Part shown: positions 1 through 64,000 of the stretch, in pieces
Numbering within the stretch: position 1 is the stretch's first letter
How the letters are laid out: every line of letters starts with the position of its first letter
Assembly: GCA_001917535.1 (NCBI GenBank)
Contig: MNEF01000087.1
Location: 1,401-65,400, forward strand
Origin: Candidatus Rokubacteria bacterium 13_1_40CM_69_27
GTDB lineage: Bacteria > Methylomirabilota > Methylomirabilia > Rokubacteriales > CSP1-6
Length of the DNA stretch: 64,000 bases
Direction of reading: 5' to 3'
The notes under the pieces: model-generated
The model's database searches: none
The model's input: the letters and a program-made list of their open reading frames with translations, nothing else
Told to the model about the DNA's origin: nothing
Program-made: the position numbers and the translations under genes

Positions 1-617
1 TTCCCCTTCCTCCCTTGCTGCTAAGCGACCCGCACGCTCTCCACCCTGCCGTTCCGCCCGTAGAGAAGAGATGACAGGGGAGCCTTCAGCGGAGATCACC
101 GTCGCCCCCCGCCCTCGACGGCATGCGGGACCGACGATACTCCGAAGCTTGTCCAGAGGGTACTCCCAATCCGAGGCCGACCGTAGGCCAGGAATCGCGG
201 GGCAGACCACATTCCTTAGCCCCTAAAGGTGAGCTTCCAATTGGGACTAAATCGGACCCGGTGTCTTTGGACACCGTCTCGACTACGATGACGGCAGCCA
301 AGGAGGCTGGGCATGAAAGGCAAGGCGCGAAAAGGGGCTTCACGGACGAGTGGAGGAAGCAACGGCGATGAAGGACACGGCGCGTCCAGGGGTATCACAG
401 GCGGACGACTCCCGAACTCCGTGCTAACGACTCGCCGCCCGCCCGCCTTCCGTGGATAGTCGCCCATGGGGCCTCCCGCTGCATCTTACGTCCCCACAGT
501 GAGCAGTCGAAACGGGGAGCACTCCACCAGGAACACCGCCCCAAGCGTGCCGAGGCCAAGACCGGCTAGAGTCCATAATGTCTGAAGAGGTCATGATTGA
601 TCTTCGCTGGGCATCGT

Positions 618-2273
618 TCAGCTTTCCGCGCCCGCCTGGAAGGCCCTCTGGATGACCGATTGCGCCTCCTCCTGGATCCGGCCCAGGTGGTCTCTGCCCT
701 TGAAGCTCTCCGCGTAGAGCTTGTAGACGTCCTCGGTTCCAGACGGGCGGGCGGCAAACCAGCCGCTCGGGGTGACCACCTTCAGGCCTCCGATGGGAGC
801 GCTGTTACCCGGAGCAGTCGTCAGCAGTCTCGTGATCCTCTCACCCGCGAGCTCGGAGGCTGTGACCTGCCGCGGCGAAAGCTGCGCCAAGATCGCCTTC
901 TGCTCCGGCGTGGCCGGCGCGTCGATGCGCTGGTAGGCAGGTTCGCCGAACTCGCGGGTGAGTCCTCGGTAGAGCTCACCAGGGTCGCGCCCCATGACCG
1001 CCGTCATCTCTGCGGCGAGGAGGCCGAGGATGATCCCGTCTTTGTCGGTGGTCCAGACCGTGCCGTCGCGGCGGAGGAACGAGGCCCCCGCGCTCTCCTC
1101 GCCCCCGAAGCCGAGGGAACCGCCGATGAGCCCGTCGACGAACCACTTGAACCCGACGGGCACCTCCACGAGCGGGCGCCCGAGCCGGGCGACCACACGG
1201 TCGATCATGCTGCTGCTCACGACCGTCTTGCCGATACCGGCCTCCGTCGCCCACTCCGCCCGGTGAGTGAAAAGGTAGGAGATGGCGACGGCGAGATAGG
1301 CGTTTGGGTCCAGGAGACCGACACTCCGGGCCACGACGCCGTGCCGGTCGTGGTCAGTATCGCACGCCCAGGCGACGTCGAAGCGATTCCTGAGCTCGAT
1401 CAGGCGCTGCATCGCGTAGGGCGACGAGCAGTCCATGCGGATCTTCCCGTCCCAGTCGACCGTCATGAAGCTGAAGGTCGGATCCACCACGTCGCTGATC
1501 ACGGTCAGCGGCAGCTTGTAGCGCTCGCCGATCATGCCCCAGTAGTGCACCCCGGCACCTCCCAGAGGATCGACTCCGAGCGTGACCTTCGCGGCGCGAA
1601 CGACTTCCAGGTCCACGACGCGCGTGAGGTCACCGACGTAGGCGTCCATGTAATCGTGGCGGTGGGTGGTGGGAGCGCTGCGCGCCCGCTCGAACGGGAT
1701 CCGCTTCACTCCCGTGAGACCGTCGGCGAGGAGAGCGTTCGCCTGATCCTGGATCCACCCAGTGACGTGTGTATCGGCGGGACCGCCGTTCGGCGGGTTG
1801 TACTTGAAGCCGCCGTCCTCAGGCGGGTTATGGGAGGGGGTGACGACGATCCCGTCGGCGAGGCCGCCCGCCTGGCCGCGGTTATGCGTGAGGATCGCGT
1901 GGGAGATGACCGGTGCGGGCGTATACCCTTCTCTGTCGTCGATCATCACGTCGACCCGGTTGGCCGCCAGCACCTCGAGGGCACTGGCCAACGCCGACTC
2001 CGAGAGGGCGTGGGTATCGATCCCGAGGAACAGAGGCCCGTCGATCCCCTGCTCTTGTCGGTACCTGCAAATGGCCTGGGTGATGGCGAGGATGTGGGCC
2101 TCGTTGAAGACGCTAGCGAGCGCGGAGCCGCGATGGCCCGAGGTCCCGAACGCCACCCGCTGCTCGCGGACTGATGGGTTTGGCCGCCGCGTGTAGTACG
2201 CCGTCATCAGCCGCGGGATGTTCGCCAGCATCGATGGGTCGGGGGGCTTCCCCGCACGCGGGTCCACGATCAA
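618..2273 (-). CDS. pgm: phosphoglucomutase (alpha-D-glucose phosphate-specific)
   Basis: 551 aa ORF; active-site region TSGHRGS and overall PGM/PMM family similarity (GTSGHRG, GGPADTHVTGW motifs). Confidence 0.9.
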   Translation of the reverse strand: MIVDPRAGKPPDPSMLANIPRLMTAYYTRRPNPSVREQRVAFGTSGHRGSALASVFNEAHILAITQAICRYRQEQGIDGPLFLGIDTHALSESALASALEVLAANRVDVMIDDREGYTPAPVISHAILTHNRGQAGGLADGIVVTPSHNPPEDGGFKYNPPNGGPADTHVTGWIQDQANALLADGLTGVKRIPFERARSAPTTHRHDYMDAYVGDLTRVVDLEVVRAAKVTLGVDPLGGAGVHYWGMIGERYKLPLTVISDVVDPTFSFMTVDWDGKIRMDCSSPYAMQRLIELRNRFDVAWACDTDHDRHGVVARSVGLLDPNAYLAVAISYLFTHRAEWATEAGIGKTVVSSSMIDRVVARLGRPLVEVPVGFKWFVDGLIGGSLGFGGEESAGASFLRRDGTVWTTDKDGIILGLLAAEMTAVMGRDPGELYRGLTREFGEPAYQRIDAPATPEQKAILAQLSPRQVTASELAGERITRLLTTAPGNSAPIGGLKVVTPSGWFAARPSGTEDVYKLYAESFKGRDHLGRIQEEAQSVIQRAFQAGAES

Positions 2274-2295
2274 GACCGTCTCCTTGGGGGAACCT

Positions 2296-2640
2296 TCAGC
2301 GCTCGTTGAAGCGCCAACGCTGGAAGACGTAACCGGATTCCGAGGCCGTTCGGCCCTCCGCGATCAGACAGGCGGCCCCGGCCTCGAACGCGAAAATGCG
2401 CTTCACTCCCTCATGCTCAGAGGCCTCGATATAGACGTCTGTGACTGTGACGAAGACCTCGTCCAGGATGCCGGCTCGGTGAAGAGAGTTGAGAACCATC
2501 GCTCCGCCCTCGCAGTCCACGTAACGCACGCCGAATTCGTCAAAGAGACGCTCGTGCGATCGAAAGAGCCGGTTCCAGGACGGATTCGTCTTCTGCTGCA
2601 CGGACGGCACACCGATCGATCCCGACAACTTCGCCCACCG
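2296..2640 (-). CDS. dihydrofolate reductase family (RibD C-terminal domain) protein, possibly N-terminally truncated
   Basis: C-terminal ~110 aa (GVRYVDCEGGAMVLNSLHRAGILDEVFVTVTDVYIE...RIFAFEAGA...SGYVFQRWRF) matches the RibD_C/DHFR-like fold; the upstream part of the ORF is low-complexity and does not look coding. Confidence 0.45.
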   Translation of the reverse strand, partial: RWAKLSGSIGVPSVQQKTNPSWNRLFRSHERLFDEFGVRYVDCEGGAMVLNSLHRAGILDEVFVTVTDVYIEASEHEGVKRIFAFEAGAACLIAEGRTASESGYVFQRWRFNER

Positions 2641-2921
2641 GGAGTGGGCTCGCGTGCTCCTTGCGCTCGGGCCTGCGCCGCATCCGGTTCCACGATCTCC
2701 GCCACACGTACACGAGTCTCGTGATCGCCCGGGAGGCACTCTATCATTAACTCCCCTGGCCCGCGCACTTCCAGGACTTTAAGCCGGATCCGAACGAGCG
2801 GGCCCTGACCTCAATGCCCTTCAAGGCCAGCGGGTGCCACGGATTGCGGGAGTTCCGGAGGACGGCTACTCGCGAGATACCCCCGGAACGACCTCTTTGA
2901 GCAGCTCGAGTTGTTTGGCGC

Positions 2922-3569
2922 TCACGTCGGCGGATCGACGATTCGGCGCTGGGTCGACTCAGCCGCGCTTCGGACAGCAGCCAGCATCTCGCGCCGAATC
3001 AAGCCGCTGAACGGTCCGATCAACGTCCAATACGCGCGAAAGCGCCGCCGGGTCGCCACATCCGCGCACAATACGCGGGTCTCGGTCCGGAGCTCGGTGG
3101 CGCCGTCTGAACGTCGACCCACGGCGAAGTTCCATGCCGCCTTCGCGGTTCCTGGAGGAGCGGGCTCACGGAAGCGCGCTGGACTGGTTGCGCACAGTTC
3201 TCCGCGGGCGCGCCAAAAGCGACCCACCGTGCCCAGCACGAGTTCCTCGCCGGGCCGCTCCCCAAGCAGGGGGAAGCCACCCGCCAGCACGTTGTCGAGC
3301 GTAAAGCCCTGCCGCCAGAGCTCCTCACGGAAGCGGCGCCAGGTCTCGCGCGGGGCCGCGGGGAACGCTGGCAGCGCGCGCAGCGCGGAGAGTGCCCGCA
3401 TGAGCCCCCAATGGTCGAAGTCGGCGGTCCGCAGGCTTGCGTACACCCGCTCCGGAGGCGCGGCGATGCGGGTGGCATAGCTCGCCCGCACATCGAACTC
3501 GGGCAAGCAGTCATCCAGGAGCATGCGCCACCCCTTCACTCCATCGTGTGCGCCTAACTCCTCGTCCAT
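2922..3569 (-). CDS. hypothetical protein
   Basis: 215 aa ORF with normal amino-acid composition; no family confidently recognised. Confidence 0.4.
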   Translation of the reverse strand: MDEELGAHDGVKGWRMLLDDCLPEFDVRASYATRIAAPPERVYASLRTADFDHWGLMRALSALRALPAFPAAPRETWRRFREELWRQGFTLDNVLAGGFPLLGERPGEELVLGTVGRFWRARGELCATSPARFREPAPPGTAKAAWNFAVGRRSDGATELRTETRVLCADVATRRRFRAYWTLIGPFSGLIRREMLAAVRSAAESTQRRIVDPPT

Positions 3570-3835
3570 CGTTTCACGTCTTTCCCTAGTGGTAGGTAGG
3601 TGCGAGCAACATCTCTAGGCAGGCCGGTTACCTGATGCCCAAGCAACGGACACACCCGACGCTAAATGGTTTACCGGCGATACCACCTGTTCATCCCGGC
3701 CTGCGAGGTCGCGATGGCGCGAACGCCGCCAATGCTGGCCGAGGTGGGGCCGTGAGGGTCGCTCGGTCACTCGACGGACACTGGAGAACGACCAAGGGGT
3801 TGCGGGTTGGTCCGTAACACTTGGTTTCTTAAAGC

Positions 3836-3912
3836 GGCCGACCGGATTCAATGCCGGCGACGTCCGGTTTCGAGGCTGGAATTCAGAAGGGGTTACGGTG
3901 GCCCGTAACCCC
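3836..3912 (-). other. degenerate tRNA-like remnant plus perfect 10-bp hairpin (GGGGTTACGG-TGGC-CCGTAACCCC)
   Basis: About 33 bp near-identical to the 3' half of the adjacent tRNA-Gly (GCGGCCGACCGGATTC...GGCGACGTCC) but the T-loop and acceptor 5' strand are degenerate; immediately followed by a perfect hairpin at about 3888-3912. Confidence 0.35.
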
Positions 3913-3919
3913 TTGAATT

Positions 3920-3993
3920 TGGAGCGGCCGACCGGATTCGAACCGGCGACGTCCAGCTTGGGAAGCTGGCATTCTGCCACTGAATTACGGCCG
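3920..3993 (-). tRNA. tRNA-Gly (anticodon region TTCCAA; isoacceptor ambiguous, anticodon loop appears 6 nt in this sequence)
   Basis: Manual fold: acceptor GCGGCCG/CGGCCGC 7 bp, D-arm ATTC-AGTGGCA-GAAT, T-arm GCCGG-TTCGAAT-CCGGT, encoded CCA; anticodon stem CCAGC/GCTGG with loop TTCCAA. Confidence 0.75.
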
Positions 3994-4053
3994 CCCGGCG
4001 CCTCCTATTCTACTACCGCCCGAGCCCGCCACTCGCCCTCGTCGAGGGTCGTG

Positions 4054-5601
4054 TCACTGTCCGTCCCGTAGCGACATCCACACCCCGACCAGCTGTTCGG
4101 AGGAGAGCGCCTGGAAGTTCACCCGCCTGCTCACGCCGTACAGATCCATCTGCTGGTAGAGCGGCAGGACGGCGCCGTCGTCCAGCATGAGCCGCTGAGC
4201 CCGCGCATAGGTCTCCAGGCGCCGCTTCGAGTCGACCGTGGTCTGGGCCTCGTCGATCATCCCGTCGAAGTTGATGCTGTAGTGATTCGCCAGCGGGTTG
4301 CCCGAGCGCCACACGGGGGACAACGTGCCGTCGGCGTCCCAGGTGGTGTTTCCCCAGCCGATCAGGTACATCGGGCTCGCCTTGTGGACGAACGCCATCT
4401 GATTGAGATACGTGGTCCACTCGAAGGTGCGCACCCGCGCGCGAATCCCGCCCTTGGTGAGCTGCCCGGCCACCGCCTCCGAGACCTCCTTGTCTTTGAG
4501 GTAGCGGCCATCGGGCGAGTTGAGGGTCAGCTCGATCCCCCCGGGAAAGCCGGCGTCAGCCAGGAGCTTCTTGGCCCGATCCGGTTCGAACTTCACGGGT
4601 TGGAGCGTCCGGTCGAAGCCGAAGTGCTTGCTCGTGAGCGGCGTGGCGGTGCGGATAGCCTGGCCCTCGAGCACGGTGTTGATGATCGCGTCGGGGTTGA
4701 CGGCGGCGATGATGGCCTGGCGGACGCGCTTGTCCTTGGTGGGCCCGTCGACAGGCCCGACCGGCTTGTTGTTGGAGTCGAACTGATAGGTGTAGATCGG
4801 GATGAAGATGGTGCGGACGCTCGGCGCCTTGGACACGTAGAGCTTCGGATGCTTTTCGATGATGGTCAGCAAATGCGGCGGGACGTTGACCGTGATGTCG
4901 ACCTCACCAGACTGTAGCGCCGCGACACGAACCGCGTGCTCGGGGATCGGGCGGAACACGAGTGTCTTGACCTTGGGGGCCCCACCCCACCAGTGCTCGT
5001 TGGCCTCCAGCACGATCTGCTCGTCCTTGACCCAGCGGACGAACCGGTAAGGCCCGGTCCCGACCGGGTTCCGGTCGGCGAAGACCTTGTCCTTCCCCTT
5101 GAAGTGCTTCGGCGCCATGATGGCGCCCCGGAGGGCGAGCTGGTTCTCCAGCGTGGGGAACGGCTTGCTGGTCACGACGCGCACGGTGTATTTGTCCACC
5201 ACGTCCACCGAGGAGACCAGCCGGAAGTTTCCCGCCTGGCGATTCCTGAGCTCGGGGTCGCGCAGGCGGTCGAGGCTGAACTTGACGGCCTCCGCGTCGA
5301 ACTCCTCGCTGTTGTGGAACTGGACGTTCTTCCGGAGCTTGAACTCCCACGTCGTAGGATTCACCATCCGCCAAGACTCCGCCAGCCACGGAATGATCTT
5401 GAGATCCCTGTCGCGGAACAGCAGCGTATCGTAGATGTTCAGGAGCACGTTGTAGGCGGGCGTCTCCTCGTGCCATTGCGGATCGAGCGTCGTGGGATCG
5501 ACGCCCTGGGCAATGACCACCTGACCCGCGGGGGCGGCGTCGACCGCCAACGGCAGGAGCAGGACGAGCGCGAGGGCCAACCAGGTTCGCCAGCCGATCA
5601 T
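4054..5601 (-). CDS. ABC transporter substrate-binding protein, family 5 (peptide/nickel/opine type)
   Basis: 515 aa, N-terminal signal peptide (LALALVLLLPLAVDAA), SBP_bac_5 family similarity throughout. Confidence 0.85.
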   Translation of the reverse strand: MIGWRTWLALALVLLLPLAVDAAPAGQVVIAQGVDPTTLDPQWHEETPAYNVLLNIYDTLLFRDRDLKIIPWLAESWRMVNPTTWEFKLRKNVQFHNSEEFDAEAVKFSLDRLRDPELRNRQAGNFRLVSSVDVVDKYTVRVVTSKPFPTLENQLALRGAIMAPKHFKGKDKVFADRNPVGTGPYRFVRWVKDEQIVLEANEHWWGGAPKVKTLVFRPIPEHAVRVAALQSGEVDITVNVPPHLLTIIEKHPKLYVSKAPSVRTIFIPIYTYQFDSNNKPVGPVDGPTKDKRVRQAIIAAVNPDAIINTVLEGQAIRTATPLTSKHFGFDRTLQPVKFEPDRAKKLLADAGFPGGIELTLNSPDGRYLKDKEVSEAVAGQLTKGGIRARVRTFEWTTYLNQMAFVHKASPMYLIGWGNTTWDADGTLSPVWRSGNPLANHYSINFDGMIDEAQTTVDSKRRLETYARAQRLMLDDGAVLPLYQQMDLYGVSRRVNFQALSSEQLVGVWMSLRDGQ

Positions 5602-5658
5602 CGGAAGCCTCCTCGGGGCCTGAGGGTCGGTGGATAGCGACCGCCGGGTGCCCGTACT

Positions 5659-7098
5659 TTATGAGTCGCCCCCGCCCGAGTCAAGGTAGGCGAGCGCCTC
5701 CTCGCGCGTCCCGACGAGCCCAAGGTCCTGCGCTTCGCGCGCGCGCGCCAACAACCGGCCCACCTCGGGCCCGGGGCCGAGCCCGAAGCGCTCCATCACG
5801 TCCTGGCCTCTCACGAGCGGCGGCGCGGCCACGGCCCGCCGCTGCACTTCCCAGCCGCCCAGCAGATCGCGGATGAGCGTCGCGCGCCGCCACACGCGCA
5901 GGGGCGACTCCCCGCGGACGGCGGCGGCGTCGACCAGTGCCAGCAGCAGCAGGTCCCGCGTCTCGGGGCCCAGGTCGCGATAAAAGCGGTAGCGCGCGCG
6001 GTCCGTCACCGCCTCAGCCCCGGCCAGGTGCATGGGGCGGAGGTGGTGGCGGACCAGGCGCGCCAGCACGGCCGTGACGGCCTCGGGCAGGCGCAGGCGC
6101 TCGCCGATCGCGCGGACCCTGATGGCGCCCAGCACGTCGTGCTCGAAGAAGCGAATGCGGCCCCCGATCGCGCGGCGCGTTTGGGGCTTGGATACGTCGT
6201 GGAGCAACGCCGCCAGCTTGAGCGTGTTGGCGCGCTCGATCCCGCCGCCCAGCGGCTCGCGCAGGTGAGGCGCCAGCTCGTCCCCGAAGGGCTCGAGCCG
6301 CTCGCTGCGCGCCACCACGAGATCGGCGGCGGCGACGGCGCGCAGCGAGTGCTCGAGCACGGAGAACCGGTGCGGCGCCGGCTGGGGGGTGGTCCGCATC
6401 GGCTCGACCTCCGGCAGTACCACCGCCAGCAGGCCGAGCCGATCCGCCCGGCGGAGCGCTCGCGCGGTCTCGGGAAGGGCCAGCAGCGCGATCAGCTCGT
6501 CGCGAATGCGCTCGGCCGACACCGCGGCCAGTGCCGGCGCCACGGCGGCGACGGCCCGCGCCGCGCCCGGTGTGAGCCGAAGGCCCAGCGCGAGCTCCAG
6601 CCTCACTCCCCGGAGCGCGCGCAGCGGGTCGTCGGCCAGCGCGCCGCGGCTCGGAGGGCGGAGTCGGCGTGCCCGGAGATCGGCCAGCCCGCCCGTCGGA
6701 TCGACGATTGGTGCCCGGCCGCGGCGGAGGAGCGCGCCGAGGGGGACGGCCAGCGCGTTGACCGTGTAGTCCCGGGCGGCGAGGTCGCCCTCGAGCGTCG
6801 GCGCGCGGAAGTCGGTCAGGTCCAGCTGGCGGCCGAGGGCCAGCACTCGCGCGGCCCCCCGCTCGGCATCGAGCAGGACGAACGCGCCTGCCAGCCGGTC
6901 GGCGACCCGACGAGCCAAGTCGACCGCGCCCGCCGGCACGGCGACATCGATATCCTGGGAGAGCGGGCGACCGAGCCAGGCGTCGCGCACCGCGCCGCCC
7001 ACCAGCGCGGCCGTAACCCGTCGCCCGCCGGCCGCGGCCACGGCGCCCAGCAGACCGATGTGGGGGGGCGTCAGGCGCTCGAGTCGAAGCTCCGCCAT
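5659..7098 (-). CDS. cca: CCA tRNA nucleotidyltransferase / poly(A) polymerase family protein with HD domain
   Basis: Pol-beta-like head (LVGGAVRDAWLGRPLSQDIDVAV) and HD motif (LHDVSKP); start moved to internal ATG (MAELRLERL) because the upstream part of the ORF is R/S-rich overlap. Confidence 0.8.
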   Translation of the reverse strand: MAELRLERLTPPHIGLLGAVAAAGGRRVTAALVGGAVRDAWLGRPLSQDIDVAVPAGAVDLARRVADRLAGAFVLLDAERGAARVLALGRQLDLTDFRAPTLEGDLAARDYTVNALAVPLGALLRRGRAPIVDPTGGLADLRARRLRPPSRGALADDPLRALRGVRLELALGLRLTPGAARAVAAVAPALAAVSAERIRDELIALLALPETARALRRADRLGLLAVVLPEVEPMRTTPQPAPHRFSVLEHSLRAVAAADLVVARSERLEPFGDELAPHLREPLGGGIERANTLKLAALLHDVSKPQTRRAIGGRIRFFEHDVLGAIRVRAIGERLRLPEAVTAVLARLVRHHLRPMHLAGAEAVTDRARYRFYRDLGPETRDLLLLALVDAAAVRGESPLRVWRRATLIRDLLGGWEVQRRAVAAPPLVRGQDVMERFGLGPGPEVGRLLARAREAQDLGLVGTREEALAYLDSGGGDS

Positions 7099-7138
7099 GT
7101 GCCGGGATCGGGAAGCGGCGCGCGGGCTCCGCCCCACC

Positions 7139-8026
7139 CTACCCGAGCGCGATGCCGCGCTCGGTGATCCGGTACTCCACGATCTCGTCACTCATCGCGC
7201 TGCCCCGGTGCTTGACGGCGCAGAGCATGCGGGCCAGGCGGCCGCCCACCCGCTCGCTGCCCATGACGAGGATCGTGTTGGCGGTGGCGCCCACGTCGCC
7301 CGTCGCCACCTTGCGCGCGATCAGGTCTTCCAGGCGCGTCTCTTCGGTGGTGACGAGCAGCAGCGTCGTGATCCGGGTGTGGTCGTAGCGGTGGGCGTCG
7401 ATGAACGGCCGATGCTTCCACACGGGCAGGCAGATCTCCATCCCGAGGGTCTCGGCCTCGCGGTGGATGACCGTGCGGTACACCTCGTCGAACATGAAGA
7501 CCTGGATCGAGTCCGCGGGGGAGTCCATGGGCTCGACGCCGTCCACGACGACGCGCCGAGTGCCGGCGGCGAAGTGGAAGTACATGAACGGCCGGACGGT
7601 GTACAGCGCGTGGTTGTAGACCGCCTTCCAGTTCCAATCGAACTCTCGGTCGCCGGCGGGCGTCGGCACCTGGAAGTCGCGCGCGCGGCCCACCCAGTGA
7701 AGCGCGTTCGAGTAGAAGGCTTCCCGCTGCTCGGCGGGCGGGTACGGATCGGCCATGGGCGTGACGGTGTGCGTCCAGGGCGTGAGCCTCCAGTCGAAGA
7801 GGCGCGCCGCGTACTCGTCGTGCTGCTGGGAATCGCCGCGGCCGTTCATGTCGAGCACGATGCCCCGGGTGCCGTCGGCCGCCAGTCCGTGGTGGGCGAA
7901 GGTCAGGCCCAGATGCGTCTTGCCGATGCCGGTGGCGCCGTAGGCGACGGTCAGCGTCCCAGGCAGGAGCCCGCCGCCCAGCATGTTGTCGAGCTTGGCC
8001 AGACCCGTCGTGACCCGTGTGGTCAT
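7139..8026 (-). CDS. KaiC-like RecA-superfamily ATPase (single KaiC/RadA-type domain)
   Basis: Walker A GATGIGKT preceded by LAKLDNMLGGGLLPGTLTVAYG, typical of KaiC/RadB/Rad55 ATPase domains; the ORF track's upstream 85 aa is R/S-rich and overlaps the ligase, so the start is placed at MTTRVTTGL. Confidence 0.7.
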   Translation of the reverse strand: MTTRVTTGLAKLDNMLGGGLLPGTLTVAYGATGIGKTHLGLTFAHHGLAADGTRGIVLDMNGRGDSQQHDEYAARLFDWRLTPWTHTVTPMADPYPPAEQREAFYSNALHWVGRARDFQVPTPAGDREFDWNWKAVYNHALYTVRPFMYFHFAAGTRRVVVDGVEPMDSPADSIQVFMFDEVYRTVIHREAETLGMEICLPVWKHRPFIDAHRYDHTRITTLLLVTTEETRLEDLIARKVATGDVGATANTILVMGSERVGGRLARMLCAVKHRGSAMSDEIVEYRITERGIALG

Positions 8027-8054
8027 GGGCGTGAATTCTACACTATCGTCCGGC

Positions 8055-9644
8055 TCACCCCAGCGGACCCGACTGGTCGGAGGCGCGGGCGAACCGTCCT
8101 TTGGTGGCGAACTGCTTTTCGTAGAGCGCGCGCAGCTCGGCCAGCGTCGTCGCCTGGCTGGGGGCTTTGTCGTCGCGGATACGCTTGATGCGCGCGAAGC
8201 GGAGGGCCAGCCCCGAGGGATAGGTCGGGCTCTTCTGGATCTCGTTGTACTCCACCTCGACCACGATCTCCGGTCGGACACGCACGGTGTAGCCGTCGTC
8301 GCTCAGGGCGAGCGCCCACAGGCGCTCGGTCATAGCCGCGAACTCCTGATCGGTCAGGCCCTTGAAGGTCTTGCCGACGTCTGCCCACCGATCGTCATCG
8401 TGCACGGTGAGGTGGTAGTTCGAGAGCCATCCCACTCGACGACCCGATCCCCGGTCAGCGGCGACGATCACACAGTCGATCGTCTCCACGGCCTTGAGCT
8501 TGAACCAGCGCTTACCGCGGCCACCGGGCTCGTAGGCGCTGCGCGGATCCTTGGCCACGACGCCCTCGTGCCCGGCGGCCAGCGCGCGGCTCCGGAACGT
8601 GCGCGCTTCCTCCACCGAGGTCACGAGGGCGCGCTCCGCCAGATAGCGGCCGCCCGTCACGCGCACCAGCGCCTCCCACCGCGCCGTGTAAGACTGGTCG
8701 ATGAGCGGACGGCCCTCGGCGACGAGGCAGTCGAAGAAGTAGAGGGCCAGCGGCATCTGCCCCATCAGTGTCTCGACATCGTGCACGCGCCTGAACCGCC
8801 GCATGAGCTCCTGGAAGGGCAGCGGGCGGCCGGCGCTGTCGAGCGCGACCACCTCGCCGTCCAGGATGAACGGCGCCAGGCCGAGATCGCGTCGGGCGAT
8901 AGTGACGATGTCCGGCAGGCTGCGGGTGACGTCGCTGAGGCGCCGGCTCCAGACGGCGACCCGATCGCCGTCCCGGTGGAGCTGGATCCGCGCGCCGTCG
9001 TACTTGTACTCCAGGGCCGTGCTGCCGTCGTGAGCGGCCAGCACGTTCTCGAAGTCGACGGCCAGCTCGGCCAGCATCGGCAGCAGCGGCACGAACAGTC
9101 GCGATTGCGCCGCGGTGAGGGCGTCGGCGCCCTGGCCGAGCGCGAGCGCGGCCACCGCCGAGAGATCGCCGAGCAAGAGCGCCGCCCGGCGCGCCGCCGA
9201 CGGGTCGGCGCCGCAGGCTTCGGCGATCGATTCCAGAATAAGGCCGTCCGACACGCCCGTCCGCATCTCGCCGCCGATGATCCGCCCGAGCACCTCGCGC
9301 TCGAGGTCGGAGGCCCGCCCGGCCAGCGCCCCCAGCCGCTCGTCCCGAAGACGCCGGACGCCCGGCCCCGCCGCCTCGGCGACGGCGGCGAAGGCGGCGG
9401 CGACCTCGGCGAGCGTGAGCGGGGGCCCGCCGGAGGCACTCCGGGGTGCCGGCAGCCCGCGCACCTTGAGCGCGCGCGGATCGGAGGCGGGGAACGGGCG
9501 CCCGGTCAGGAAGGCCACGGCGGTGCCCACCTCGGCGGTCGGCAGGGCGCGAAGGTAGTCGGCCACGAGCCGCCGCTTGTCCAGGCGCCCCGGCGTCCGC
9601 GCCAACCGCTGACAAAGCGCCGCGAAGTCCGCGAGCAGGGCCAC
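8055..9644 (-). CDS. lig: ATP-dependent DNA ligase
   Basis: 529 aa; adenylation motif I LEYKYDGAR (KxDGxR) and ligase OB-fold region; Lig/LigB family. Confidence 0.85.
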   Translation of the reverse strand: MALLADFAALCQRLARTPGRLDKRRLVADYLRALPTAEVGTAVAFLTGRPFPASDPRALKVRGLPAPRSASGGPPLTLAEVAAAFAAVAEAAGPGVRRLRDERLGALAGRASDLEREVLGRIIGGEMRTGVSDGLILESIAEACGADPSAARRAALLLGDLSAVAALALGQGADALTAAQSRLFVPLLPMLAELAVDFENVLAAHDGSTALEYKYDGARIQLHRDGDRVAVWSRRLSDVTRSLPDIVTIARRDLGLAPFILDGEVVALDSAGRPLPFQELMRRFRRVHDVETLMGQMPLALYFFDCLVAEGRPLIDQSYTARWEALVRVTGGRYLAERALVTSVEEARTFRSRALAAGHEGVVAKDPRSAYEPGGRGKRWFKLKAVETIDCVIVAADRGSGRRVGWLSNYHLTVHDDDRWADVGKTFKGLTDQEFAAMTERLWALALSDDGYTVRVRPEIVVEVEYNEIQKSPTYPSGLALRFARIKRIRDDKAPSQATTLAELRALYEKQFATKGRFARASDQSGPLG

Positions 9645-9690
9645 GTCTCCATTATTGACTTGGTCAGCGCGCGGGACCTACGCTCAAGGC

Positions 9691-11577
9691 ATGCGGCAAA
9701 CCGTCTTCTATGACGCCGAATCGCAGGTGGCGGGGGCGGCTTCGGCCCTCCTTTTGGACGACTTCGACGTGCGCCCGCTGCCCTGGGGCGCGCGGCCCCC
9801 CCCCACGAGCCCGGCCGTGCTCTTCATCGACGGCGGCTTCCGCCACCCGGCGCCGCTGGAACACGTTCACGTGATCGCGCTGGTCGACCCCCAGGCCCCC
9901 GGGCCGTGGCCGGATCACTGGTACGCGCTGCTGCCGTACGGCGTGGGCCGGTCGATCCTGGCCCGCGCCGCGGCGAACGCGTTCGCCGACCTCGAGACGA
10001 CGAGTGAGGTCAGGCGGCTCGGTCGCGAGCTGTCCGAGCTGAACGCCATCGGCACCCGCCTGTCGGCCGAGCGCAACCCCGACACACTGCTCGAGCTGAT
10101 CCTCACCAAGGCCCGCGAGATCACCGAGAGCGATGCCGGCTCGCTGTACCTGGTGGAGGAAGGGCCGGACGGCGAGCGCCGCCTCTTCTTCGCGCTGGCG
10201 CAGAACGACAGCATCGAGGTCCCGTTCCGGGCATCCACGCTGCCGCTGACGCACGCGAGCGTCGCCGGGCACGTGGCGCTGACCGGGAAGGCGCTGAACC
10301 TCGAGGACGCTTACCGTCGGCCGCCGGGCTCGCCGTTCGAGATCAACCGGTCGTTCGACGAGCAGGTCGGCTACCGCACGCAGTCGATGCTGGTGGTGCC
10401 GATGCGCACGCCTCAGGGCGAGACGATCGGCGTGCTCCAGCTCATCAACTGCAAGCCGGGCTTCCCCGGCCCCCTGGCGCGGCCCGCGGAGGTCGAGCAG
10501 CACGTGCGGCCCTTCAGCCCCCGCCACGAAGCGCTGGCGGAATCCCTGGCCTCGCAGGCCGCGGTTGCGCTGGACAACAGCCGTCTCTACCAGAGCATCC
10601 GGCGACTGTTCGAGGGCTTCGTCGGGGCCGCGGTGACGGCGATCGAGTCGCGGGACCCGACGACGTCCGGCCACTCCTTCCGGGTGGCCGAACTGACGGT
10701 CGGCCTCGCCGAGGCGGTCGACCGCTGCCGGCGGGGGCCCTACGCGGCGGCGCGCTTCACCACCGATCAGATGATGGAGCTCCGCTACGCCGCCCTCCTC
10801 CACGACTTCGGCAAGGTCGGTGTCCGCGAGCACGTGCTGCTCAAGGCCAAGAAGCTCTATCCGGTCGAACTAGACCGGATCCGGCAGCGGATCGCGCTCG
10901 TCCAGCGTGGCCTCCAGCTGCGCTGCGCGCGCCACAAGCTCGACTACCTGATGGCGAGGGGACGCCGCGGGTACACCAAGCACGCGGCGGCCCTCGACGC
11001 GGAGCTGGTGGCGCGACTCGCCGAGCTGGACGATGCCCTCCAGCGCATCGTGCGCGCCAACGAGCCCGCCGTGCTCCCGCGCGACGTCGTCGCCCAGATC
11101 GAGCAGCTCGCCTTCCGCGTCTTCGAAGACGATCAGGGCCTGCAGCGGACCCTGATCACGCCGCAGGAGGCGGCCGTGCTGGCCATCTCGCGGGGCAGCC
11201 TCACGGACGGCGAGATCCTCGAGATCCGCTCGCATGTCGTCCACACCTTCGAGTTCCTGGCCCAGATCCCCTGGACCAAGGAGCTGCGGCGGATTCCTGA
11301 GATCGCGCGCTCGCACCACGAGAAGCTCGACGGCTCGGGCTACCCCGACGGGATCACCGCCGAGCAGATTCCCGTGCAGTCCCGGATGATGACGATCGCC
11401 GATATCTACGACGCGCTCACCGCCTCCGACCGTCCTTACAAGCGGGCGGTGCCGCTGGACGAGGCGCTCGACATCCTGGAAGCCGAGCGCCGCGCCGGGG
11501 CCATCGACGGCGAGCTGCTCGATCTCTTCATCACGGCCAAGGTGTTCGAGCGGACGCTATCGCGCGAGCAGGAGTAG
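9691..11577 (+). CDS. GAF domain-containing HD-GYP phosphodiesterase (c-di-GMP signalling)
   Basis: GAF-like N-region; HD motif (LLHDFGKVGV) and HHEKLDGSGYPDG motif diagnostic of HD-GYP. Confidence 0.8.
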   Translation: MRQTVFYDAESQVAGAASALLLDDFDVRPLPWGARPPPTSPAVLFIDGGFRHPAPLEHVHVIALVDPQAPGPWPDHWYALLPYGVGRSILARAAANAFADLETTSEVRRLGRELSELNAIGTRLSAERNPDTLLELILTKAREITESDAGSLYLVEEGPDGERRLFFALAQNDSIEVPFRASTLPLTHASVAGHVALTGKALNLEDAYRRPPGSPFEINRSFDEQVGYRTQSMLVVPMRTPQGETIGVLQLINCKPGFPGPLARPAEVEQHVRPFSPRHEALAESLASQAAVALDNSRLYQSIRRLFEGFVGAAVTAIESRDPTTSGHSFRVAELTVGLAEAVDRCRRGPYAAARFTTDQMMELRYAALLHDFGKVGVREHVLLKAKKLYPVELDRIRQRIALVQRGLQLRCARHKLDYLMARGRRGYTKHAAALDAELVARLAELDDALQRIVRANEPAVLPRDVVAQIEQLAFRVFEDDQGLQRTLITPQEAAVLAISRGSLTDGEILEIRSHVVHTFEFLAQIPWTKELRRIPEIARSHHEKLDGSGYPDGITAEQIPVQSRMMTIADIYDALTASDRPYKRAVPLDEALDILEAERRAGAIDGELLDLFITAKVFERTLSREQE

Positions 11578-11651
11578 CACCGCGCCCCAGGCGGCGACGC
11601 CGGCCAGGGCGGCGGTGGCGCGGCCGATCTCGCGGAGGACGTCCATCCTTG

Positions 11652-12287
11652 CTAGACCCCGCGCAGCAGGCCGATGACCTTGCCGAGAATCTGAACCCGG
11701 CGCTCGCGCGGATTCACGACGATCGGGGCCATGACCGGGTTCTCGGGCTTCAGGACGATGAGATCGCCCTGGCGGAGGAAGCGCTTGACCGTGGCTTCCC
11801 CTTGGCCTGACTCCGAGTCGAGCCAGGCCACGACGATGTCGTTGGGTTGAGCGTCGTCCTGGCGGCGGACGAGGACGAGGTCGCCGTCGCAGATGTGGGC
11901 GCCGATCATGCTCTCGCCGCGGACCCGCAGGGCGAACACGTTCTCGCCGCCCTCCGGCAGCGCGGACGGGGCGAGTGGCAGGTCGCCCTCGTGGTGTTCT
12001 GTGGCCAGCAGCGGCCCGCCGGCGGCGATCCGGCCCAGGATCGGCACTGGCCGGTAAGGCCCCGAGACCGGCTCGACCAGGGTGAGGGCGCGCGACGTTC
12101 GGCGGGCGCTGGACCGGCGCCGCAGCGCCCCCTTGCGCTCGAGCGCGCGCAGGTGATCGAACGCCGCGCGCGGCGTCACGCGGAACTTCTCGCCGATCTC
12201 GCGCACGGTCGGCGGCACGCCGTGGCGGGCCGTGAAGATCCTGATGAAATTCAGCACCTCACGCTGCCGGCTGGTGAGCTCCCGCAT
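11652..12287 (-). CDS. lexA: LexA repressor (S24 peptidase family)
   Basis: MRELTSRQREVLNFIR...GVPPTVREIG aligns with the LexA N-terminal wHTH; C-terminal S24 autocleavage domain (GESM, VKRF...GD.IVLKPEN). Confidence 0.85.
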   Translation of the reverse strand: MRELTSRQREVLNFIRIFTARHGVPPTVREIGEKFRVTPRAAFDHLRALERKGALRRRSSARRTSRALTLVEPVSGPYRPVPILGRIAAGGPLLATEHHEGDLPLAPSALPEGGENVFALRVRGESMIGAHICDGDLVLVRRQDDAQPNDIVVAWLDSESGQGEATVKRFLRQGDLIVLKPENPVMAPIVVNPRERRVQILGKVIGLLRGV

Positions 12288-12312
12288 CTGTCCCTCCCGG
12301 CCAGTCAAGATA

Positions 12313-12337
12313 CTCAACGGATGTTGAGGGTGTCAAC
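12313..12337. promoter_or_regulatory. candidate LexA operator: overlapping inverted repeats CTCAAC-GGAT-GTTGAG and GTTGAG-GGTG-TCAAC
   Basis: Two overlapping perfect palindromes 25-50 bp upstream of the lexA start; CAAC-N4-GTTG architecture resembles the GAAC-N4-GTTC class of SOS boxes. Confidence 0.35.
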
Positions 12338-12431
12338 TAAAAAAGAGCGAAATATCGGGCTCGGGGCGCGTGCCGGAGTAATCGCCGTTCGAGCGCGGGC
12401 TTGGCCCGCGCAATCCTTCCCGGTGGAGGCC

Positions 12432-12460
12432 TCGGAGGGGGCCGTCGAGGCCCCCTCCGA
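12432..12460. repeat. REP-like GC-rich palindromic element (CGGAGGGGGCC-GTCGA-GGCCCCCTCCG)
   Basis: Perfect 11-bp stem hairpin; same core as six other copies in this window. Confidence 0.6.
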
Positions 12461-12465
12461 CCTAG

Positions 12466-12957
12466 TTAGGCGGGCTCCCAGGGTTCGCAGACGGGGCACT
12501 CGAGCAACCCCTGGTCGCGCGCGTCGGCGACGCGCTTGAGGTAGACGCGCTCCACTTCCGGGATCCGTGACACCCACGAACACTCGCGACGGTGAAACAG
12601 GCGCGAGCCACGCTGGCCGCAGTAGGGCTCCGTGATCTCGGCCGCCTCTGTCACGGTGGTCTGCGTCGCAGTCGCCTCCGTGACCGGCTCGGCGAACTGA
12701 GGCTCCCCCTCGGAGGGCAGGCTCGCCGTCGCCGCCGCGGGCCCGGTGGCGGTGGGAGACCGCGGCTGGATCAGCGGCTCGGGATCGTTGATGTGGAGAT
12801 TCGTCTCGACGGTGGTGCGGAACTCGTCACTGGCCCGCCGGAACTCCCGCAGCGCGCGCCCGAACATGCGCCCCAGCTCGGGCAGCTTCGATGGACCGAA
12901 GACCAAGAGCGCGATGATGCCGATGACGAGCATCTCCTGGAGGCCGATGTCGAACAT
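12466..12957 (-). CDS. tatA: twin-arginine translocase TatA/E family protein with C-terminal Ada-type zinc-binding domain
   Basis: N-terminus MFDIGLQEMLVIGIIALLVFGPSKLPELGRMFGRALREFRRA is canonical TatA; C-terminal 45 aa (YCGQRGSRLFHRRECSWVSRIPEVERVYLKRVADARDQGLLECPVCEP) aligns with the Ada N-terminal Zn domain (FCRPSCRAR...ENVSFYANASEALAAGFRPCKRCQP). Confidence 0.7.
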   Translation of the reverse strand: MFDIGLQEMLVIGIIALLVFGPSKLPELGRMFGRALREFRRASDEFRTTVETNLHINDPEPLIQPRSPTATGPAAATASLPSEGEPQFAEPVTEATATQTTVTEAAEITEPYCGQRGSRLFHRRECSWVSRIPEVERVYLKRVADARDQGLLECPVCEPWEPA

Positions 12958-13237
12958 GGCGCTAGGGTACCACGCGCCGCCGAGGCGGGACCGAGCCGAC
13001 CGTGAGAAGGTTGTTCCGGAAGCTGGAAGTCCTTTTCCAGGTGGCGGGAACGGCGGGGGCGCGGCCCGCCTGTGGCAGGCGCTACTTAGCCGGACCCTCC
13101 CCCGGGCACGAGAGTTGCTCGACTATCTCGGGCGGGGAGGAGCGGCCCATGGTGGCGCTGAGGGTGCTGCTTTACCTCGTACTCATGTCGGGCTTGGCCG
13201 TGCGCGAGCACCTGGCCGCCGGGCGGCGGCCCGCGCG

Positions 13238-14284
13238 CTAGGACGCGATGGCCTCGGGCTCCTTCGCCGGCTTGGCCTGCTTCGCCTCTCTCTCCTCGGG
13301 CGTGGCGAGACCACACTGCACGATCTTGTAGAGCAGGGCCTTGTAGCTGATCTGGAGAAGACGCGCGGCCTTCGCGCGGTTCCAGTGCACGCGGTCGAGC
13401 ACTTCCTTGATGGCGACGCGCTCCGCATCACGGGCGGCCTGCCGGGCGATGTCCTTCAGGCTGAGCACGGCCTCGGCGCTGATGGGCGCCGGCGCCGCCA
13501 CGGTTACGGACGTACCGCCGTTGGCCCCGTGGTTCAGGCTCGTCAGGACCTCCTGGTGCACCGTTCGCGCGGTACCGAGCACGACGACGCGCTTGACCGC
13601 GTTTTCCAGTTCGCGGATGTTACCGGGCCAGTGATACTCCATGAACAGGCGCACGGTGTCCGGCGGGATCTCGATGTTCCGCACGTACTGGGCGTTGAAC
13701 TTCCGTCGGAAGTGCTCGACCAGCACGGGGATTTCCTCCCGCCGCTCGCGCAGCGGCGGGATCCGGATCTCGATGACGTTGAGCCGGTAATAGAGATCCT
13801 CGCGGAACTGGTGGACCCGCATCGCGGCCTCCAGGTCGCGGTTGGTGGAGGCGACCAGACGCACGTCGGTGCCGATCACCTTCTCGCCGCCGACCCGCGA
13901 GAACTCGCCGTCCTGGAGCACGTGCAGCAGCTTGGCCTGCAGGCGCAGCGGCATCTCCCCGATCTCGTCGAGGAGCAGTGTGCCGCCGTCGGTGGCCTCG
14001 AACTTCCCGGGCTTCTGCCGGTAGGCTCCGGTGAAGGCCCCCTTCTCGTGCCCGAACAGCTCCGATTCGAGCAGTTCGCCGGGCAGGGCCGCGCAGTTGA
14101 CCTTGAGGAACTGCCTAGCGGCGCGTGGAGAGAGCTTGTGAATCGCGCGCGCCACGATTTCCTTGCCGACGCCGCTCTCGCCGCGGAGAAGCACGGTCGT
14201 GTTCGTTCCCGCCACCTTGGCAACCAACTCTCGCACCAGCTGCATTTTGCTGCTAATGCAGAGACCCATTCCGTCAGCGCTCAT
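13238..14284 (-). CDS. sigma-54-dependent transcriptional activator (AAA+ plus Fis HTH, no receiver domain)
   Basis: GESGVGKE Walker A, GAFTGA motif, C-terminal Fis-type HTH; the protein begins directly with the AAA+ domain. Confidence 0.85.
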
Positions 14285-14475
14285 CCCCGCCCCCCGATGT
14301 ATGAGTCTTCTTTTTCACGACGTGTAGCCGCGGCTGCAGGGGACATGCCAGGCGTGTGCCCAGATCGTCTCGAAATGATTACAAGCACTTGTGCAGTCCT
14401 GTGCCAGAGCGGGTACCCAGATTTTGTAAAAATTTCCACACCGCGGGTGCTCTTTACAAAAAGAGGAGGGCCTCA

Positions 14476-14838
14476 ATGAACATCCTCATCGTGGACGACG
14501 AACCCCAGGTGGCAGAGGTCCTGGCCAGGTCGCTGACCCGGGAGGGCCACAAGGCGAGCGTCGCGCATTCCGGGGAGGAAGCGCTTCGCCGGCTCGGGAG
14601 GGAGGAGCCCGACGCGCTCTTTCTGGATGTGTCGATGCCGGGGATGAACGGGCTGGACGTCCTCGCCGAGGTCAAACGCCGCCGGCCGTCCTTGCCCGTG
14701 GTGGTCATCACCGGTCACGCGACGGCGGACGAGGTCGACGCGGTCAAGCGCCTGGGAGCCATCGACGTCATCGAGAAGCCGGCTCCGCTCACCTATTACC
14801 AGCTGGCACTGAAGCGGCTCGACACCCGTGCGTCGTAG
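14476..14838 (+). CDS. stand-alone response regulator receiver (CheY-like)
   Basis: AGGAGG RBS 8 nt upstream of ATG; MNILIVDDEP...LFLDVSMPGMNGLDVL; receiver domain only. Confidence 0.8.
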   Translation: MNILIVDDEPQVAEVLARSLTREGHKASVAHSGEEALRRLGREEPDALFLDVSMPGMNGLDVLAEVKRRRPSLPVVVITGHATADEVDAVKRLGAIDVIEKPAPLTYYQLALKRLDTRAS

Positions 14839-16120
14839 AAGGGCGATCGGGCGCCGGCCGGGTTGTGGTAGACATCGCGCCGTGCGACGCCTTCGGGGAC
14901 TCCCGGTCTGGGCCGGTGTGATCGTTGCGTGCGCGATCGGCCTGGCGGCTCCGGCGGCCTGGGCCCAGGCGACCCGGCGTCCCGCGGATCCCCAGCCGCT
15001 CGAGGGGCCACGGCTCGCGCCCCTCGTGCTGAGGCCGACGCTGACGCTGGAGGAGGAGTACAACGACAACGTCCTCCTCAACAATAACGACAAGCGCTGG
15101 GACTTCATCACCCGCTTCACGCCGGGCCTCGCCCTCGAGGTCGAGCAGCCCGTCTACCGCCTCAGCGCTGCCTACAGTTTCTCCGCCGAGATCTTCGCCC
15201 GGGAGCCGGGCCTCACTCACGTCTTCGACCAGCACCGCTTCATCCTCGATGGCCTCTATCGCGTCAGCCCCCCGCTGACCCTGAATCTCAGCGACACCTT
15301 CAGCCTCACCACCAACACGAACCTCCTCGCCGCCGAAGGCGTCGCCACCGGCCGCAGCCGCGGCTACAGCAATGCGCTGTCGGGCGGGGCCGCCTGGCAG
15401 TTCGATCCGCGGACGACGCTGCGGGGAGGCGCGTCGTGGACGGTCCTGCGCTTCGAGCGGAGGGAGCTGCGTGGCTCGGACGTCTATCGCGCCAACGTGG
15501 ACGTCGACCGGGCCCTCACGCGCCGGCTCAACGTAACGCTCGGCTACGAGTTCGGCTTCCTGGACGTCGAGCGCGAGGAGAACCTGACGACGCACACACC
15601 GCGGCTCGGCCTCACCTATCGCTTCACCGAGACGCTGACGGGCTCCGTCGTGGGCGGACCCACCTTCGAGGTCAGCGACCGCGACAATCGCGTGACGCCC
15701 ACGGTCAGCGCCAGCCTTCGCCAGCGACTCAAGTGGGGCTTCCTCAGCGCCGACTACAGTCGCACGCTCGGCACGGCCGCCGGGCTCGGCGGTCCCACCA
15801 TCAACCAGTCGGTCGGTGCCTCCGCTCAGCTCGCCACCCTGACGAAGGGGCTGACGGTGGAGTTCGGACCGCGCTACTCGATCGTCGAGTCGCAGGACGA
15901 CCGTAACCCCGACCGCATCGACGTGAAGAGCCTCAGCTTGCCGCTGTCGGCCACCTACCGGTTCACCCGCTGGCTGGCCCTGGTCGCCTCGTACCAGTTC
16001 TTCCACCAGCGGTCGGACAGCCGCATCACCGACGTGGCGGGGGCGTCGCTCGCCAACGACGTCGATCAGAACCGCATTTCCATCGGGTTACAGTTCGGAT
16101 ATCCGATCCGCTTCGACTAG
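14828..16120 (+). CDS. putative outer-membrane beta-barrel protein
   Basis: Signal-peptide-like N-terminus (VIVACAIGLAAPAAWA), alternating amphipathic beta-strand pattern, ends ...LQFGYPIRFD. Confidence 0.5.
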   Translation: MRRRRAIGRRPGCGRHRAVRRLRGLPVWAGVIVACAIGLAAPAAWAQATRRPADPQPLEGPRLAPLVLRPTLTLEEEYNDNVLLNNNDKRWDFITRFTPGLALEVEQPVYRLSAAYSFSAEIFAREPGLTHVFDQHRFILDGLYRVSPPLTLNLSDTFSLTTNTNLLAAEGVATGRSRGYSNALSGGAAWQFDPRTTLRGGASWTVLRFERRELRGSDVYRANVDVDRALTRRLNVTLGYEFGFLDVEREENLTTHTPRLGLTYRFTETLTGSVVGGPTFEVSDRDNRVTPTVSASLRQRLKWGFLSADYSRTLGTAAGLGGPTINQSVGASAQLATLTKGLTVEFGPRYSIVESQDDRNPDRIDVKSLSLPLSATYRFTRWLALVASYQFFHQRSDSRITDVAGASLANDVDQNRISIGLQFGYPIRFD

Positions 16121-16576
16121 CTGTCTCCTTCCTGCAACGGATTCCCCAGGGCCCGTGTAGCCCCTTCCCGATTCGCCCGAAATTTGCGTCAACACGATAG
16201 CGCCGAGGCGCCGAGGTCTGACCGCCCTCGGCCCGGCCGTCGAGCCGGATCTACTACACCTTCATACGCAACGCGATCTGGATTGCGCTGCGCAACCACC
16301 GCCCGGCGGCCGCCGCCGTCTCGATCGCCCAGGATCTGGCGCTGGTGGGCTTCTGCGCCGCGCGGGCGGGAGAGTTGCGGGCCTACGCGCGCGGGCTGGT
16401 CGACGCGCTGCGCGGCGCCCGCCGGGCGCTGGCCACGCGCGCGGCGCTGTCGCGCGAAGCCCGGGCACGGCTGCAGGCGCTGCAGGCGCACCGCCCGGGG
16501 CTGGCGGGCCGCGCCCTCCGCCACTTCCGCGAGCGTTTGATCTGATCGGCGTCGACACTCCGGGCATACTAGGGGG

Positions 16577-18919
16577 GTGAGTCCGCTCCTCCGGGCGCTG
16601 CCCGCGCGGCTCCGACGCGCGAACCCCCTCGTCCTCACGCTCCTGGCCGCGGGAGTCGTGCTCGGGCTGGCCCTGACCGGCCTCGTCACGTACACGGCGA
16701 TCGAGCTGGCCCGCTTCGACCGCGTCACCGCACGCCACGCCACCTTCATCTACGCGGCCGGGCAGCCCCTGGCCCCCGGCATCAACGTGCGCGCCGTCGA
16801 CCTGGAGGGCACGCTCGCGCGACTGCGCTATCGCGAGGTGCCCATGTCGCCGACGGCGCCGGGCCAGTTCTACCGCACCGACGACGCGTGGGAGGTCTTC
16901 CTGCGCGGCATCGAGGAGCGCGGCGGGCGCCGCTCGGCCCGCGCGCGCCTGGAGCTGGAGGGGGACCGGATCGCGCGGGTGACGAGCGAGGACGAACCGC
17001 TGGAGGCCACCGCCCTCGAGCCCGAGGTGCTGGCCAGCGCCGGCGACCGGCCCGGTGAGGACTACCGGCCGGTGCGCCTGGGCGAGATGCCGCTGGTGCT
17101 CCTGCACGCGGTGCTGGGCGCGGAGGATCACCGGTTCTTCGAGCACGGCGGCGTCGATCTCCGCGGCCTCCTGCGGGCCGTGTGGGTCAACCTCAGGGCC
17201 GGCCGGGTGACGCAAGGGGGCAGCACGATCACCCAGCAGCTCGTCAAGAATCGCCTCCTCGGCTCCCAGCGGACGTTCGGGCGCAAGCTCCGCGAGGCCT
17301 GGCTGGCGGCCGTGCTCGAATGGCGTTACACCAAGGAGCAGATCCTCGAGGCCTACCTCAACGAGGCGTACCTGGGCCAGCGCGGCTCCCTGGCGATCCG
17401 TGGCGTGGGCTCGGCGGCGCGGGCGTACTTCCGCAAGGAGGTGCACCAGCTCACGCTCGCCGAGGCGGCGCTGCTGGCCGGCATGGTGCGCGCCCCCAAC
17501 AGCTACTCCCCCGTCCTCAACCCCGACCGCGCCCGGCAGCGGCGCGACGTCGTCCTGGCGCGCATGCGCTCGCTGGGCCGGATCTCCGAGGTCGAGTACC
17601 AGACGGCGCGCCGGGAGCCGATCCGCCTGCAGTCGGCGCCGGCGCCCGGGCAATCGGCGCCCTACTTCGCGGACTACGTCCGTCAGGAGATCGAGCACCG
17701 GTTGGGTGACGGGATCATCGACGCGCGCGGTGGCGCGCGCGTCTTCACCTCGCTGGACCTGGCACTCCAGCGCCTCGCCGAGGCGGCGGTGAAGCGCGGG
17801 CTCGAGCGACTGGAGGGCAACCGGCCGGGCGCGCGCGGCAAGGATCCCGCCGAGCGCCTGCAGGCGGCGCTGATCGCGCTCGACCCCGAGACGGGGCAGA
17901 TCCGTGCGCTGGTCGGCGGCCGGGACTATCAGACGAGCCAGTTCAATCGGGCCGTCCTGGCCCGCCGCCAGCCCGGCTCGGCGTTCAAGCCCTTCGTCTT
18001 CCTGGCCGCGCTGCGACGGGCCAGCGGCGAGCCCGCGTTCACGGCGGCGACCTTCGTGGACGACACGCCGCTCACGCTCGACGTCGGGGACAAGGAATGG
18101 AGTCCCCGCAACTACGAGGACCGCTACGAGGGGCGCGTGACGGTGCGCCGCGCGCTCGAGCAATCGCTCAACGCGGCGACGGTGCGGATCGCCCAGGAGA
18201 TCGGCCTCGGCGCCGTGATCGAGACGGCGCGCGCGCTGGGGATTGCCAGCCCGCTCTCCCCCGTTCCGGCGATGGCGCTCGGCGCCTTCGAGGTCACGCC
18301 GCTCGAGCTGGCCCGCGCGTACCTGCCGTTCGCGAACGGTGGCGTCCGCGCCGAGACCGTCACCAGCGTGCGCGCAGTGTGGGAGGACGACGGAGGGGCG
18401 GTGGCGCTGCCCGAGCCCGAGCTGCAGCAGGCCGTGCCGACCGCCGAGGCCTATCTGATGACTTCGCTCCTCCAGGGCGTGATCGTGTCGGGCACGGGCG
18501 CCTCCGCGCGCACGCTCGGCGTCGCGGGCCCGGTGGCCGGCAAGACGGGAACGACGAACGATGGGCGCGACGCCTGGTTCGTCGGTTACGCCCCGAACCT
18601 GCTTGCGCTGGTCTGGGTCGGATTCGACAGCGGCGAGCCGCACGGGCTCAGCGGCGCGCAGGCGGCCCTGCCCATCTGGGCCGACTTCATGCGCCAGGCG
18701 CTGGAGGCCTATCCCGCGCCGGACTTCGACGTGCCGCCGGGCGTGACGCGGGTGGACATCGACCTCACCAACGGCAGGACGGCCAACCGCTTCTGTCCGG
18801 TGGTGGTTCGCGAGACCTTCCTGGAGGGGACGGCGCCGCCGCCCTGCCAGGAGCACGGCGGCATGGGCGAGCAGATCGTGGACTGGTGGCGGAAGTTCTT
18901 CCACTGGCTCCGCCGGTAG
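16577..18919 (+). CDS. mrcA: penicillin-binding protein 1A family (bifunctional transglycosylase/transpeptidase)
   Basis: GT51 motifs (EDHRFFEHGGVD, GGSTITQQLVKN) and transpeptidase domain (SAFKP, KTGTT); 780 aa. Confidence 0.9.
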   Translation: MSPLLRALPARLRRANPLVLTLLAAGVVLGLALTGLVTYTAIELARFDRVTARHATFIYAAGQPLAPGINVRAVDLEGTLARLRYREVPMSPTAPGQFYRTDDAWEVFLRGIEERGGRRSARARLELEGDRIARVTSEDEPLEATALEPEVLASAGDRPGEDYRPVRLGEMPLVLLHAVLGAEDHRFFEHGGVDLRGLLRAVWVNLRAGRVTQGGSTITQQLVKNRLLGSQRTFGRKLREAWLAAVLEWRYTKEQILEAYLNEAYLGQRGSLAIRGVGSAARAYFRKEVHQLTLAEAALLAGMVRAPNSYSPVLNPDRARQRRDVVLARMRSLGRISEVEYQTARREPIRLQSAPAPGQSAPYFADYVRQEIEHRLGDGIIDARGGARVFTSLDLALQRLAEAAVKRGLERLEGNRPGARGKDPAERLQAALIALDPETGQIRALVGGRDYQTSQFNRAVLARRQPGSAFKPFVFLAALRRASGEPAFTAATFVDDTPLTLDVGDKEWSPRNYEDRYEGRVTVRRALEQSLNAATVRIAQEIGLGAVIETARALGIASPLSPVPAMALGAFEVTPLELARAYLPFANGGVRAETVTSVRAVWEDDGGAVALPEPELQQAVPTAEAYLMTSLLQGVIVSGTGASARTLGVAGPVAGKTGTTNDGRDAWFVGYAPNLLALVWVGFDSGEPHGLSGAQAALPIWADFMRQALEAYPAPDFDVPPGVTRVDIDLTNGRTANRFCPVVVRETFLEGTAPPPCQEHGGMGEQIVDWWRKFFHWLRR

Positions 18920-18924
18920 CTCAG

Positions 18925-18956
18925 TCGGAGGGGGCGGACGGTACGGCCCCCTCCGA
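18925..18956. repeat. REP-like palindromic element
   Basis: CGGAGGGGGC-GGACGGTAC-GGCCCCCTCCG immediately after the PBP1A stop; terminator-like. Confidence 0.55.
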
Positions 18957-19087
18957 ACTGGCGCGACCGTCGTCAGGCCGCGCCCTGTGGCAACGACCGG
19001 CGGGCCTGTCCGTTGGCGCGGCCTGCCGGTTGACAGAATCCTCTCTATTAGGTATGCCTAAGGCGAGACCAAAGGGGAGGTTCATTC

Positions 19088-19435
19088 ATGGCCCGCCGGG
19101 TAGGATCGCTGTTGATCGGTATGTTGGCCGTCCTCGCCCTGCCGGCCGGCGTCGCCCGAGCCGCCGACGTCCCCAGGGAGATCGCGCTGACGATCGAGAA
19201 GAATCGGTTCCAGCCCGAGGAGATCCGGGTCAAGGCCGGCGCGTCATTCATCCTCGTCATCACCAACAAGGACCGGGCAGCGGAGGAGTTCGAGAGCAGG
19301 GAGCTCCGCATCGAAAAGGTGATTCCCGCGGGCAAGACGGTCCGCCTGCGGATGCCCGCGCTCAAGCCCGGAACCTACCCATTCGTCGGTGAGTATCACG
19401 AGGCGACGGCGAAGGGGCGCCTCGTCGCGGAGTAG
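19088..19435 (+). CDS. secreted cupredoxin-like protein (EfeO/P19-like partner of the iron permease)
   Basis: GGGAGG RBS; signal peptide; small beta-rich periplasmic protein located 3 nt upstream of the FTR1 permease gene. Confidence 0.55.
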   Translation: MARRVGSLLIGMLAVLALPAGVARAADVPREIALTIEKNRFQPEEIRVKAGASFILVITNKDRAAEEFESRELRIEKVIPAGKTVRLRMPALKPGTYPFVGEYHEATAKGRLVAE

Positions 19436-19438
19436 AGG

Positions 19439-20284
19439 ATGGGCGCCGCCTTCGTCGTCACCCTCCGCGAGGCCTTCGAAGCCGCGCTCATCCTGGGGAT
19501 CGTCTACACCTACCTCGACAAGATCGGGGGGCGCGCGTATTACCGGTACGCGACGGCCGGCGGAGCGCTGGGTCTGCTGGCGAGCATCGGGGCCGGCGTC
19601 GCCGTCAGCTTCCTCTCCGGCCCGCTGCTCGATCTGGGGCCCGACGTCGTCAGGACCGTCGTCGTCTTCGCCGCCGTGGTTCTGCTGACCTGGCACGGCT
19701 GGTGGATGCGCCAGCACGCCCGGTCGATCAAAGGGAACGTGCAGCGACGGATCGAGCAGGCCCGCCTGACGCGGCGGCTCTGGATCATCGGCCTCATCGG
19801 CTTCACCGGGGTCTTCCGCGAGGGCGCCGAGACCATCCTCTTCCTCTGGGGCCTGCTGACCCAGGCGACCTCGGCGGCCGCAGGCGTCGCCGGAGGCACC
19901 CTGGGGGTGGCCACCGCGGCCCTGCTGGGCTGGGCGATCTTCCACGGAGGCCGGCGGCTCAGCCTGCGTCGATTCTTCACGGTCACCTCCGCGATCCTGC
20001 TGTTCGTGTCGGCGGGGCTCTTCAGCACCGGTGTCGGTCAGCTCCAGGGGCTCGGCGTCCTTCCGCAGTCCTACGCCCTCTGGGACACCTCCTTTCTGCT
20101 CAGCGACCGGAGCCTCGTCGGCGCGTTCCTGAACGGTCTCCTGGGTTACCGCGCCCGGCCGTCGGCCCTGGAGCTGGGCGCGTACGTGACGTACGTGCTC
20201 GGCGCCGGGCTGTTGCTCTTCGGCAACGCTCTGGTGCCGGCGCGCCGGCGGTCGGGGCCCCGGCCCGACGTCGCCCGTCCGTGA
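19439..20284 (+). CDS. efeU: FTR1/EfeU family high-affinity iron permease
   Basis: Two RExxE motifs (LREAFEAALILG and FREGAETILFLWG) in a polytopic membrane protein. Confidence 0.8.
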   Translation: MGAAFVVTLREAFEAALILGIVYTYLDKIGGRAYYRYATAGGALGLLASIGAGVAVSFLSGPLLDLGPDVVRTVVVFAAVVLLTWHGWWMRQHARSIKGNVQRRIEQARLTRRLWIIGLIGFTGVFREGAETILFLWGLLTQATSAAAGVAGGTLGVATAALLGWAIFHGGRRLSLRRFFTVTSAILLFVSAGLFSTGVGQLQGLGVLPQSYALWDTSFLLSDRSLVGAFLNGLLGYRARPSALELGAYVTYVLGAGLLLFGNALVPARRRSGPRPDVARP

Positions 20285-20368
20285 AGGAGCGCGAGGTCGA
20301 GCCGGGCTGGTCTGGGGATTCTGAGCGGGGCTCGACGGCCCCGCTCAGCCGCCGCGGGCGGAGCGACG

Positions 20369-20701
20369 CTACTTCTTGGTGGTCGCCTGCCGGGCGATGA
20401 TCTGGTCCTTGATCTTGTCGTAGGTCGGCTGCGGGAGGATCTTCTTCTGGACCAGCTCATCCTTCCGCTTGTACGGCCGGTTCTCGATGATCTTCTTGGC
20501 GTAGGCGTCGCCGATCCCGGGCAGCGCCTGTAAGTCTTCGGCGCTGGCGGTGTTGATGTCGAGCGGCGCCTTCTTCTTCTCGGTGGTCTTGGCCGGGGCC
20601 TCCTTCTTGGGGGCGTCCTTGGCCTGCGCCCAGGCCGCCGGCAGGTCGCCGAGCCCGACCGCGAACACGAGCGCGATGAGCAGTGCCAGCACTCGCTTCA
20701 T
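20369..20701 (-). CDS. comEA: ComEA-like helix-hairpin-helix DNA-binding protein
   Basis: Signal peptide, K-rich linker, DINTASAEDLQALPGIGDAYAKKIIENRPY HhH motif. Confidence 0.7.
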   Translation of the reverse strand: MKRVLALLIALVFAVGLGDLPAAWAQAKDAPKKEAPAKTTEKKKAPLDINTASAEDLQALPGIGDAYAKKIIENRPYKRKDELVQKKILPQPTYDKIKDQIIARQATTKK

Positions 20702-20769
20702 AGATCTCCTTTCAGGATGAAGTGTCGACCACGCCCAGCCTACACCGAGACGCCGGGGCGATGGAAATT

Positions 20770-21546
20770 TCAGCCGAGGCCCGCCAGCGTCGCCAGCTCG
20801 GAGAAGGAGCGAACGACGAGGTCGGCGTCGCGGGCCTCACCCGCCCCGTCCGGCGCGTAGAGCACGGTGTGCATGCCCACCGCGCGCCCGCCGCGAATGT
20901 CGGAGGGCACGCTGTCGCCCACCATGGCGACGCCGGCGGCCGGCAATCCGAGCTGGCGCAGGGCGATGAGGAACAGCGGAGGCTCGGGCTTGCCGACGAC
21001 GAGGGGCCGGACGCCCGCGGCGACGGCCACCGCCTCCACGATCGCGCCGCACCCGGGCAGGAAGTCGCCGCCTTCGATGGGCAGCCGCCGATCCAGGTTC
21101 GGGGTGACGAGCGCGGCCCCGGCCACGGCCGCGCGACAGGCGGCGGTGAGCCGCTCGTAGGTGAGGTCGAAGTCGTTGCCGACCGCGACCACCGTGGCCG
21201 ACCGCCAGTCCTTCACGTCCAGGATGTCGTGGCCGCCCCGCGTGATGGCTTCCGCCATCTCCCGGGCGCCGATGACGAGCACGCGGGAGCGGCCCCAGCG
21301 CTCGGCGATCACCTGACCGATGATCTCGAGCGGCGTGAGCACGTGCTCGGCGGCATCCACGCCCAGGGCGTGCAGGCGCTCGCGCAGATCGCTCCCGGTC
21401 GCGCGGGAGTTGTTGGAGAGGAAGGCCAGACGGCGCCCGCCGGCGTGCAGGGCCGTGAGCACCTCGCGGGCCCCCGGATTGAGGACGGTGCCGTTCCAGA
21501 CGCAGCCGTCGAGATCGAAGACGAAGCCGCGCAGGCCCCTGAGCAA
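20770..21546 (-). CDS. HAD-IIA family hydrolase (NagD-like)
   Basis: GFVFDLDGCVWNG motif I; HAD-IIA pattern through the C-terminus; start uncertain (the ORF track's start overlaps the upstream GT4 gene). Confidence 0.7.
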   Translation of the reverse strand: MLRGLRGFVFDLDGCVWNGTVLNPGAREVLTALHAGGRRLAFLSNNSRATGSDLRERLHALGVDAAEHVLTPLEIIGQVIAERWGRSRVLVIGAREMAEAITRGGHDILDVKDWRSATVVAVGNDFDLTYERLTAACRAAVAGAALVTPNLDRRLPIEGGDFLPGCGAIVEAVAVAAGVRPLVVGKPEPPLFLIALRQLGLPAAGVAMVGDSVPSDIRGGRAVGMHTVLYAPDGAGEARDADLVVRSFSELATLAGLG

Positions 21547-21550
21547 CGCG

Positions 21551-22726
21551 CTAGTCGCCCGTCGACCGCTGGAACTCGGCGATGGCGTCGATGTACAACC
21601 GCTCGGTGCGCTCGGCGACACTCGCCCAGGAGAACTTCTCCTCGACGCGCCGGCGGCCGGCGCGGCCCATGGCGCGGCCCTGCTCGGGGTCGTCGAGCAG
21701 CCGTCGCAGCGCCGCCGCCAGCTCGTCGGGACGCCCCGGCGTCACCAGGTAGCCAGTGGTGCCGTCCTCGACGACCTCCAGGATGCCGCCCACGGCGGAG
21801 GCCACCACCGGCGTCTCGCACGCCATCGCCTCGAGGTTGATCAGCCCGAAGGGCTCGTAGACCGAAGGGCATGCGAACACGGCCGCGTGGCTGTAGAGCT
21901 GCACCACCTCCTCCACGGGGATCATGGCGTTGATCCAGAGCACGTTGGGGTGCAGGGGCACCGCGCGGCGCAGCCGCTCCTCGATCTCCGGGGTGTCGGG
22001 CGCCGAGGCGCACAGCACCAGCTGCACCCCGGCCGGCAGCTTCGGCGCCGCCTCCAACAGGTGGAAGATCCCCTTCTGGTCGGTGATCCGGCCGACGAAG
22101 AGCACGTAGGGCGGCCGCACCCCGTAGCGCTCCAGGGCGTCGCGCCGCCCGGCGCGGCGGAAGCGCTCGGGATCGATGCCGTTGTGGATGACAACGACCT
22201 TGGCCGGGTCCACGGCGAAGTGGCCCAGGATGTCCTCGCGCATGCGGGCGGAGACCGCGATCACGCGATCGGCCGCTTCCACCGCCGTCTTCTCGATCCA
22301 CGTGGAGAGCAGGTAGCCGGCGCCGAGCTGGTCGGCCTTCCACGGCCGCAGCGGCTCCAGGCTGTGCAGGGTCACGATCAGCGGAATGCGGTGCAGCGTG
22401 CGGATCCAGAGCCCGGCCATGTCGGCGTACCAGGTGTGAGCGTGCGCCACGTCGGCGTCCACCGGATCGCGCGCCATCGCCAACCCGATCGAGAGCGTCT
22501 CCAGCGCGGGCGCGAAGCGCGGTCCGTCCGGGCCCGCGCTCAGTCGCGACCAGGGCGTGTAGCCGCGGACGGCGATCTTGGCATCGGCCTGGGGCTCGCG
22601 CTCGCCGAAGCACCGCACCTCCACCGCCATCAGCTGGCTGAGCGCGCGCGCGAGCTGATCGACCACGACGCCGGCGCCGCCGTAGATGTGAGGTGGGTAC
22701 TCGCGGCTGAGCAGAAGGGCCTTCAC
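21551..22726 (-). CDS. glycosyltransferase family 4 (GT-B fold)
   Basis: Start placed at GTG (VKALLLSREYPPHIYGGAGVVVDQLA); C-terminal GT1 domain with E...E motifs; upstream 184 aa of the ORF is low complexity. Confidence 0.75.
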   Translation of the reverse strand: MKALLLSREYPPHIYGGAGVVVDQLARALSQLMAVEVRCFGEREPQADAKIAVRGYTPWSRLSAGPDGPRFAPALETLSIGLAMARDPVDADVAHAHTWYADMAGLWIRTLHRIPLIVTLHSLEPLRPWKADQLGAGYLLSTWIEKTAVEAADRVIAVSARMREDILGHFAVDPAKVVVIHNGIDPERFRRAGRRDALERYGVRPPYVLFVGRITDQKGIFHLLEAAPKLPAGVQLVLCASAPDTPEIEERLRRAVPLHPNVLWINAMIPVEEVVQLYSHAAVFACPSVYEPFGLINLEAMACETPVVASAVGGILEVVEDGTTGYLVTPGRPDELAAALRRLLDDPEQGRAMGRAGRRRVEEKFSWASVAERTERLYIDAIAEFQRSTGD

Positions 22727-22744
22727 CGCCGTAGAATACCATCC

Positions 22745-23221
22745 GTGGAAGCCCGGCTCCTCTCCCCGCGCATCCGCGCGGCGCTGGCGGCGCTGATGGC
22801 GGCTACCTGCCTGGCGCCGGCTGCCGGCGCCCAGCCGGAGCGGTGCTCGCCGACGCGGGCCGACGCGCTCGGCCCCTTCTACACGCCGAATGCTCCCGAG
22901 CGCGCGAGCACCGGCCGCGGGCTCGGCGTCGCAGGCCGGGTGCTCTCGGCCGCCGGCTGCGCGCCGCTGGCCGGCGCGAAGATCGAGTGGTGGTCGGCCA
23001 ACCCCCGGGGCGACTACGACGACGAGCATCGCGCGACGCAGGAGGCGGACACCCAGGGCCGCTACCACTACGAGACCGACTTTCCCGGCCGCTATCCGGG
23101 CCGCCCGCCGCACGTGCACGTGCGCGTCAGCGCCCCCGGCCACCGCGCGCTGGTCACCCAGCTCTATCCCAAGCCCGACCAGCGCACGCTCGACGCCGAC
23201 TTCATCCTGATCCACGAGTAA
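22745..23221 (+). CDS. secreted intradiol ring-cleavage dioxygenase-like protein
   Basis: Signal peptide (RIRAALAALMAATCLAPAAGA); C-terminal HVHVRVSAPGH...LVTQLY resembles the intradiol dioxygenase core. Confidence 0.6.
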   Translation: MEARLLSPRIRAALAALMAATCLAPAAGAQPERCSPTRADALGPFYTPNAPERASTGRGLGVAGRVLSAAGCAPLAGAKIEWWSANPRGDYDDEHRATQEADTQGRYHYETDFPGRYPGRPPHVHVRVSAPGHRALVTQLYPKPDQRTLDADFILIHE

Positions 23222-23312
23222 CCCGGGCCCCGCCGCCCGTCCCGCCGAGGCTTTCTCGAAGGCACGGGCATTGCACATCCAACACGCGATCCCAGCTCAG
23301 GAGGGGTGTGCA

Positions 23313-23528
23313 ATGAAGAGGATAATCTCTCCGATCATCAGCCTGTCGCTCATCGCGATGGTCATGGCCGGGTGCGGGACGGCGACCGGCGCCGCCGTGG
23401 GCGCCGGTTCTGGCGCTGCAGTCGCCGCAGGCACTGGCCACAGCCCCGGCAAGGGCGCGCTGATCGGCGCCGGCGTCGGTGCCGCCGCGGGCGCCATCTA
23501 CGACATCACCAAGCACAACCAGAAGTGA
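23313..23528 (+). CDS. glycine-zipper lipoprotein
   Basis: AGGAGG RBS; lipobox LIAMVMAGCG; G/A-rich glycine-zipper repeat (GAAVGAGSGAAVAAGTG...GAGVGAAAGA). Confidence 0.6.
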   Translation: MKRIISPIISLSLIAMVMAGCGTATGAAVGAGSGAAVAAGTGHSPGKGALIGAGVGAAAGAIYDITKHNQK

Positions 23529-23544
23529 TGCGAGGGAGGCGCCC

Positions 23545-23844
23545 ATGATCCGAAAAGTTCTGTCGGTGGTCTGCACGTTCGTCCTCTTCTCGGCCGGGGC
23601 CAGCGCGCTGGCCGAACAGAAGAAGGACTGCCCGCAGCCCTCCGCCTCGGTCGGTACCCAGGCCAAACCCGGCGCGCCCGACAAGGTCGAAGGCGAGGTC
23701 GTCAAGATCGACGCCAAGCGCAACATGGTGACGCTGCGCGCGTCGGACGGCACGACGCACGAGTTCCAGGGTTCGCGGGAGACGGTCAAGACCCTCAAGG
23801 TCGGCGATCACATCGAGATGAAGCTCCGCGCCGCCGCCTGCTGA
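23545..23844 (+). CDS. small secreted protein, possibly CusF-like beta-barrel
   Basis: GGGAGG RBS; signal peptide; EGEVVKIDAKRNMVTLRA...LKVGDHIEMKL resembles CusF-like metal-binding periplasmic proteins (weak). Confidence 0.45.
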   Translation: MIRKVLSVVCTFVLFSAGASALAEQKKDCPQPSASVGTQAKPGAPDKVEGEVVKIDAKRNMVTLRASDGTTHEFQGSRETVKTLKVGDHIEMKLRAAAC

Positions 23845-23857
23845 GAGCGGCGCGGAG

Positions 23858-25241
<1,384 letters not shown>

Positions 25242-25249
<8 letters not shown>

Positions 25250-26540
25250 GGACGGCCCGCTTGATCGGCAGCCGGATGGTGAAGCGGGCGCCCGCGCCCG
25301 GCCGGTTCGTCCAGCGGATCTCGCCGCCGTGCTCCTCGATGATCTGGCGCGCGATCGACAGGCCGAGGCCGGTCCCCTGCGGCTTGGTCGTGAAGAACGG
25401 CTCGAACAGTCGCTTGGCGACCTCCTCGGGAATACCGCCGCCGGTGTCGGTCACCGAGACCTCCACGATGTCACCGTCGCGCCGGCTGGCCAGCGTCAGC
25501 TCGCCGCCGCGGGAGAGCGCCTCCAGCCCGTTCTTGACGAGGTTCAGGATGGCCTGGCGCAGCAGGCCGCGGTCGATCTCCATCGTGGGCACGGTCGGAT
25601 CGGTCTCCACGTGCAGCGTGAGCCCCTGGCGTACGGCGACGGGCCGCACGAAGTCGGCCAGCTCCACCACCAGGTCGTTGACCGACTCCTCCTCGAAGTG
25701 CGGGCGGGGGAAGCGCGCGAAGGTCAGGTACTCCTCGGTCAGGGCGTCCAGGGTCCGCACCTGGTCCTGGATGGCGGCGACCAGGCCGGCCGCCTCCTCC
25801 ATCTCCGCCGCCGGCTGCCCGCGCACGATGTCCCGCAGGATCTCGGCGTTCAGCTCGATCGCGCTGATCGGATTGCGGACTTCGTGCGCGACCTTGAGGC
25901 TGAGCCGCCCGACGGTCGCCATGCGCTCGGCGACGAGCAGCTCCTGCTGGGTCGTCTGGAGCCGGTTGAGCGTTCCCGTCAGCTCGGTATTGAGCCGCTC
26001 GACCTCACCGCGGGCCCGCCGCTCCCGCTCGGCGACCAGGCCCAGGGTCACCGCCGGCAGGCCGGCGAGCGCGGAGAGAATGAACCCCGGCGTCCAGCCG
26101 ACCCAGGGTGGCACCAGCCACGCCGAGAGCGTATAGAGCCCGCCGGCGATGAGCGCGGCACCCAGGCCCACCCACGGACCGAAGTAGTAGGCGTTGACCG
26201 CGACCAGCGGGAAGAAGAGGAGGTAGAAAAGGCTGTCGCCGCCGCCGGTGAAGTAGAGGAGCGTGAAGACGAGCAGGAGATCGATGCCAAGCGCGTTGAG
26301 AAAGATGATGCGGGTGGCGCGGGGATTGATCGTGACCAGCGCGAAGACGCCAACCTTGTACGCCGCGAACCACGTCACCAGCGAGAACAGATCGATCTGG
26401 TAGCGGGGCCGCAGGGGGACGAGGCCGAGAGTCGTCAGGCCCCCTACCATCACGACGGCGAGAAGGACGGCGAACACCCGCTCGTCGCCCTCGAGCAGCT
26501 TGAAGATCGCGTGCCACGGCTTGCGGCCGGCTGTCGTCAC
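25242..26540 (-). CDS. membrane sensor histidine kinase (partner of the NtrC-family regulator)
   Basis: Five or six N-terminal TM helices; HisKA (LKVAHEVRNPISAI) and HATPase_c (GGTGLGLSIARQI); overlaps the RR gene by 8 nt. Confidence 0.85.
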
Positions 26541-26807
26541 GGTCCCTCCGGCCGACTATAGCACGCGCAGTTTCCCGGGCGTCGGGGGCGCGGGGGCCAT
26601 GCGAGAGCACGCTAGCCACATCGCGCCCGCCCATAGTTGCACGCTCTGGGTCGGGTCTGTCCCCTGAGACACGGCTCTCGCACGGCCCCCGCGCCTCCGA
26701 CGCCAGCTGCGACTTCTCGTCCTGCGTCACCCCTGGGAGTCGGTCACGAGGGCCGGGCGCGAGCAGGGCCGCGAGCATCAACCGCCGGGGGCGGCGGCGG
26801 GTGCGCG

Positions 26808-27398
26808 TCAGCTGCGGCGGCTCTGGCGGTAAGCGAGGACGGCGAGCCAGACGGCCAGCCCCACCAGCGCGTAGAGCACCAGCCAATGCTCGACGCGGCG
26901 CACGTCGGCCATCACGCGCTCGAGCTGGTCCGTGAAAAGGAAGGCGATCCCGAAGCCGATGGGGACGCCGACCAGCGCCGCGGCGACGTCCACCGCGAGA
27001 AACTTCCAGAACGGAATCTTGGCGATGCCGGCGGTGAGGAAGGCCGCGGCCCGCACGCCCAGCACGTGGCGGGCCGTGAAGACGATCTTCACGCCGTGGC
27101 GGTGGTAGGCGGCCTTCAGCCGCTCCTCGCGCTCCCGACTCAGGACGCGGCGGACCACCCGCCAGTCGAGCACCACCTCACCCCAATGGTGGCCGATCCA
27201 GTAGAGGACGACGTCGCCGCTGAGGACGCCCAGGATGCAGACGGGCAGCGCGATCCACCACCGCACGACGTCTTCGTGCGCGAGCGCGCCGGCGGCCAGG
27301 ACCGGAGCCTCCTCGGGGATCGGCAGCCCGAGCCCGGCCCCGAACAGCATCAGAAACACCCCGAGGTAGGTGAAGTTCTCGATGAAGCGCTGGAGCAT
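26808..27398 (-). CDS. DedA/SNARE-associated family membrane protein
   Basis: LGVFLMLFGAGLGLPIPEE...YHRHGVKIVFTARHVLGVRAAAF, DedA signature. Confidence 0.8.
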   Translation of the reverse strand: MLQRFIENFTYLGVFLMLFGAGLGLPIPEEAPVLAAGALAHEDVVRWWIALPVCILGVLSGDVVLYWIGHHWGEVVLDWRVVRRVLSREREERLKAAYHRHGVKIVFTARHVLGVRAAAFLTAGIAKIPFWKFLAVDVAAALVGVPIGFGIAFLFTDQLERVMADVRRVEHWLVLYALVGLAVWLAVLAYRQSRRS

Positions 27399-27399
27399 G

Positions 27400-28512
27400 A
27401 TCTATACTCGCATGGGCGTGCCGATGCCTCGCCAGCGACTGATCCTTCACACCGAGGCCTCGCTCGGCCTCGGCGGCCAGGAGATCCGGATCCTCACCGA
27501 GGTGCGCTGGCTACTCGATCACGGCTGGGGCGCGGTCATCGCCTGTCAACCCGAGAGTCGGCTGCTCTCCGAAGCGCGCGCCGCCGCGCTGCCCGCCGTC
27601 GCCGTCCCCATGCGCGGCGCCCTCGATCTGCCCGCGCTCCTGGCGCTCCGACGGCTCATGAGGGCGCGCGGGGTAACGCTCGTGCACACCCACAGCTCGG
27701 TCGACAGTTGGCTGGGCACGCTGGCGGCCAAGTCGCTGCGCCTGCCCGTCGTGCGCGGACGTCACGTGACGATCCCCATCATCAAGCGGCGCGCCCTGAC
27801 CTATCGTCTCGCCGATCGCGTCATCACCAGCGGCGAGGCGGTCCGGGCGCTGGTGGAGCGCGCCGGCGTGCCCGCCGAGCGGATCGTCGCCGTCCCCGCG
27901 GGGGTGGACACGACGCGCTTCCACCCCGGCGTGTCGGGCAAGACGGTGCGCGACGAGTTGGGGCTCACCGGCCCGGTGGTCGGCCTGGTCGCCAACGTGC
28001 GCGGCTCCAAAGGTCACCGCTACTTCCTGGAGGCCGCCCAGCCGGTGCTGCGCGCGGTGCCCGGGACGCGATTTCTCATCGTCGGCGACGGCGTCGGCTT
28101 CGAGGACGTGCGTCTCCGCGTGCGCGAGATGGGTCTCGAGCCCCACGTCATCATGACGGGCTTCCGCCGCGACATCCCCGAGGTGATGGCCGCGCTCGAC
28201 ATCCTCGTCCTGCCCTCCATCAAGTCGGAGGCGATCTCGCAGGTGATCCCGCAGGCGCTGGCGGTGGGTACGCCGGTGGTGGGCACCACGGTCGGGGGCA
28301 CCCCCGAGATCATCCGCGACGGCGAGAACGGCCGGCTGGTGCCTCCCGCCGACGCCGCCGCGCTCGCCGGCGCCATCGTCGCGCTGCTCCGGGACCCGGT
28401 CCGCGCCCGCGAGATGGCCCGGGCCGGCCAGGCGCTCGTGCGGGCCCGCTACACCATGGGCGCGACGATGGCGCAAACGACCGCCGTGTACGCGGAGCTC
28501 CTGGGCGGCTGA
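27400..28512 (+). CDS. glycosyltransferase family 4
   Basis: GT-B N-domain and C-terminal GT1 motif (PSIKSEAISQVIPQALAVGTPVVGTTVGGTPEII.DGENG); start approximate. Confidence 0.75.
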   Translation: MYTRMGVPMPRQRLILHTEASLGLGGQEIRILTEVRWLLDHGWGAVIACQPESRLLSEARAAALPAVAVPMRGALDLPALLALRRLMRARGVTLVHTHSSVDSWLGTLAAKSLRLPVVRGRHVTIPIIKRRALTYRLADRVITSGEAVRALVERAGVPAERIVAVPAGVDTTRFHPGVSGKTVRDELGLTGPVVGLVANVRGSKGHRYFLEAAQPVLRAVPGTRFLIVGDGVGFEDVRLRVREMGLEPHVIMTGFRRDIPEVMAALDILVLPSIKSEAISQVIPQALAVGTPVVGTTVGGTPEIIRDGENGRLVPPADAAALAGAIVALLRDPVRAREMARAGQALVRARYTMGATMAQTTAVYAELLGG

Positions 28513-28513
28513 G

Positions 28514-28990
28514 TCAGCGCAGGGGCGCCGTGTCCGGCCGCGCGGCCGGGCGGACACGCGCCGGCTCGGCGTGGGGCCCCGGCGGCTCGCGGGCGCCGTC
28601 GGGCAGCGCGACGACGCGCAGCCGCACCGGAAAGATGCCAGCGCCGAGCGCGCCCAGCCGCTGAGCGGCCGCGTAGGACACGTCGATGATGCGGCCCCCG
28701 ACGAAGGGGCCCCGGTCGTTGATCCGGACCTCCACCGAGCGTCCGTTCCCGAGGTGGGTCACCAGCACGCGCGTGCCCATCGGCAGCGTGCGGTGGGCGG
28801 CGGTCAGCTGGTACATGTTGAAGGTCTCGCCGCTCGACGTGCGCCGGCCGTGGAAGGGCTCGCCGTACCAGGAGGCCTGCCCGCGCTCCTCGGCCCCCAG
28901 CCGCACCGGCGCCGGCGGGGGAGCGACGCGCGCGGTGGCGCATCCGGCCAGCACGAGCAGCGCCACCGGCCATCCGGTGCGGGCTCGCAT
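28514..28990 (-). CDS. rlpA: septal-ring lytic transglycosylase RlpA-like (DPBB domain) lipoprotein
   Basis: Lipobox LLVLAGCA; WYGEPFHGRRTSSGETFNMYQLTAAHRTLPMGTRVLVT...RINDRGPF. Confidence 0.75.
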   Translation of the reverse strand: MRARTGWPVALLVLAGCATARVAPPPAPVRLGAEERGQASWYGEPFHGRRTSSGETFNMYQLTAAHRTLPMGTRVLVTHLGNGRSVEVRINDRGPFVGGRIIDVSYAAAQRLGALGAGIFPVRLRVVALPDGAREPPGPHAEPARVRPAARPDTAPLR

Positions 28991-29012
28991 ATCCCATCGT
29001 ACTATCGAATCG

Positions 29013-29681
29013 ATGGATGTCCGCGCCCTGGCCATCGACTACGACGGCACGATCGCCGAGAACGGGCGCACGCCCGCGCCGGCCGCCGCGGCGCTGGCCC
29101 GCGTGCGGGCCTCCGGGCGCAAGCTCGTGCTCGTCACCGGCCGGATCCTGGTCGAGCTGAGGGAGGTCTGCCCCGACGTCGACCGCATGTTCGACGCCGT
29201 CGTCGCCGAGAACGGCGCCCTCCTCTATCTACCGGGACTCGGCCGCACCCATCCCCTCGGCGCGGCGCCGGAGCCCGCGCTGCTCGAGGCGCTGTCCCGG
29301 CACCGCGTCGAGTTCAAGCTCGGCGAGTCGATCGTGGCGACACTGACCCCCTTCGCCGCCGCCGCGCGGGCGGCGATCCATGAGGCGGGGGTCCCCCGCA
29401 TCCTGGAGTTCAACAAGGGCGCCCTGATGCTGTTGCCCGAGGGCCTGTCGAAGGGGACGGGGCTGCTCGCGGCCCTGGCCGCGCTCGACGTCTCTCCCAC
29501 CGAGGCCGTGGCCATCGGCGACGCCGAGAACGATCACGCCCTGCTCGCCGCCTGCGGGCTGGGGGTGGCAGTGGCCGACGCCGTGCCGGCGCTCCGGGCT
29601 CGCGCCCAGCACGTCACCCGCGCGCCGGGCAGCCTCGGGGTGATCGAGTTCGTGGAGGAGTATCTGCTGAGGGCCGGCTAG
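29013..29681 (+). CDS. HAD-IIB family hydrolase (Cof-like phosphatase)
   Basis: LAIDYDGTI motif I, KLVLVTGR, GDAENDHALL motifs. Confidence 0.7.
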   Translation: MDVRALAIDYDGTIAENGRTPAPAAAALARVRASGRKLVLVTGRILVELREVCPDVDRMFDAVVAENGALLYLPGLGRTHPLGAAPEPALLEALSRHRVEFKLGESIVATLTPFAAAARAAIHEAGVPRILEFNKGALMLLPEGLSKGTGLLAALAALDVSPTEAVAIGDAENDHALLAACGLGVAVADAVPALRARAQHVTRAPGSLGVIEFVEEYLLRAG

Positions 29682-29685
29682 GTCA

Positions 29686-29758
29686 TCGGAGGGGGCCTCG
29701 ACGGCCCCCTCCGAAGCCTCCCCCAGAAGGATTGCGCGGGCGAAGCCCGCGCTCGAAC
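29686..29758. repeat. composite REP-like element (hairpin module A plus GGATTGCGCGGGCGAAGCCCGCGCTCG module B)
   Basis: TCGGAGGGGGCC-TCGAC-GGCCCCCTCCGA followed by CCCCAGAAGGATTGCGCGGGCGAAGCCCGCGCTCG; same two modules at 36555 and 55337. Confidence 0.6.
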
Positions 29759-29785
29759 GAGTGGCTTACTCCGACGCGCGCGTAG

Positions 29786-30775
29786 CTAGCCTTCGGCCAG
29801 CAGCTCGGCGATGCGGCCGGCGGCCTCGCGCGCGGCCGACGTGACGGGCACCACGGTCACGGCGCGCGGCGCGGCGCCCAGACCGACCTCGAGCGCCCGC
29901 GCGAGCTGCGCCGTCCGCCCGATCGGTCCGCGGGCGGCGGGGCCCTTCATGCCGTGCAGGCGCAGCAGCGCGATGGCGGCGGCGTCCAGCGCGCAGCGAT
30001 CGTCGCTGGCCAGGAAGACGCCGGGCGCCGCCCGCGTCCCCTGCTCGGGGCCGCCGTCCACGAACGCCTCCAGGCAATCCATGATGTTGAGGGCGGGGCG
30101 CCAGGCCAGGTTCGCCTCGGCGATCATCGCGCGCTGGTGCTCGGAGCCGTGGAGGTCCCGCATGTAGTTGTGCGGCGCGCCGGGCAGGTACTTCGCCACC
30201 AGCCCAACGGTGTTCTTGAGGGCCAGGGTCACGTGGCCGCCGAAGCGATGGGTCTTGCAGCACATGGTCTGGACGACGCAGGGCGCCTCGGCGAAGAGCT
30301 GCGCCGCCAAGAAGCCCTGCGGCCAGTGCTCGCCCCGGAACGGGCGCCAGCCGTCGCGCCCGAGCTCGTCGAGCACGACCATGCGCGCTCCCGACGACGC
30401 GAGGACGTCAGCCACCCCGGTCGCCTCCAGCACCCGCCGGGTGTCTCCCATGCCCGAGCGCTCGCCCAGCGTGAGGCTCGCGGCGCGGTGCGATGTGAGG
30501 CTGGCGAGCAGCGCCGCCAGTGTGGCGGGATGCGTCGAGGCGGGAAACGGATCGGCGCTGTTGAAGTTCGCCTTGATCGCGACGTCGCGCCCCTGGCACG
30601 CGGTGAAGGCCGCCGCGTCGAGGCAGGCGGCGACGGCCTTCGCTCGATCGGGCTCGCGGACCACGAAGACGCGCGCGCCGCCTGACCCGGGCGCGGCGGC
30701 CAGTGGCGCCGGCAGCGCGGCGGCGAGGCCGGCGGCCGCGGCGGTTCGGAGCACCTCCCGGCGCGACACGTCCAT
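29786..30775 (-). CDS. DUF362 domain protein with Tat signal peptide
   Basis: RREVLRTAAAAGLAAAL twin-arginine motif; AIKANFNSADPFP...THP region typical of DUF362. Confidence 0.55.
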   Translation of the reverse strand: MDVSRREVLRTAAAAGLAAALPAPLAAAPGSGGARVFVVREPDRAKAVAACLDAAAFTACQGRDVAIKANFNSADPFPASTHPATLAALLASLTSHRAASLTLGERSGMGDTRRVLEATGVADVLASSGARMVVLDELGRDGWRPFRGEHWPQGFLAAQLFAEAPCVVQTMCCKTHRFGGHVTLALKNTVGLVAKYLPGAPHNYMRDLHGSEHQRAMIAEANLAWRPALNIMDCLEAFVDGGPEQGTRAAPGVFLASDDRCALDAAAIALLRLHGMKGPAARGPIGRTAQLARALEVGLGAAPRAVTVVPVTSAAREAAGRIAELLAEG

Positions 30776-30793
30776 TCGGAGTCTATCGCCGGC

Positions 30794-31378
30794 TCAAGCA
30801 GCCCGCGCGGAGAAGCGGCGCCTGTCGCCCTCGGCGCACCGTCCCTCCGCCTCGATGCTGAAGCCGGAGGACTCGACGAGCCGCTCCGTCTCGCGGTTGG
30901 GATGGCAGCCCCCCGAGAGCCGAGTCCAGAGCGGCTGGATGAAATCCTGATAACGCGCCTTCCAGCGCCGCGTCGAGCGCACGTGCTCGAGCATCCGCAG
31001 CGCTCCTCCGGGACGCAGGACGCGCCGGACCTCGGCCAGTCCCCGGCGCGGGTCGGGCACGCTGCAGAAGACCAGGCCGCTGACGACGGTGTCGAAGGCG
31101 CGGTCGCGGAACGGCAACGCCTCGGCGCGGCCCTGGATCAGCGGGACGCCCGGCGCCCGGCCTCGGGCGCGCTGGAGCGACTCCCAGGCGGGATCGAGCC
31201 CGATCAGGCGCACCTCGGCAGAGAAGAGCGGCAGATTGCGCCCGGTGCCGCAACCCAGATCGAGGGTCCGCCCACGCGCGCCGGCCGTCAGCCACCGCCG
31301 CCAGCGTCCGAGCCCGAGGCGCTCGCAGACGGCGCACAACGCATCGTAGAGCCAGGGGATCTGCTCGAGGCCGCGCAC
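30794..31378 (-). CDS. class I SAM-dependent methyltransferase
   Basis: LDLGCGTG motif I, Methyltransf_11-like; GTG start immediately after the FIST gene stop. Confidence 0.7.
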   Translation of the reverse strand: MRGLEQIPWLYDALCAVCERLGLGRWRRWLTAGARGRTLDLGCGTGRNLPLFSAEVRLIGLDPAWESLQRARGRAPGVPLIQGRAEALPFRDRAFDTVVSGLVFCSVPDPRRGLAEVRRVLRPGGALRMLEHVRSTRRWKARYQDFIQPLWTRLSGGCHPNRETERLVESSGFSIEAEGRCAEGDRRRFSARAA

Positions 31379-31383
31379 GGGCG

Positions 31384-32592
31384 TCAGACGCCGGCCGGGA
31401 AGAGGACGAGGGCGCCGGTATAGTTGTGGAAGAAGTTGCGACGCCCGATGGGCGCGAACTCGCCGTTGCCGAAGAAGCCGACGAGCGGAAACTCCCCCAG
31501 GCAGCTGCGGATCAGCTTCACGTCGTGATCGGGGACGCCATAGAGCCCTTGACCACGGCCGGCGCAGTCGAAGTAGCACCCGAAGGCCGGGCGCCGGCCC
31601 TCCAGTGCTCTGGCCACGCCCTCCAGCGTCACCCGAAGATCTTCGCGCGAGGACTCCGCATCGCGGATCTGGAACTGGATCGTCTGGCCCACCTTCACCG
31701 GCTCGGCCACGGCGACGGCGCCGCTCGCGGGATCGGCCCCGACGAGGTTGCGGACCAGGAAGTCGCCGCGCTCGAGCGGCGACTTCGTCGGATCCATCGC
31801 CAGGCCCGCGAAGACCCCGGCGCGCTGCACGCGCATGGGGCCGTCCGGTAGCGATCGGATGGCCTCCTTGAGGACGTCCAGGGCCGGGCGGCTGCCGATC
31901 TCCATCACCACGTTGCCGTCCGCGCGGGTGATGACGTACGGCTCGCCGATGGGCACGCAGCCCTGGGCGACGCCGATGACGGGGCGCGGGCCCGACAGCG
32001 CGAGGCCGGCCAGGCCGCCGCGCGCCAGATCGGCGTTGTAGAGCTCGAAGAGCGGCGTGCCGGCAGCGACGGCACCGATGACCGGGACGAAGCCGAGCTC
32101 GGCCTGCATGCCGTCGAGGAGCCCGCGCGGGCTCAGCCCGGCCACGTCGGGGAGTACCAGCAGGCAGCCGCCCTCGGCGAGGGTGGTGCCCACCTGCCGG
32201 GCCACCTCGGCGCCGACATCGGGACCGGCCTCAGCCTGATCCTCGACGAGGAACGGCGTCGCCATCAGCCGCTCATCGCTCACCGCGAGCACGGCCACGG
32301 CCGACTCGCCCTCGATCTCCCGGCGCTCGGTGAGCACGCCGCTTCCGCTGCAGCCGACGACGATGCGCGCGCCCGTGACCCGGCGGACGGCGTGGAGCAT
32401 TTCGTGGGCGGCGGCGTGGGTGTCGCCGGTGGCGAAGACCAGCACCAGGTCGGCGTGATCGGTGCCCGCGCGCGCGAGCGCCTCCAGCGAGGCGTCGAGC
32501 GCCGCGTCCGCCGGCGACCCGCCGACCGCCAGCCCGGAGCCGGCGGCGCCGAGGGCGCGCTCAGTCGCCAAGGTCCTCGAGCCGGGCGACAC
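31384..32592 (-). CDS. FIST domain sensor protein (FIST_N plus FIST_C)
   Basis: C-terminal FFGNGEFAPIG...FHNYTGALVLF is the FIST_C signature. Confidence 0.75.
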   Translation of the reverse strand: MSPGSRTLATERALGAAGSGLAVGGSPADAALDASLEALARAGTDHADLVLVFATGDTHAAAHEMLHAVRRVTGARIVVGCSGSGVLTERREIEGESAVAVLAVSDERLMATPFLVEDQAEAGPDVGAEVARQVGTTLAEGGCLLVLPDVAGLSPRGLLDGMQAELGFVPVIGAVAAGTPLFELYNADLARGGLAGLALSGPRPVIGVAQGCVPIGEPYVITRADGNVVMEIGSRPALDVLKEAIRSLPDGPMRVQRAGVFAGLAMDPTKSPLERGDFLVRNLVGADPASGAVAVAEPVKVGQTIQFQIRDAESSREDLRVTLEGVARALEGRRPAFGCYFDCAGRGQGLYGVPDHDVKLIRSCLGEFPLVGFFGNGEFAPIGRRNFFHNYTGALVLFPAGV

Positions 32593-33165
32593 GGGCGCCG
32601 GCCTCCTTCATGGCGCCGAGCGCGCGGGCGCCGTCGCCGGGCGCCACGTCCACCGCGCGGATCGCGTCCTCCAGCACCACGACCTCGAAGCCCTCCTTGA
32701 GCGCGTCGAGCGCCGTCGCCTTCACGCAGTAGTCGGTGGCCAGGCCGCCGACGAACAGGCGCCCGACGCCCCGCTCGCCGAGGGCCGCGGCGAACGGCAT
32801 GCCGTCGGCGGTCTCGGCCTGGAAGCAGGAGTACGCGTCATCGGCGGGGTCCATGCCCTTGGAGACGACCTCGGTGGCGGATAGCAGGACCAGGCCCGGA
32901 TGGAACTCCGCCCCCGGCGTCCCCTGGACACAGTGCGGCGGCCAAACGCCGCCGTAGGCCTGGAAGTGCCTGGTCTGGGCAGGGTGCCAGTCGCGCGACG
33001 CGAAGACGGGGGCGCCCCGTCGCGCGAAGCGCTCGGCGTACCGGTTCAGCACGGGCACGACGTCGTCCCCGCCGGGCACGGCCAGCGAGCCGCCGGGGCA
33101 GAAGTCGTTCTGGACGTCGACGATCACCAGGGCGTCGCGCGCGGGATCGATGGTGAAGGCCATGG
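32561..33165 (-). CDS. pncA: nicotinamidase/pyrazinamidase (isochorismatase family)
   Basis: ALVIVDVQNDFCPGGSL, catalytic Cys in VFASRDWHP...HC context; start at MAFTIDPARD. Confidence 0.8.
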
Positions 33166-33293
33166 CGGCACCTCCCCTCGGGCCCGGATCGTACCATGGC
33201 CGTGGCAGCCGCAGGGCGGCCGTGGGCTGGGCCCCGCGCGCCCGAGGCGACCGAAGATGATAGAATCCCCCGCGTTTTCGGAAGGAGGAGATC

Positions 33294-34424
33294 ATGAAGC
33301 GCATCCTCGCCCTCATCGCCGTCCTCGCGCTGGTGCTCGGCGCCGGGCTCTACGCAGTCGCCCAGCAGCCGTACCAGCTGACGCCAATGGACGAGAGCAA
33401 GCGCGATCGTGTCGTCCCCGTGGCGGGCGGCCGGTACCACGTCCTGCCGGCGACGCTGGAGACGACTCAGTGGGGCTGGCTCGACCCCAACGAGAAGCCG
33501 AAGCTCATGATCAACTCCAGCGACACGGTGGCGATCGAGACCATGATGCACGCCCACAACGCCGTCCAGCCGGGCACCACGATGGACGACATCGTCAAGC
33601 TGCGGTTGGCCAACCCGGGCGGCGGCCCGCATTCGGTGACCGGCCCCATCTACGTCAACGGCGCCGAGCCCGGCGACACGCTGGAGATCCGGATCAAGAA
33701 GATCGTGCCCAAGGCCTTCGGGACGAACTTCCACCTGCCGGGCAAGCAGTTCCCCACGGTCGGCCTGCTGGCGCCCGAGTTCCCCGACGGCTTCGTCCGC
33801 TACTACTATCTGGACTGGGAGAAGCGCCAGGCCGAGTTCAAACCGGGCATCATGATCGACCTCCAGCCCTTCCCCGGCACCATCGCGGTCGGTCCCGACC
33901 CCAACGAGCCCGCCGCCAAGGCCGGCCCCGCCATCAAGGACGCCAAGGGGCGGACGAGCACGCTCCGCCCGTGGAAGAACGGCTCCAACATGGACATCAA
34001 CGAGCTGCAGGAGGGCACGACGCTCTACCTGCCCGTCTTCCTCAAGGGGGCTCTGATCTGGACGGGTGACTCGCACTGCCGTCAGGGCAACGGCGAGGTC
34101 AACCTCACCGCGCTGGAGTGCGCCTACCGGGAGATCGTCATCCAGCCCATCGTCCGCAAAGATCTCAAAGTCGAGTGGCCGCAGCTCGAGACCACCACCC
34201 ACTGGATCCTGATGGGCTTCGACGAGAATCTCGAAGAGGCCGTGAAGATCGCCGTCCGCAACGCGGTCAAGTTCCTCAGCGAGCAGCAGAAGCTGGTCCC
34301 GATGAGTCGGGACGAAGCCTACGCGCTGGTGTCGATGGTCGGCGACTGCCGCGTGACCCAGATGGTGGACATTCGCAAGGGCATCCACTGCATGATCCCG
34401 AAGTCGATCTTCGTCAAGAAATAG
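33294..34424 (+). CDS. acetamidase/formamidase family protein, secreted
   Basis: Signal peptide; TGPIYVNGAEPGDTLE signature of the FmdA_AmdA family. Confidence 0.8.
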   Translation: MKRILALIAVLALVLGAGLYAVAQQPYQLTPMDESKRDRVVPVAGGRYHVLPATLETTQWGWLDPNEKPKLMINSSDTVAIETMMHAHNAVQPGTTMDDIVKLRLANPGGGPHSVTGPIYVNGAEPGDTLEIRIKKIVPKAFGTNFHLPGKQFPTVGLLAPEFPDGFVRYYYLDWEKRQAEFKPGIMIDLQPFPGTIAVGPDPNEPAAKAGPAIKDAKGRTSTLRPWKNGSNMDINELQEGTTLYLPVFLKGALIWTGDSHCRQGNGEVNLTALECAYREIVIQPIVRKDLKVEWPQLETTTHWILMGFDENLEEAVKIAVRNAVKFLSEQQKLVPMSRDEAYALVSMVGDCRVTQMVDIRKGIHCMIPKSIFVKK

Positions 34425-34426
34425 CG

Positions 34427-35284
34427 TTGCTGCTGCCGCTCCTCGTAGCGGCGACGCTCTCCGTCGCCGCCACGACGACCGATCTCCGCGATCTCGTCGC
34501 CGCCGTCGGCGGTGAGGGCGTGAGGGTCGAGAGCCTCACGGATCCCCGGCAGGACCCCCACGCGCGGGAGATCCATCCCCGCCAGCTGGCGCTCCTCCGA
34601 TCGGCCGACCTGCTGGTGCGGGTGGGCCTCGATCACGAGCCCTGGCTCGGCCGCGCGCTCCGGGCGGTGGCGCCCCCCGCCCACGACCTCGATTGCTCGC
34701 GAGCGGTGGCGCTGCTGGGCACCGAGACGCCACGCCTGAGAGCGGACAGCCGCCCGCACGTCCACGCCTTCGGCAACACCCACTACTGGCTCGACCCCGA
34801 GAACGCGCGCCCCCTCACGGCGCATATCCAGGAAATCCTCGGCCGGCTGGTGCCGGCCGAGCGGGCGGCGTTCGAGGCCAACCGCGCGCGCTTCCTGGCG
34901 CGCCTGGACGCGGGGCTGACGCGCTGGAAGGAGCGCCTGCGCCCGCACGCGGGCAGCCGGGTCGTCGTCGTCCACGACACCTGGCCCTACTTCGCGCGCC
35001 GCTTCGAGCTCGTCATCACCGCGGCCGTCGAGGAGAAACCCGGCGTGCCGCCCTCGCCGGCCTACCTCGGCCTGCTCATGGAGCGGATGAGGGCCACGGG
35101 CGTGCGCGTCGTCGTCGCCGAGCCCGGCGCACCCGCCGCCCTCTTGCGCCGCATCGCCGGCGGCACCGGGGCGCGCGTCGTGACCCTGGCGCCGTCGGTC
35201 GGCAGCGATCCCGAGGCGACCGACTACCTCGCCCTGTTCGACGTGAACGTGGATCGCCTGGCGGCAGCGCTGGCCTCCCGCTGA
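34427..35284 (+). CDS. znuA: metal (Zn/Mn) ABC transporter substrate-binding protein, ZnuA/TroA family
   Basis: TroA-like SBP similarity (HAFGNTHYWLDP, VVVHDTWPYFARRF); TTG start with short signal-like N-terminus. Confidence 0.7.
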   Translation: MLLPLLVAATLSVAATTTDLRDLVAAVGGEGVRVESLTDPRQDPHAREIHPRQLALLRSADLLVRVGLDHEPWLGRALRAVAPPAHDLDCSRAVALLGTETPRLRADSRPHVHAFGNTHYWLDPENARPLTAHIQEILGRLVPAERAAFEANRARFLARLDAGLTRWKERLRPHAGSRVVVVHDTWPYFARRFELVITAAVEEKPGVPPSPAYLGLLMERMRATGVRVVVAEPGAPAALLRRIAGGTGARVVTLAPSVGSDPEATDYLALFDVNVDRLAAALASR

Positions 35285-36549
35285 TGCTCGAGCTGCTCTG
35301 GCTCCCCTTCCTGGCCTGCCTCGTGCTGACCGGGATCCACGCCTATCTCGGTCTGCACGTGCTGGCGCGGGGGGTCATCTTCGTGGACCTGGCGCTCGCC
35401 CAGGTCGCCGCGCTCGGCGCCACCGCAGGGCTGCTGGCCGGCCACGCGGCCCAGAGCGACGCCGCCTACTACTACTCGCTCGCTTTCACGGCGGCCGGCG
35501 CCGCGCTGTTCGCGCTGACGCGAGAGCGCCGCGGCGTCGTGCCCCAGGAGGCGATCATCGGGATCGTCTACGCCGTCGCCGCGTCGCTGACGGTGCTCGT
35601 CCTCGATCGCGTGCCCCAGGGCGGCGAGCAGATCAAGCAGCTCCTCGTCGGCAGCATCCTGAGCGTGACCGGCGACGAGGTCGCACGCGTGGCCGCGCTC
35701 TACACGGCCATCGGCCTCGTCCACTGGCTCTGCCGGCGGCCGCTGCTGGCGATCTCCCTCGGCGGCGCCCCGCCGTGGACGCGGCTGTGGGACTTCCTCT
35801 TCTACCTCACCTTCGGCCTGGTGGTGACCAGCTCGGTGCGGATGGCCGGCGTGCTCCTGGTGTTCTCCTACCTCATCGTGCCCGCCGTCGCCGGCGCCTG
35901 GCTGGCGCCGACACTCGGCCGCCGTCTGGCGATCGGCTGGGCGGTCGGCTTCGTCGTCAGCGTCGCCGGGCTCAGCCTCTCGTACCTGGGGGATCTGCCG
36001 ACGGGCGCGACGATCGTCGCCACCTTCGGGGCCGTCCTCGCGGCCGTGGCTCTGGCCCGGGGATCGTGGGCCCTCGCTGCCCGCCTGAGGCGCGAGGGCG
36101 CCCGGGCCGGCGCGGGGCTGCTGGTCGCGCTGGGCGCGCTCCTGGCGCTGGCCGGCCTCGCGCTGGCGCTGTTCCCCCGCGCCGATCACCCCTGGCTCGA
36201 CGCCGTCGAGCGCGTCACGCCGGCCGTTCAGGCCGTGTTCCTCACGCCCTCCGAGCGCGGCGTCGCCGCCGACAGCCGTGCCGCGATCGCTCACGGCTCA
36301 GGCGAGCTCGCCCGCCTGCGCGCGCTGCAGGCGGAGGTGCAGTGGGGCACGCGCGACCTCGGCCCGGAGGAGCGCGAGCGCCTGCGCCAGTTCCTCACCA
36401 GTCGCGACGAGATCGTCGCCGGCGACCGCCTGGTGCTGCGCACGCTCCGGCAGAAGGCGCGCGAGCGCCAGCGCTACGCGGTGGGCGTGCCGCTGGCGCT
36501 GGCGGGGGCGGGGCTGATCGTGGTCGGTGTCCGCCTGAGCCGCGGCTAG
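35284..36549 (+). CDS. znuB: metal ABC transporter permease (ABC-3/ZnuB family) with about 150 aa C-terminal extension
   Basis: ATGA overlap with the znuA stop; ABC-3 permease helices; extra C-terminal region with one more TM segment; no ATPase gene adjacent. Confidence 0.75.
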   Translation: MLELLWLPFLACLVLTGIHAYLGLHVLARGVIFVDLALAQVAALGATAGLLAGHAAQSDAAYYYSLAFTAAGAALFALTRERRGVVPQEAIIGIVYAVAASLTVLVLDRVPQGGEQIKQLLVGSILSVTGDEVARVAALYTAIGLVHWLCRRPLLAISLGGAPPWTRLWDFLFYLTFGLVVTSSVRMAGVLLVFSYLIVPAVAGAWLAPTLGRRLAIGWAVGFVVSVAGLSLSYLGDLPTGATIVATFGAVLAAVALARGSWALAARLRREGARAGAGLLVALGALLALAGLALALFPRADHPWLDAVERVTPAVQAVFLTPSERGVAADSRAAIAHGSGELARLRALQAEVQWGTRDLGPEERERLRQFLTSRDEIVAGDRLVLRTLRQKARERQRYAVGVPLALAGAGLIVVGVRLSRG

Positions 36550-36554
36550 GAGAC

Positions 36555-36627
36555 TCGGAGGGGGGCTTCGCCCCCCTTCCGAAACCTCCCCCCAGGAAGG
36601 ATTGCGCCGGCAAAGCCGGCGCTCGGA
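36555..36627. repeat. composite REP-like element (modules A plus B)
   Basis: TCGGAGGGGGGCTTCGCCCCCCTTCCGA plus CCCCAGGAAGGATTGCGCCGGCAAAGCCGGCGCTCG between convergent genes. Confidence 0.6.
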
Positions 36628-36680
36628 CAGGCTCCTAGAACATCCGGGGCACAGTTTGGGAACTCGGCTGCAGGGTACGC

Positions 36681-37010
36681 TTACCCGCTCGGCCGCCGCT
36701 CGCTCACCTGGATGTCGTTGACGATTTTCTCGACCCCGTTCACGCGCTTGGTCAGCTCTTCGGCCCGAGCCTTCTGCTCGGCCGAATCCACCGAGCCGGT
36801 CAGGTACACCGTCCCATTGACGGTCTTCACCCCGACGCGCGTGAGATTGGCCGCTTTGTCGGCGACGAGCTTGGCCTTCACGGAGGCGGTGATGGACTGG
36901 TCGTCCACGAACCGGCCGGTGCTCCGCCCCGTCATAGACTGGCACCCGCTGAGGAACGAGAGGATCACCGAGGACACGACGATCGCGCTGAGGACCCGCA
37001 CGCTGCGCAT
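36681..37010 (-). CDS. BON domain lipoprotein (OsmY-like)
   Basis: Lipobox LSFLSGCQ; BON domain (VKAKLVADKAANLTRVGVKTVNGTVYLTGSVDS); start at internal MRSVRVL. Confidence 0.7.
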   Translation of the reverse strand: MRSVRVLSAIVVSSVILSFLSGCQSMTGRSTGRFVDDQSITASVKAKLVADKAANLTRVGVKTVNGTVYLTGSVDSAEQKARAEELTKRVNGVEKIVNDIQVSERRPSG

Positions 37011-37320
37011 TTCACATACCTCCCCGAACGTCCCTGGCGGCAAACGGGGTGCCAAGCGACTCCTCGTCGTCCCCTTCATCGGGCGCCATCGGCCTCGCCG
37101 ACGCCTCCGCCTCCACCACCACCCACGCCTTAGGGCCGACGCCCCGGACTCCGGTCCCAGCCCTCCCCCCAGGCCTTGACACGCCGGTGACATCTCGGCG
37201 GACGCCCGGACGTACACCGCTGGGCCTGACGGAGCGTCTTATCAGGCGGCCGCCGACTCAAGCCGCTGAGCACTTCCTGGGGCGTGTCTGAGAACTGGGC
37301 GAGCCCGAAAGGAGTTCCAC

Positions 37321-38295
37321 ATGCCGGACTCCTCCGGTCCAGTCCCGGGTCACGGCCAACCACTCGACAGCCAGCGTGCGCTGGATTTCGCCGACGTGCC
37401 ACATGTCCTGGAGCGTGCCGACTTCGAGCTCTATCGCGATGACGTTCCGGGAGCGCTGAGCCTCCTCGAGCAGGCGTATGTCGCGACGGGGGAGCTGCGC
37501 TACGCGGCGCGGGCGGCCCAGATTCGTTCATGGCTTCAGCATCTCTCCAGACCCCAGGATTACGCAGCCGTCTACGAGCGGTTCTACGAGGAGCGCAAGG
37601 GCCGCTTCTCATTGAAGCGTCTGGAAAGGGATCTCAGGGTCCTCCTCGGACGGAAGACTCGGAAGACGGTGCAACGCATCGCTGCCGATCCGGAGTTCCG
37701 CCTTCTCGACCAGGAGGTCATCAAGCATCACCCGGCTCGCGTCCTCGACGCCGGGTGCGGCGAGGGCCGTGTCGCAATTACCCTCGGTTGCCGCCATCCT
37801 GAGATCCAACTCACCGGAGTCGATGTCTCGCGTACCAATATCCGTCTCGCCCGCAATGTGAATCGCTTCCCGAACGTGTCGTTCCACGGAGGCCTCATTG
37901 AGGAATTCGTCGAGCGCACGCAGCCGGCCTCATTCGATCTCGTGTACTCATTCGCCGTTCTGGAGCATGTGCCAGATGACACCGAACTCGTCCGGCGGAT
38001 CTTTCGCGTCCTCCGGCCCGGCGGGCGCTTTTGCTTCGTTGTCCCGATGAACGAGCTTACTGCGGTTGGTCCGGTACCGGAGTTCCGGCCACCCGACGGC
38101 GCCCTGGGACATGTCCGGTGCTTTTCGGAATCCGGGCTTCGCGCACAATTCGGCCACCACCGGGACTTCCTCCTCGTGAAGCTCCCGGGACAGTGGAGAC
38201 CGAACTGTTACCCTCCGACAATCGTGCCCATCGAGTTCGGCTCGTTCTTCGTGGCCCTCACCAAGCACCGAAGCCAAGAACCACCCCGCGAGTAG
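37321..38295 (+). CDS. class I SAM-dependent methyltransferase
   Basis: GGAG RBS; VLDAGCGEGR motif I, LRPGGRFCFVVP motif; N-terminal helical region. Confidence 0.7.
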   Translation: MPDSSGPVPGHGQPLDSQRALDFADVPHVLERADFELYRDDVPGALSLLEQAYVATGELRYAARAAQIRSWLQHLSRPQDYAAVYERFYEERKGRFSLKRLERDLRVLLGRKTRKTVQRIAADPEFRLLDQEVIKHHPARVLDAGCGEGRVAITLGCRHPEIQLTGVDVSRTNIRLARNVNRFPNVSFHGGLIEEFVERTQPASFDLVYSFAVLEHVPDDTELVRRIFRVLRPGGRFCFVVPMNELTAVGPVPEFRPPDGALGHVRCFSESGLRAQFGHHRDFLLVKLPGQWRPNCYPPTIVPIEFGSFFVALTKHRSQEPPRE

Positions 38296-38327
38296 TTCCA
38301 GAAAGACTGGCGCGTAGCTTCTGCGGA

Positions 38328-38891
38328 TTACCGCAGAAACGCGCGGAGGCCGGTGACGGCGACGAGGTCGCGGTAGCGCCGCTTGAAGTGCTGCCAGAAG
38401 CGGTGCATCTCGCGGTACTCCTGCAGGCGGTCGAAGAGGATCAGGTCCACGGCGGCGCTGTCGATCCAGTCCACGTCCGTCTTGTAGCCCACCACCATGG
38501 AGACCGCGGTGCCGGCGATGAACTTCGAGATCCGCGCCTGGGGAACGTTGATGGTCGCGCAGCTCCCGAAGTGGACGACCCAGTTGGCGAACCCCTCGCC
38601 CATGTACTGCGCGAGCTTCTCGATCTCGACGGCCGTCTGATCGAGGACCAGCTCGCCCGGGCGGCCGTGGCAGGAGAGGTAGAGGATGCCGTAGCCCCGG
38701 CGGTTCTTGAGCTTGCCGAGGTTGAACTTCAGCTCCTCCTCGGTGTTGCAGGTGAGGTAGCTGAACTTCAGCTCGTCCACGCGGGAGGCCAGCTCCAGCA
38801 GCGGCACGACGCTCAGCCGGCTCTCGATGTTGCCGTCCCAGAGCGACTCCACGCAGGCGATGTTCTTCTTGTGGCTCCTGGCCCGTCCCAT
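38328..38891 (-). CDS. minimal caspase-fold (peptidase clan CD / CHAT-like) protein, hypothetical
   Basis: 187 aa; YGILYLSCHGRPGELVL (His-Gly) followed about 35 aa later by WVVHFGSCATIN (Cys) in the spacing and hydrophobic context of caspase/CHAT catalytic dyads; the rest of the ORF track's frame (R-rich N-extension) is discarded. Confidence 0.45.
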   Translation of the reverse strand: MGRARSHKKNIACVESLWDGNIESRLSVVPLLELASRVDELKFSYLTCNTEEELKFNLGKLKNRRGYGILYLSCHGRPGELVLDQTAVEIEKLAQYMGEGFANWVVHFGSCATINVPQARISKFIAGTAVSMVVGYKTDVDWIDSAAVDLILFDRLQEYREMHRFWQHFKRRYRDLVAVTGLRAFLR

Positions 38892-38893
38892 CG

Positions 38894-40018
38894 TCAGCGC
38901 TTCGCTGGCGCCGCGATTCCCAGTTCCTGGAGGCTCGATGCGAACGCCTCCACCACGTCCTTCATGTCCGCCGGGGTCAGCGTGCCCATGTTGGAGACGC
39001 GGAAGGCGTAGGTACGGATGTCGCCCTGCCCCGCGTAGATGATGTAGCCCCGCCGCTTCATGGCGTCGTGCAGCGGGTCGTAGGCGAGTCCCGGCAGGAG
39101 CCGGAACGTGGTGAGGATGTTCGAGCGCGCGGCCGGAGCGACCAGAATCTCGAAGCCCAGCCCGACCATGCCCTCGCGGAGCACGCGCGCGTTCTCCGCA
39201 TAGCGGACGATGCGGTTGGCCACGCCCTCGCGCTCGAGCTCCACCAGCGCCTGCTCCATGGCGTGCAGCACCTGGACGGCGGGGGTGAAGGGCGTGTTGT
39301 CCTGCTCCTGAGTCGCCCACTGGTTGTGGAGGTCGAGGTAGACGCTCCGCGGGGCGCGGCCGCGCAGCGCCTCCATGGCGCTCCGCCGCGCCAGCACGAA
39401 CGACACACCGGGGATGCCCTGCAGGCACTTGTTGGCGCTGGCCACCACGAAGTCGATGCCGTCCTGGGTGACGTCGAGGGGCTCGCCGAAGAGCGAGCTC
39501 ATCGCATCCACCACCAGCCGCCGTCCCTGCTCGGCCGCCACCCGCGCCACCTCCCCGACCGGGTTCAGGAGGCCCGTCGTCGTCTCGTGGTGCACCAGCG
39601 CGACGTGGCTGATCTCGTGATGGGCGCGCAGCGCGCGCTCCACGTCGCCGGGCACGACCGGAGTCAGGTAGTCATAGGTGATCGCTTCGGTGCGGATGGC
39701 GTGGGCCCGCGCGATGCGGAGCATGCGGTCGCCGTAGACACCGTTGTTGACGACCAGCAAGGCGCCCTCCGGCGGCACTGCCGAGCAGATCGCGGCCTCG
39801 ACGGCGGCCGTCCCCGACCCGGCGAAGAGCACCGCGGTCCAGTCCTGAGCCCCTCCGATCAGATGCGCCAGGCGCTCCCGGCAACTCCGCATCATGTGGA
39901 AGAACTCGGGCTCCCGGTGACAGAGGTCCGGCATCACCAGCGCCTGGCGCACGCTGGGCGACGTGTTGGCGGGGCCCGGATTCAGCAGGATCCACTCTCT
40001 ATCGGCCATCGACGACAC
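38894..40018 (-). CDS. class V pyridoxal-phosphate aminotransferase (AGXT / serine-pyruvate / PhnW family)
   Basis: ILLNPGPANTS, HHETTTGLLNP, VDAMSSLFGE, SANKCLQGIPGVSFV; HREPEF motif favours the alanine-glyoxylate/serine-pyruvate subgroup over PhnW. Confidence 0.85.
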   Translation of the reverse strand: MSSMADREWILLNPGPANTSPSVRQALVMPDLCHREPEFFHMMRSCRERLAHLIGGAQDWTAVLFAGSGTAAVEAAICSAVPPEGALLVVNNGVYGDRMLRIARAHAIRTEAITYDYLTPVVPGDVERALRAHHEISHVALVHHETTTGLLNPVGEVARVAAEQGRRLVVDAMSSLFGEPLDVTQDGIDFVVASANKCLQGIPGVSFVLARRSAMEALRGRAPRSVYLDLHNQWATQEQDNTPFTPAVQVLHAMEQALVELEREGVANRIVRYAENARVLREGMVGLGFEILVAPAARSNILTTFRLLPGLAYDPLHDAMKRRGYIIYAGQGDIRTYAFRVSNMGTLTPADMKDVVEAFASSLQELGIAAPAKR

Positions 40019-40123
40019 GCCTCCTCCAGTGCGTCACCGGACTGCTGGCTATCATAGCGTGGAACCCCGCCCCAGCCGGAATCTTGGGGAATCCCGCGCC
40101 TCGCGTCGGGCAAATAGCCGTCG

Positions 40124-40717
40124 CTACAGGTGATACAGCATCCAGTAGACGACCACGCCGGTCAGGGAGACGTAGAGCCAGATGGGGAGCGTCCAGCGCG
40201 CGATCGTCATGTGGCGGGCGAACTGGGAGGTGAGGGCGCGGTAGATCGTCGTGAGGGCCAGGGGCACGATGGCGGCAGCCAGCACGATGTGGGAGGTCAG
40301 GAGAGCGAAGTAGACGGGACGGATCCAGCCCCGGACGGTGAAGGGCCGCGAGCCTGCATAGTAGTGGTAGGTCACGTAGGAGACCAGGAAGAGCGTGGAG
40401 ACGCCGAACGCGGTCAGCATACACGTCAGATGCGCCGTCACCCGGCGCCGCCGGATGAAGACGTAGCCGGTGACCAGCAGCACGGCGCTGGTGCCGTTCA
40501 GGACGGCGTTGAGCGCCGGCAACGCCGAGACGTCGCGCGCGCCGCTCACCTGGCGCCCGCCGAGCAGCAGCACGCCCACGGCGATCACCACGGCGGCCGA
40601 GACGACCCCGATCGCCGAGAGCGCCGCCCGCTCTCTCATCGCCGCCCGCGGAACTCCGTTCCGAAGGTCTCCAGGCCGTGCTGCAGCGCCAGCGGCGCGG
40701 CCTGCCCCAGGCCGCAC
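40124..40717 (-). CDS. DUF420 family membrane protein
   Basis: Four-TM protein with DUF420-like conserved helices (TAFGVSTLFLVSYVTYH). Confidence 0.55.
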   Translation of the reverse strand: MRPGAGRAAGAAARPGDLRNGVPRAAMRERAALSAIGVVSAAVVIAVGVLLLGGRQVSGARDVSALPALNAVLNGTSAVLLVTGYVFIRRRRVTAHLTCMLTAFGVSTLFLVSYVTYHYYAGSRPFTVRGWIRPVYFALLTSHIVLAAAIVPLALTTIYRALTSQFARHMTIARWTLPIWLYVSLTGVVVYWMLYHL

Positions 40718-41147
40718 AGCGAGGCGAGCTGGATCGTCTCGGCGAGGCTCGTCACCCGCGCCTCGGCCCCGGGCGAGGTCCGCAGCTCGTCGATGCGGGC
40801 TCGAGGATCCCGTGGCGGGCGCAGGCCACCTCCCCCTGCCCGAAGCCGTCGCGCCCCTCGCCTTCGCCGAGCATGGAGCGCGTGAGGTCGAGCACGGCAG
40901 CGCGGATGCGCGTGACGTCGCGATGGGTGGCGCTGACGCTCATGCCCTCCCGCGCCGGCAGGTAGCAGGCGGCGGGCGCGCCGCGCTGGCCCTCGACGTG
41001 CACGAGGCACGTGCGGCCGGCGCCGAGCGGCGGACGGTCGGGGTCCTTGCGGAGCTGCGGCAACGGGATGCCGAGCGCGTTGACGGCGTCGAGCACCGTC
41101 GCGCCCGCGAGCACCTCCAGCGCGCGGCCGTCGACCGTGAGCTTCAT
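40636..41147 (-). pseudogene. decayed remnant of a NuoG/FdhA-type 2Fe-2S N-domain fused by frameshift to a NuoF/HoxF-type C-terminal fragment
   Basis: MKLTVDGRALEVLAGATVLDAVNALGIPLPQL is a typical NuoG/Fdh-alpha N-terminus but the ligand Cys are lost; the downstream alternate frame ends ...SLCGLGQAAPLALQHGLETFGTEF resembling the NuoF C-terminus. Confidence 0.4.
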
Positions 41148-41219
41148 GGGCGTATTGTACGGCAGAACCGTGGGCGCCTCGCGGGGCGGCGCTCGCGCGC
41201 GACGCGGATGCGCGCCGGC

Positions 41220-42170
41220 TTAGCGCGCGTAGATGCGCTCGCCGAGCCCCAGGCGCGCGAGCAGGCGGCGCAGCGCGGGCAGGCGCACGAGCCCGCCCGG
41301 CACGAAGAGCCTGCCCAGCACCAGCAGGAGGCCGTAGACCACGAGGCGGAGGTACCACGTGCGCGTCCACAGCAGCTCCTGCACGGCGGTGACGATGACC
41401 GCGCCCACGATGGGCCCGGCGACGGTACCGCTGCCGCCCAGCACGGCCATGGTCACCGGCACCAGCGCGATCTCGGTGCCGAGCACGACCTCGGCGGTGA
41501 GATAGGTCAGGTTCATGGCGTAGACGGCGCCGACGAGTCCGGCCGGCGCCGCCCCGATCAGCAGGGCCCGGAGCTTGTGGCGATAGGGCGCCACGCCGAA
41601 GCTCCGCGCGACGTCCTCGTCTTCCCGGATCGTCATCAGCGCCAGGCCGAGGGGCGAGTGCGCGATCCGGTAGCTCACCCACACGGTCCACGCCGCCAGC
41701 ACGAGCGCCGCGTAGTAGACGACCTCGATCCGGTTGGCGAGCGGGATCGTGAACCCCTGGGAGCCGCCGGTAAGCCCGCCGAGATTGAGCGCCAGCAGCT
41801 CGAGCAGCGGGATCAACCCGAACGTCGCCAGCGCGAAGCAAGCGCCGCGGAGGCGGAAGATCGGATAGGAGATCAGCGCGGCGAAGGCCAGCGGGACGGC
41901 GACGGAGGCCACGACGGCCGCCGGCGGAGGCCAGCCCCGCGTGAGCGCGATCCCGAAGGCGTAGGCCCCCAGGCCGAAGAAGGCCGAGTGCCCCAGGTTC
42001 ATGAGGCCGGCGTAGCCGCCGAGGATATCGTAGGACACGGCCAGCGTCATGTAGATGAGCAGCAGCGCGCCCAGCGAGAGCGCGTACGTCCCCGCCGTCC
42101 ACGGCAGCGCGGCCAGCGCCGCCAGGAGGAAGACCAGCGCCAGCCCGCGACCGGTGCGATCCGGCGTAGA
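41220..42170 (-). CDS. livM: branched-chain amino acid ABC transporter permease (LivM-like), orphan
   Basis: MNLGHSAFFGLGAYAFGIALTRGW and BPD_transp_2 topology; no livH/livG/livF/livK nearby; start approximate. Confidence 0.65.
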   Translation of the reverse strand, partial: STPDRTGRGLALVFLLAALAALPWTAGTYALSLGALLLIYMTLAVSYDILGGYAGLMNLGHSAFFGLGAYAFGIALTRGWPPPAAVVASVAVPLAFAALISYPIFRLRGACFALATFGLIPLLELLALNLGGLTGGSQGFTIPLANRIEVVYYAALVLAAWTVWVSYRIAHSPLGLALMTIREDEDVARSFGVAPYRHKLRALLIGAAPAGLVGAVYAMNLTYLTAEVVLGTEIALVPVTMAVLGGSGTVAGPIVGAVIVTAVQELLWTRTWYLRLVVYGLLLVLGRLFVPGGLVRLPALRRLLARLGLGERIYAR

Positions 42171-42302
42171 GCCCCCTCCCCGCGGCCTGGCCGCTGCCGG
42201 GATTATAGATGAGGTGCGTTGGGCTCCCGGTGGGCGTGCTATCGTCAGCGCGAGGTTCCAGGGCAACGCAGGTCGCCGTCCACTCACGCCAAGGAGGCGG
42301 AT

Positions 42303-42704
42303 ATGCGGGGGATCTGGGGCATCGGACCGGGCTGGGGTATCACCGCGGTGCGGATCGCCATGGCCCTCGTTTTCATCTACTCCGGCTGGAACAAGTACCA
42401 AGCCGGTATCCCTGGCGTCACCGAAGCCTTCACGAAGATGGCCATCCCGGCACCGGGCATCAGCGGGCCGTTCATCATGACCCTCGAACTGGTGGGTGGG
42501 GTGCTGTTGCTGTTCGGCATCCTCGGCCGCTGGCTCGGCCTGCTCTACACCATCGAGTTCATCGTGGCCTTCTTCTACGTGAAGCTGCCAGCGGGGTTCG
42601 GCGGGGCGCGCCTGGACCTGATGCTCCTTGGCGGCGCGATCCTCCTCTTTCTGGCGGGCCCGGGGAGAGCCGCCGCCGACGCGGTCTGGCTCGAGAAGAG
42701 ATGA
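42303..42704 (+). CDS. DoxX family membrane protein
   Basis: AGGAGG RBS; 4-TM DoxX pattern (RIAMALVFIYSGWNK). Confidence 0.7.
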   Translation: MRGIWGIGPGWGITAVRIAMALVFIYSGWNKYQAGIPGVTEAFTKMAIPAPGISGPFIMTLELVGGVLLLFGILGRWLGLLYTIEFIVAFFYVKLPAGFGGARLDLMLLGGAILLFLAGPGRAAADAVWLEKR

Positions 42705-42923
42705 GCCGGGACCTCTAGCGGACCTTGGGCAGGACCTCCCGCGCGTAGAACCGAGGGCGGTAACGACCAGGATCGCGCCGACGAGGTTGCGGGTTATGGC
42801 GCACCCCTGGATGATGAGATCCGGACAGTACGGCTAGCAAGACGCCTGCCACCGGGGGGTGTGGAAACTTTTTCCCACCTACTTTGGTCTTAGAGCCGAA
42901 TACCCTTTCGCGGAGCACTGTTA

Positions 42924-43319
42924 TTGTCTATACTTGCCTGCCCAATGAGGACCGAGCTTCAGACCAGCGATCACAGGGTCAGCGGGCTCGTGGACGTGCT
43001 GGACCGCGTCCTCGACAAGGGGCTCGCCATCGCCGGCGACATCACGATCTCGCTGGCTGAAGTCGAGCTGCTCACCATCCGCATCCGCCTCATCATCTGC
43101 TCGATCGACAAGGCCCAGGAGATCGGCCTCGACTGGTGGAAGCACGATCGGCACCTGTCGGGCCGGCAGGACGCCGTCGAGACGCACGATCTTCAGAGGC
43201 AGCTGCGCGTGCTCGAGCGCAAGGTCGCCGCCCTCAGCACCGGGCGTGTCGCCGCGCCGGCCCGTCGCCCCGGGCGGAGAACCAAACCAGGGAACGAGGA
43301 GTCCTCGCAGGGAGGATGA
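42924..43319 (+). CDS. gvpJ: gas vesicle protein GvpJ/GvpM-like (GvpA family)
   Basis: [37 protein letters not shown] matches the GvpA/J/M hydrophobic core. Confidence 0.75.
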   Translation: MSILACPMRTELQTSDHRVSGLVDVLDRVLDKGLAIAGDITISLAEVELLTIRIRLIICSIDKAQEIGLDWWKHDRHLSGRQDAVETHDLQRQLRVLERKVAALSTGRVAAPARRPGRRTKPGNEESSQGG

Positions 43320-43322
43320 CCG

Positions 43323-43664
43323 ATGCCCGTTGAACGAACGTCCAGCAACACAAGCCTCATCGACGTTCTTGACCGCGTCCTCGACAAGGGCATCGTGATC
43401 GACGCCTGGGTTCGCGTGTCGCTCGTCGGCATCGACCTGATCACCGTCGAGGCACGCATCGTCGTCGCGTCGATCGAGACCTACCTGAAGTACTCGGAAG
43501 CGGTGGCCCAGAGCACGCCGGCTTTACGGTCCAACGCAGTCGAGACCCGCTCGCAGGAAGCTCTGGCGGCGGAGAATCGGTCGCTGCGGTCCAAGCTCGC
43601 AGCGGCGGCCGACGGCACGGGCGTGCCCGTGGTGAGAAGGCGGCGCCGCTCGGTCGGCGTCTAG
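43323..43664 (+). CDS. gvpA: gas vesicle structural protein GvpA
   Basis: [51 protein letters not shown] is near-identical to the canonical GvpA core. Confidence 0.9.
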
Positions 43665-43667
43665 GCC

Positions 43668-45827
43668 GTGGGCCGCGCCCTCCCGCTCCGCGCCCGGTCC
43701 CGAATATCCGGGAGCGGCCGGGCCGAAGCCCGGCTCGCGCTCGCCGAGTTCCTGCTCGGTTGCGACGACGTCGCGGAGTGCGCGCAGTGGGCGCTGGACT
43801 GGCTGGGCGCTCAGACCGACGCCCGGCAGGTCGTGTGCCTGCTGACCGATAAGGAGCGGACGCAGCTGGTCGCGATCGCCGGATACGGCCTGCCCGCTTC
43901 CCGCCTCCCCAAGCTCGCGATCGAGCTCGACCAGCGCGAACATCCGCTGGTGGCCGCCCTCGCCCGCGGCGAGCCGGTCGAGCTCACGCTGAACGGCTCC
44001 AGCGGACGCACCCCTGTGATGCGGCTCTTCGGCCGCGGCACGTTCCTGGCGATCCCGCTCATGGACGGCCGCAAGTCCGAGGACGCCCACGGTCTGCTGC
44101 TCGTCAACCCGAGGGCGCCCGACGTCGTTCGCGAAGGCGCCTGGCTCGCCGACAACCTGGGACCCAAGCTCGCGCGCCTCGGCGCCACCCAAGGGCTGGA
44201 GACGGCCCGGGCGGGCCTGGAGCGGGAACGGATCCTGCTCGAGAGCATCATCAACGCCGTCCACGACCCCGTGTTGTTGACCGATCACGAGGGGCGCATG
44301 ATCCTGGCCAACGCGCGCGCCGAGGCGCTCTTTGCCTCCACCGAGCGCGAGAGCGAAGGCCGGCGCCGGGCCATCGCGCTGAACAACATGCTCTTCTCGG
44401 CCGCCCTGGCCGGCCGCGCCATCGACCGGGCCGAGCCGACGCGCCGGGAGCTGCTGCTGGTGGATCCGATGGACGGCTCCGACCTGTTCTTCGAGCTGCT
44501 GAGCACGGTCGTCACCGATGCGTCGGAGGAGTCCCAGGTGGTCTCGGTCCTCAGGAACGTCAGCGATCTCCGCACCGCCATCGAGGCGCAGGAGGAGAAC
44601 TACCACAAGCTGCGCTTAGCCGAGGCTGAGGTCCGGGCCGAGCGCGACCGGCTCGAGCTGGTCATCGACGCCGTGGCCGACCCGATCCTCGTCACCGACC
44701 CCGCGGGAGCCATCGTCATGACGAACGCCCCGGCCGAGCAGCTCTTCACGGTACGGCCCGACACGCCCGGCGAGGTCGCCGTGAGGGTCCAATCGAACGA
44801 CGCGCACTTCTCGTCGTTCGTCTCGAACCTGCTCTTCGCCGGCGACACCCTGCGCCACTCGGGGTCCATCGAGCTCACCGATCCGGAGACCGGCGAGGGC
44901 CTCCCGGTGGAGGCGTTGGGGGGCAAGGTGCAGTCGGCCCACGGCGAGCTCGTCGGTGTGGTCACGATCCTGCACGACCAGCGGGAGGCGCTCGAGAAGC
45001 AGCAGCTCTACGAGCAGCTCAAGCGCGCCTCCCAGGAGCTGGAGGAGAAGGTCCGCCAGGCCACTGCCGAGCTGGTCCGACAGAACGAGCTGCTGCGGCG
45101 CCAGGCGATCCAGCTCGAGCACGCCTCGGCGCTCAAGTCCAGGTTCCTGGCCAACATGTCCCACGAGTTCCGCACGCCGCTCAACGCGATCCTGGGCTAC
45201 ACGAGCATGCTCCTGCAGGGCGTCCTCGGGGAGCTGACGTCCCAGCAGCGGCGGAGCCTCTCGCGAGTGGACTCCAGCGGGCGGCACCTGCTGGCCCTCA
45301 TCAGCGACATCCTCGACATCTCCCGCATCGAGGCGGGCAAGATGCCGGTCCATGTCAGCGATTTCCCGCTGCCCGAGCTGCTGGCCGAGGTGATGGCGGA
45401 GGTGGAGCCGATCGTCAGCCGCACCAGTCTCTGCGTCACCCAGGAGCTGGCCCCCAACCTGCCGATGATCGAAAGTGACCGCCCGAAGGTCAAACAGATC
45501 GTGCTGAACCTCCTGGCCAACGCGCTGAAGTTCACGCCGGAGGGCTGGGTCAAGGTCTCGGCGAGATTCGACGACGCCGGCGACCGGATCCTCATCGCCG
45601 TCGCCGACTCCGGCATCGGCATCGCCGACGATGACCAGGCGAAGATCTTCGAGGACTTCAGCCAGGCCGACAGCTCCTCCTCGCGCGCCTACAGCGGCGC
45701 CGGGCTGGGGCTCTCCATCTCGCGGCGGCTGGCCTCGATGCTCGGCGGTCAGATCACGCTCGAGAGCAAGGTCGGCCAGGGCTCCGCGTTCACCCTGATG
45801 CTTCCCAGGTCGCGCACGAGCCCATGA
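43668..45827 (+). CDS. GAF-PAS sensor histidine kinase
   Basis: N-terminal GAF-like region, PAS-like repeats, HisKA (NMSHEFRTPLNAILGY) and HATPase_c (GIGIADDDQAKIFEDF...GAGLGLSI). Confidence 0.85.
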   Translation: MGRALPLRARSRISGSGRAEARLALAEFLLGCDDVAECAQWALDWLGAQTDARQVVCLLTDKERTQLVAIAGYGLPASRLPKLAIELDQREHPLVAALARGEPVELTLNGSSGRTPVMRLFGRGTFLAIPLMDGRKSEDAHGLLLVNPRAPDVVREGAWLADNLGPKLARLGATQGLETARAGLERERILLESIINAVHDPVLLTDHEGRMILANARAEALFASTERESEGRRRAIALNNMLFSAALAGRAIDRAEPTRRELLLVDPMDGSDLFFELLSTVVTDASEESQVVSVLRNVSDLRTAIEAQEENYHKLRLAEAEVRAERDRLELVIDAVADPILVTDPAGAIVMTNAPAEQLFTVRPDTPGEVAVRVQSNDAHFSSFVSNLLFAGDTLRHSGSIELTDPETGEGLPVEALGGKVQSAHGELVGVVTILHDQREALEKQQLYEQLKRASQELEEKVRQATAELVRQNELLRRQAIQLEHASALKSRFLANMSHEFRTPLNAILGYTSMLLQGVLGELTSQQRRSLSRVDSSGRHLLALISDILDISRIEAGKMPVHVSDFPLPELLAEVMAEVEPIVSRTSLCVTQELAPNLPMIESDRPKVKQIVLNLLANALKFTPEGWVKVSARFDDAGDRILIAVADSGIGIADDDQAKIFEDFSQADSSSSRAYSGAGLGLSISRRLASMLGGQITLESKVGQGSAFTLMLPRSRTSP

Positions 45828-46228
45828 AGAAGGCGCCCCTGATTCTCCTGGTCGACGACTTCGAAGACAACCGGGAGATGTACGCCATGTTCCTGACGCA
45901 CTCCGGCTTCAAGGTCGCGGAAGCGGCCAATGGGCAGGAGGCGATCGAGCAGGCGTTCGAGCTGCTGCCGGACCTCATCGTGATGGACCTCTCGCTGCCG
46001 GGGCTCGACGGCTGGGAGGCCACGCGCCGCCTCAAGGGCGACGCGCGTACGCGTCACATTCCCGTGCTGGCGCTGACGAGCCACGCCCTTGAAGGCTTCT
46101 CGGAGGGGGCCAAGGAGGCCGGCTGTGACGGCTTCATCACCAAGCCCTGCCTGCCCGATGAGCTCATGGCGGAGATCCGCGGCATGCTCACCGTCGCCAA
46201 GAAATCCAAGTCGAAGAGCTCCACCTAG
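45824..46228 (+). CDS. response regulator receiver protein (CheY-like)
   Basis: ILLVDDFEDNREMY...DLIVMDLSLPGLDGWEA...ALTSHAL...GCDGFITKP; overlaps the HK stop. Confidence 0.85.
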   Translation: MKKAPLILLVDDFEDNREMYAMFLTHSGFKVAEAANGQEAIEQAFELLPDLIVMDLSLPGLDGWEATRRLKGDARTRHIPVLALTSHALEGFSEGAKEAGCDGFITKPCLPDELMAEIRGMLTVAKKSKSKSST

Positions 46229-46580
46229 CGCTTGAGGAGGTTATGCGGCTGGCCTGTTCGGAGAAAGACACGCGCGCCGATGAACGGCCCCGGCGCTGGG
46301 CTTCGGCAGCGGCCAAGCGAGGGCATGGCGGCGTCACCGCCTCGCATCGCGACTCACCTTCCGGGGTCCTTTCCGTCGGTGCTCGGACTGCGAGGCATTG
46401 ATTCCACACACCTTTTGAATGGTATGACCGTGTGGTCGGAATGGCATGACCATTCACGGTGGATATCTGTTGACAGTACGGGCGCGTGGCATGCTAGAGT
46501 GCCCGTCCTCGCGCGGCCTCGGCCACTGGAGTTGGACTAGAAGACGCAGGCGGAAACGAGAACGTGCTCGAGGAGGCCAT

Positions 46581-47480
46581 GTGAAAGGCAGGACGAAGCG
46601 GCAGGCCGGGCCCAAACCCGCGCGGGGACGGTCGGCCCCGGGCAAGACCGGCGACCTCGCGGCCAGCCGCGCCAAGCGGTCCAGCCGCCGGCCGCGGGCC
46701 GAGGCCAAGGGGGGGGCCGACAATCTCGGCAAGTACGTCTACTGCGTGGTCAGCGCCACCGAGCCGCTACGCTTCGGCGCCATCGGCATCGGGGCCAAGC
46801 CCGCCGAGGTCCAGACGGTCAACTACAAAGGCATCGCCGCGATCGTCTCCGACACCCCCCTCGAGGTGTACGACCCCACCCGCGAGAACGTCCTGGCCCA
46901 CGAGCGCGTGAACGAAACGGTCATGCGCACCCACACCGTCATCCCCATGTCGTTCGGCGCGGTGTTCAAGACGCGCGAGGACATCATCGAGCTGCTGCGG
47001 GGCGCCTACAACGCCTTTCACGACGTCCTCTCGAAGATGGAGGACAAGCTCGAGTTCGGGCTGAAGGTCCTCTGGGATCGCGACGTCATGATCCGCGAGA
47101 TCGAGCGGGAGGACGAGGACATCCGGCGGCTCAAGAACGAGATCGCGTCGCAGAAGGGCTCGACCTATTTCGCCCGCGTCCAGTACGGTCGCATGGCGGA
47201 CGCGGCGCTGCAGAACCTGGCCGACCGCTACGTCGCCGACATCTTCGCCCAGCTGCGCGACGTCTGCGTCGCCTCCCGGGCCAACAAGCCCATCGGCGAC
47301 AAGATGATCATGAACGCCGCCTTCCTGGTCGCCCGGAACCAGGAGGCCGCGTTCGACGCGCGCGTGAAGAAGATCGGCGCCCAGTACCACAAGCTCACGT
47401 TCAAGTACACCGGGCCCTGGCCGCCCTACAACTTCGTCAACATCCGGCTGAAGCTCGAGCGGGCCAAGGACGCCCAGTGA
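46581..47480 (+). CDS. gvpL: gas vesicle protein GvpL/GvpF family (paralog 1) with basic N-terminal extension
   Basis: GAGGAGG RBS plus GTG; GKYVYCVVSATEP...GPWPPYNFV motifs of GvpF/L. Confidence 0.8.
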   Translation: MKGRTKRQAGPKPARGRSAPGKTGDLAASRAKRSSRRPRAEAKGGADNLGKYVYCVVSATEPLRFGAIGIGAKPAEVQTVNYKGIAAIVSDTPLEVYDPTRENVLAHERVNETVMRTHTVIPMSFGAVFKTREDIIELLRGAYNAFHDVLSKMEDKLEFGLKVLWDRDVMIREIEREDEDIRRLKNEIASQKGSTYFARVQYGRMADAALQNLADRYVADIFAQLRDVCVASRANKPIGDKMIMNAAFLVARNQEAAFDARVKKIGAQYHKLTFKYTGPWPPYNFVNIRLKLERAKDAQ

Positions 47481-47761
47481 TCATCCTCGACTCCCTCCTG
47501 TTCGGCGGGCTCAAGTTCGTCCTGTCGAAGATCGCCCAGCTCGCCGATGCCGAGCTCAACGATGAGAGCGCGCTGCGCGAGGAGCTGCTGGCCGCCCAGA
47601 TGCGCCTCGAGCTGGGGGAGATGAGCGAGGAGGAGTTCGCGCAGTTCGAGCGCGAGATCCTGGCCCGGCTGCGCGAGATCCGCGCCCGTACGACGGGCGC
47701 CGGGCCCGGGGGGATGAAGGTCACGGGCGTGGAGGCCCGCGCCTGGGACGACGAGGAGTAG
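47477..47761 (+). CDS. gvpG: gas vesicle protein GvpG
   Basis: LFGGLKFVLSKIAQLADAELNDESALREELL...EEFAQFEREIL typical of GvpG; ATGA overlap with gvpL. Confidence 0.75.
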   Translation: MIILDSLLFGGLKFVLSKIAQLADAELNDESALREELLAAQMRLELGEMSEEEFAQFEREILARLREIRARTTGAGPGGMKVTGVEARAWDDEE

Positions 47762-47763
47762 CT

Positions 47764-49818
47764 CCGCACTACCGCTTCTTCGGTGGCAAGGGCGGCGTGG
47801 GCAAGACCACCTGCGCCGCCAGCGCCGCCGTCGCCGCCGCCGAGAGGGGCCACCGGGTGCTCCTGGTGTCGACCGACCCCGCGCATTCCCTGGGCGACGC
47901 CCTCCAGCGCCCGCTCTCCGCGCGCCCGCGCCGGATCCCCACCCGGCGGGGAGCGCTGGAGGCGGTGGAGCTCGACGCCGACCGCGCGCTCGACCGCTGG
48001 ATCGCCGCCCGCCGGCGCCTGCTCCGGACGATCCTCGAGCGGGGAACCTACCTCGACGAGGACGACATCGACCGCTTCCTGCGGCTGTCCTTCCCGGGCG
48101 TCGACGAGCTGATCGGCCTGGTGGAGCTGACGCGCCTGGCCCGCGCACGTCCCTGGGACGACGTGGTGGTGGACACGGCGCCCACCGGTCACACGCTGCG
48201 CCTGCTCGCGATGCCCGCCACGCTGGAGCGGATCGCCACCGTCCTCGACGACATGCAGGCCAAGCATCGCTTTCTCGCCCAGAGCCTCAGCGGCGTCCAC
48301 CGGCCGGACGCGACCGACGCCCTGATCGACGAGATCGCCACCGAGGGCCGGTCACTGCGGGCGCAGCTGAGCGACCCGGACCGCTGCACGTTTGTCTGGG
48401 TGCTCCTGCCCGAGCCGCTGGCGCTCGAGGAGGCCAAGGACGGGATCGGCGCGCTCGACCGGGCGGGCATCTCCGTGAGCGAGATCGTCGTCAACCGCGT
48501 GGTCCCAGCGCCCGACCAGCCCTGCGAGCTGTGCGACGGCCGGCGCCGGGCCGAGCAGGCGGCGATCGCGGCCGCGCGCGCGGCCTTTCCAGGGCGGCCA
48601 CTGACGCTACTTCCCGATCTCGCCGACGAGCCCCGCGGCGTCGCGGCGCTTCGTGGCGTCGGCCGCCATCTCGCCTCCTCGCCAGCCCGCGTCGAGACGC
48701 CTCGGGCGCGGGCTTCGCTCGCGCCATCGACTCCTATGGGAAGGTTCGGAGGGGGCCGTGAGGCCCGTTCCGACTATGGATCTCGGAAGGGGGGCGAAGC
48801 CCCCCTCCGAATCAAAACCGCCGCGGAAGCGGCATGGCTCGAGCGCATCGCGCCGCCGGGCGTGCGCCTCCTCCTCTTCGCCGGCAAGGGCGGCGTGGGC
48901 AAGACCACCTGCGCGGCGGCGGTGGCGCTCGCGCTGGCCGCGCGCGCGCCCCAGGCCGACATCTTGCTGCTCTCCACCGACCCCGCTCACTCTCTGGCCG
49001 ACGTGCTCGCGATCCCGGTCGGGGACGATCCGCATCCCGTCCCGGGCGCCCCGCGCCTCCGCGCGCGTGAGCTGGACGCCGACCGCGTGTTCGCCGCCAA
49101 GCGCGCCCGCTACTGCGAAGCGGTCGACGATCTGTTCGCGGCGCTGAGGGGCGGTTCGCGCTTCGACGTCGCCTTCGACCGCACCGTCGTCCAGGACCTC
49201 ATCGACCTGGCGCCGCCGGGCCTCGACGAGCTGTTCGGGATCCTCACGGTGATCGAGGCGCTGTTCCCCGAGCCCGGCGCCGGCCGGCGCTACGACACGG
49301 TCGTGCTCGATACCGCGCCCACGGGCCACGCGCTACGGCTCCTCGAGCTGCCGGATGCCGCGCTCGAATGGGTGCACGCGCTGCTGGAGATCCTCCTCAA
49401 ATACCGGAAGGTCATCGGCCTGGGCGAGCTGGGGATGGATCTCGTGACCGTCTCGCGCGACTTGAGGCGGCTGGGGGCGCTGCTCCGCGACCGGGTTGAA
49501 ACGGGACTGGTCGCCGTCACGCGCCCGGCGGAGCTGCCGCGTCTGGAGACCCTCCGTCTGCTCCGGCGGATCGGGCGGCTCCGGATTCCGCTCGCGGCCG
49601 TGCTGGTGAACGCCGTCACGCCGCCCGGCTGTGCCCGCTGCCGGACCATCAGTCGCCGCGAGGCGCGCCAGCTCACCGCGCTCCGACGGGAGTGCCGGTC
49701 GCCCGCCCGCGGTCGCTGCGGTATCATCGTGGCTCCGGCCGTGGCGCCGCCGGCGCGCGGCGCCGCGGCGCTCGCCCGCTGGCGCGCGCGCTGGGAGCTG
49801 GATGGTGAAACGGACTGA
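47764..49818 (+). CDS. tandem ArsA/GET3-type P-loop ATPase (two ArsA halves in one ORF)
   Basis: Two GKGGVGKTTCAA P-loops, two STDPAHSL motifs, DTAPTGHTLRLL signature (twice); the start is upstream of the ORF-track Met because the P-loop begins at about 47776; the linker contains a REP-like insertion. Confidence 0.75.
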   Translation, partial: PHYRFFGGKGGVGKTTCAASAAVAAAERGHRVLLVSTDPAHSLGDALQRPLSARPRRIPTRRGALEAVELDADRALDRWIAARRRLLRTILERGTYLDEDDIDRFLRLSFPGVDELIGLVELTRLARARPWDDVVVDTAPTGHTLRLLAMPATLERIATVLDDMQAKHRFLAQSLSGVHRPDATDALIDEIATEGRSLRAQLSDPDRCTFVWVLLPEPLALEEAKDGIGALDRAGISVSEIVVNRVVPAPDQPCELCDGRRRAEQAAIAAARAAFPGRPLTLLPDLADEPRGVAALRGVGRHLASSPARVETPRARASLAPSTPMGRFGGGREARSDYGSRKGGEAPLRIKTAAEAAWLERIAPPGVRLLLFAGKGGVGKTTCAAAVALALAARAPQADILLLSTDPAHSLADVLAIPVGDDPHPVPGAPRLRARELDADRVFAAKRARYCEAVDDLFAALRGGSRFDVAFDRTVVQDLIDLAPPGLDELFGILTVIEALFPEPGAGRRYDTVVLDTAPTGHALRLLELPDAALEWVHALLEILLKYRKVIGLGELGMDLVTVSRDLRRLGALLRDRVETGLVAVTRPAELPRLETLRLLRRIGRLRIPLAAVLVNAVTPPGCARCRTISRREARQLTALRRECRSPARGRCGIIVAPAVAPPARGAAALARWRARWELDGETD
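48745..48810. repeat. REP-like element (two hairpin modules) lying in-frame within the ArsA-like ATPase linker
   Basis: TTCGGAGGGGGCCGTGAGGCCCGTTCCGA ... TCGGAAGGGGGGCGAAGCCCCCCTCCGA translated as ...GRFGGGREARSDYGSRKGGEAPLRIK... between the two ArsA halves without a stop. Confidence 0.55.
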
Positions 49819-50596
49819 CACGACCGCCACCTACCTCTATTGCCTGGTGCACGGCAAGAAGTCTCCGTCTCTGGCCAGGCCGCCCCGGGGGCTTCCGGGC
49901 GCCGGCCCGGTGCGGCTGCTGGACGCGGGGGACGGCTTCTGGCTCGCCGTCGCCGACGCGCCCCTGGCGCGCTACGGCAGCGAGCCCATCGAGCGCGGCC
50001 TGCGCGACCTCAAGTGGGTGTCGGCGTGCGCGATGGCCCACGAGAGCGTCGTCGAGCACTTCGGCCGCGCGGGCACCGTCATCCCGATGAAGCTCTTCAC
50101 CCTGTTCTCGAGCGACGAGCGGGCCGCCACCCACGTGCGACGCGCGCGCAAGCGGCTCCTGCGCCTGATCACCCGCGTCATGGACCGCCAGGAGTGGGGC
50201 GTGCGGCTGAGCCTGGACGAGGCCCGCGGGCTCCGCGGTCTCGCCGCGCGCTCCCCGGGCGACGGCCGGCGCCTCGGCGCCGGCACGGGCTTCCTTGTCC
50301 GTAAGAAACAGGAACGCGACTCCGTCCGCCGGCTGGCCGAGCGGGCGCGCGCCGAAGCCGATCGCATCTTCGGCGCATTGGCCCGGCGCGCCGACGACGC
50401 GCGGCGCCAGACGCCGCCCCCGGGCGACGCCGGCATCCGCGTGCTCCTCGACGCCGCCTTCCTCGTGCGCGCCCGGCGCTCCCCTCAGTTCCGGGCGACC
50501 GCCCACGGCCTTGCCCGCCGCCTGGCCGGCGAGGGCTACGCCCTCACGCTGAGTGGTCCCTGGCCGCCCTACACCTTCGTGGCGGGGCCCGCGTGA
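49802..50596 (+). CDS. gvpF: gas vesicle protein GvpF/GvpL family (paralog 2)
   Basis: TYLYCLVHG...VIPMKLFTLF...GPWPPYTFV; ATG overlaps the ArsA-like stop. Confidence 0.75.
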   Translation: MVKRTDTTATYLYCLVHGKKSPSLARPPRGLPGAGPVRLLDAGDGFWLAVADAPLARYGSEPIERGLRDLKWVSACAMAHESVVEHFGRAGTVIPMKLFTLFSSDERAATHVRRARKRLLRLITRVMDRQEWGVRLSLDEARGLRGLAARSPGDGRRLGAGTGFLVRKKQERDSVRRLAERARAEADRIFGALARRADDARRQTPPPGDAGIRVLLDAAFLVRARRSPQFRATAHGLARRLAGEGYALTLSGPWPPYTFVAGPA

Positions 50597-50820
50597 AGCC
50601 CAAGGCGCGGCGCCGGCTCCGGAACGTCCTCGACGAGGCGGACGCGTCGCTGCTCGATCTCGTGGACCACGTGCTCAACAAGGGCGTCGTCATCGAGGGC
50701 GAGGTGCTGCTCGGCCTCGCCAACGTCGATCTCGTCTATCTCCGGTTGGCCGCCGTCCTCTGCGCCGCCGACCGCCTGGAGCGGACGAACGAAAGCCGGC
50801 GGCGGCGGGCGCGGTCGTGA
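50593..50820 (+). CDS. gvpS: small gas vesicle protein of the GvpA/J/S family
   Basis: LLDLVDHVLNKGVVIEGEVLLGLANVDLVYLRLAAVL matches the GvpA-family core; GTG start overlapping the upstream stop. Confidence 0.65.
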   Translation: MKPKARRRLRNVLDEADASLLDLVDHVLNKGVVIEGEVLLGLANVDLVYLRLAAVLCAADRLERTNESRRRRARS

Positions 50821-51503
50821 GCCGGCTCTACCTCTACGCGCTGCTGGGCGGGCCGCCCTCGGGGCCGCTGGGAGCCGGGCTCGCGGGCGAGCCCCTTCGC
50901 CTCGTACGTTGCGGCGATCTCCTGGCTGTCGCGGGCGACGTGCCGAAGGCGCCGTCCATCGACGCCGCGTCGCTGCGCGCCCACGACGCCACCGTGCGCC
51001 GGCTGGCCGAGATGGTCGAGGCCGTCCTCCCCATCCGCTTCTGCACGCTCGTCGACGATGAATCCGCGCTGGCCGGACTGCTGGAGCCGCAGCGCGCCGG
51101 GCTCGGTGAAGCCCTGGCCCTGGTCGCCGGGCGCGAGCAAATGACGCTCCGGCTCTACGGCGAGGGGCTGCACGACGACGCTCCCCTCCCCGATGCGGAG
51201 CCCTCCCTGCCCGGTCCGGGCGCGCGCTACCTCGCGGCCCGGCGGCGGGAGCGGCGGCGCGCGCACGGCAGCCGGGAGATGGCCGCGCTGCGGCGGGGGC
51301 TCGGGGCGCTGATCGTCGACGAGCGCGTCGAGCGCCACGACATGCCGCCGCTCCTGGCGAGCCTCTACCACCTGATCGAGCGCGGCGCCAGCGCCCGCTA
51401 TCTGAGCGCGCTGGAGACCATCGCCGGCGAGCTCGGCGCTGTCCGCGCCCGCGCCACCGGGCCCTGGCCGCCCTACGCCTTCGCGCCCGGAGCCATTCCG
51501 TGA
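50817..51503 (+). CDS. gas vesicle protein GvpF/GvpL family (paralog 3, short)
   Basis: LYLYALLG...GPWPPYAFAPG C-terminal signature; GTG start overlapping the gvpS stop. Confidence 0.65.
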   Translation: MSRLYLYALLGGPPSGPLGAGLAGEPLRLVRCGDLLAVAGDVPKAPSIDAASLRAHDATVRRLAEMVEAVLPIRFCTLVDDESALAGLLEPQRAGLGEALALVAGREQMTLRLYGEGLHDDAPLPDAEPSLPGPGARYLAARRRERRRAHGSREMAALRRGLGALIVDERVERHDMPPLLASLYHLIERGASARYLSALETIAGELGAVRARATGPWPPYAFAPGAIP

Positions 51504-51859
51504 AGCCGCGGCGGACGAGGCGCGCCGGCGTGGCGCTTCGCGTGCGGGAGCTGGAGGCGCTGCGGACCGAGCTGGAGCGGCGCGTGGCGGCGGAGACGCC
51601 ACGCTGGAACGCCGACCCCGAGGACGTCCAGCGCTCGGTCGCCAAGCTCGTCCTCACCCTCGTCGACTTCCTGCGCAAGCTCTTCGAGAAGCAGGCCATC
51701 CGGCGGATGGAAGCCGGCACGCTGACGCCCAAGGAGACGGAGGCGCTCGGCCTGGCGCTGATGCGGCTGGAGGAGACGATCCGCGACCTGGCCCGCCGCT
51801 TCGACCTGGCGCCGGAGGACCTGAAGCTCGACCTGGGCCCGCTCGGCCGGCTGTCCTGA
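51500..51859 (+). CDS. gvpK: gas vesicle protein GvpK
   Basis: VAKLVLTLVDFLRKLFEKQAIRRMEAGTLTPKETEALGLALMRLEE...LDLGPLG matches GvpK. Confidence 0.75.
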   Translation: MKPRRTRRAGVALRVRELEALRTELERRVAAETPRWNADPEDVQRSVAKLVLTLVDFLRKLFEKQAIRRMEAGTLTPKETEALGLALMRLEETIRDLARRFDLAPEDLKLDLGPLGRLS

Positions 51860-51880
51860 GCGCCGGTTCGCCGGGAGCGC

Positions 51881-52024
51881 TCAGACGCGCGTCGGCCGCC
51901 CCTGCCAGTACGGCTCGCGCAGCACGCGCTTGACGAGCTTGCCCGCGGCGTCGCGCGGAAAGTCCTCGTGGAACGACACCTCGCGCGGCACCTTGTCGTC
52001 GGCGTGAGCGGCGATGAAATCCAT
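51881..52024 (-). pseudogene. C-terminal remnant of an AMP-dependent synthetase/ligase
   Basis: MDFIAAHADDKVPREVSFHEDFPRDAAGKLVKRVLRE is the conserved C-terminal tail of acyl-CoA synthetases; nothing upstream of it is coding. Confidence 0.4.
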
Positions 52025-52090
52025 GGAACCTCTGGGGCTTCCAGATAGTAGTACACTTGCGCAGGCATCCACCCTCGGAAGGAGACAAGC

Positions 52091-52645
52091 ATGCGAACGA
52101 CACGCGCGGTGGTTGGGGGTGCCCTGATCGGAGCCGTCCTGGCCCTGGTCCTGGCGGGCCCGGCACGGGCGCTCGAGGTGGGGCAGAAGGCGCCCGACTT
52201 CACGCTGCCCGCCCCCGGGGGGAAGCAGGTGAAGCTGGCCGATCTGCTCGGCAAGGGACCTGTCGTCATCTACACGCTGATTCAGGCCTTCACCCGCACC
52301 TGAACGGAGGAAATCAAGGGCTTCGAGGCGGCCCTGCCGCAGTTCGAGGCCCTCAACGCCCAGGTCGTGGGCGTCAGCGCGGATCACGTAGCCACGCTCG
52401 AGGCGTTCGTGAAGCAGAACGACATCAAGCAGCTCATGCTTTCCGATTTCCGTCGCCAGATGCTGCCCGCCTGGGACGCCCTGGTCACGGACGAGAAGAG
52501 CCCGATTTACCGCTACGCCAAGCGCGCCTACTTCATCCTCGACCGGAACGGGATGGTGAAGTACGTCAAGGTGATGAACAACCCGCTGGATCTCCTGAAG
52601 CCCGACGAGGTCATCAAGGCCGTCAAGGAGTCGGGCGCATCATGA
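52091..52645 (+). CDS. periplasmic peroxiredoxin (AhpC/TSA family) with in-frame TGA at the peroxidatic Cys position: candidate selenoprotein
   Basis: Signal peptide; single reading frame 52091-52645 interrupted only by TGA at 52301-52303; ...VVIYTLIQAFTRT-[TGA]-TEEIKGFEAALPQFEALNAQVVGVSAD aligns with the Prx motif ...FYPLDFTFVCPTEI... with TGA exactly at the Cys. Confidence 0.7.
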
Positions 52646-53175
52646 AGCGCGCGCTCGTCCTCGCGGTCGCCCTCGCGCTCGGCGCGGGGGCGGCCGCGGG
52701 GGGCGTTCCCGACTTCGCGAGCTTCGGGCTCCAGGCGTACGCCCCGCCCAAGCCGGCGCCGCCCTTCACGCTCGCCGACCTGGAGGGCAAGCCGCGGTCG
52801 CTGGCCGACCTCAAGGGCCAGGTCGTCCTCCTCTTCTTCTGGGCGACCTGGTGACCGGACTGCCGGGAGGAGTTGCCTTCCGTCAACAAGCTCTACGACG
52901 AGTTCAAAGGCAAGGGGCTCGAGGTCCTGCTCATCACCTTCCGTGAGGCTCCTGAGCGGGTGAGGCGGACCGTCCGGGAGCGCGGCTACACGGCGCCCGT
53001 CCTGGTCGATGAGAGCGGCGAGGTGACGGGGGTCAAGTACGGCGTGTTCGGTCCTCCGACGGTGTACATCGTCGACCGCGAGGGTCGTCTGCTCGCGCGC
53101 GGCGTGGGGCCGCGCGACTGGTCCACGCCGGCGGCCCGCGCGCTGCTCGAGGACCTCGTCCAGCCACGCCGGTAG
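52642..53175 (+). CDS. periplasmic TlpA/ResA-like thioredoxin-fold thiol:disulfide oxidoreductase with in-frame TGA replacing the first Cys of CxxC: candidate selenoprotein
   Basis: ATGA overlap with the prx stop; signal peptide; LKGQVVLLFFWATW-[TGA]-PDCREELPSVNKLYDEFKGKGLEVL aligns with ResA [23 protein letters not shown]...; the frame continues without another stop to 53175. Confidence 0.7.
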
Positions 53176-53176
53176 C

Positions 53177-53541
53177 CTAGAGCGCCAGCGCGTAGCCGTC
53201 GCGGCGGGGGTCGGCGCCGCCGTGCAGGGCGCCCGACTCCGGGTCGCGGATGATCCCTGGCCCCCGCCGACGATCCACGACCAGTCGTCGATCACGTTGA
53301 CCTGGTGGCCGCGGCGCCCCAGCTCGGCGCGCGCCTCGGGCGCGATCCGCGCCTCCACGTCGACCAGCCGGTCGCGGTAGACGCGCACCCGCGGCGCCTC
53401 GATCGCCTCCTGGATGTTCAGGCCGAACTCGAGGACGTTCAGGATCATCTGCGGCGTCGTCTGCAGTATTCCGTACGAGCCCGGCGTGCCGATCGACATG
53501 AAGAACTCGCCGTCGCGGAAGATCTGCGTGGGCGACATCAT
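53177..53541 (-). pseudogene. gamma-glutamyltranspeptidase C-terminal fragment with frameshift
   Basis: MMSPTQIFRDGEFFMSIGTPGSYGILQTTPQMILNVLEFGLNIQEAIEAPR (GGT small-subunit signature), then the alternate frame ends GIIRDPESGALHGGADPRRDGYALAL (GGT C-terminus); the N-terminal about 400 aa are absent. Confidence 0.5.
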
Positions 53542-53673
53542 GGTCCCGGCCTTCCGGCCGGGGGCCAGCCGATTCGGGCTCTCGGGATGGCATCGACGCC
53601 AGCGGGTGCGCGGAGGTCACCACCCCGCGCCGTCCCATCACGACCGGCCGGTAGGCGTCTCGATGCGGTGGTC

Positions 53674-55320
53674 TCATTCTCCGCTGCCCTCCCCGATCCG
53701 CCCTTCGATCCGGGCGGTCACCGTTCCCTGCTCCTGGACGGCGCGACCGACCGTCTCGGCGATCAGCTCGCGCGTCGTGCCGCTGCCGTTGTCGATCATC
53801 GTGTAGCCGTCGCCGCCGCGGTAGAGGAAGTCGCTGGTGACGGCAGTGTACTCGGTCTCGTCGGGCCGGAGCGGTCGGCCGTCGAGCAGCCTCACCGCGA
53901 CGACACGGCGGCCCGGGGGTCGCCGCGGGTCGAAGCGATAGGTGAAGCCGGAGATCTGGAGAAAGCGACCGGCGGCGTTGGTGAACCGCCCGTCCTCGAC
54001 GAGGCCGTGGGACAGGCCGTTCTCGAGCGCCGCCCACAGCCCCCGTCCGCTGATCCGGAAGGTGACGGCCAGGTTGTCGAAGGGGAAGATGGCGAAGAAG
54101 TCACCCCGTACGAGGTCGTAGGGCGGGCCGGCGACGTAGCCCGGCGCCGAGCGCCGCAGCCGCCGGTCGGCGGGCTGGTATCCGGAGGGCAGATCGTCCC
54201 GCAGCGCGCCGGACACGTCGAAGGCGAGCTGGGTTCCGTACGCCGCGCGGAGCACGTCGGTCTCGAAGTTGCCGAGGGGCGACTCGCGCTCACGGGAGCG
54301 CTCCAGCACCGCCGCCGCCACCCCGACCTTCCGGTCGAACAGCGGGCGGACCTGAGCCCGGTAGCCCTCGATCATGGCTTCTACGCGCGCGTCGGGGACG
54401 ATCCGGTCGGCCCAGGGACGCTTCTGGATCGCCGATTTCTGGACGACGGCCCGGCGCGCCCGGTCGTAGACGAGATCGATCACCGCGTACTCGGCGCCCC
54501 TGGACCGGTTCTCGACGACCAGCGCACCGCCGACCACGGCGTTGACGCTCACGTCGCTGTGGTCGCCGATCAGCACGTCGACGCCGCTGATGGCACGGGC
54601 CACCTCGGCGAGCGGGCCCCGGGGGGCGCCGCCGGGCCCGACCGCAGTGGCGCCGAGGTGGGCCAGGACGACCACGATGTGCGCGCCCTCTCCGCGCAGC
54701 CTCTCTGCGTGGGCATTGATCAGCGGGACCGGATCGAGGAATCGATAGTCGCCGGTGCGGCCGGGCGCCACCAGGGCCGGCGTCTCGGGGTTGCCGACGC
54801 CGATCACCGCGACCCGGAGACCGTTCAGGATGAAGACGTGGGTGGGAGGGGTGATCGTGCGTTCGTCGGGGCCGACGATGTTGGCGGCCACGTAGCGGAA
54901 GCGGGCGAGGCTCATCAGCTTGCGGAGCCGTTGCAGACCGTGGTCGAAGCTGTGATTGCCGAGCGTGTCGATGTCGAACCCCATCGCGTTCTGCGCCTCG
55001 ACGGCGGGCACATCCTCCAGAAGGCTCGCCAGCGGGGGCGTGGCGCCGAAGGCGTCGCCGGCGGTCACCACGATCGTGCCGCCGGGGTTCTCCCGTCGCT
55101 CGCGGTCGAAGTAGGCCGCCAGGACCGCCGCGCCTGCGACCGGGCGGGGAGCGCCGTCGACGGTCACGCTCAGCGGCTCGAGCTGGGCGTGCCAGTCGCT
55201 GACGGCCACGATCGTGACCCGCCCGCTGTGACCGCCGTCACCGATGGGCCGCGCGCATGCCGCCAGCAGCGTGACGGCGACGAGACCGGCCAAGCCCCCC
55301 GCCAGCCCCCGACGGTGCAT
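53674..55320 (-). CDS. bifunctional metallophosphatase/5'-nucleotidase (UshA-like) lipoprotein
   Basis: Lipobox LLAACA; calcineurin-like metallophosphatase motifs (VSDWH, GNHSFD) and 5'-nucleotidase C-domain. Confidence 0.85.
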   Translation of the reverse strand: MHRRGLAGGLAGLVAVTLLAACARPIGDGGHSGRVTIVAVSDWHAQLEPLSVTVDGAPRPVAGAAVLAAYFDRERRENPGGTIVVTAGDAFGATPPLASLLEDVPAVEAQNAMGFDIDTLGNHSFDHGLQRLRKLMSLARFRYVAANIVGPDERTITPPTHVFILNGLRVAVIGVGNPETPALVAPGRTGDYRFLDPVPLINAHAERLRGEGAHIVVVLAHLGATAVGPGGAPRGPLAEVARAISGVDVLIGDHSDVSVNAVVGGALVVENRSRGAEYAVIDLVYDRARRAVVQKSAIQKRPWADRIVPDARVEAMIEGYRAQVRPLFDRKVGVAAAVLERSRERESPLGNFETDVLRAAYGTQLAFDVSGALRDDLPSGYQPADRRLRRSAPGYVAGPPYDLVRGDFFAIFPFDNLAVTFRISGRGLWAALENGLSHGLVEDGRFTNAAGRFLQISGFTYRFDPRRPPGRRVVAVRLLDGRPLRPDETEYTAVTSDFLYRGGDGYTMIDNGSGTTRELIAETVGRAVQEQGTVTARIEGRIGEGSGE

Positions 55321-55336
55321 CGGGCGCCTAGCTGGG

Positions 55337-55445
55337 TCGGAGGGGGCGGACGTTACGGCCCCCTCCGAGATCCATAGTCAGAGAGGGCCTCGCGGCCCCC
55401 TCTGAAACTCCCCAAAGGGATTGCGCCGGCAGAGCCGGCGCTCGA
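55337..55445. repeat. composite REP-like element (two module-A hairpins plus module B)
   Basis: TCGGAGGGGGCGGACGTTACGGCCCCCTCCGA ... GAGGGCCTCGCGGCCCCCTC ... GGGATTGCGCCGGCAGAGCCGGCGCTCG. Confidence 0.6.
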
Positions 55446-55488
55446 AATGGCGAGTCGAAGTGAGCGGGTGCCATTCGCCGACAGGCGT

Positions 55489-55704
55489 CTACAGGCGCGG
55501 CCGGATGTCGCCGGCAAAGGCCGCCAGCACCCGCTCGACCTCCTCCAGGCTCTTCGGCAGCAGCGCGGGCGGCAGCCCGTAGACGATGTGGTCGCCCACC
55601 CACACGGAGTCGTAGCCCAGCGCTTCCGCGCGGCGGGCCAGCGCGAGCGTGCCCTCGCCGGAGGCGAGCGGGCCGAAGTGCGGGAGCTGGACGCCGAACT
55701 TCAC
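55489..55704 (-). pseudogene. N-terminal fragment of an LLM-class (luciferase-like) flavin/F420-dependent oxidoreductase
   Basis: MKFGVQLPHFGPLASGEGTLALARRAEALGYDSVWVGDHIVY is a canonical LLM N-terminus but the ORF stops after 71 aa. Confidence 0.45.
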
Positions 55705-55711
55705 GCGACGG

Positions 55712-56593
55712 TCAGGCGGGCGGAAGGAACAGCGCCCACGTCGCGCGCAGCGTCCACATCGAGAGCAGGAAGCCGCCGGCCAGCGCCAGGCTCACCCCGC
55801 TGACGACGCTCACGCGGTGCTGGAGGGCCAGGGCGTCGGTGCCGGCTCGCCCGGCGCGCCCCGCCGCGAGCGTGCCCGCCACCGCCAGCGGCACCATGAG
55901 CCCGAGGCCGTACGCCATCAGCGTGACGGCGCCGAGCCAGGCGCTCTGCTGCGCCGCCACCCAGCCGATGACGAGCGCGTAGGCCGACAGCGGGCTGAAG
56001 ATCGCCATCGTCGCGCCGAACCCGAGCGCGATCGCCAGCGCCCGCCGCGTCAGACTGCCGGTGGGAGCTCCTTCCGCCGGGGCCGTGGTCAGGCGGGGGA
56101 GCAGCGGGCGCGCCAGCCCCAGCTCGCCGAGCGCGATCGCCAGCGCCAGCAGGCCCAGCCCCGAGAGGGTAACGGAGGCGATCGCTTCGCGCGCCCAGGG
56201 CGTCGTCACCTTGGCGGCCATGGCGGAGCCCGCCCAGGCCATCGCCGCGCCGAACACGCCCAGCACCGCCAGCAGGGCGCCCGTGAACAGACCGAGCACC
56301 GCCATCCACCGCCGTCTCGTCTTCGCCTCCTGAACCAGGGGCGCGATCGTGAAGATCATCGGCGTCCATCAGGGGACGCAGATGCGCGGCACCCCCATGA
56401 CGAAGGCGAGCAGCACGGCGGTCGACGCGCCCACCAGCGGCGCGCCCGGATCGGTGAAGAGCGCGATGAACCCTTTGTACATGCCGCTGAACATGGGCCA
56501 GTTCCAGGCGTAGCCCAGTAGCCCGCCCGTCAGCGTGGCGACCACGAACAACGTCAGACGAGAACGCATGGGAGCCTCCCTGAAGGGCAGCAT
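55712..56593 (-). CDS. ccdA: CcdA/DsbD-family transmembrane thiol-disulfide electron transporter with in-frame TGA in TM1 (C-V-P-[TGA]): candidate selenoprotein
   Basis: Two ORF-track pieces (55712-56359 and 56369-56593) are in the same frame, separated only by TGA at 56369-56371; ...AVLLAFVMGVPRICVP-[TGA]-WTPMIFTIAPLV... resembles the CcdA TM1 motif LSPCVLPL. Confidence 0.6.
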
Positions 56594-56724
56594 ACTCCAC
56601 TCACGCCGAGGAGCGAACGGCCCGACCTAGCGGCCTGTCCGCGAATAGCGCGATCTCACTCTCGGCCACTGCTCGCCGTTTCGAGCGCCGGCGTAGCCGG
56701 CGCGATCCTTTCCTGGGGGAGGCT

Positions 56725-56753
56725 TCGGAGGGGGCCGTAACGTCCGCCCCCTG
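56725..56753. repeat. REP-like palindromic element (degenerate)
   Basis: TCGGAGGGGGCCGTAACGTCCGCCCCCTG. Confidence 0.45.
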
Positions 56754-56785
56754 ACGGTTCATCGCACCGGGCATCGGGCGTCTCC

Positions 56786-57520
56786 TTAGAAATGGGCTCG
56801 GGCGGCCCAGACAGCATACAGCGGGTCGCCCTCGGCCGGCGTGTGCGCGTACTCGTTGAGCTCGCTCCAGCCCTCCCCGACACCGCCGGAGGCGGCGAAG
56901 TAGGCAGTCACGATCGCCCCGTGCTGATCGTCGCTCGCCGCGCGCCAGAGCGCGACGGCCTTCTCGGGAAAGCAGCGGTTGCTGAACGACACGACGAAAG
57001 GCGCCCCCCGCTTGAGCGTCCGGCGCACCTCCTGGAAGACCTCCACCGGCTGGGTGAGGTACTGCACCGAGACCGCGCACAGCGCGGCGTCGAAGGCGCC
57101 GTCGTTGAATGGCAGCTTCGGCTCCCGGTTGAGATCGTGAACGACGGCCTGGGCGAGCTGCGGGTTCTCGCGCATCTCGTCCCGGTTCAGCCCGACGCCG
57201 ATCAGCGTGCCCGCGAACGAGGCCGGCAGGTGGCTGCGCCAGGACGACATCAGGTCGAGCACGCAGCCGCGCGGCGGCGCCAGGGCCTCGTAGAGCCGCA
57301 TCAGTACGGCGATGGCGCCACTGTCCAGGTGCACCACGCGCCGGGGCCAGGCGTAGAAGAGGCGATCGTCCTCTTCGTTCTCGCGCCGGAAGGCGCCGGG
57401 CGGGAAGGCGATGGGCAGCTTAGCGGCCTTGCCAGTCGGGCTTGCGCTTGGCGAGAAAGGCGCGGACGCCCTCCTGGAAATCCTGACTGAGGTAGCAGGA
57501 GAGGATGATGTCCTCGGCAT
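56786..57520 (-). CDS. class I SAM-dependent methyltransferase
   Basis: VLDLMSSW...LIGVGLN...FDAALCAVSVQYL...LKRGAPFVVS Rossmann-fold MTase pattern; the start is uncertain because the ORF overlaps the crotonase gene 3' end. Confidence 0.55.
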   Translation of the reverse strand: MPRTSSSPATSVRISRRASAPFSPSASPTGKAAKLPIAFPPGAFRRENEEDDRLFYAWPRRVVHLDSGAIAVLMRLYEALAPPRGCVLDLMSSWRSHLPASFAGTLIGVGLNRDEMRENPQLAQAVVHDLNREPKLPFNDGAFDAALCAVSVQYLTQPVEVFQEVRRTLKRGAPFVVSFSNRCFPEKAVALWRAASDDQHGAIVTAYFAASGGVGEGWSELNEYAHTPAEGDPLYAVWAARAHF

Positions 57521-58208
57521 CCCGCAGCGAGGCCGGCGCCGTCACGCGGCGCGTGGCCTCCTTGACGGCGGCCAGCGTGAGGGGCGCCAGCTCCGTCAGG
57601 TGCGCGGCCAGCTCCCGCACCCGCGCCGGGAGCGCCGCGGCCGGGTGGACCTCGTCGATCAGCCCGATCGCCTTGGCCTCGGCGGCGTCGGCCAGCCGCG
57701 CGGTCAGCAGGAGGTTGCGGGCGCGCACCGGCCCGATCGTCGCGGCCAGCAACGAGAAGGCCAGCGGCGCGGTGCAGTTGCCCAGCGTGCGGGCCACCGG
57801 GGCGCCGAAGCGGGCGTGCTCGGCGGCCAGCCGGAGATCGCAGGCCAGCGACATGAAGAGCCCGCCCCCTACCGCGTCGCCCTGCACCATCGCGATCGTC
57901 GGCTTGGTCATGCCGTGCAGGCGACCCAGCACGCGGGTGATGCGCCTCTCGTACTCGAGCGCGTCCTCTCTCGTCTTGAAGGTGAGGAACTGGCGGATGT
58001 CGGTCCCGCTGACGAAGGCCTTGTCGCCGGCACCTCTCAGAACCAGCACGCGGACGGCCGGGTCCTTGTCCAGGCGCTCGCAGATCTCGTGGAGCTCCTC
58101 GTACATCTCGAAGGTCATGGCGTTGCGGGCCTCGGGGCGGTTGAAGGTGAGGAGGGCCACGCGCCCGTCCCGCTCGAGGACCAGATGACCGCTGGCCGCC
58201 GCGCTCAT
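57420..58208 (-). CDS. enoyl-CoA hydratase/isomerase (crotonase family)
   Basis: VALLTFNRPEARNAM...VLVLRGAGDKAFVSGTDI...GDAVGGGLFMSLACD. Confidence 0.85.
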   Translation of the reverse strand: MSAAASGHLVLERDGRVALLTFNRPEARNAMTFEMYEELHEICERLDKDPAVRVLVLRGAGDKAFVSGTDIRQFLTFKTREDALEYERRITRVLGRLHGMTKPTIAMVQGDAVGGGLFMSLACDLRLAAEHARFGAPVARTLGNCTAPLAFSLLAATIGPVRARNLLLTARLADAAEAKAIGLIDEVHPAAALPARVRELAAHLTELAPLTLAAVKEATRRVTAPASLRDAEDIILSCYLSQDFQEGVRAFLAKRKPDWQGR

Positions 58209-58221
58209 GGGGCTGTGGCCC

Positions 58222-59247
58222 TCACCTCGGCAGCATGAGCGCGAGAGGCTCGAGGTGCTTCGGATCGGGCGTGAACCCGATGCCGAGCTCCCTGAATCGA
58301 CGGACCACCGCCTCGTTGAACGGCGTCTTGACGCCGACGAGCCTCCCCTGCTCGACGACGTAGCCATTGAGGTAGTCGATCTCCGTCCGCCGGCCCCGCA
58401 TGACGTCCTGCAAGAGCGAGGGCCGGCCGCTCCCCAGGGACTTCGCCCCGGCAGCCATGTCCGCCATCACCTGGGCGCGGCCGCGCCCGGCGGCGGCATC
58501 GACGAACCGCTGCGCTTCGATGCCGAAGATCGGCTCGACCTCGAGGCCGCGGGCGCGGCCGGCCTGGATCACCTCGGCGGCGATCTCGATGGCGATCCGG
58601 CACGGCTGCGGCTCGCTCCGGATCTCGGCCGAGCCCAGGCCGCTGAGGCCCGCCAGCGGGTTGGCCATGCAATTGACGGTGAGCTTCGACCAGCGCTCGC
58701 CCCAGAGGTTGGTGGTCACCTTGGCCGGCGCCACGTCGTTCAGGAGGGCGACCAGCCGGCGGGCCCGCTCGGAGTCCGAGCCGTCCAGCTCGCCGATCTT
58801 GAACCCGATCTTGCTCGTGTCCGTGCGGATCGCGTGCCCCGGCTCGTACATGCCGGCGCCGATGGTGATCACGCAGCCGAGCGTCCGGTGGCGGCCGGCG
58901 ATGGCCGCCACCCGCTCGTCGTTGACCCCGTTCTGGAAGTCGACGGCGAGGCCGTCCGGCTCGAGGTGCCGGATGCCCAGCGCGGTGGCCCACTCCGTGT
59001 CGTACGACTTCACGGCGATGAAGACGGCCTCGAAGGGCTGGGCCAGGCTCTGGGCCTCGTGGACGTGAAACGCCTTGACGCGAATGACGTGCTGACCACA
59101 GGTGCCGCTCAGGCGGAGCCCCTTCCTCCTCATCGTCTCGACGTGCTCGGGCCACTGGTCGATGAGCGTCACATCGCGCCCGGCCCTGGTCAGCAGCCCG
59201 CCCACGACGCATCCGATAGCCCCTGCCCCGACGATCGCGATTCTCAT
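58222..59247 (-). CDS. panE: 2-dehydropantoate 2-reductase (ketopantoate reductase)
   Basis: MRIAIVGAGAIGCVVGGLL Rossmann N-terminus, ApbA/PanE N and C domains. Confidence 0.8.
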   Translation of the reverse strand: MRIAIVGAGAIGCVVGGLLTRAGRDVTLIDQWPEHVETMRRKGLRLSGTCGQHVIRVKAFHVHEAQSLAQPFEAVFIAVKSYDTEWATALGIRHLEPDGLAVDFQNGVNDERVAAIAGRHRTLGCVITIGAGMYEPGHAIRTDTSKIGFKIGELDGSDSERARRLVALLNDVAPAKVTTNLWGERWSKLTVNCMANPLAGLSGLGSAEIRSEPQPCRIAIEIAAEVIQAGRARGLEVEPIFGIEAQRFVDAAAGRGRAQVMADMAAGAKSLGSGRPSLLQDVMRGRRTEIDYLNGYVVEQGRLVGVKTPFNEAVVRRFRELGIGFTPDPKHLEPLALMLPR

Positions 59248-59416
59248 GCCGGCGCCTCCCGGGGACGCGATACGTGAGCATACCACTCTGCGCCGTCGGC
59301 GATCCGGCGGGGCTCGCGCGGAGGTTGCGCGAGGCCGACCATGAAACCGCTGGCCGTCCTTGCGGAGCAACGACTGTGCCACGTCCGCCGGGCGCGGCTG
59401 CTGTGGAAATCGATTC

Positions 59417-59791
59417 CTAGGAGGCGCGGCGGGTGATCACGACGATCCGGCCTCGATCGCTCACGAAGGTGGTCAGCACCCAGCTCACCACGCTCACCAG
59501 CAGGGCGCCGAAGACCGCCGCCCAGAAGCCGTGGACCTGGAAGCCCTTCACCAGGAGAGAGGTGAGCCAGAGGCAGAGCCCGTTGAGCACCAGCAGGAAG
59601 AGGCCCAGCGTGACCAGCGTCACCGGGAAGGTCAGCACGACGAGGATCGGGCGCACCACGGCGTTGATCACGCCCAGCACGAGGCCGGCGCCCAGCGCGG
59701 TCAGCACGCCGTCGACCTCGATGCCCGGCACGATCACCGCCACCACGTAGATGGCCACGGCATTAATGAGCACGCGCAGCAGGAAGCCCAC
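59417..59791 (-). CDS. DUF360 (phage-holin-4-like/YvlD-like) membrane protein
   Basis: 4-TM 124 aa protein with DUF360-like conserved helices (VINAVAIYVVAVIVPGI). Confidence 0.55.
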   Translation of the reverse strand: MGFLLRVLINAVAIYVVAVIVPGIEVDGVLTALGAGLVLGVINAVVRPILVVLTFPVTLVTLGLFLLVLNGLCLWLTSLLVKGFQVHGFWAAVFGALLVSVVSWVLTTFVSDRGRIVVITRRAS

Positions 59792-59801
59792 GTCGTGAGC
59801 G

Positions 59802-61208
59802 CTATCCGCCGGCGAAGATGCTCTTCTTGATGGTGGCGTGCACGCCCCAGTTGCCGTCCACGACCTGCGTGATGCCGAAATCGACGGCGACCGACATCAA
59901 GGAGATCGCCTCGTTCTCGCTCAGGCCCTTGGTGGTCATCAGGAAGTGCCGCATCTTGCGGAAGGCGTCCCGCATCGCCAGATCCACGGAGGACTTCTCG
60001 TAGATCTTGCTCTGGGCGTCGGGGCCGAGGTCGACCAGGTAGTTCGGGTAGGTGAAGCCGTGCAGCACCCATTCGTCCTGGGTTTCCAGGAGCGGATAGT
60101 TGAGCCCGTTCAGCGCCGTCCCCCGCAGCGTGTCCTTCTTGCGGACGATCAGCTGGAAGGTCCCGGTCAGCGAGCACTCGATGGCGGTGCCGGCGAGCTC
60201 GGAATCGCCCTGGGCGGCGTGGGAGTCCCCCGCGGACAGCAGCGCGCCTGGCACCGCGACCGGATAGTACATGGTGGCGCCCCTGCCGATGCGCCAGTCG
60301 TCGATGTTGCCGCCGACGTAGTTGGGCGGGATGGAGTCGACGATGTCGGCCTCGGCCGGGGCCAGGCCCAGCACGCCGAAATGGGGACGGATGGGAACGC
60401 GGACGTTCTTGAGTATCCCGTGGTTCTCCTTCACGGTGCGGTGGTCGACCGGCACCCCGGGGTAATCGATGATCTTGTGGACGACGCCGAAGGGATCGGT
60501 CTGCGGCGTCCACTGGAAGTTATAGACGGCCTGCGCCCAGTTCCGCTCCCCCGACGCGTCGAGCTCGTAGATCGTGATCACCTCGCGCGGCTTCGGCTCC
60601 GTCAACAGATCCTTGTAGTGGAAGCCCCACCAGGCAGCCGCGTTGCTCCCGAAACTCTTGCCCTTGTACCTGGGGTTCGCGCACGGGCGAGGGCGGACGT
60701 CGACGATGCGCACCTCCAGGATGTCTCCGGGCGCGGCTCCGTGGACGTAGACGGGGCCGGTGCAGATGTGGACGCCCAGGCCCTCGCCCGCGCCCCGACC
60801 GAACAACGTCGGCTTGATCGGCCCCGCTCCCCGGCGGTCGACGCCCTTGCGCTGCTTGTCCCACGAGAAGACGCTCTCGGCGCCGGGATCGCCCTTGATC
60901 ATCCGCTCGGCATCGTCGTTGGCGTGATGAGTCAGGGCCTCGATGGTGACGAAATCGCCGGAGTTGACCTCGACCAGGGGTTTGAGTGACTTGCTGAAAT
61001 AGCCCCAGTGCACCGTCCGGTCGGTCGCCGGCACGTAATAGTGATTCTTCGTGCCGGGGACCATCCCCGGCTGGGCGTCGGCATTCGAGACGGACGACAG
61101 CCCGGTCGTCGCCAGCGAGGCGACGACGCCTCCCGCCGTGAGGGCACCCTTGAGAAAGTCCCGCCGCCCTTCGTGACCGCCGTTCTCGACGGAGGCATCA
61201 GCGCTCAT
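59802..61208 (-). CDS. acetamidase/formamidase family protein with Tat signal (paralog of the 33294 gene)
   Basis: RRDFLKGALTAGGVVA Tat motif; CTGPVYVHGAAPGDILE FmdA_AmdA signature. Confidence 0.8.
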   Translation of the reverse strand: MSADASVENGGHEGRRDFLKGALTAGGVVASLATTGLSSVSNADAQPGMVPGTKNHYYVPATDRTVHWGYFSKSLKPLVEVNSGDFVTIEALTHHANDDAERMIKGDPGAESVFSWDKQRKGVDRRGAGPIKPTLFGRGAGEGLGVHICTGPVYVHGAAPGDILEVRIVDVRPRPCANPRYKGKSFGSNAAAWWGFHYKDLLTEPKPREVITIYELDASGERNWAQAVYNFQWTPQTDPFGVVHKIIDYPGVPVDHRTVKENHGILKNVRVPIRPHFGVLGLAPAEADIVDSIPPNYVGGNIDDWRIGRGATMYYPVAVPGALLSAGDSHAAQGDSELAGTAIECSLTGTFQLIVRKKDTLRGTALNGLNYPLLETQDEWVLHGFTYPNYLVDLGPDAQSKIYEKSSVDLAMRDAFRKMRHFLMTTKGLSENEAISLMSVAVDFGITQVVDGNWGVHATIKKSIFAGG

Positions 61209-61449
61209 AGACCATCGCCCCTCCCTGGTCGGCGAGCGGGAGCATATGCCAGACGTTGGAACAGGGTCAAGGCCGCCTCGACGCGCCGCCGGCGGTCGGG
61301 TGTAACGCCCTCCCCAGGGCCGCAGCGGGCGCGATGCCCGAACCGCCTCCGGGCACCGTTGAGTTCTTTCGCCTACTTAGGTGTGGCACCGGGCTTGCGT
61401 TTCGTCGGCGGCGGGCGGCAACGAGGCGCCGCTCGAAAGGGGGACGACG

Positions 61450-61743
61450 ATGCGAATGCCAAAGCTTTCGATCGGGGTGGCGGTTCTCTCGCTGGTGGCC
61501 AGCGTCGCGAGCGCGGAGACTCTGACCGACCGCATGCAGTCCAGCCGCATGACGGTTCTCCAGGTGAACCGGGAGACAGGCCAGTTCCAGTGTGTGGAGC
61601 ACCGGCGCTGGACGTTCGTCTCCAAGGCCGATCTCAGCGCGGTGAGACCCGGGGACATCGTCAGAGTGGACAGAACGGGCGGAACCGCGAGGCTCGTGCT
61701 CCTGCGGAGCGCCGCCGAGGAGCTGGCCGGGTCCGAACGGTAG
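61450..61743 (+). CDS. small secreted hypothetical protein
   Basis: GGGGGA RBS; signal peptide MRMPKLSIGVAVLSLVASVASA; 97 aa. Confidence 0.4.
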   Translation: MRMPKLSIGVAVLSLVASVASAETLTDRMQSSRMTVLQVNRETGQFQCVEHRRWTFVSKADLSAVRPGDIVRVDRTGGTARLVLLRSAAEELAGSER

Positions 61744-61786
61744 GCACTGGGCGCGGCAGGGAGCCACGAAGGAATAGGAGGGGTCT

Positions 61787-63373
61787 ATGACGAGGCAACG
61801 GCTCTTTCTGGTGGCGGTCATCCCTGTCCTGATCTCGGCGTCTGCGGCCCTGCTGGCCTGGGGCGAGCTGATCGACAGAACCCAGGCTCCCAACGCCTTG
61901 AACGAGGGCATCAACAAGTCGCTCGAGCAGCAGATCGGCGAGGGGCGGGGCAACATCTATACCCCGTCCTCCTCGGCGTTCATCATCACTCGCGACCCGT
62001 TCCGCGCGATTCGCCGCGGCCGGCAGATCTTCCAGCGCAAGTTCACCCGCGCCCAGGGTCAGGGCCCGAACGTCGGCGATGGGCGCGGCGACATCAACAC
62101 GGTCCTCACGATCGGCGCCGGCCTGGCCGACAGCTGCGCCGGATGCCACGGACGCCCGCGCGGCTCGGCGGGCTTCGGGGGCGACGTGGCCACCCGGCCG
62201 GACAGCCGGGACGCACCGCACCTGTTCGGGCTCGGGCTGAAGGAGATGCTGGCCGACGAGATCACGACCGATCTCCGGTCAATCCGCCAGCAGGCCCTCG
62301 ACGAGGCGCGCGCTCGCGGGCGCTCGGTCACAAGACGGTTGGTCAGCAAAGGCATCGGGTACGGCTCGATCACCATGAATCCGGACGGGTCCGTCAATAC
62401 GTCACGGGTTGAGGGTGTCGATCCCGATCTCCGCGTCCGTCCGTTGTTCGCCCACGGCGGCGAGTTCTCCATCCGGGCCTTTGCCGTCGGCGCCTTCCAG
62501 GCCGAGATGGGGCTCCAGGCCTTCGACCCCGACCTTGTGACCGCGAGCCGGGGCGGCCGGGTGATCACCCCGTCCGGGATGGTGCTCGACGGGACTCTCG
62601 ACAGAATCGATCCGCCACCGGCCACCAGCGAAGGCGATGACGGGGATCGCGACGGGGTACGGAACGAGATCCCGGTCAGCCTGGTCGACTTCATGGAGTT
62701 CTACTTGCTGAACTACTTCAAGGCCGGGATCTCCGAGCAGACGACCGCCACCCAGAACGGCCGCAAGCTCTTCGAGCGGATCGGCTGCGCGAGCTGCCAC
62801 ATTCCAGACTTGCCCATCGATCGCGACCGGCGCGTCGCCGACGTGGAGACTGTCTTCGACCCCGAGCAGGGAATCTTCAACCGGCTCTTCGCCACGGCGG
62901 CTCCGCTCCATCGGGTCGTCGATGACCGCAGAGGATACCCGCCGCTGAAGCCGCCCCTCCTGGGGCCGTTCGTGGTCGAAAACATCTTCACCGACCTCAA
63001 GCGCCATGACCTCGGCCCGAACTTCCACGAGCGCAACTACGACGGATCGACTCAGAAGAAGTTCATGACCACGCCCCTGTGGGGCGTCGGCAGCACGGCG
63101 CCCTACGGTCACGACGGGCGCAGCATCAATCTCCGGGAGGTCATCCTCCGCCACGGCGGAGAGGCCCAATCGGCGCGGAATGCCTTCGCCGCGCTCTCGG
63201 CCCTCAACCAGGGGGACGTGATCGACTTTCTGAACTCCCTCGTCATCTTTCCGCCGGACGACACGGCCTCGAACCTGGACCCGGGGAATCCGGCCGCGCC
63301 GGGCTTTCCGCAGGTCGGCCACGGCAGCATCAAGCTGGGCGCCCTGTTCAACGATCCGACCGATCGCGAGTAG
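61787..63373 (+). CDS. DUF1111 family di-heme cytochrome c (putative thiol oxidoreductase/peroxidase)
   Basis: Two CxxCH haem-binding motifs (CAGCHG, CASCHI), N-terminal TM/signal anchor, about 528 aa, typical of DUF1111. Confidence 0.75.
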   Translation: MTRQRLFLVAVIPVLISASAALLAWGELIDRTQAPNALNEGINKSLEQQIGEGRGNIYTPSSSAFIITRDPFRAIRRGRQIFQRKFTRAQGQGPNVGDGRGDINTVLTIGAGLADSCAGCHGRPRGSAGFGGDVATRPDSRDAPHLFGLGLKEMLADEITTDLRSIRQQALDEARARGRSVTRRLVSKGIGYGSITMNPDGSVNTSRVEGVDPDLRVRPLFAHGGEFSIRAFAVGAFQAEMGLQAFDPDLVTASRGGRVITPSGMVLDGTLDRIDPPPATSEGDDGDRDGVRNEIPVSLVDFMEFYLLNYFKAGISEQTTATQNGRKLFERIGCASCHIPDLPIDRDRRVADVETVFDPEQGIFNRLFATAAPLHRVVDDRRGYPPLKPPLLGPFVVENIFTDLKRHDLGPNFHERNYDGSTQKKFMTTPLWGVGSTAPYGHDGRSINLREVILRHGGEAQSARNAFAALSALNQGDVIDFLNSLVIFPPDDTASNLDPGNPAAPGFPQVGHGSIKLGALFNDPTDRE

Positions 63374-64000
63374 GCGCGCGCGGGCCCACCGCTGGCGGCG
63401 CCCCCGGGGAGATCAGATGATGATCCCCTCGGGGGCGACGCGATGATCCAGCGCGGCGGCGATCTCCTCGGGCGTGAGCAGATCGGCGCGGTCGAGCCCC
63501 ACGACGGTCGCGACGGCATCCAGGCGGTGGGCCCACGTGGCCCGGTTCACGAAGAGCAAGCCCCCCACATTGAGCGTTCCCCCCTGGCTCACGAAGCCGA
63601 GGGCCCGCGTGGCAGGTCCCGTGTGCAGGTCTCGTGAACGACCAGCCACATCCCGGCGCTGGCAATCCGGTCGGCGGCGGCAAGGACCTCGAACACGGGC
63701 TCGCCGTCACCGCGCACGCCGCCGGCAGCCAGCGCATCGACCATCGCGCGGACCCGGGCCCGCGTGGCCGGCGTGTGGCGGATCCGGCCGTTGCCGGCCG
63801 CCCACCGCGCGAAGGCGGCATCGCGCTCGTCGTCGTGAACGAGGTCGCGCGCGACGCTCACGCCATGCTCCGGGCGCGGGGGCCTGGGACCGCCAGGCAC
63901 GCAACGGCATCTTCAGCGATGACCAGCTCCTCGTCGGCCGGGATCACCCAGACCGACACGCGGGTTCCGTCGCCGCTGATGCGCCCCACCTCACCCACTG

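What the first reader, a model, noticed from the sequence alone, without database searches (positions are those of the whole stretch)
55712..56593. CcdA/DsbD-family membrane protein with in-frame TGA giving a C-V-P-U motif in TM1 and no TM4 cysteine
The two ORF pieces are co-frame and separated by a single TGA. The only Cys of the protein lies 3 residues before the TGA, inside the first transmembrane helix where CcdA normally carries its redox Cys. The usual second Cys in TM4 appears absent, so a C/U pair within TM1 may replace the canonical TM1/TM4 pair.
Basis: partly seen in the sequence, partly recalled or inferred. Interest (0 to 1): 0.7.

Follow-up and report, generated by a model that had tools for sequence, protein, structure and literature searches.

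The report
Selenocysteine-containing CcdA-like membrane redox protein
The "stop" codon inside this gene almost certainly encodes selenocysteine at the active site of a CcdA-like membrane protein, a selenoprotein family I could not find in current catalogues. It lies in a gene cluster with two exported selenoproteins and probably carries reducing power across the membrane to them.

Summary
On the minus strand one reading frame runs from ATG 56569 to stop 55712. A single TGA (56371-56369) interrupts it, giving C64-V-P-U67.

The TGA is conserved in every related locus: 23 retrieved through protein similarity and 46 from a DNA-pattern scan that left the third codon base free. Sixteen distant full-length homologues all carry Cys at that column.

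Profile alignment to Thermus CcdA (PDB 5VKV) puts U67 on the TM1 active-site Cys (PCxxP becomes PUxxP). The TM4 Cys column is Ser192. Synonymous divergence falls from about 0.4 to 0.07-0.12 just after the TGA. A hairpin with a G-U loop 33 nt downstream meets the published bacterial SECIS criteria and shows compensatory changes.

The window holds two more selenoprotein-type genes 3-4 kb away: a signal-peptide peroxiredoxin (TxxU) and a TlpA/ResA-like thioredoxin (UxxC). This cluster recurs in Rokubacteria. In other phyla the gene follows MauE, a CxxC redoxin and a Cys-rich Tat-signal protein.

Most likely it is a selenium-based transmembrane reductant relay. Sec is well supported; the function is inferred. 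The family is absent from a May 2026 catalogue of 119 selenoprotein families and from NCBIfam 20.0. GenBank annotates two hypothetical proteins.

The parts
55712..56569 (-). Full CcdA-like selenoprotein gene (285 codons including Sec67; stop TGA 55714-55712). It has an N-terminal extra helix plus a six-helix DsbD_TM core.
   Evidence: The Pfam DsbD_TM match spans the TGA, and the MR.R start is conserved in all Rokubacteria loci.
56575..56580 (-). Shine-Dalgarno-like GGGAGG, 5 nt upstream of ATG 56569.
   Evidence: Read directly.
56369..56371 (-). In-frame TGA, read as selenocysteine (U67). It aligns with the TM1 active-site Cys of CcdA (PCxxP becomes PUWTP).
56378..56380 (-). TGC for Cys64, the only Cys. 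It lies three residues before Sec (C-V-P-U) and is the candidate resolving partner.
   Evidence: Of 46 metagenome relatives, 40 have C-x-x-U.
56324..56343 (-). Hairpin H3, the bSECIS candidate: CGCCCCUG-GUU-CAGG(A)GGCG. The loop starts 33 nt after the UGA, and the hairpin energy is -12.0 kcal/mol.
   Evidence: Five of 8 pairs carry compensatory changes across 14 diverse loci. Criteria are from PMC13188914.
56345..56357 (-). Hairpin H2 (GAUC-UUCAC-GAUC), which includes the invariant AUG. It is present in all lineages, in a different register in the MVGTI-type genes.
56362..56379 (-). Hairpin H1 (GCGUCC-CCUGAU-GGACGC), which holds the UGA in its loop. Its role is unknown.
   Evidence: Two pairs differ by compensatory changes between Rokubacteria and Anaerolineae.
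55993..56004 (-). F-S-P-L in TM4. Ser192 sits where CcdA and all Cys-form homologues have the second active-site Cys.
53674..55320 (-). UshA-like 5'-nucleotidase-family lipoprotein (548 aa), immediately downstream and conserved in synteny. Its only Cys is in the lipobox.
52642..53175 (+). TlpA/ResA-like exported thioredoxin-fold gene with in-frame TGA 52852-52854 (FWATW-U-PDC, UxxC). Its start overlaps the prx stop (ATGA).
52091..52645 (+). Signal-peptide peroxiredoxin (AhpC-TSA, BCP-like) with in-frame TGA 52301-52303 (AFTRT-U, TxxU).

Best explanation
Window 56569..55712 (minus strand) is one gene. It encodes a 285-residue integral membrane selenoprotein of the CcdA/DsbD_TM superfamily in a Rokubacteria (Methylomirabilota) genome.

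Shown or strongly supported:
- UGA 56371-56369 is decoded as selenocysteine, directed by a stem-loop (H3, 56343-56324) inside the coding sequence.
- Sec67 occupies the position of the TM1 active-site Cys of CcdA.
- The TM4 partner Cys has been lost (Ser192), and a Cys has appeared one helical turn upstream (C64-V-P-U67).

Inferred mechanism:
- The protein works like CcdA. It accepts reducing equivalents from a cytoplasmic thioredoxin-type donor and exposes its redox centre alternately to each side of the membrane.
- It passes the electrons to an exported TlpA/ResA-like thioredoxin, here itself a UxxC selenoprotein.
- That thioredoxin in turn reduces an exported TxxU selenoperoxiredoxin.
- The redox couple would be an intrahelical C64-U67 selenenylsulfide rather than the TM1-TM4 disulfide.

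The outcome would be an all-selenium peroxide-reduction chain in the cell envelope, analogous to ScsB to TlpA to PprX in Caulobacter.
For: Sec decoding:
- The TGA is conserved in all 23 protein-retrieved loci from Methylomirabilota, Chloroflexota (Anaerolineae) and unassigned metagenome lineages.
- It is also present in 46 of 46 genuine pattern hits.
- Sixteen of 16 full-length homologues have Cys at that column.
- Of 99 close database homologues, 91 were called from the Met just after the TGA.
- Synonymous divergence drops to 0.07-0.12 in codons +2 to +17, against 0.37 gene-wide.
- H3 has a G-U loop 33 nt from the UGA and an energy of -12 kcal/mol, so it fits all four published bSECIS criteria.
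- In H3, 5 of 8 pairs show compensatory changes and 84% of cells are paired, against 31-52% in slid controls. The covariation score of 0.248 exceeds all 500 shuffles. Cys-forms form only 3-6 of the 8 pairs.
- TGA is also the gene's own stop codon, so the codon is not globally reassigned.
- Two more in-frame TGAs sit at catalytic Cys positions in the same window.
- Published work reports Sec use in Methylomirabilota and Chloroflexota.

Family:
- Pfam DsbD_TM scores above its cut-off.
- A family profile hits CcdA 5VKV, with U on SPCVLP and Ser192 on the TM4 Cys.
- The AlphaFold model of a Cys-form has helix breaks at both Cys positions. Its only confident Foldseek match is 5VKV.

Function:
- The prx(Sec)-tlpA(Sec) operon lies convergent with the gene in the window and in L002, L005, L006, L008 and L009 (degraded in L007).
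- All 7 of 7 CVP-type metagenome loci with at least 2.9 kb downstream carry it.
- In Anaerolineae and in L018, L019, L022 and L023 the gene ends an operon of MauE, a membrane-anchored CxxC redoxin and a Cys-rich Tat-signal protein.
- In L016 a small UxxC thioredoxin-like ORF follows it.
- Precedent: PMC3322552.
Against: - There is no direct evidence of selenium incorporation or of electron transfer.
- selA, selB, selC and selD could not be looked for.
- H3 lies near the far end of the allowed UGA-to-loop spacing. Whole-region folding energy is no better than shuffled sequence (z = -0.3). The Anaerolineae H3 is marginal at -7.4 kcal/mol.
- Relatives with no Cys at -3 and none in TM4 exist, including L018 with no Cys at all, yet they keep the MauE/redoxin context. 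So a C-U pair is not required family-wide, and a lone Sec cannot by itself carry two electrons.
- L003 has Ser in place of Cys64.
- Full-length Cys-forms sit beside CopZ-like HMA proteins and CsoR or MerR regulators. That points equally to metal handling.
- The always-adjacent UshA-like lipoprotein has no Cys apart from its lipobox, so it is not an obvious redox client.
Confidence: 0.6

Rival explanations
1. It is a genuine selenoprotein, but its job is to bind or move a thiophilic metal or metalloid (Cu, Hg, possibly Se species) across the membrane. C-x-x-U would be the coordination site, as proposed for MerT-type C/SxxU selenoproteins. It would not relay electrons.
For: Three of four independent Cys-form loci place the gene next to a small HMA (CopZ-like) protein: CsoR-HMA-gene-CopA-like in L024, MerR-HMA-gene in L025/L026, and gene-HMA in L028. 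The position at -3 varies between Cys, Ser and other residues, as in the catalogued MerT-like C/SxxU family. Lone-Sec relatives cannot form an internal redox pair. The partner of the MauE/redoxin operons is a Cys-rich Tat-signal protein that could bind metal.
Against: Every Sec-form context contains a TlpA/MauD-type thioredoxin-fold protein and none contains HMA, MerR or CsoR. Copper-regulated DsbD-type reductant transporters are known (Scs system), so a copper context does not imply metal transport. The fold and both active-site positions match an electron transporter. There is no Pfam match to MerT.
Confidence: 0.2
2. The UGA terminates translation, and the conserved AUG nine bases later restarts it. 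The cell then makes two polypeptides (66 aa and 215 aa) that assemble as a split membrane protein, with no selenium involved.
For: UGA-N9-AUG spacing is invariant in every locus. Public annotations call two genes. The Met at this position is not conserved in Cys-forms.
Against: The stop falls exactly on the catalytic Cys codon of the family, and splitting there would delete the active-site residue. No Shine-Dalgarno sequence precedes the AUG. A SECIS-like covarying hairpin follows. Two neighbouring genes show the same phenomenon at their catalytic Cys. The AUG invariance is partly an ascertainment effect, because peptide patterns, gene callers and my DNA pattern all required it.
Confidence: 0.04
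3. UGA is read through as a standard amino acid (Cys, Trp or Gly) by a suppressor or non-canonical tRNA rather than as Sec.
For: SelB-dependent Cys insertion at UGA has been described in some bacteria (a reference cited within PMC13582414). Selenium was not measured.
Against: TGA serves as an ordinary stop in the same genes and genomes. In-frame TGAs are confined to redox Cys positions. A SECIS-type structure is conserved.
Confidence: 0.03
4. It is a pseudogene or a sequencing or assembly error.
For: A decayed gene remnant lies directly downstream (55489-55704).
Against: The same TGA appears in about 70 independent assemblies. Both flanks are under purifying selection, with no frameshifts.
Confidence: 0.01

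Closest known systems
CcdA (cytochrome c biogenesis / membrane electron transporter; Pfam DsbD_TM PF02683; structure 5VKV)
   Same: Homologous six-helix core. PF02683 scores above its cut-off, and a family profile matches 5VKV at E 7e-5. The active-site position in TM1 lies within P-x-x-x-P. The gene neighbours exported TlpA/ResA-type thioredoxins, the classic CcdA clients.
   Different: Sec replaces Cys in TM1. The second active-site Cys in TM4 is replaced by Ser, and a new Cys sits at -3 in the same helix. There is an extra N-terminal transmembrane helix. The sequence is very divergent: phmmer with the single sequence finds nothing in the PDB, and only 76 clusters among 1.84 billion representatives match.
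ScsB -> TlpA -> PprX envelope peroxide-reduction pathway of Caulobacter crescentus (PMC3322552)
   Same: A DsbD-superfamily membrane transporter, a TlpA-like thioredoxin and an exported peroxiredoxin form one pathway. The same three protein types are clustered here.
   Different: Here all three carry Sec at the catalytic position. The transporter is a minimal CcdA-like protein without the periplasmic domains of ScsB. The pathway is inferred from synteny only.
TsoB, rhodanese/DsbD fusion-like selenoprotein (NCBIfam NF045694; Haft and Tolstoy 2025, as listed in PMC13188914)
   Same: A predicted selenoprotein with a DsbD-related membrane part.
   Different: TsoB has two Sec in a UxxxxU motif and a rhodanese fusion. 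The protein here gave no NCBIfam match to NF045694 at E <= 1. I could not read the primary paper.
MerT-like putative mercuric transport selenoprotein (PF02411, C/SxxU)
   Same: A small integral membrane protein with a C/S-x-x-U motif in a transmembrane helix. The residue at -3 can be Cys or Ser, as seen here in L003 and other relatives.
   Different: It is a different fold and family, with no PF02411 match. The Sec-form contexts here are thioredoxin-type, not mer-type.
SoxV/SoxW (CcdA-like transporter plus periplasmic thioredoxin in sulfur-oxidation clusters). This comparison is from my own knowledge and was not checked here.
   Same: A CcdA paralogue dedicated to one periplasmic thioredoxin, encoded near a hydrolase of the 5'-nucleotidase family (SoxB). 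The neighbour here is UshA-like and gives a weak SoxB hit (E 7e-24, far below cut-off).
   Different: No SoxY, SoxZ, SoxA or SoxX was seen. The hydrolase scores best as a nucleotidase. This is a lead only.

Membership tests
CcdA / DsbD_TM (PF02683) | Sequence match to the DsbD_TM profile above the curated cut-off | tested here: met
   The fused protein scores 30.9-31.1 bits against a cut-off of 27.1, spanning the TGA. The C-terminal piece alone scores 22.7 bits, below the cut-off.
CcdA / DsbD_TM (PF02683) | Six-helix core with discontinuous TM1 and TM4, CcdA fold | tested here: inconclusive
   Hydropathy gives an N-terminal helix plus six helices. The AlphaFold model of the Cys-form relative P0109 (pLDDT 82.5) has helix breaks at both Cys positions. 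Its top Foldseek hit is 5VKV at probability 0.98, but with TM-score only 0.31-0.38.
CcdA / DsbD_TM (PF02683) | Redox-active Cys in TM1 (P-C-x-x-P) | tested here: met
   The column is occupied by Sec (P-U-W-T-P). It is Cys in 16 of 16 full-length homologues and in 5VKV. The feature is met only in the sense of a chalcogen at the same position.
CcdA / DsbD_TM (PF02683) | Second redox-active Cys in TM4 | tested here: not met
   The residue is Ser192 (A-I-F-S-P-L) in the window and in 97 of 99 close homologues. The protein is therefore a superfamily homologue, not a canonical CcdA.
CcdA / DsbD_TM (PF02683) | Transfers electrons from cytoplasmic thioredoxin to an exported thioredoxin-like protein | not testable with these tools
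   Only synteny with TlpA/ResA-like and MauD-like genes is available.
Bacterial selenoprotein gene | In-frame UGA conserved among orthologues, with Cys at the same position in homologues | tested here: met
Bacterial selenoprotein gene | bSECIS: loop of 3-9 nt with G in its first two positions, stem of 4-16 bp, 16-37 nt from the UGA, energy <= -7.5 kcal/mol (PMC13188914) | tested here: met
   H3 has loop GUU, 8 bp with one bulged A, 33 nt spacing and -12.0 kcal/mol. Covariation supports it. The Anaerolineae version is marginal at -7.4 kcal/mol.
Bacterial selenoprotein gene | selA, selB, selC (tRNA-Sec) and selD present in the genome | not testable with these tools
   None is in the 64-kb window. 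Indirect support comes from two further Sec-type genes in the window and from published Sec use in the phylum.
Bacterial selenoprotein gene | Selenium actually incorporated | not testable with these tools
   This needs 75Se labelling or mass spectrometry.
TsoB (NF045694) | Match to the NCBIfam model; UxxxxU motif; rhodanese fusion | tested here: not met
   There is no NF045694 hit at E <= 1. The protein has a single Sec in CxxU and no rhodanese domain.
MerT-like selenoprotein (PF02411) | Match to the MerT profile | tested here: not met
   No PF02411 hit at E <= 1 for the window protein or at E <= 0.01 for 23 family members.

The most novel reading that the evidence does not exclude
Transmembrane reductant transfer here would not use the two-helix TM1-TM4 disulfide that defines CcdA/DsbD. 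It would use a selenium centre confined to one helix: a C-x-x-U selenenylsulfide, or in some relatives a lone Sec with no Cys in the protein. That would be a mechanistically distinct way of moving redox equivalents across a membrane. It would feed an envelope pathway in which transporter, thioredoxin and peroxiredoxin are all selenoproteins.
Probability: 0.3. Interest if true: 0.85.

Novelty: new variant of a known kind. Interest (0 to 1): 0.68.

Why it matters
CcdA/DsbD proteins are the standard example of how bacteria move reducing power across the cytoplasmic membrane. Their mechanism is built around one Cys in TM1 and one in TM4.

This family keeps the fold but puts selenocysteine at the TM1 site, discards the TM4 Cys and sometimes discards all Cys. 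That gives a natural test of what is minimally needed for the relay.

It also adds a family to the selenoproteome that I did not find in the May 2026 catalogue of 119 families or in NCBIfam 20.0. Public records annotate it as two hypothetical proteins, so it is systematically mis-annotated in soil and groundwater MAGs.

The clustering with Sec-TlpA and Sec-peroxiredoxin genes suggests a complete selenium-based antioxidant chain in the cell envelope of Rokubacteria, a phylum reported to have very large selenoproteomes.

Tried and rejected
I used the C-terminal pieces and Cys-form homologues instead.
- phmmer of the single fused protein against the PDB found nothing; only the family profile reached CcdA.
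- Rfam and ARAGORN found only a tRNA-Gly, with no tRNA-Sec or known RNA family at the site.
- tblastn with E. coli SelD recalled from memory found nothing in the window. This is uninformative for a 64-kb window.
- Folding energy of the whole post-UGA region is no better than shuffled sequence. The case for the SECIS rests on position, loop identity and covariation.
- H2 was considered as the SECIS. [quoted passage not shown] It would fit in the MVGTI-type genes.
- The fourth in-frame TGA candidate, at 43317, looks like a gene end followed by a gene start.
- The promoter and terminator scan around the cluster gave nothing useful.
- The Haft and Tolstoy 2025 paper (TsoB) and Deng et al. 2026 (63 selenoproteins in a Methylomirabilota MAG) are not held. 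I cannot exclude that either mentions this family.
- Literature searches for selenoprotein with CcdA, DsbD, PF02683 or cytochrome c biogenesis gave no description of such a protein.
Full report
**1. The observation**

On the minus strand an ORF of 74 codons (56593..56372) ends at TGA 56371-56369. Nine bases later (TGG ACG CCG) an ATG at 56359 opens a 215-codon ORF in the same frame, ending at TGA 55714-55712. Read through, the junction is ...GVPRIC-V-P-U-W-T-P-MIFTIAPLVQEAK... The fused protein has one Cys, at -3 from the TGA.

The fused protein matches Pfam DsbD_TM above the gathering score, and the match spans the TGA (30.9 bits against 27.1; residues 59-252). The downstream piece alone falls below the cut-off at 22.7 bits.

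The probable start is ATG 56569 (MRSRL...). GGGAGG lies 5 nt upstream. This start aligns with the start of all nine other Rokubacteria loci. The 66-aa product from it is the one present in public protein collections. Numbered from that start the protein is 285 residues, with C64, U67 and S192.

The exact C-terminal piece is GenBank OLC14002.1. The N-terminal piece is OLC14003.1, called there as 60 aa. Both come from Candidatus Rokubacteria bacterium 13_1_40CM_69_27 and are annotated as separate hypothetical proteins.

**2. Is the TGA conserved, and is Cys found there in relatives?**

All 99 homologues found in 5.8 billion protein clusters cover only the C-terminal 73% of the query. Of these, 91 start at the Met that follows the TGA (MIF.I). 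I then looked at the DNA of 23 related loci:
- nine Methylomirabilota/Rokubacteria genomes;
- six Anaerolineae genomes, including Ca. Amarolinea;
- eight metagenome contigs from more distant lineages.

In every one an in-frame TGA is followed by nine bases and ATG, and the upstream frame is open and conserved at the protein level.

A metagenome scan used a DNA pattern that left the third base of the codon free (TGN). It gave 47 hits: one was a chance match, and the other 46 all had TGA. None had TGC or TGT.

A profile search of 1.84 billion representative proteins found only 76 clusters. Among them are full-length forms of about 290-300 aa. In the alignment all 16 of these have Cys at the TGA column (..PC.xP..) and, apart from rare truncated sequences, a second Cys in a G-C-P-x-P-T-Y motif.

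A profile of the family matches Thermus thermophilus CcdA (PDB 5VKV, E 7e-5). That alignment places the TGA column on the TM1 active-site Cys (SPCVLP) and the G-C-P motif on the TM4 active-site Cys.

In the window protein the TM4 column is Ser (A-I-F-S-P-L). This holds in 97 of 99 close homologues. The column is Leu in Anaerolineae and Val in L017.

Sec itself occupies the canonical position, and the Cys at -3 is the novelty.

**3. RNA evidence for recoding**

Among the ten Rokubacteria sequences, synonymous differences fall from 0.37 gene-wide (0.4-0.5 over most of the gene) to 0.07-0.12 in the windows covering codons +2 to +17 after the TGA. Three hairpins are predicted by RNAalifold and by eye.

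H3 (56343-56324) reads CGCCCCUG-GUU-CAGG(A)GGCG:
- Its energy is -12.0 kcal/mol.
- Its 3-nt loop begins with G-U.
- The loop starts 33 nt after the UGA.

It therefore meets all four criteria of the published bacterial SECIS model. The equivalent hairpin sits at the same codons in every lineage, with different sequences (for example CCCUGUG-GUC-UACAGGG in L021).

On 14 diverse sequences:
- 5 of 8 pairs carry double (compensatory) changes.
- 84% of cells are paired, against 31-52% when the partner strand is slid.
- The covariation score of 0.248 exceeds all 500 column shuffles (mean 0.126).

Four Cys-form genes form only 3-6 of the 8 pairs, and their minimum-energy folds do not show this hairpin.

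Caveats: whole-region folding energy is not better than shuffled sequence, and the Anaerolineae hairpin is marginal at -7.4 kcal/mol.

**4. Other selenoprotein-type genes in the window**

A scan for co-frame ORF pairs split by one TGA, with coding-like GC3 on both sides, found four sites in 64 kb. One (43317) looks like a gene boundary. The other three are this gene and two plus-strand genes.

- 52091-52645 encodes a signal-peptide peroxiredoxin (AhpC-TSA, E 6e-29) with ...AFTRT-U-TEEI (TxxU).
- 52642-53175 overlaps the prx stop by ATGA. It encodes a signal-peptide TlpA/ResA-like thioredoxin-fold protein (E 3e-27 to ResA) with ...FWATW-U-PDC (UxxC).

Both TGAs are conserved in L002, L005, L006, L008 and L009.

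TGA also terminates ordinary genes here, including this one. The codon is therefore not reassigned; it is recoded at specific redox sites.

The window holds no tRNA-Sec or sel genes, which says little for 64 kb. Published work reports a Methylomirabilota MAG with 63 predicted selenoprotein genes, and Sec-type hydrogenases in Methylomirabilota and Chloroflexota.

**5. Gene context and function**

In Rokubacteria the arrangement is ccdA-like(Sec), then a UshA-like lipoprotein, then the convergent tlpA(Sec) and prx(Sec).
- It is seen in the window, L002, L005, L008 and L009.
- L006 and L007 lack the UshA-like gene.
- All 7 of 7 CVP-type metagenome loci with at least 2.9 kb downstream have it.

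In the window a 71-aa remnant of a luciferase-like oxidoreductase lies between ccdA-like and ushA-like.

In Anaerolineae and in four other lineages (L018, L019, L022, L023) the gene is last in an operon:
- MauE (E 3e-32);
- a membrane-anchored AhpC-TSA/redoxin with a CxxC motif (MauD/TlpA-like);
- a protein of about 150 aa with a twin-arginine signal and some 20 Cys.

L017 keeps remnants of this operon. In L016 a small MJ0307-type thioredoxin-like ORF with its own U-x-x-C follows the gene.

So every Sec-form sits beside a thioredoxin-fold protein of the kind CcdA normally reduces. The Rokubacteria trio mirrors the ScsB to TlpA to PprX peroxide-reduction pathway of Caulobacter.

I therefore favour a CcdA-type transmembrane reductant relay. 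In the window protein C64-U67 would form the redox couple as a selenenylsulfide within one helix. These steps are inferred, not shown.

**6. What does not fit neatly**

The Sec-forms are heterogeneous:
- C-x-x-U with no TM4 Cys: Rokubacteria, Anaerolineae, L020 and L023, and 40 of 46 metagenome hits.
- U with the TM4 Cys retained and no Cys at -3: L016.
- U with neither: L017, L018, L019, L021 and L022, and 6 of 46 metagenome hits.

The L018 protein has no Cys at all. L003 has Ser in place of C64. A lone Sec cannot hold two electrons. Those forms must use a partner in trans, a dimer, or a different chemistry.

Three of four independent Cys-form loci neighbour a CopZ-like HMA protein with a CsoR or MerR regulator, and one also a CopA-like gene. 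This supports a rival metal-handling role. It echoes the catalogued MerT-like C/SxxU selenoproteins. Copper-regulated DsbD-type reductant transporters (Scs) are also known, however.

The UshA-like lipoprotein that always follows the Rokubacteria gene has no Cys apart from its lipobox. Its role is unexplained.

**7. Structure**

The tools would not accept the fused sequence. An AlphaFold model of the Cys-form P0109 (pLDDT 82.5, pTM 0.78) has an N-terminal helix plus the core. It shows helix breaks exactly at the TM1 and TM4 Cys. Foldseek against the PDB gives CcdA 5VKV as the only confident match, at probability 0.98 but with TM-score only 0.31-0.38. This supports the fold assignment modestly.

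**8. Comparison with what is known, and novelty**

The protein is a homologue in the CcdA/DsbD_TM superfamily. It fails one defining feature of CcdA, the TM4 Cys, so I describe it as CcdA-like rather than as a CcdA.

A May 2026 review tabulates 119 prokaryotic selenoprotein families. None is a CcdA/DsbD_TM protein. The nearest entries are TsoB (rhodanese/DsbD fusion-like, UxxxxU), MerT-like (C/SxxU) and a Cu/Zn efflux transporter. NCBIfam 20.0 gives no specific hit. Full-text searches found no description. Two potentially relevant papers could not be read.

I rate it a new variant of a known kind: a Cys-to-Sec selenoprotein version of a known transporter family, with a rearranged active site.

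**9. Verdict**

- The in-frame TGA is real and conserved.
- It very probably encodes Sec (my estimate about 0.9).
- The relay function is the best-supported reading (about 0.6).
- Metal handling is the main rival (about 0.2).
- Interest: 0.68.

Noticed in passing
window 52091-52645 (+) and 52642-53175 (+): Two further selenoprotein-type genes lie here: a signal-peptide peroxiredoxin with in-frame TGA 52301-52303 (TxxU) and a TlpA/ResA-like thioredoxin with in-frame TGA 52852-52854 (UxxC). They are translationally coupled (ATGA overlap). Both TGAs are conserved in related loci.
   Followed up: yes
window 53674-55320 (-): A UshA-like 5'-nucleotidase-family lipoprotein lies directly downstream of the CcdA-like gene in most Rokubacteria loci. 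Its only Cys is in the lipobox. It gives weak NCBIfam hits to SoxB and to the UshA-like selenoprotein family, both far below cut-off. Its link to the redox genes is unexplained.
   Followed up: partly
window 55489-55704 (-): A 71-aa ORF joins the first ~45 residues of a luciferase-like (LLM) oxidoreductase to a short C-terminal tail. It looks like a deletion remnant inserted between the CcdA-like and UshA-like genes. It is absent at this position in L005 and L008.
   Followed up: partly
window 56362-56379 (-): A hairpin (GCGUCC/GGACGC) holds the UGA in its loop. Anaerolineae have ACCCC/GGGGU at the same place, with two compensatory pairs. L018, L021 and L022 have 5-7 bp hairpins around the UGA in shifted registers. 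Part of the pairing follows from Pro-Sec-Gly/Trp codons. The function, if any, is unknown.
   Followed up: partly
window 56345-56359 (-): The fourth codon after the UGA is AUG in every Sec-form, whereas Cys-forms have M, A, V, L or I there. It lies in a second small hairpin (H2) whose register differs between MIF-type and MVGTI-type genes. The invariance is partly an ascertainment effect of gene callers and of my search patterns. It could also permit re-initiation.
   Followed up: partly
L010-L015; L018, L019, L022, L023 (e.g. L011 7955-10620): A conserved operon runs MauE, then a membrane-anchored CxxC redoxin (MauD/TlpA-like), then a Cys-rich protein of about 150 aa with a twin-arginine signal and no Pfam or NCBIfam match, then the CcdA-like Sec gene.
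   Followed up: partly
L017 about 2250-2790 (+): The Cys-rich Tat-signal ORF upstream of the CcdA-like gene has its own in-frame TGA (GVEPGCGN*QYCGICGN). It may be another selenoprotein. The redoxin gene upstream is truncated next to a transposase.
   Followed up: no
L016 3682-3933 (+): A small MJ0307/Thioredoxin_3-like ORF lies directly after the CcdA-like gene and has an in-frame TGA (STPE*ESC, UxxC). In this locus the CcdA-like protein has Sec in TM1 and keeps the TM4 Cys.
   Followed up: partly
L024, L025/L026, L028: Full-length Cys-forms of the family lie beside CopZ-like HMA proteins, with a CsoR-type or MerR-type regulator. In L024 the start of a CopA-like ATPase follows.
   Followed up: partly
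L003 (match at 2385) and L007 10650-11184: L003 has AGC (Ser) instead of TGC at the -3 position (RISVP*WTP). In L007 the Prx and TlpA genes appear partly deleted and fused.
   Followed up: no
window 43317 (+): A fourth co-frame ORF pair is split by a TGA (..SSQGG*PMPVERT..). It looks like one gene ending and the next starting in the same frame, not like recoding.
   Followed up: no
P0098, P0099 (database proteins): Two longer database homologues (245 and 334 aa) are read-through or frameshift chimeras. They run from the CcdA-like piece into the neighbouring UshA-like gene region and are not Cys-containing full-length forms.
   Followed up: partly
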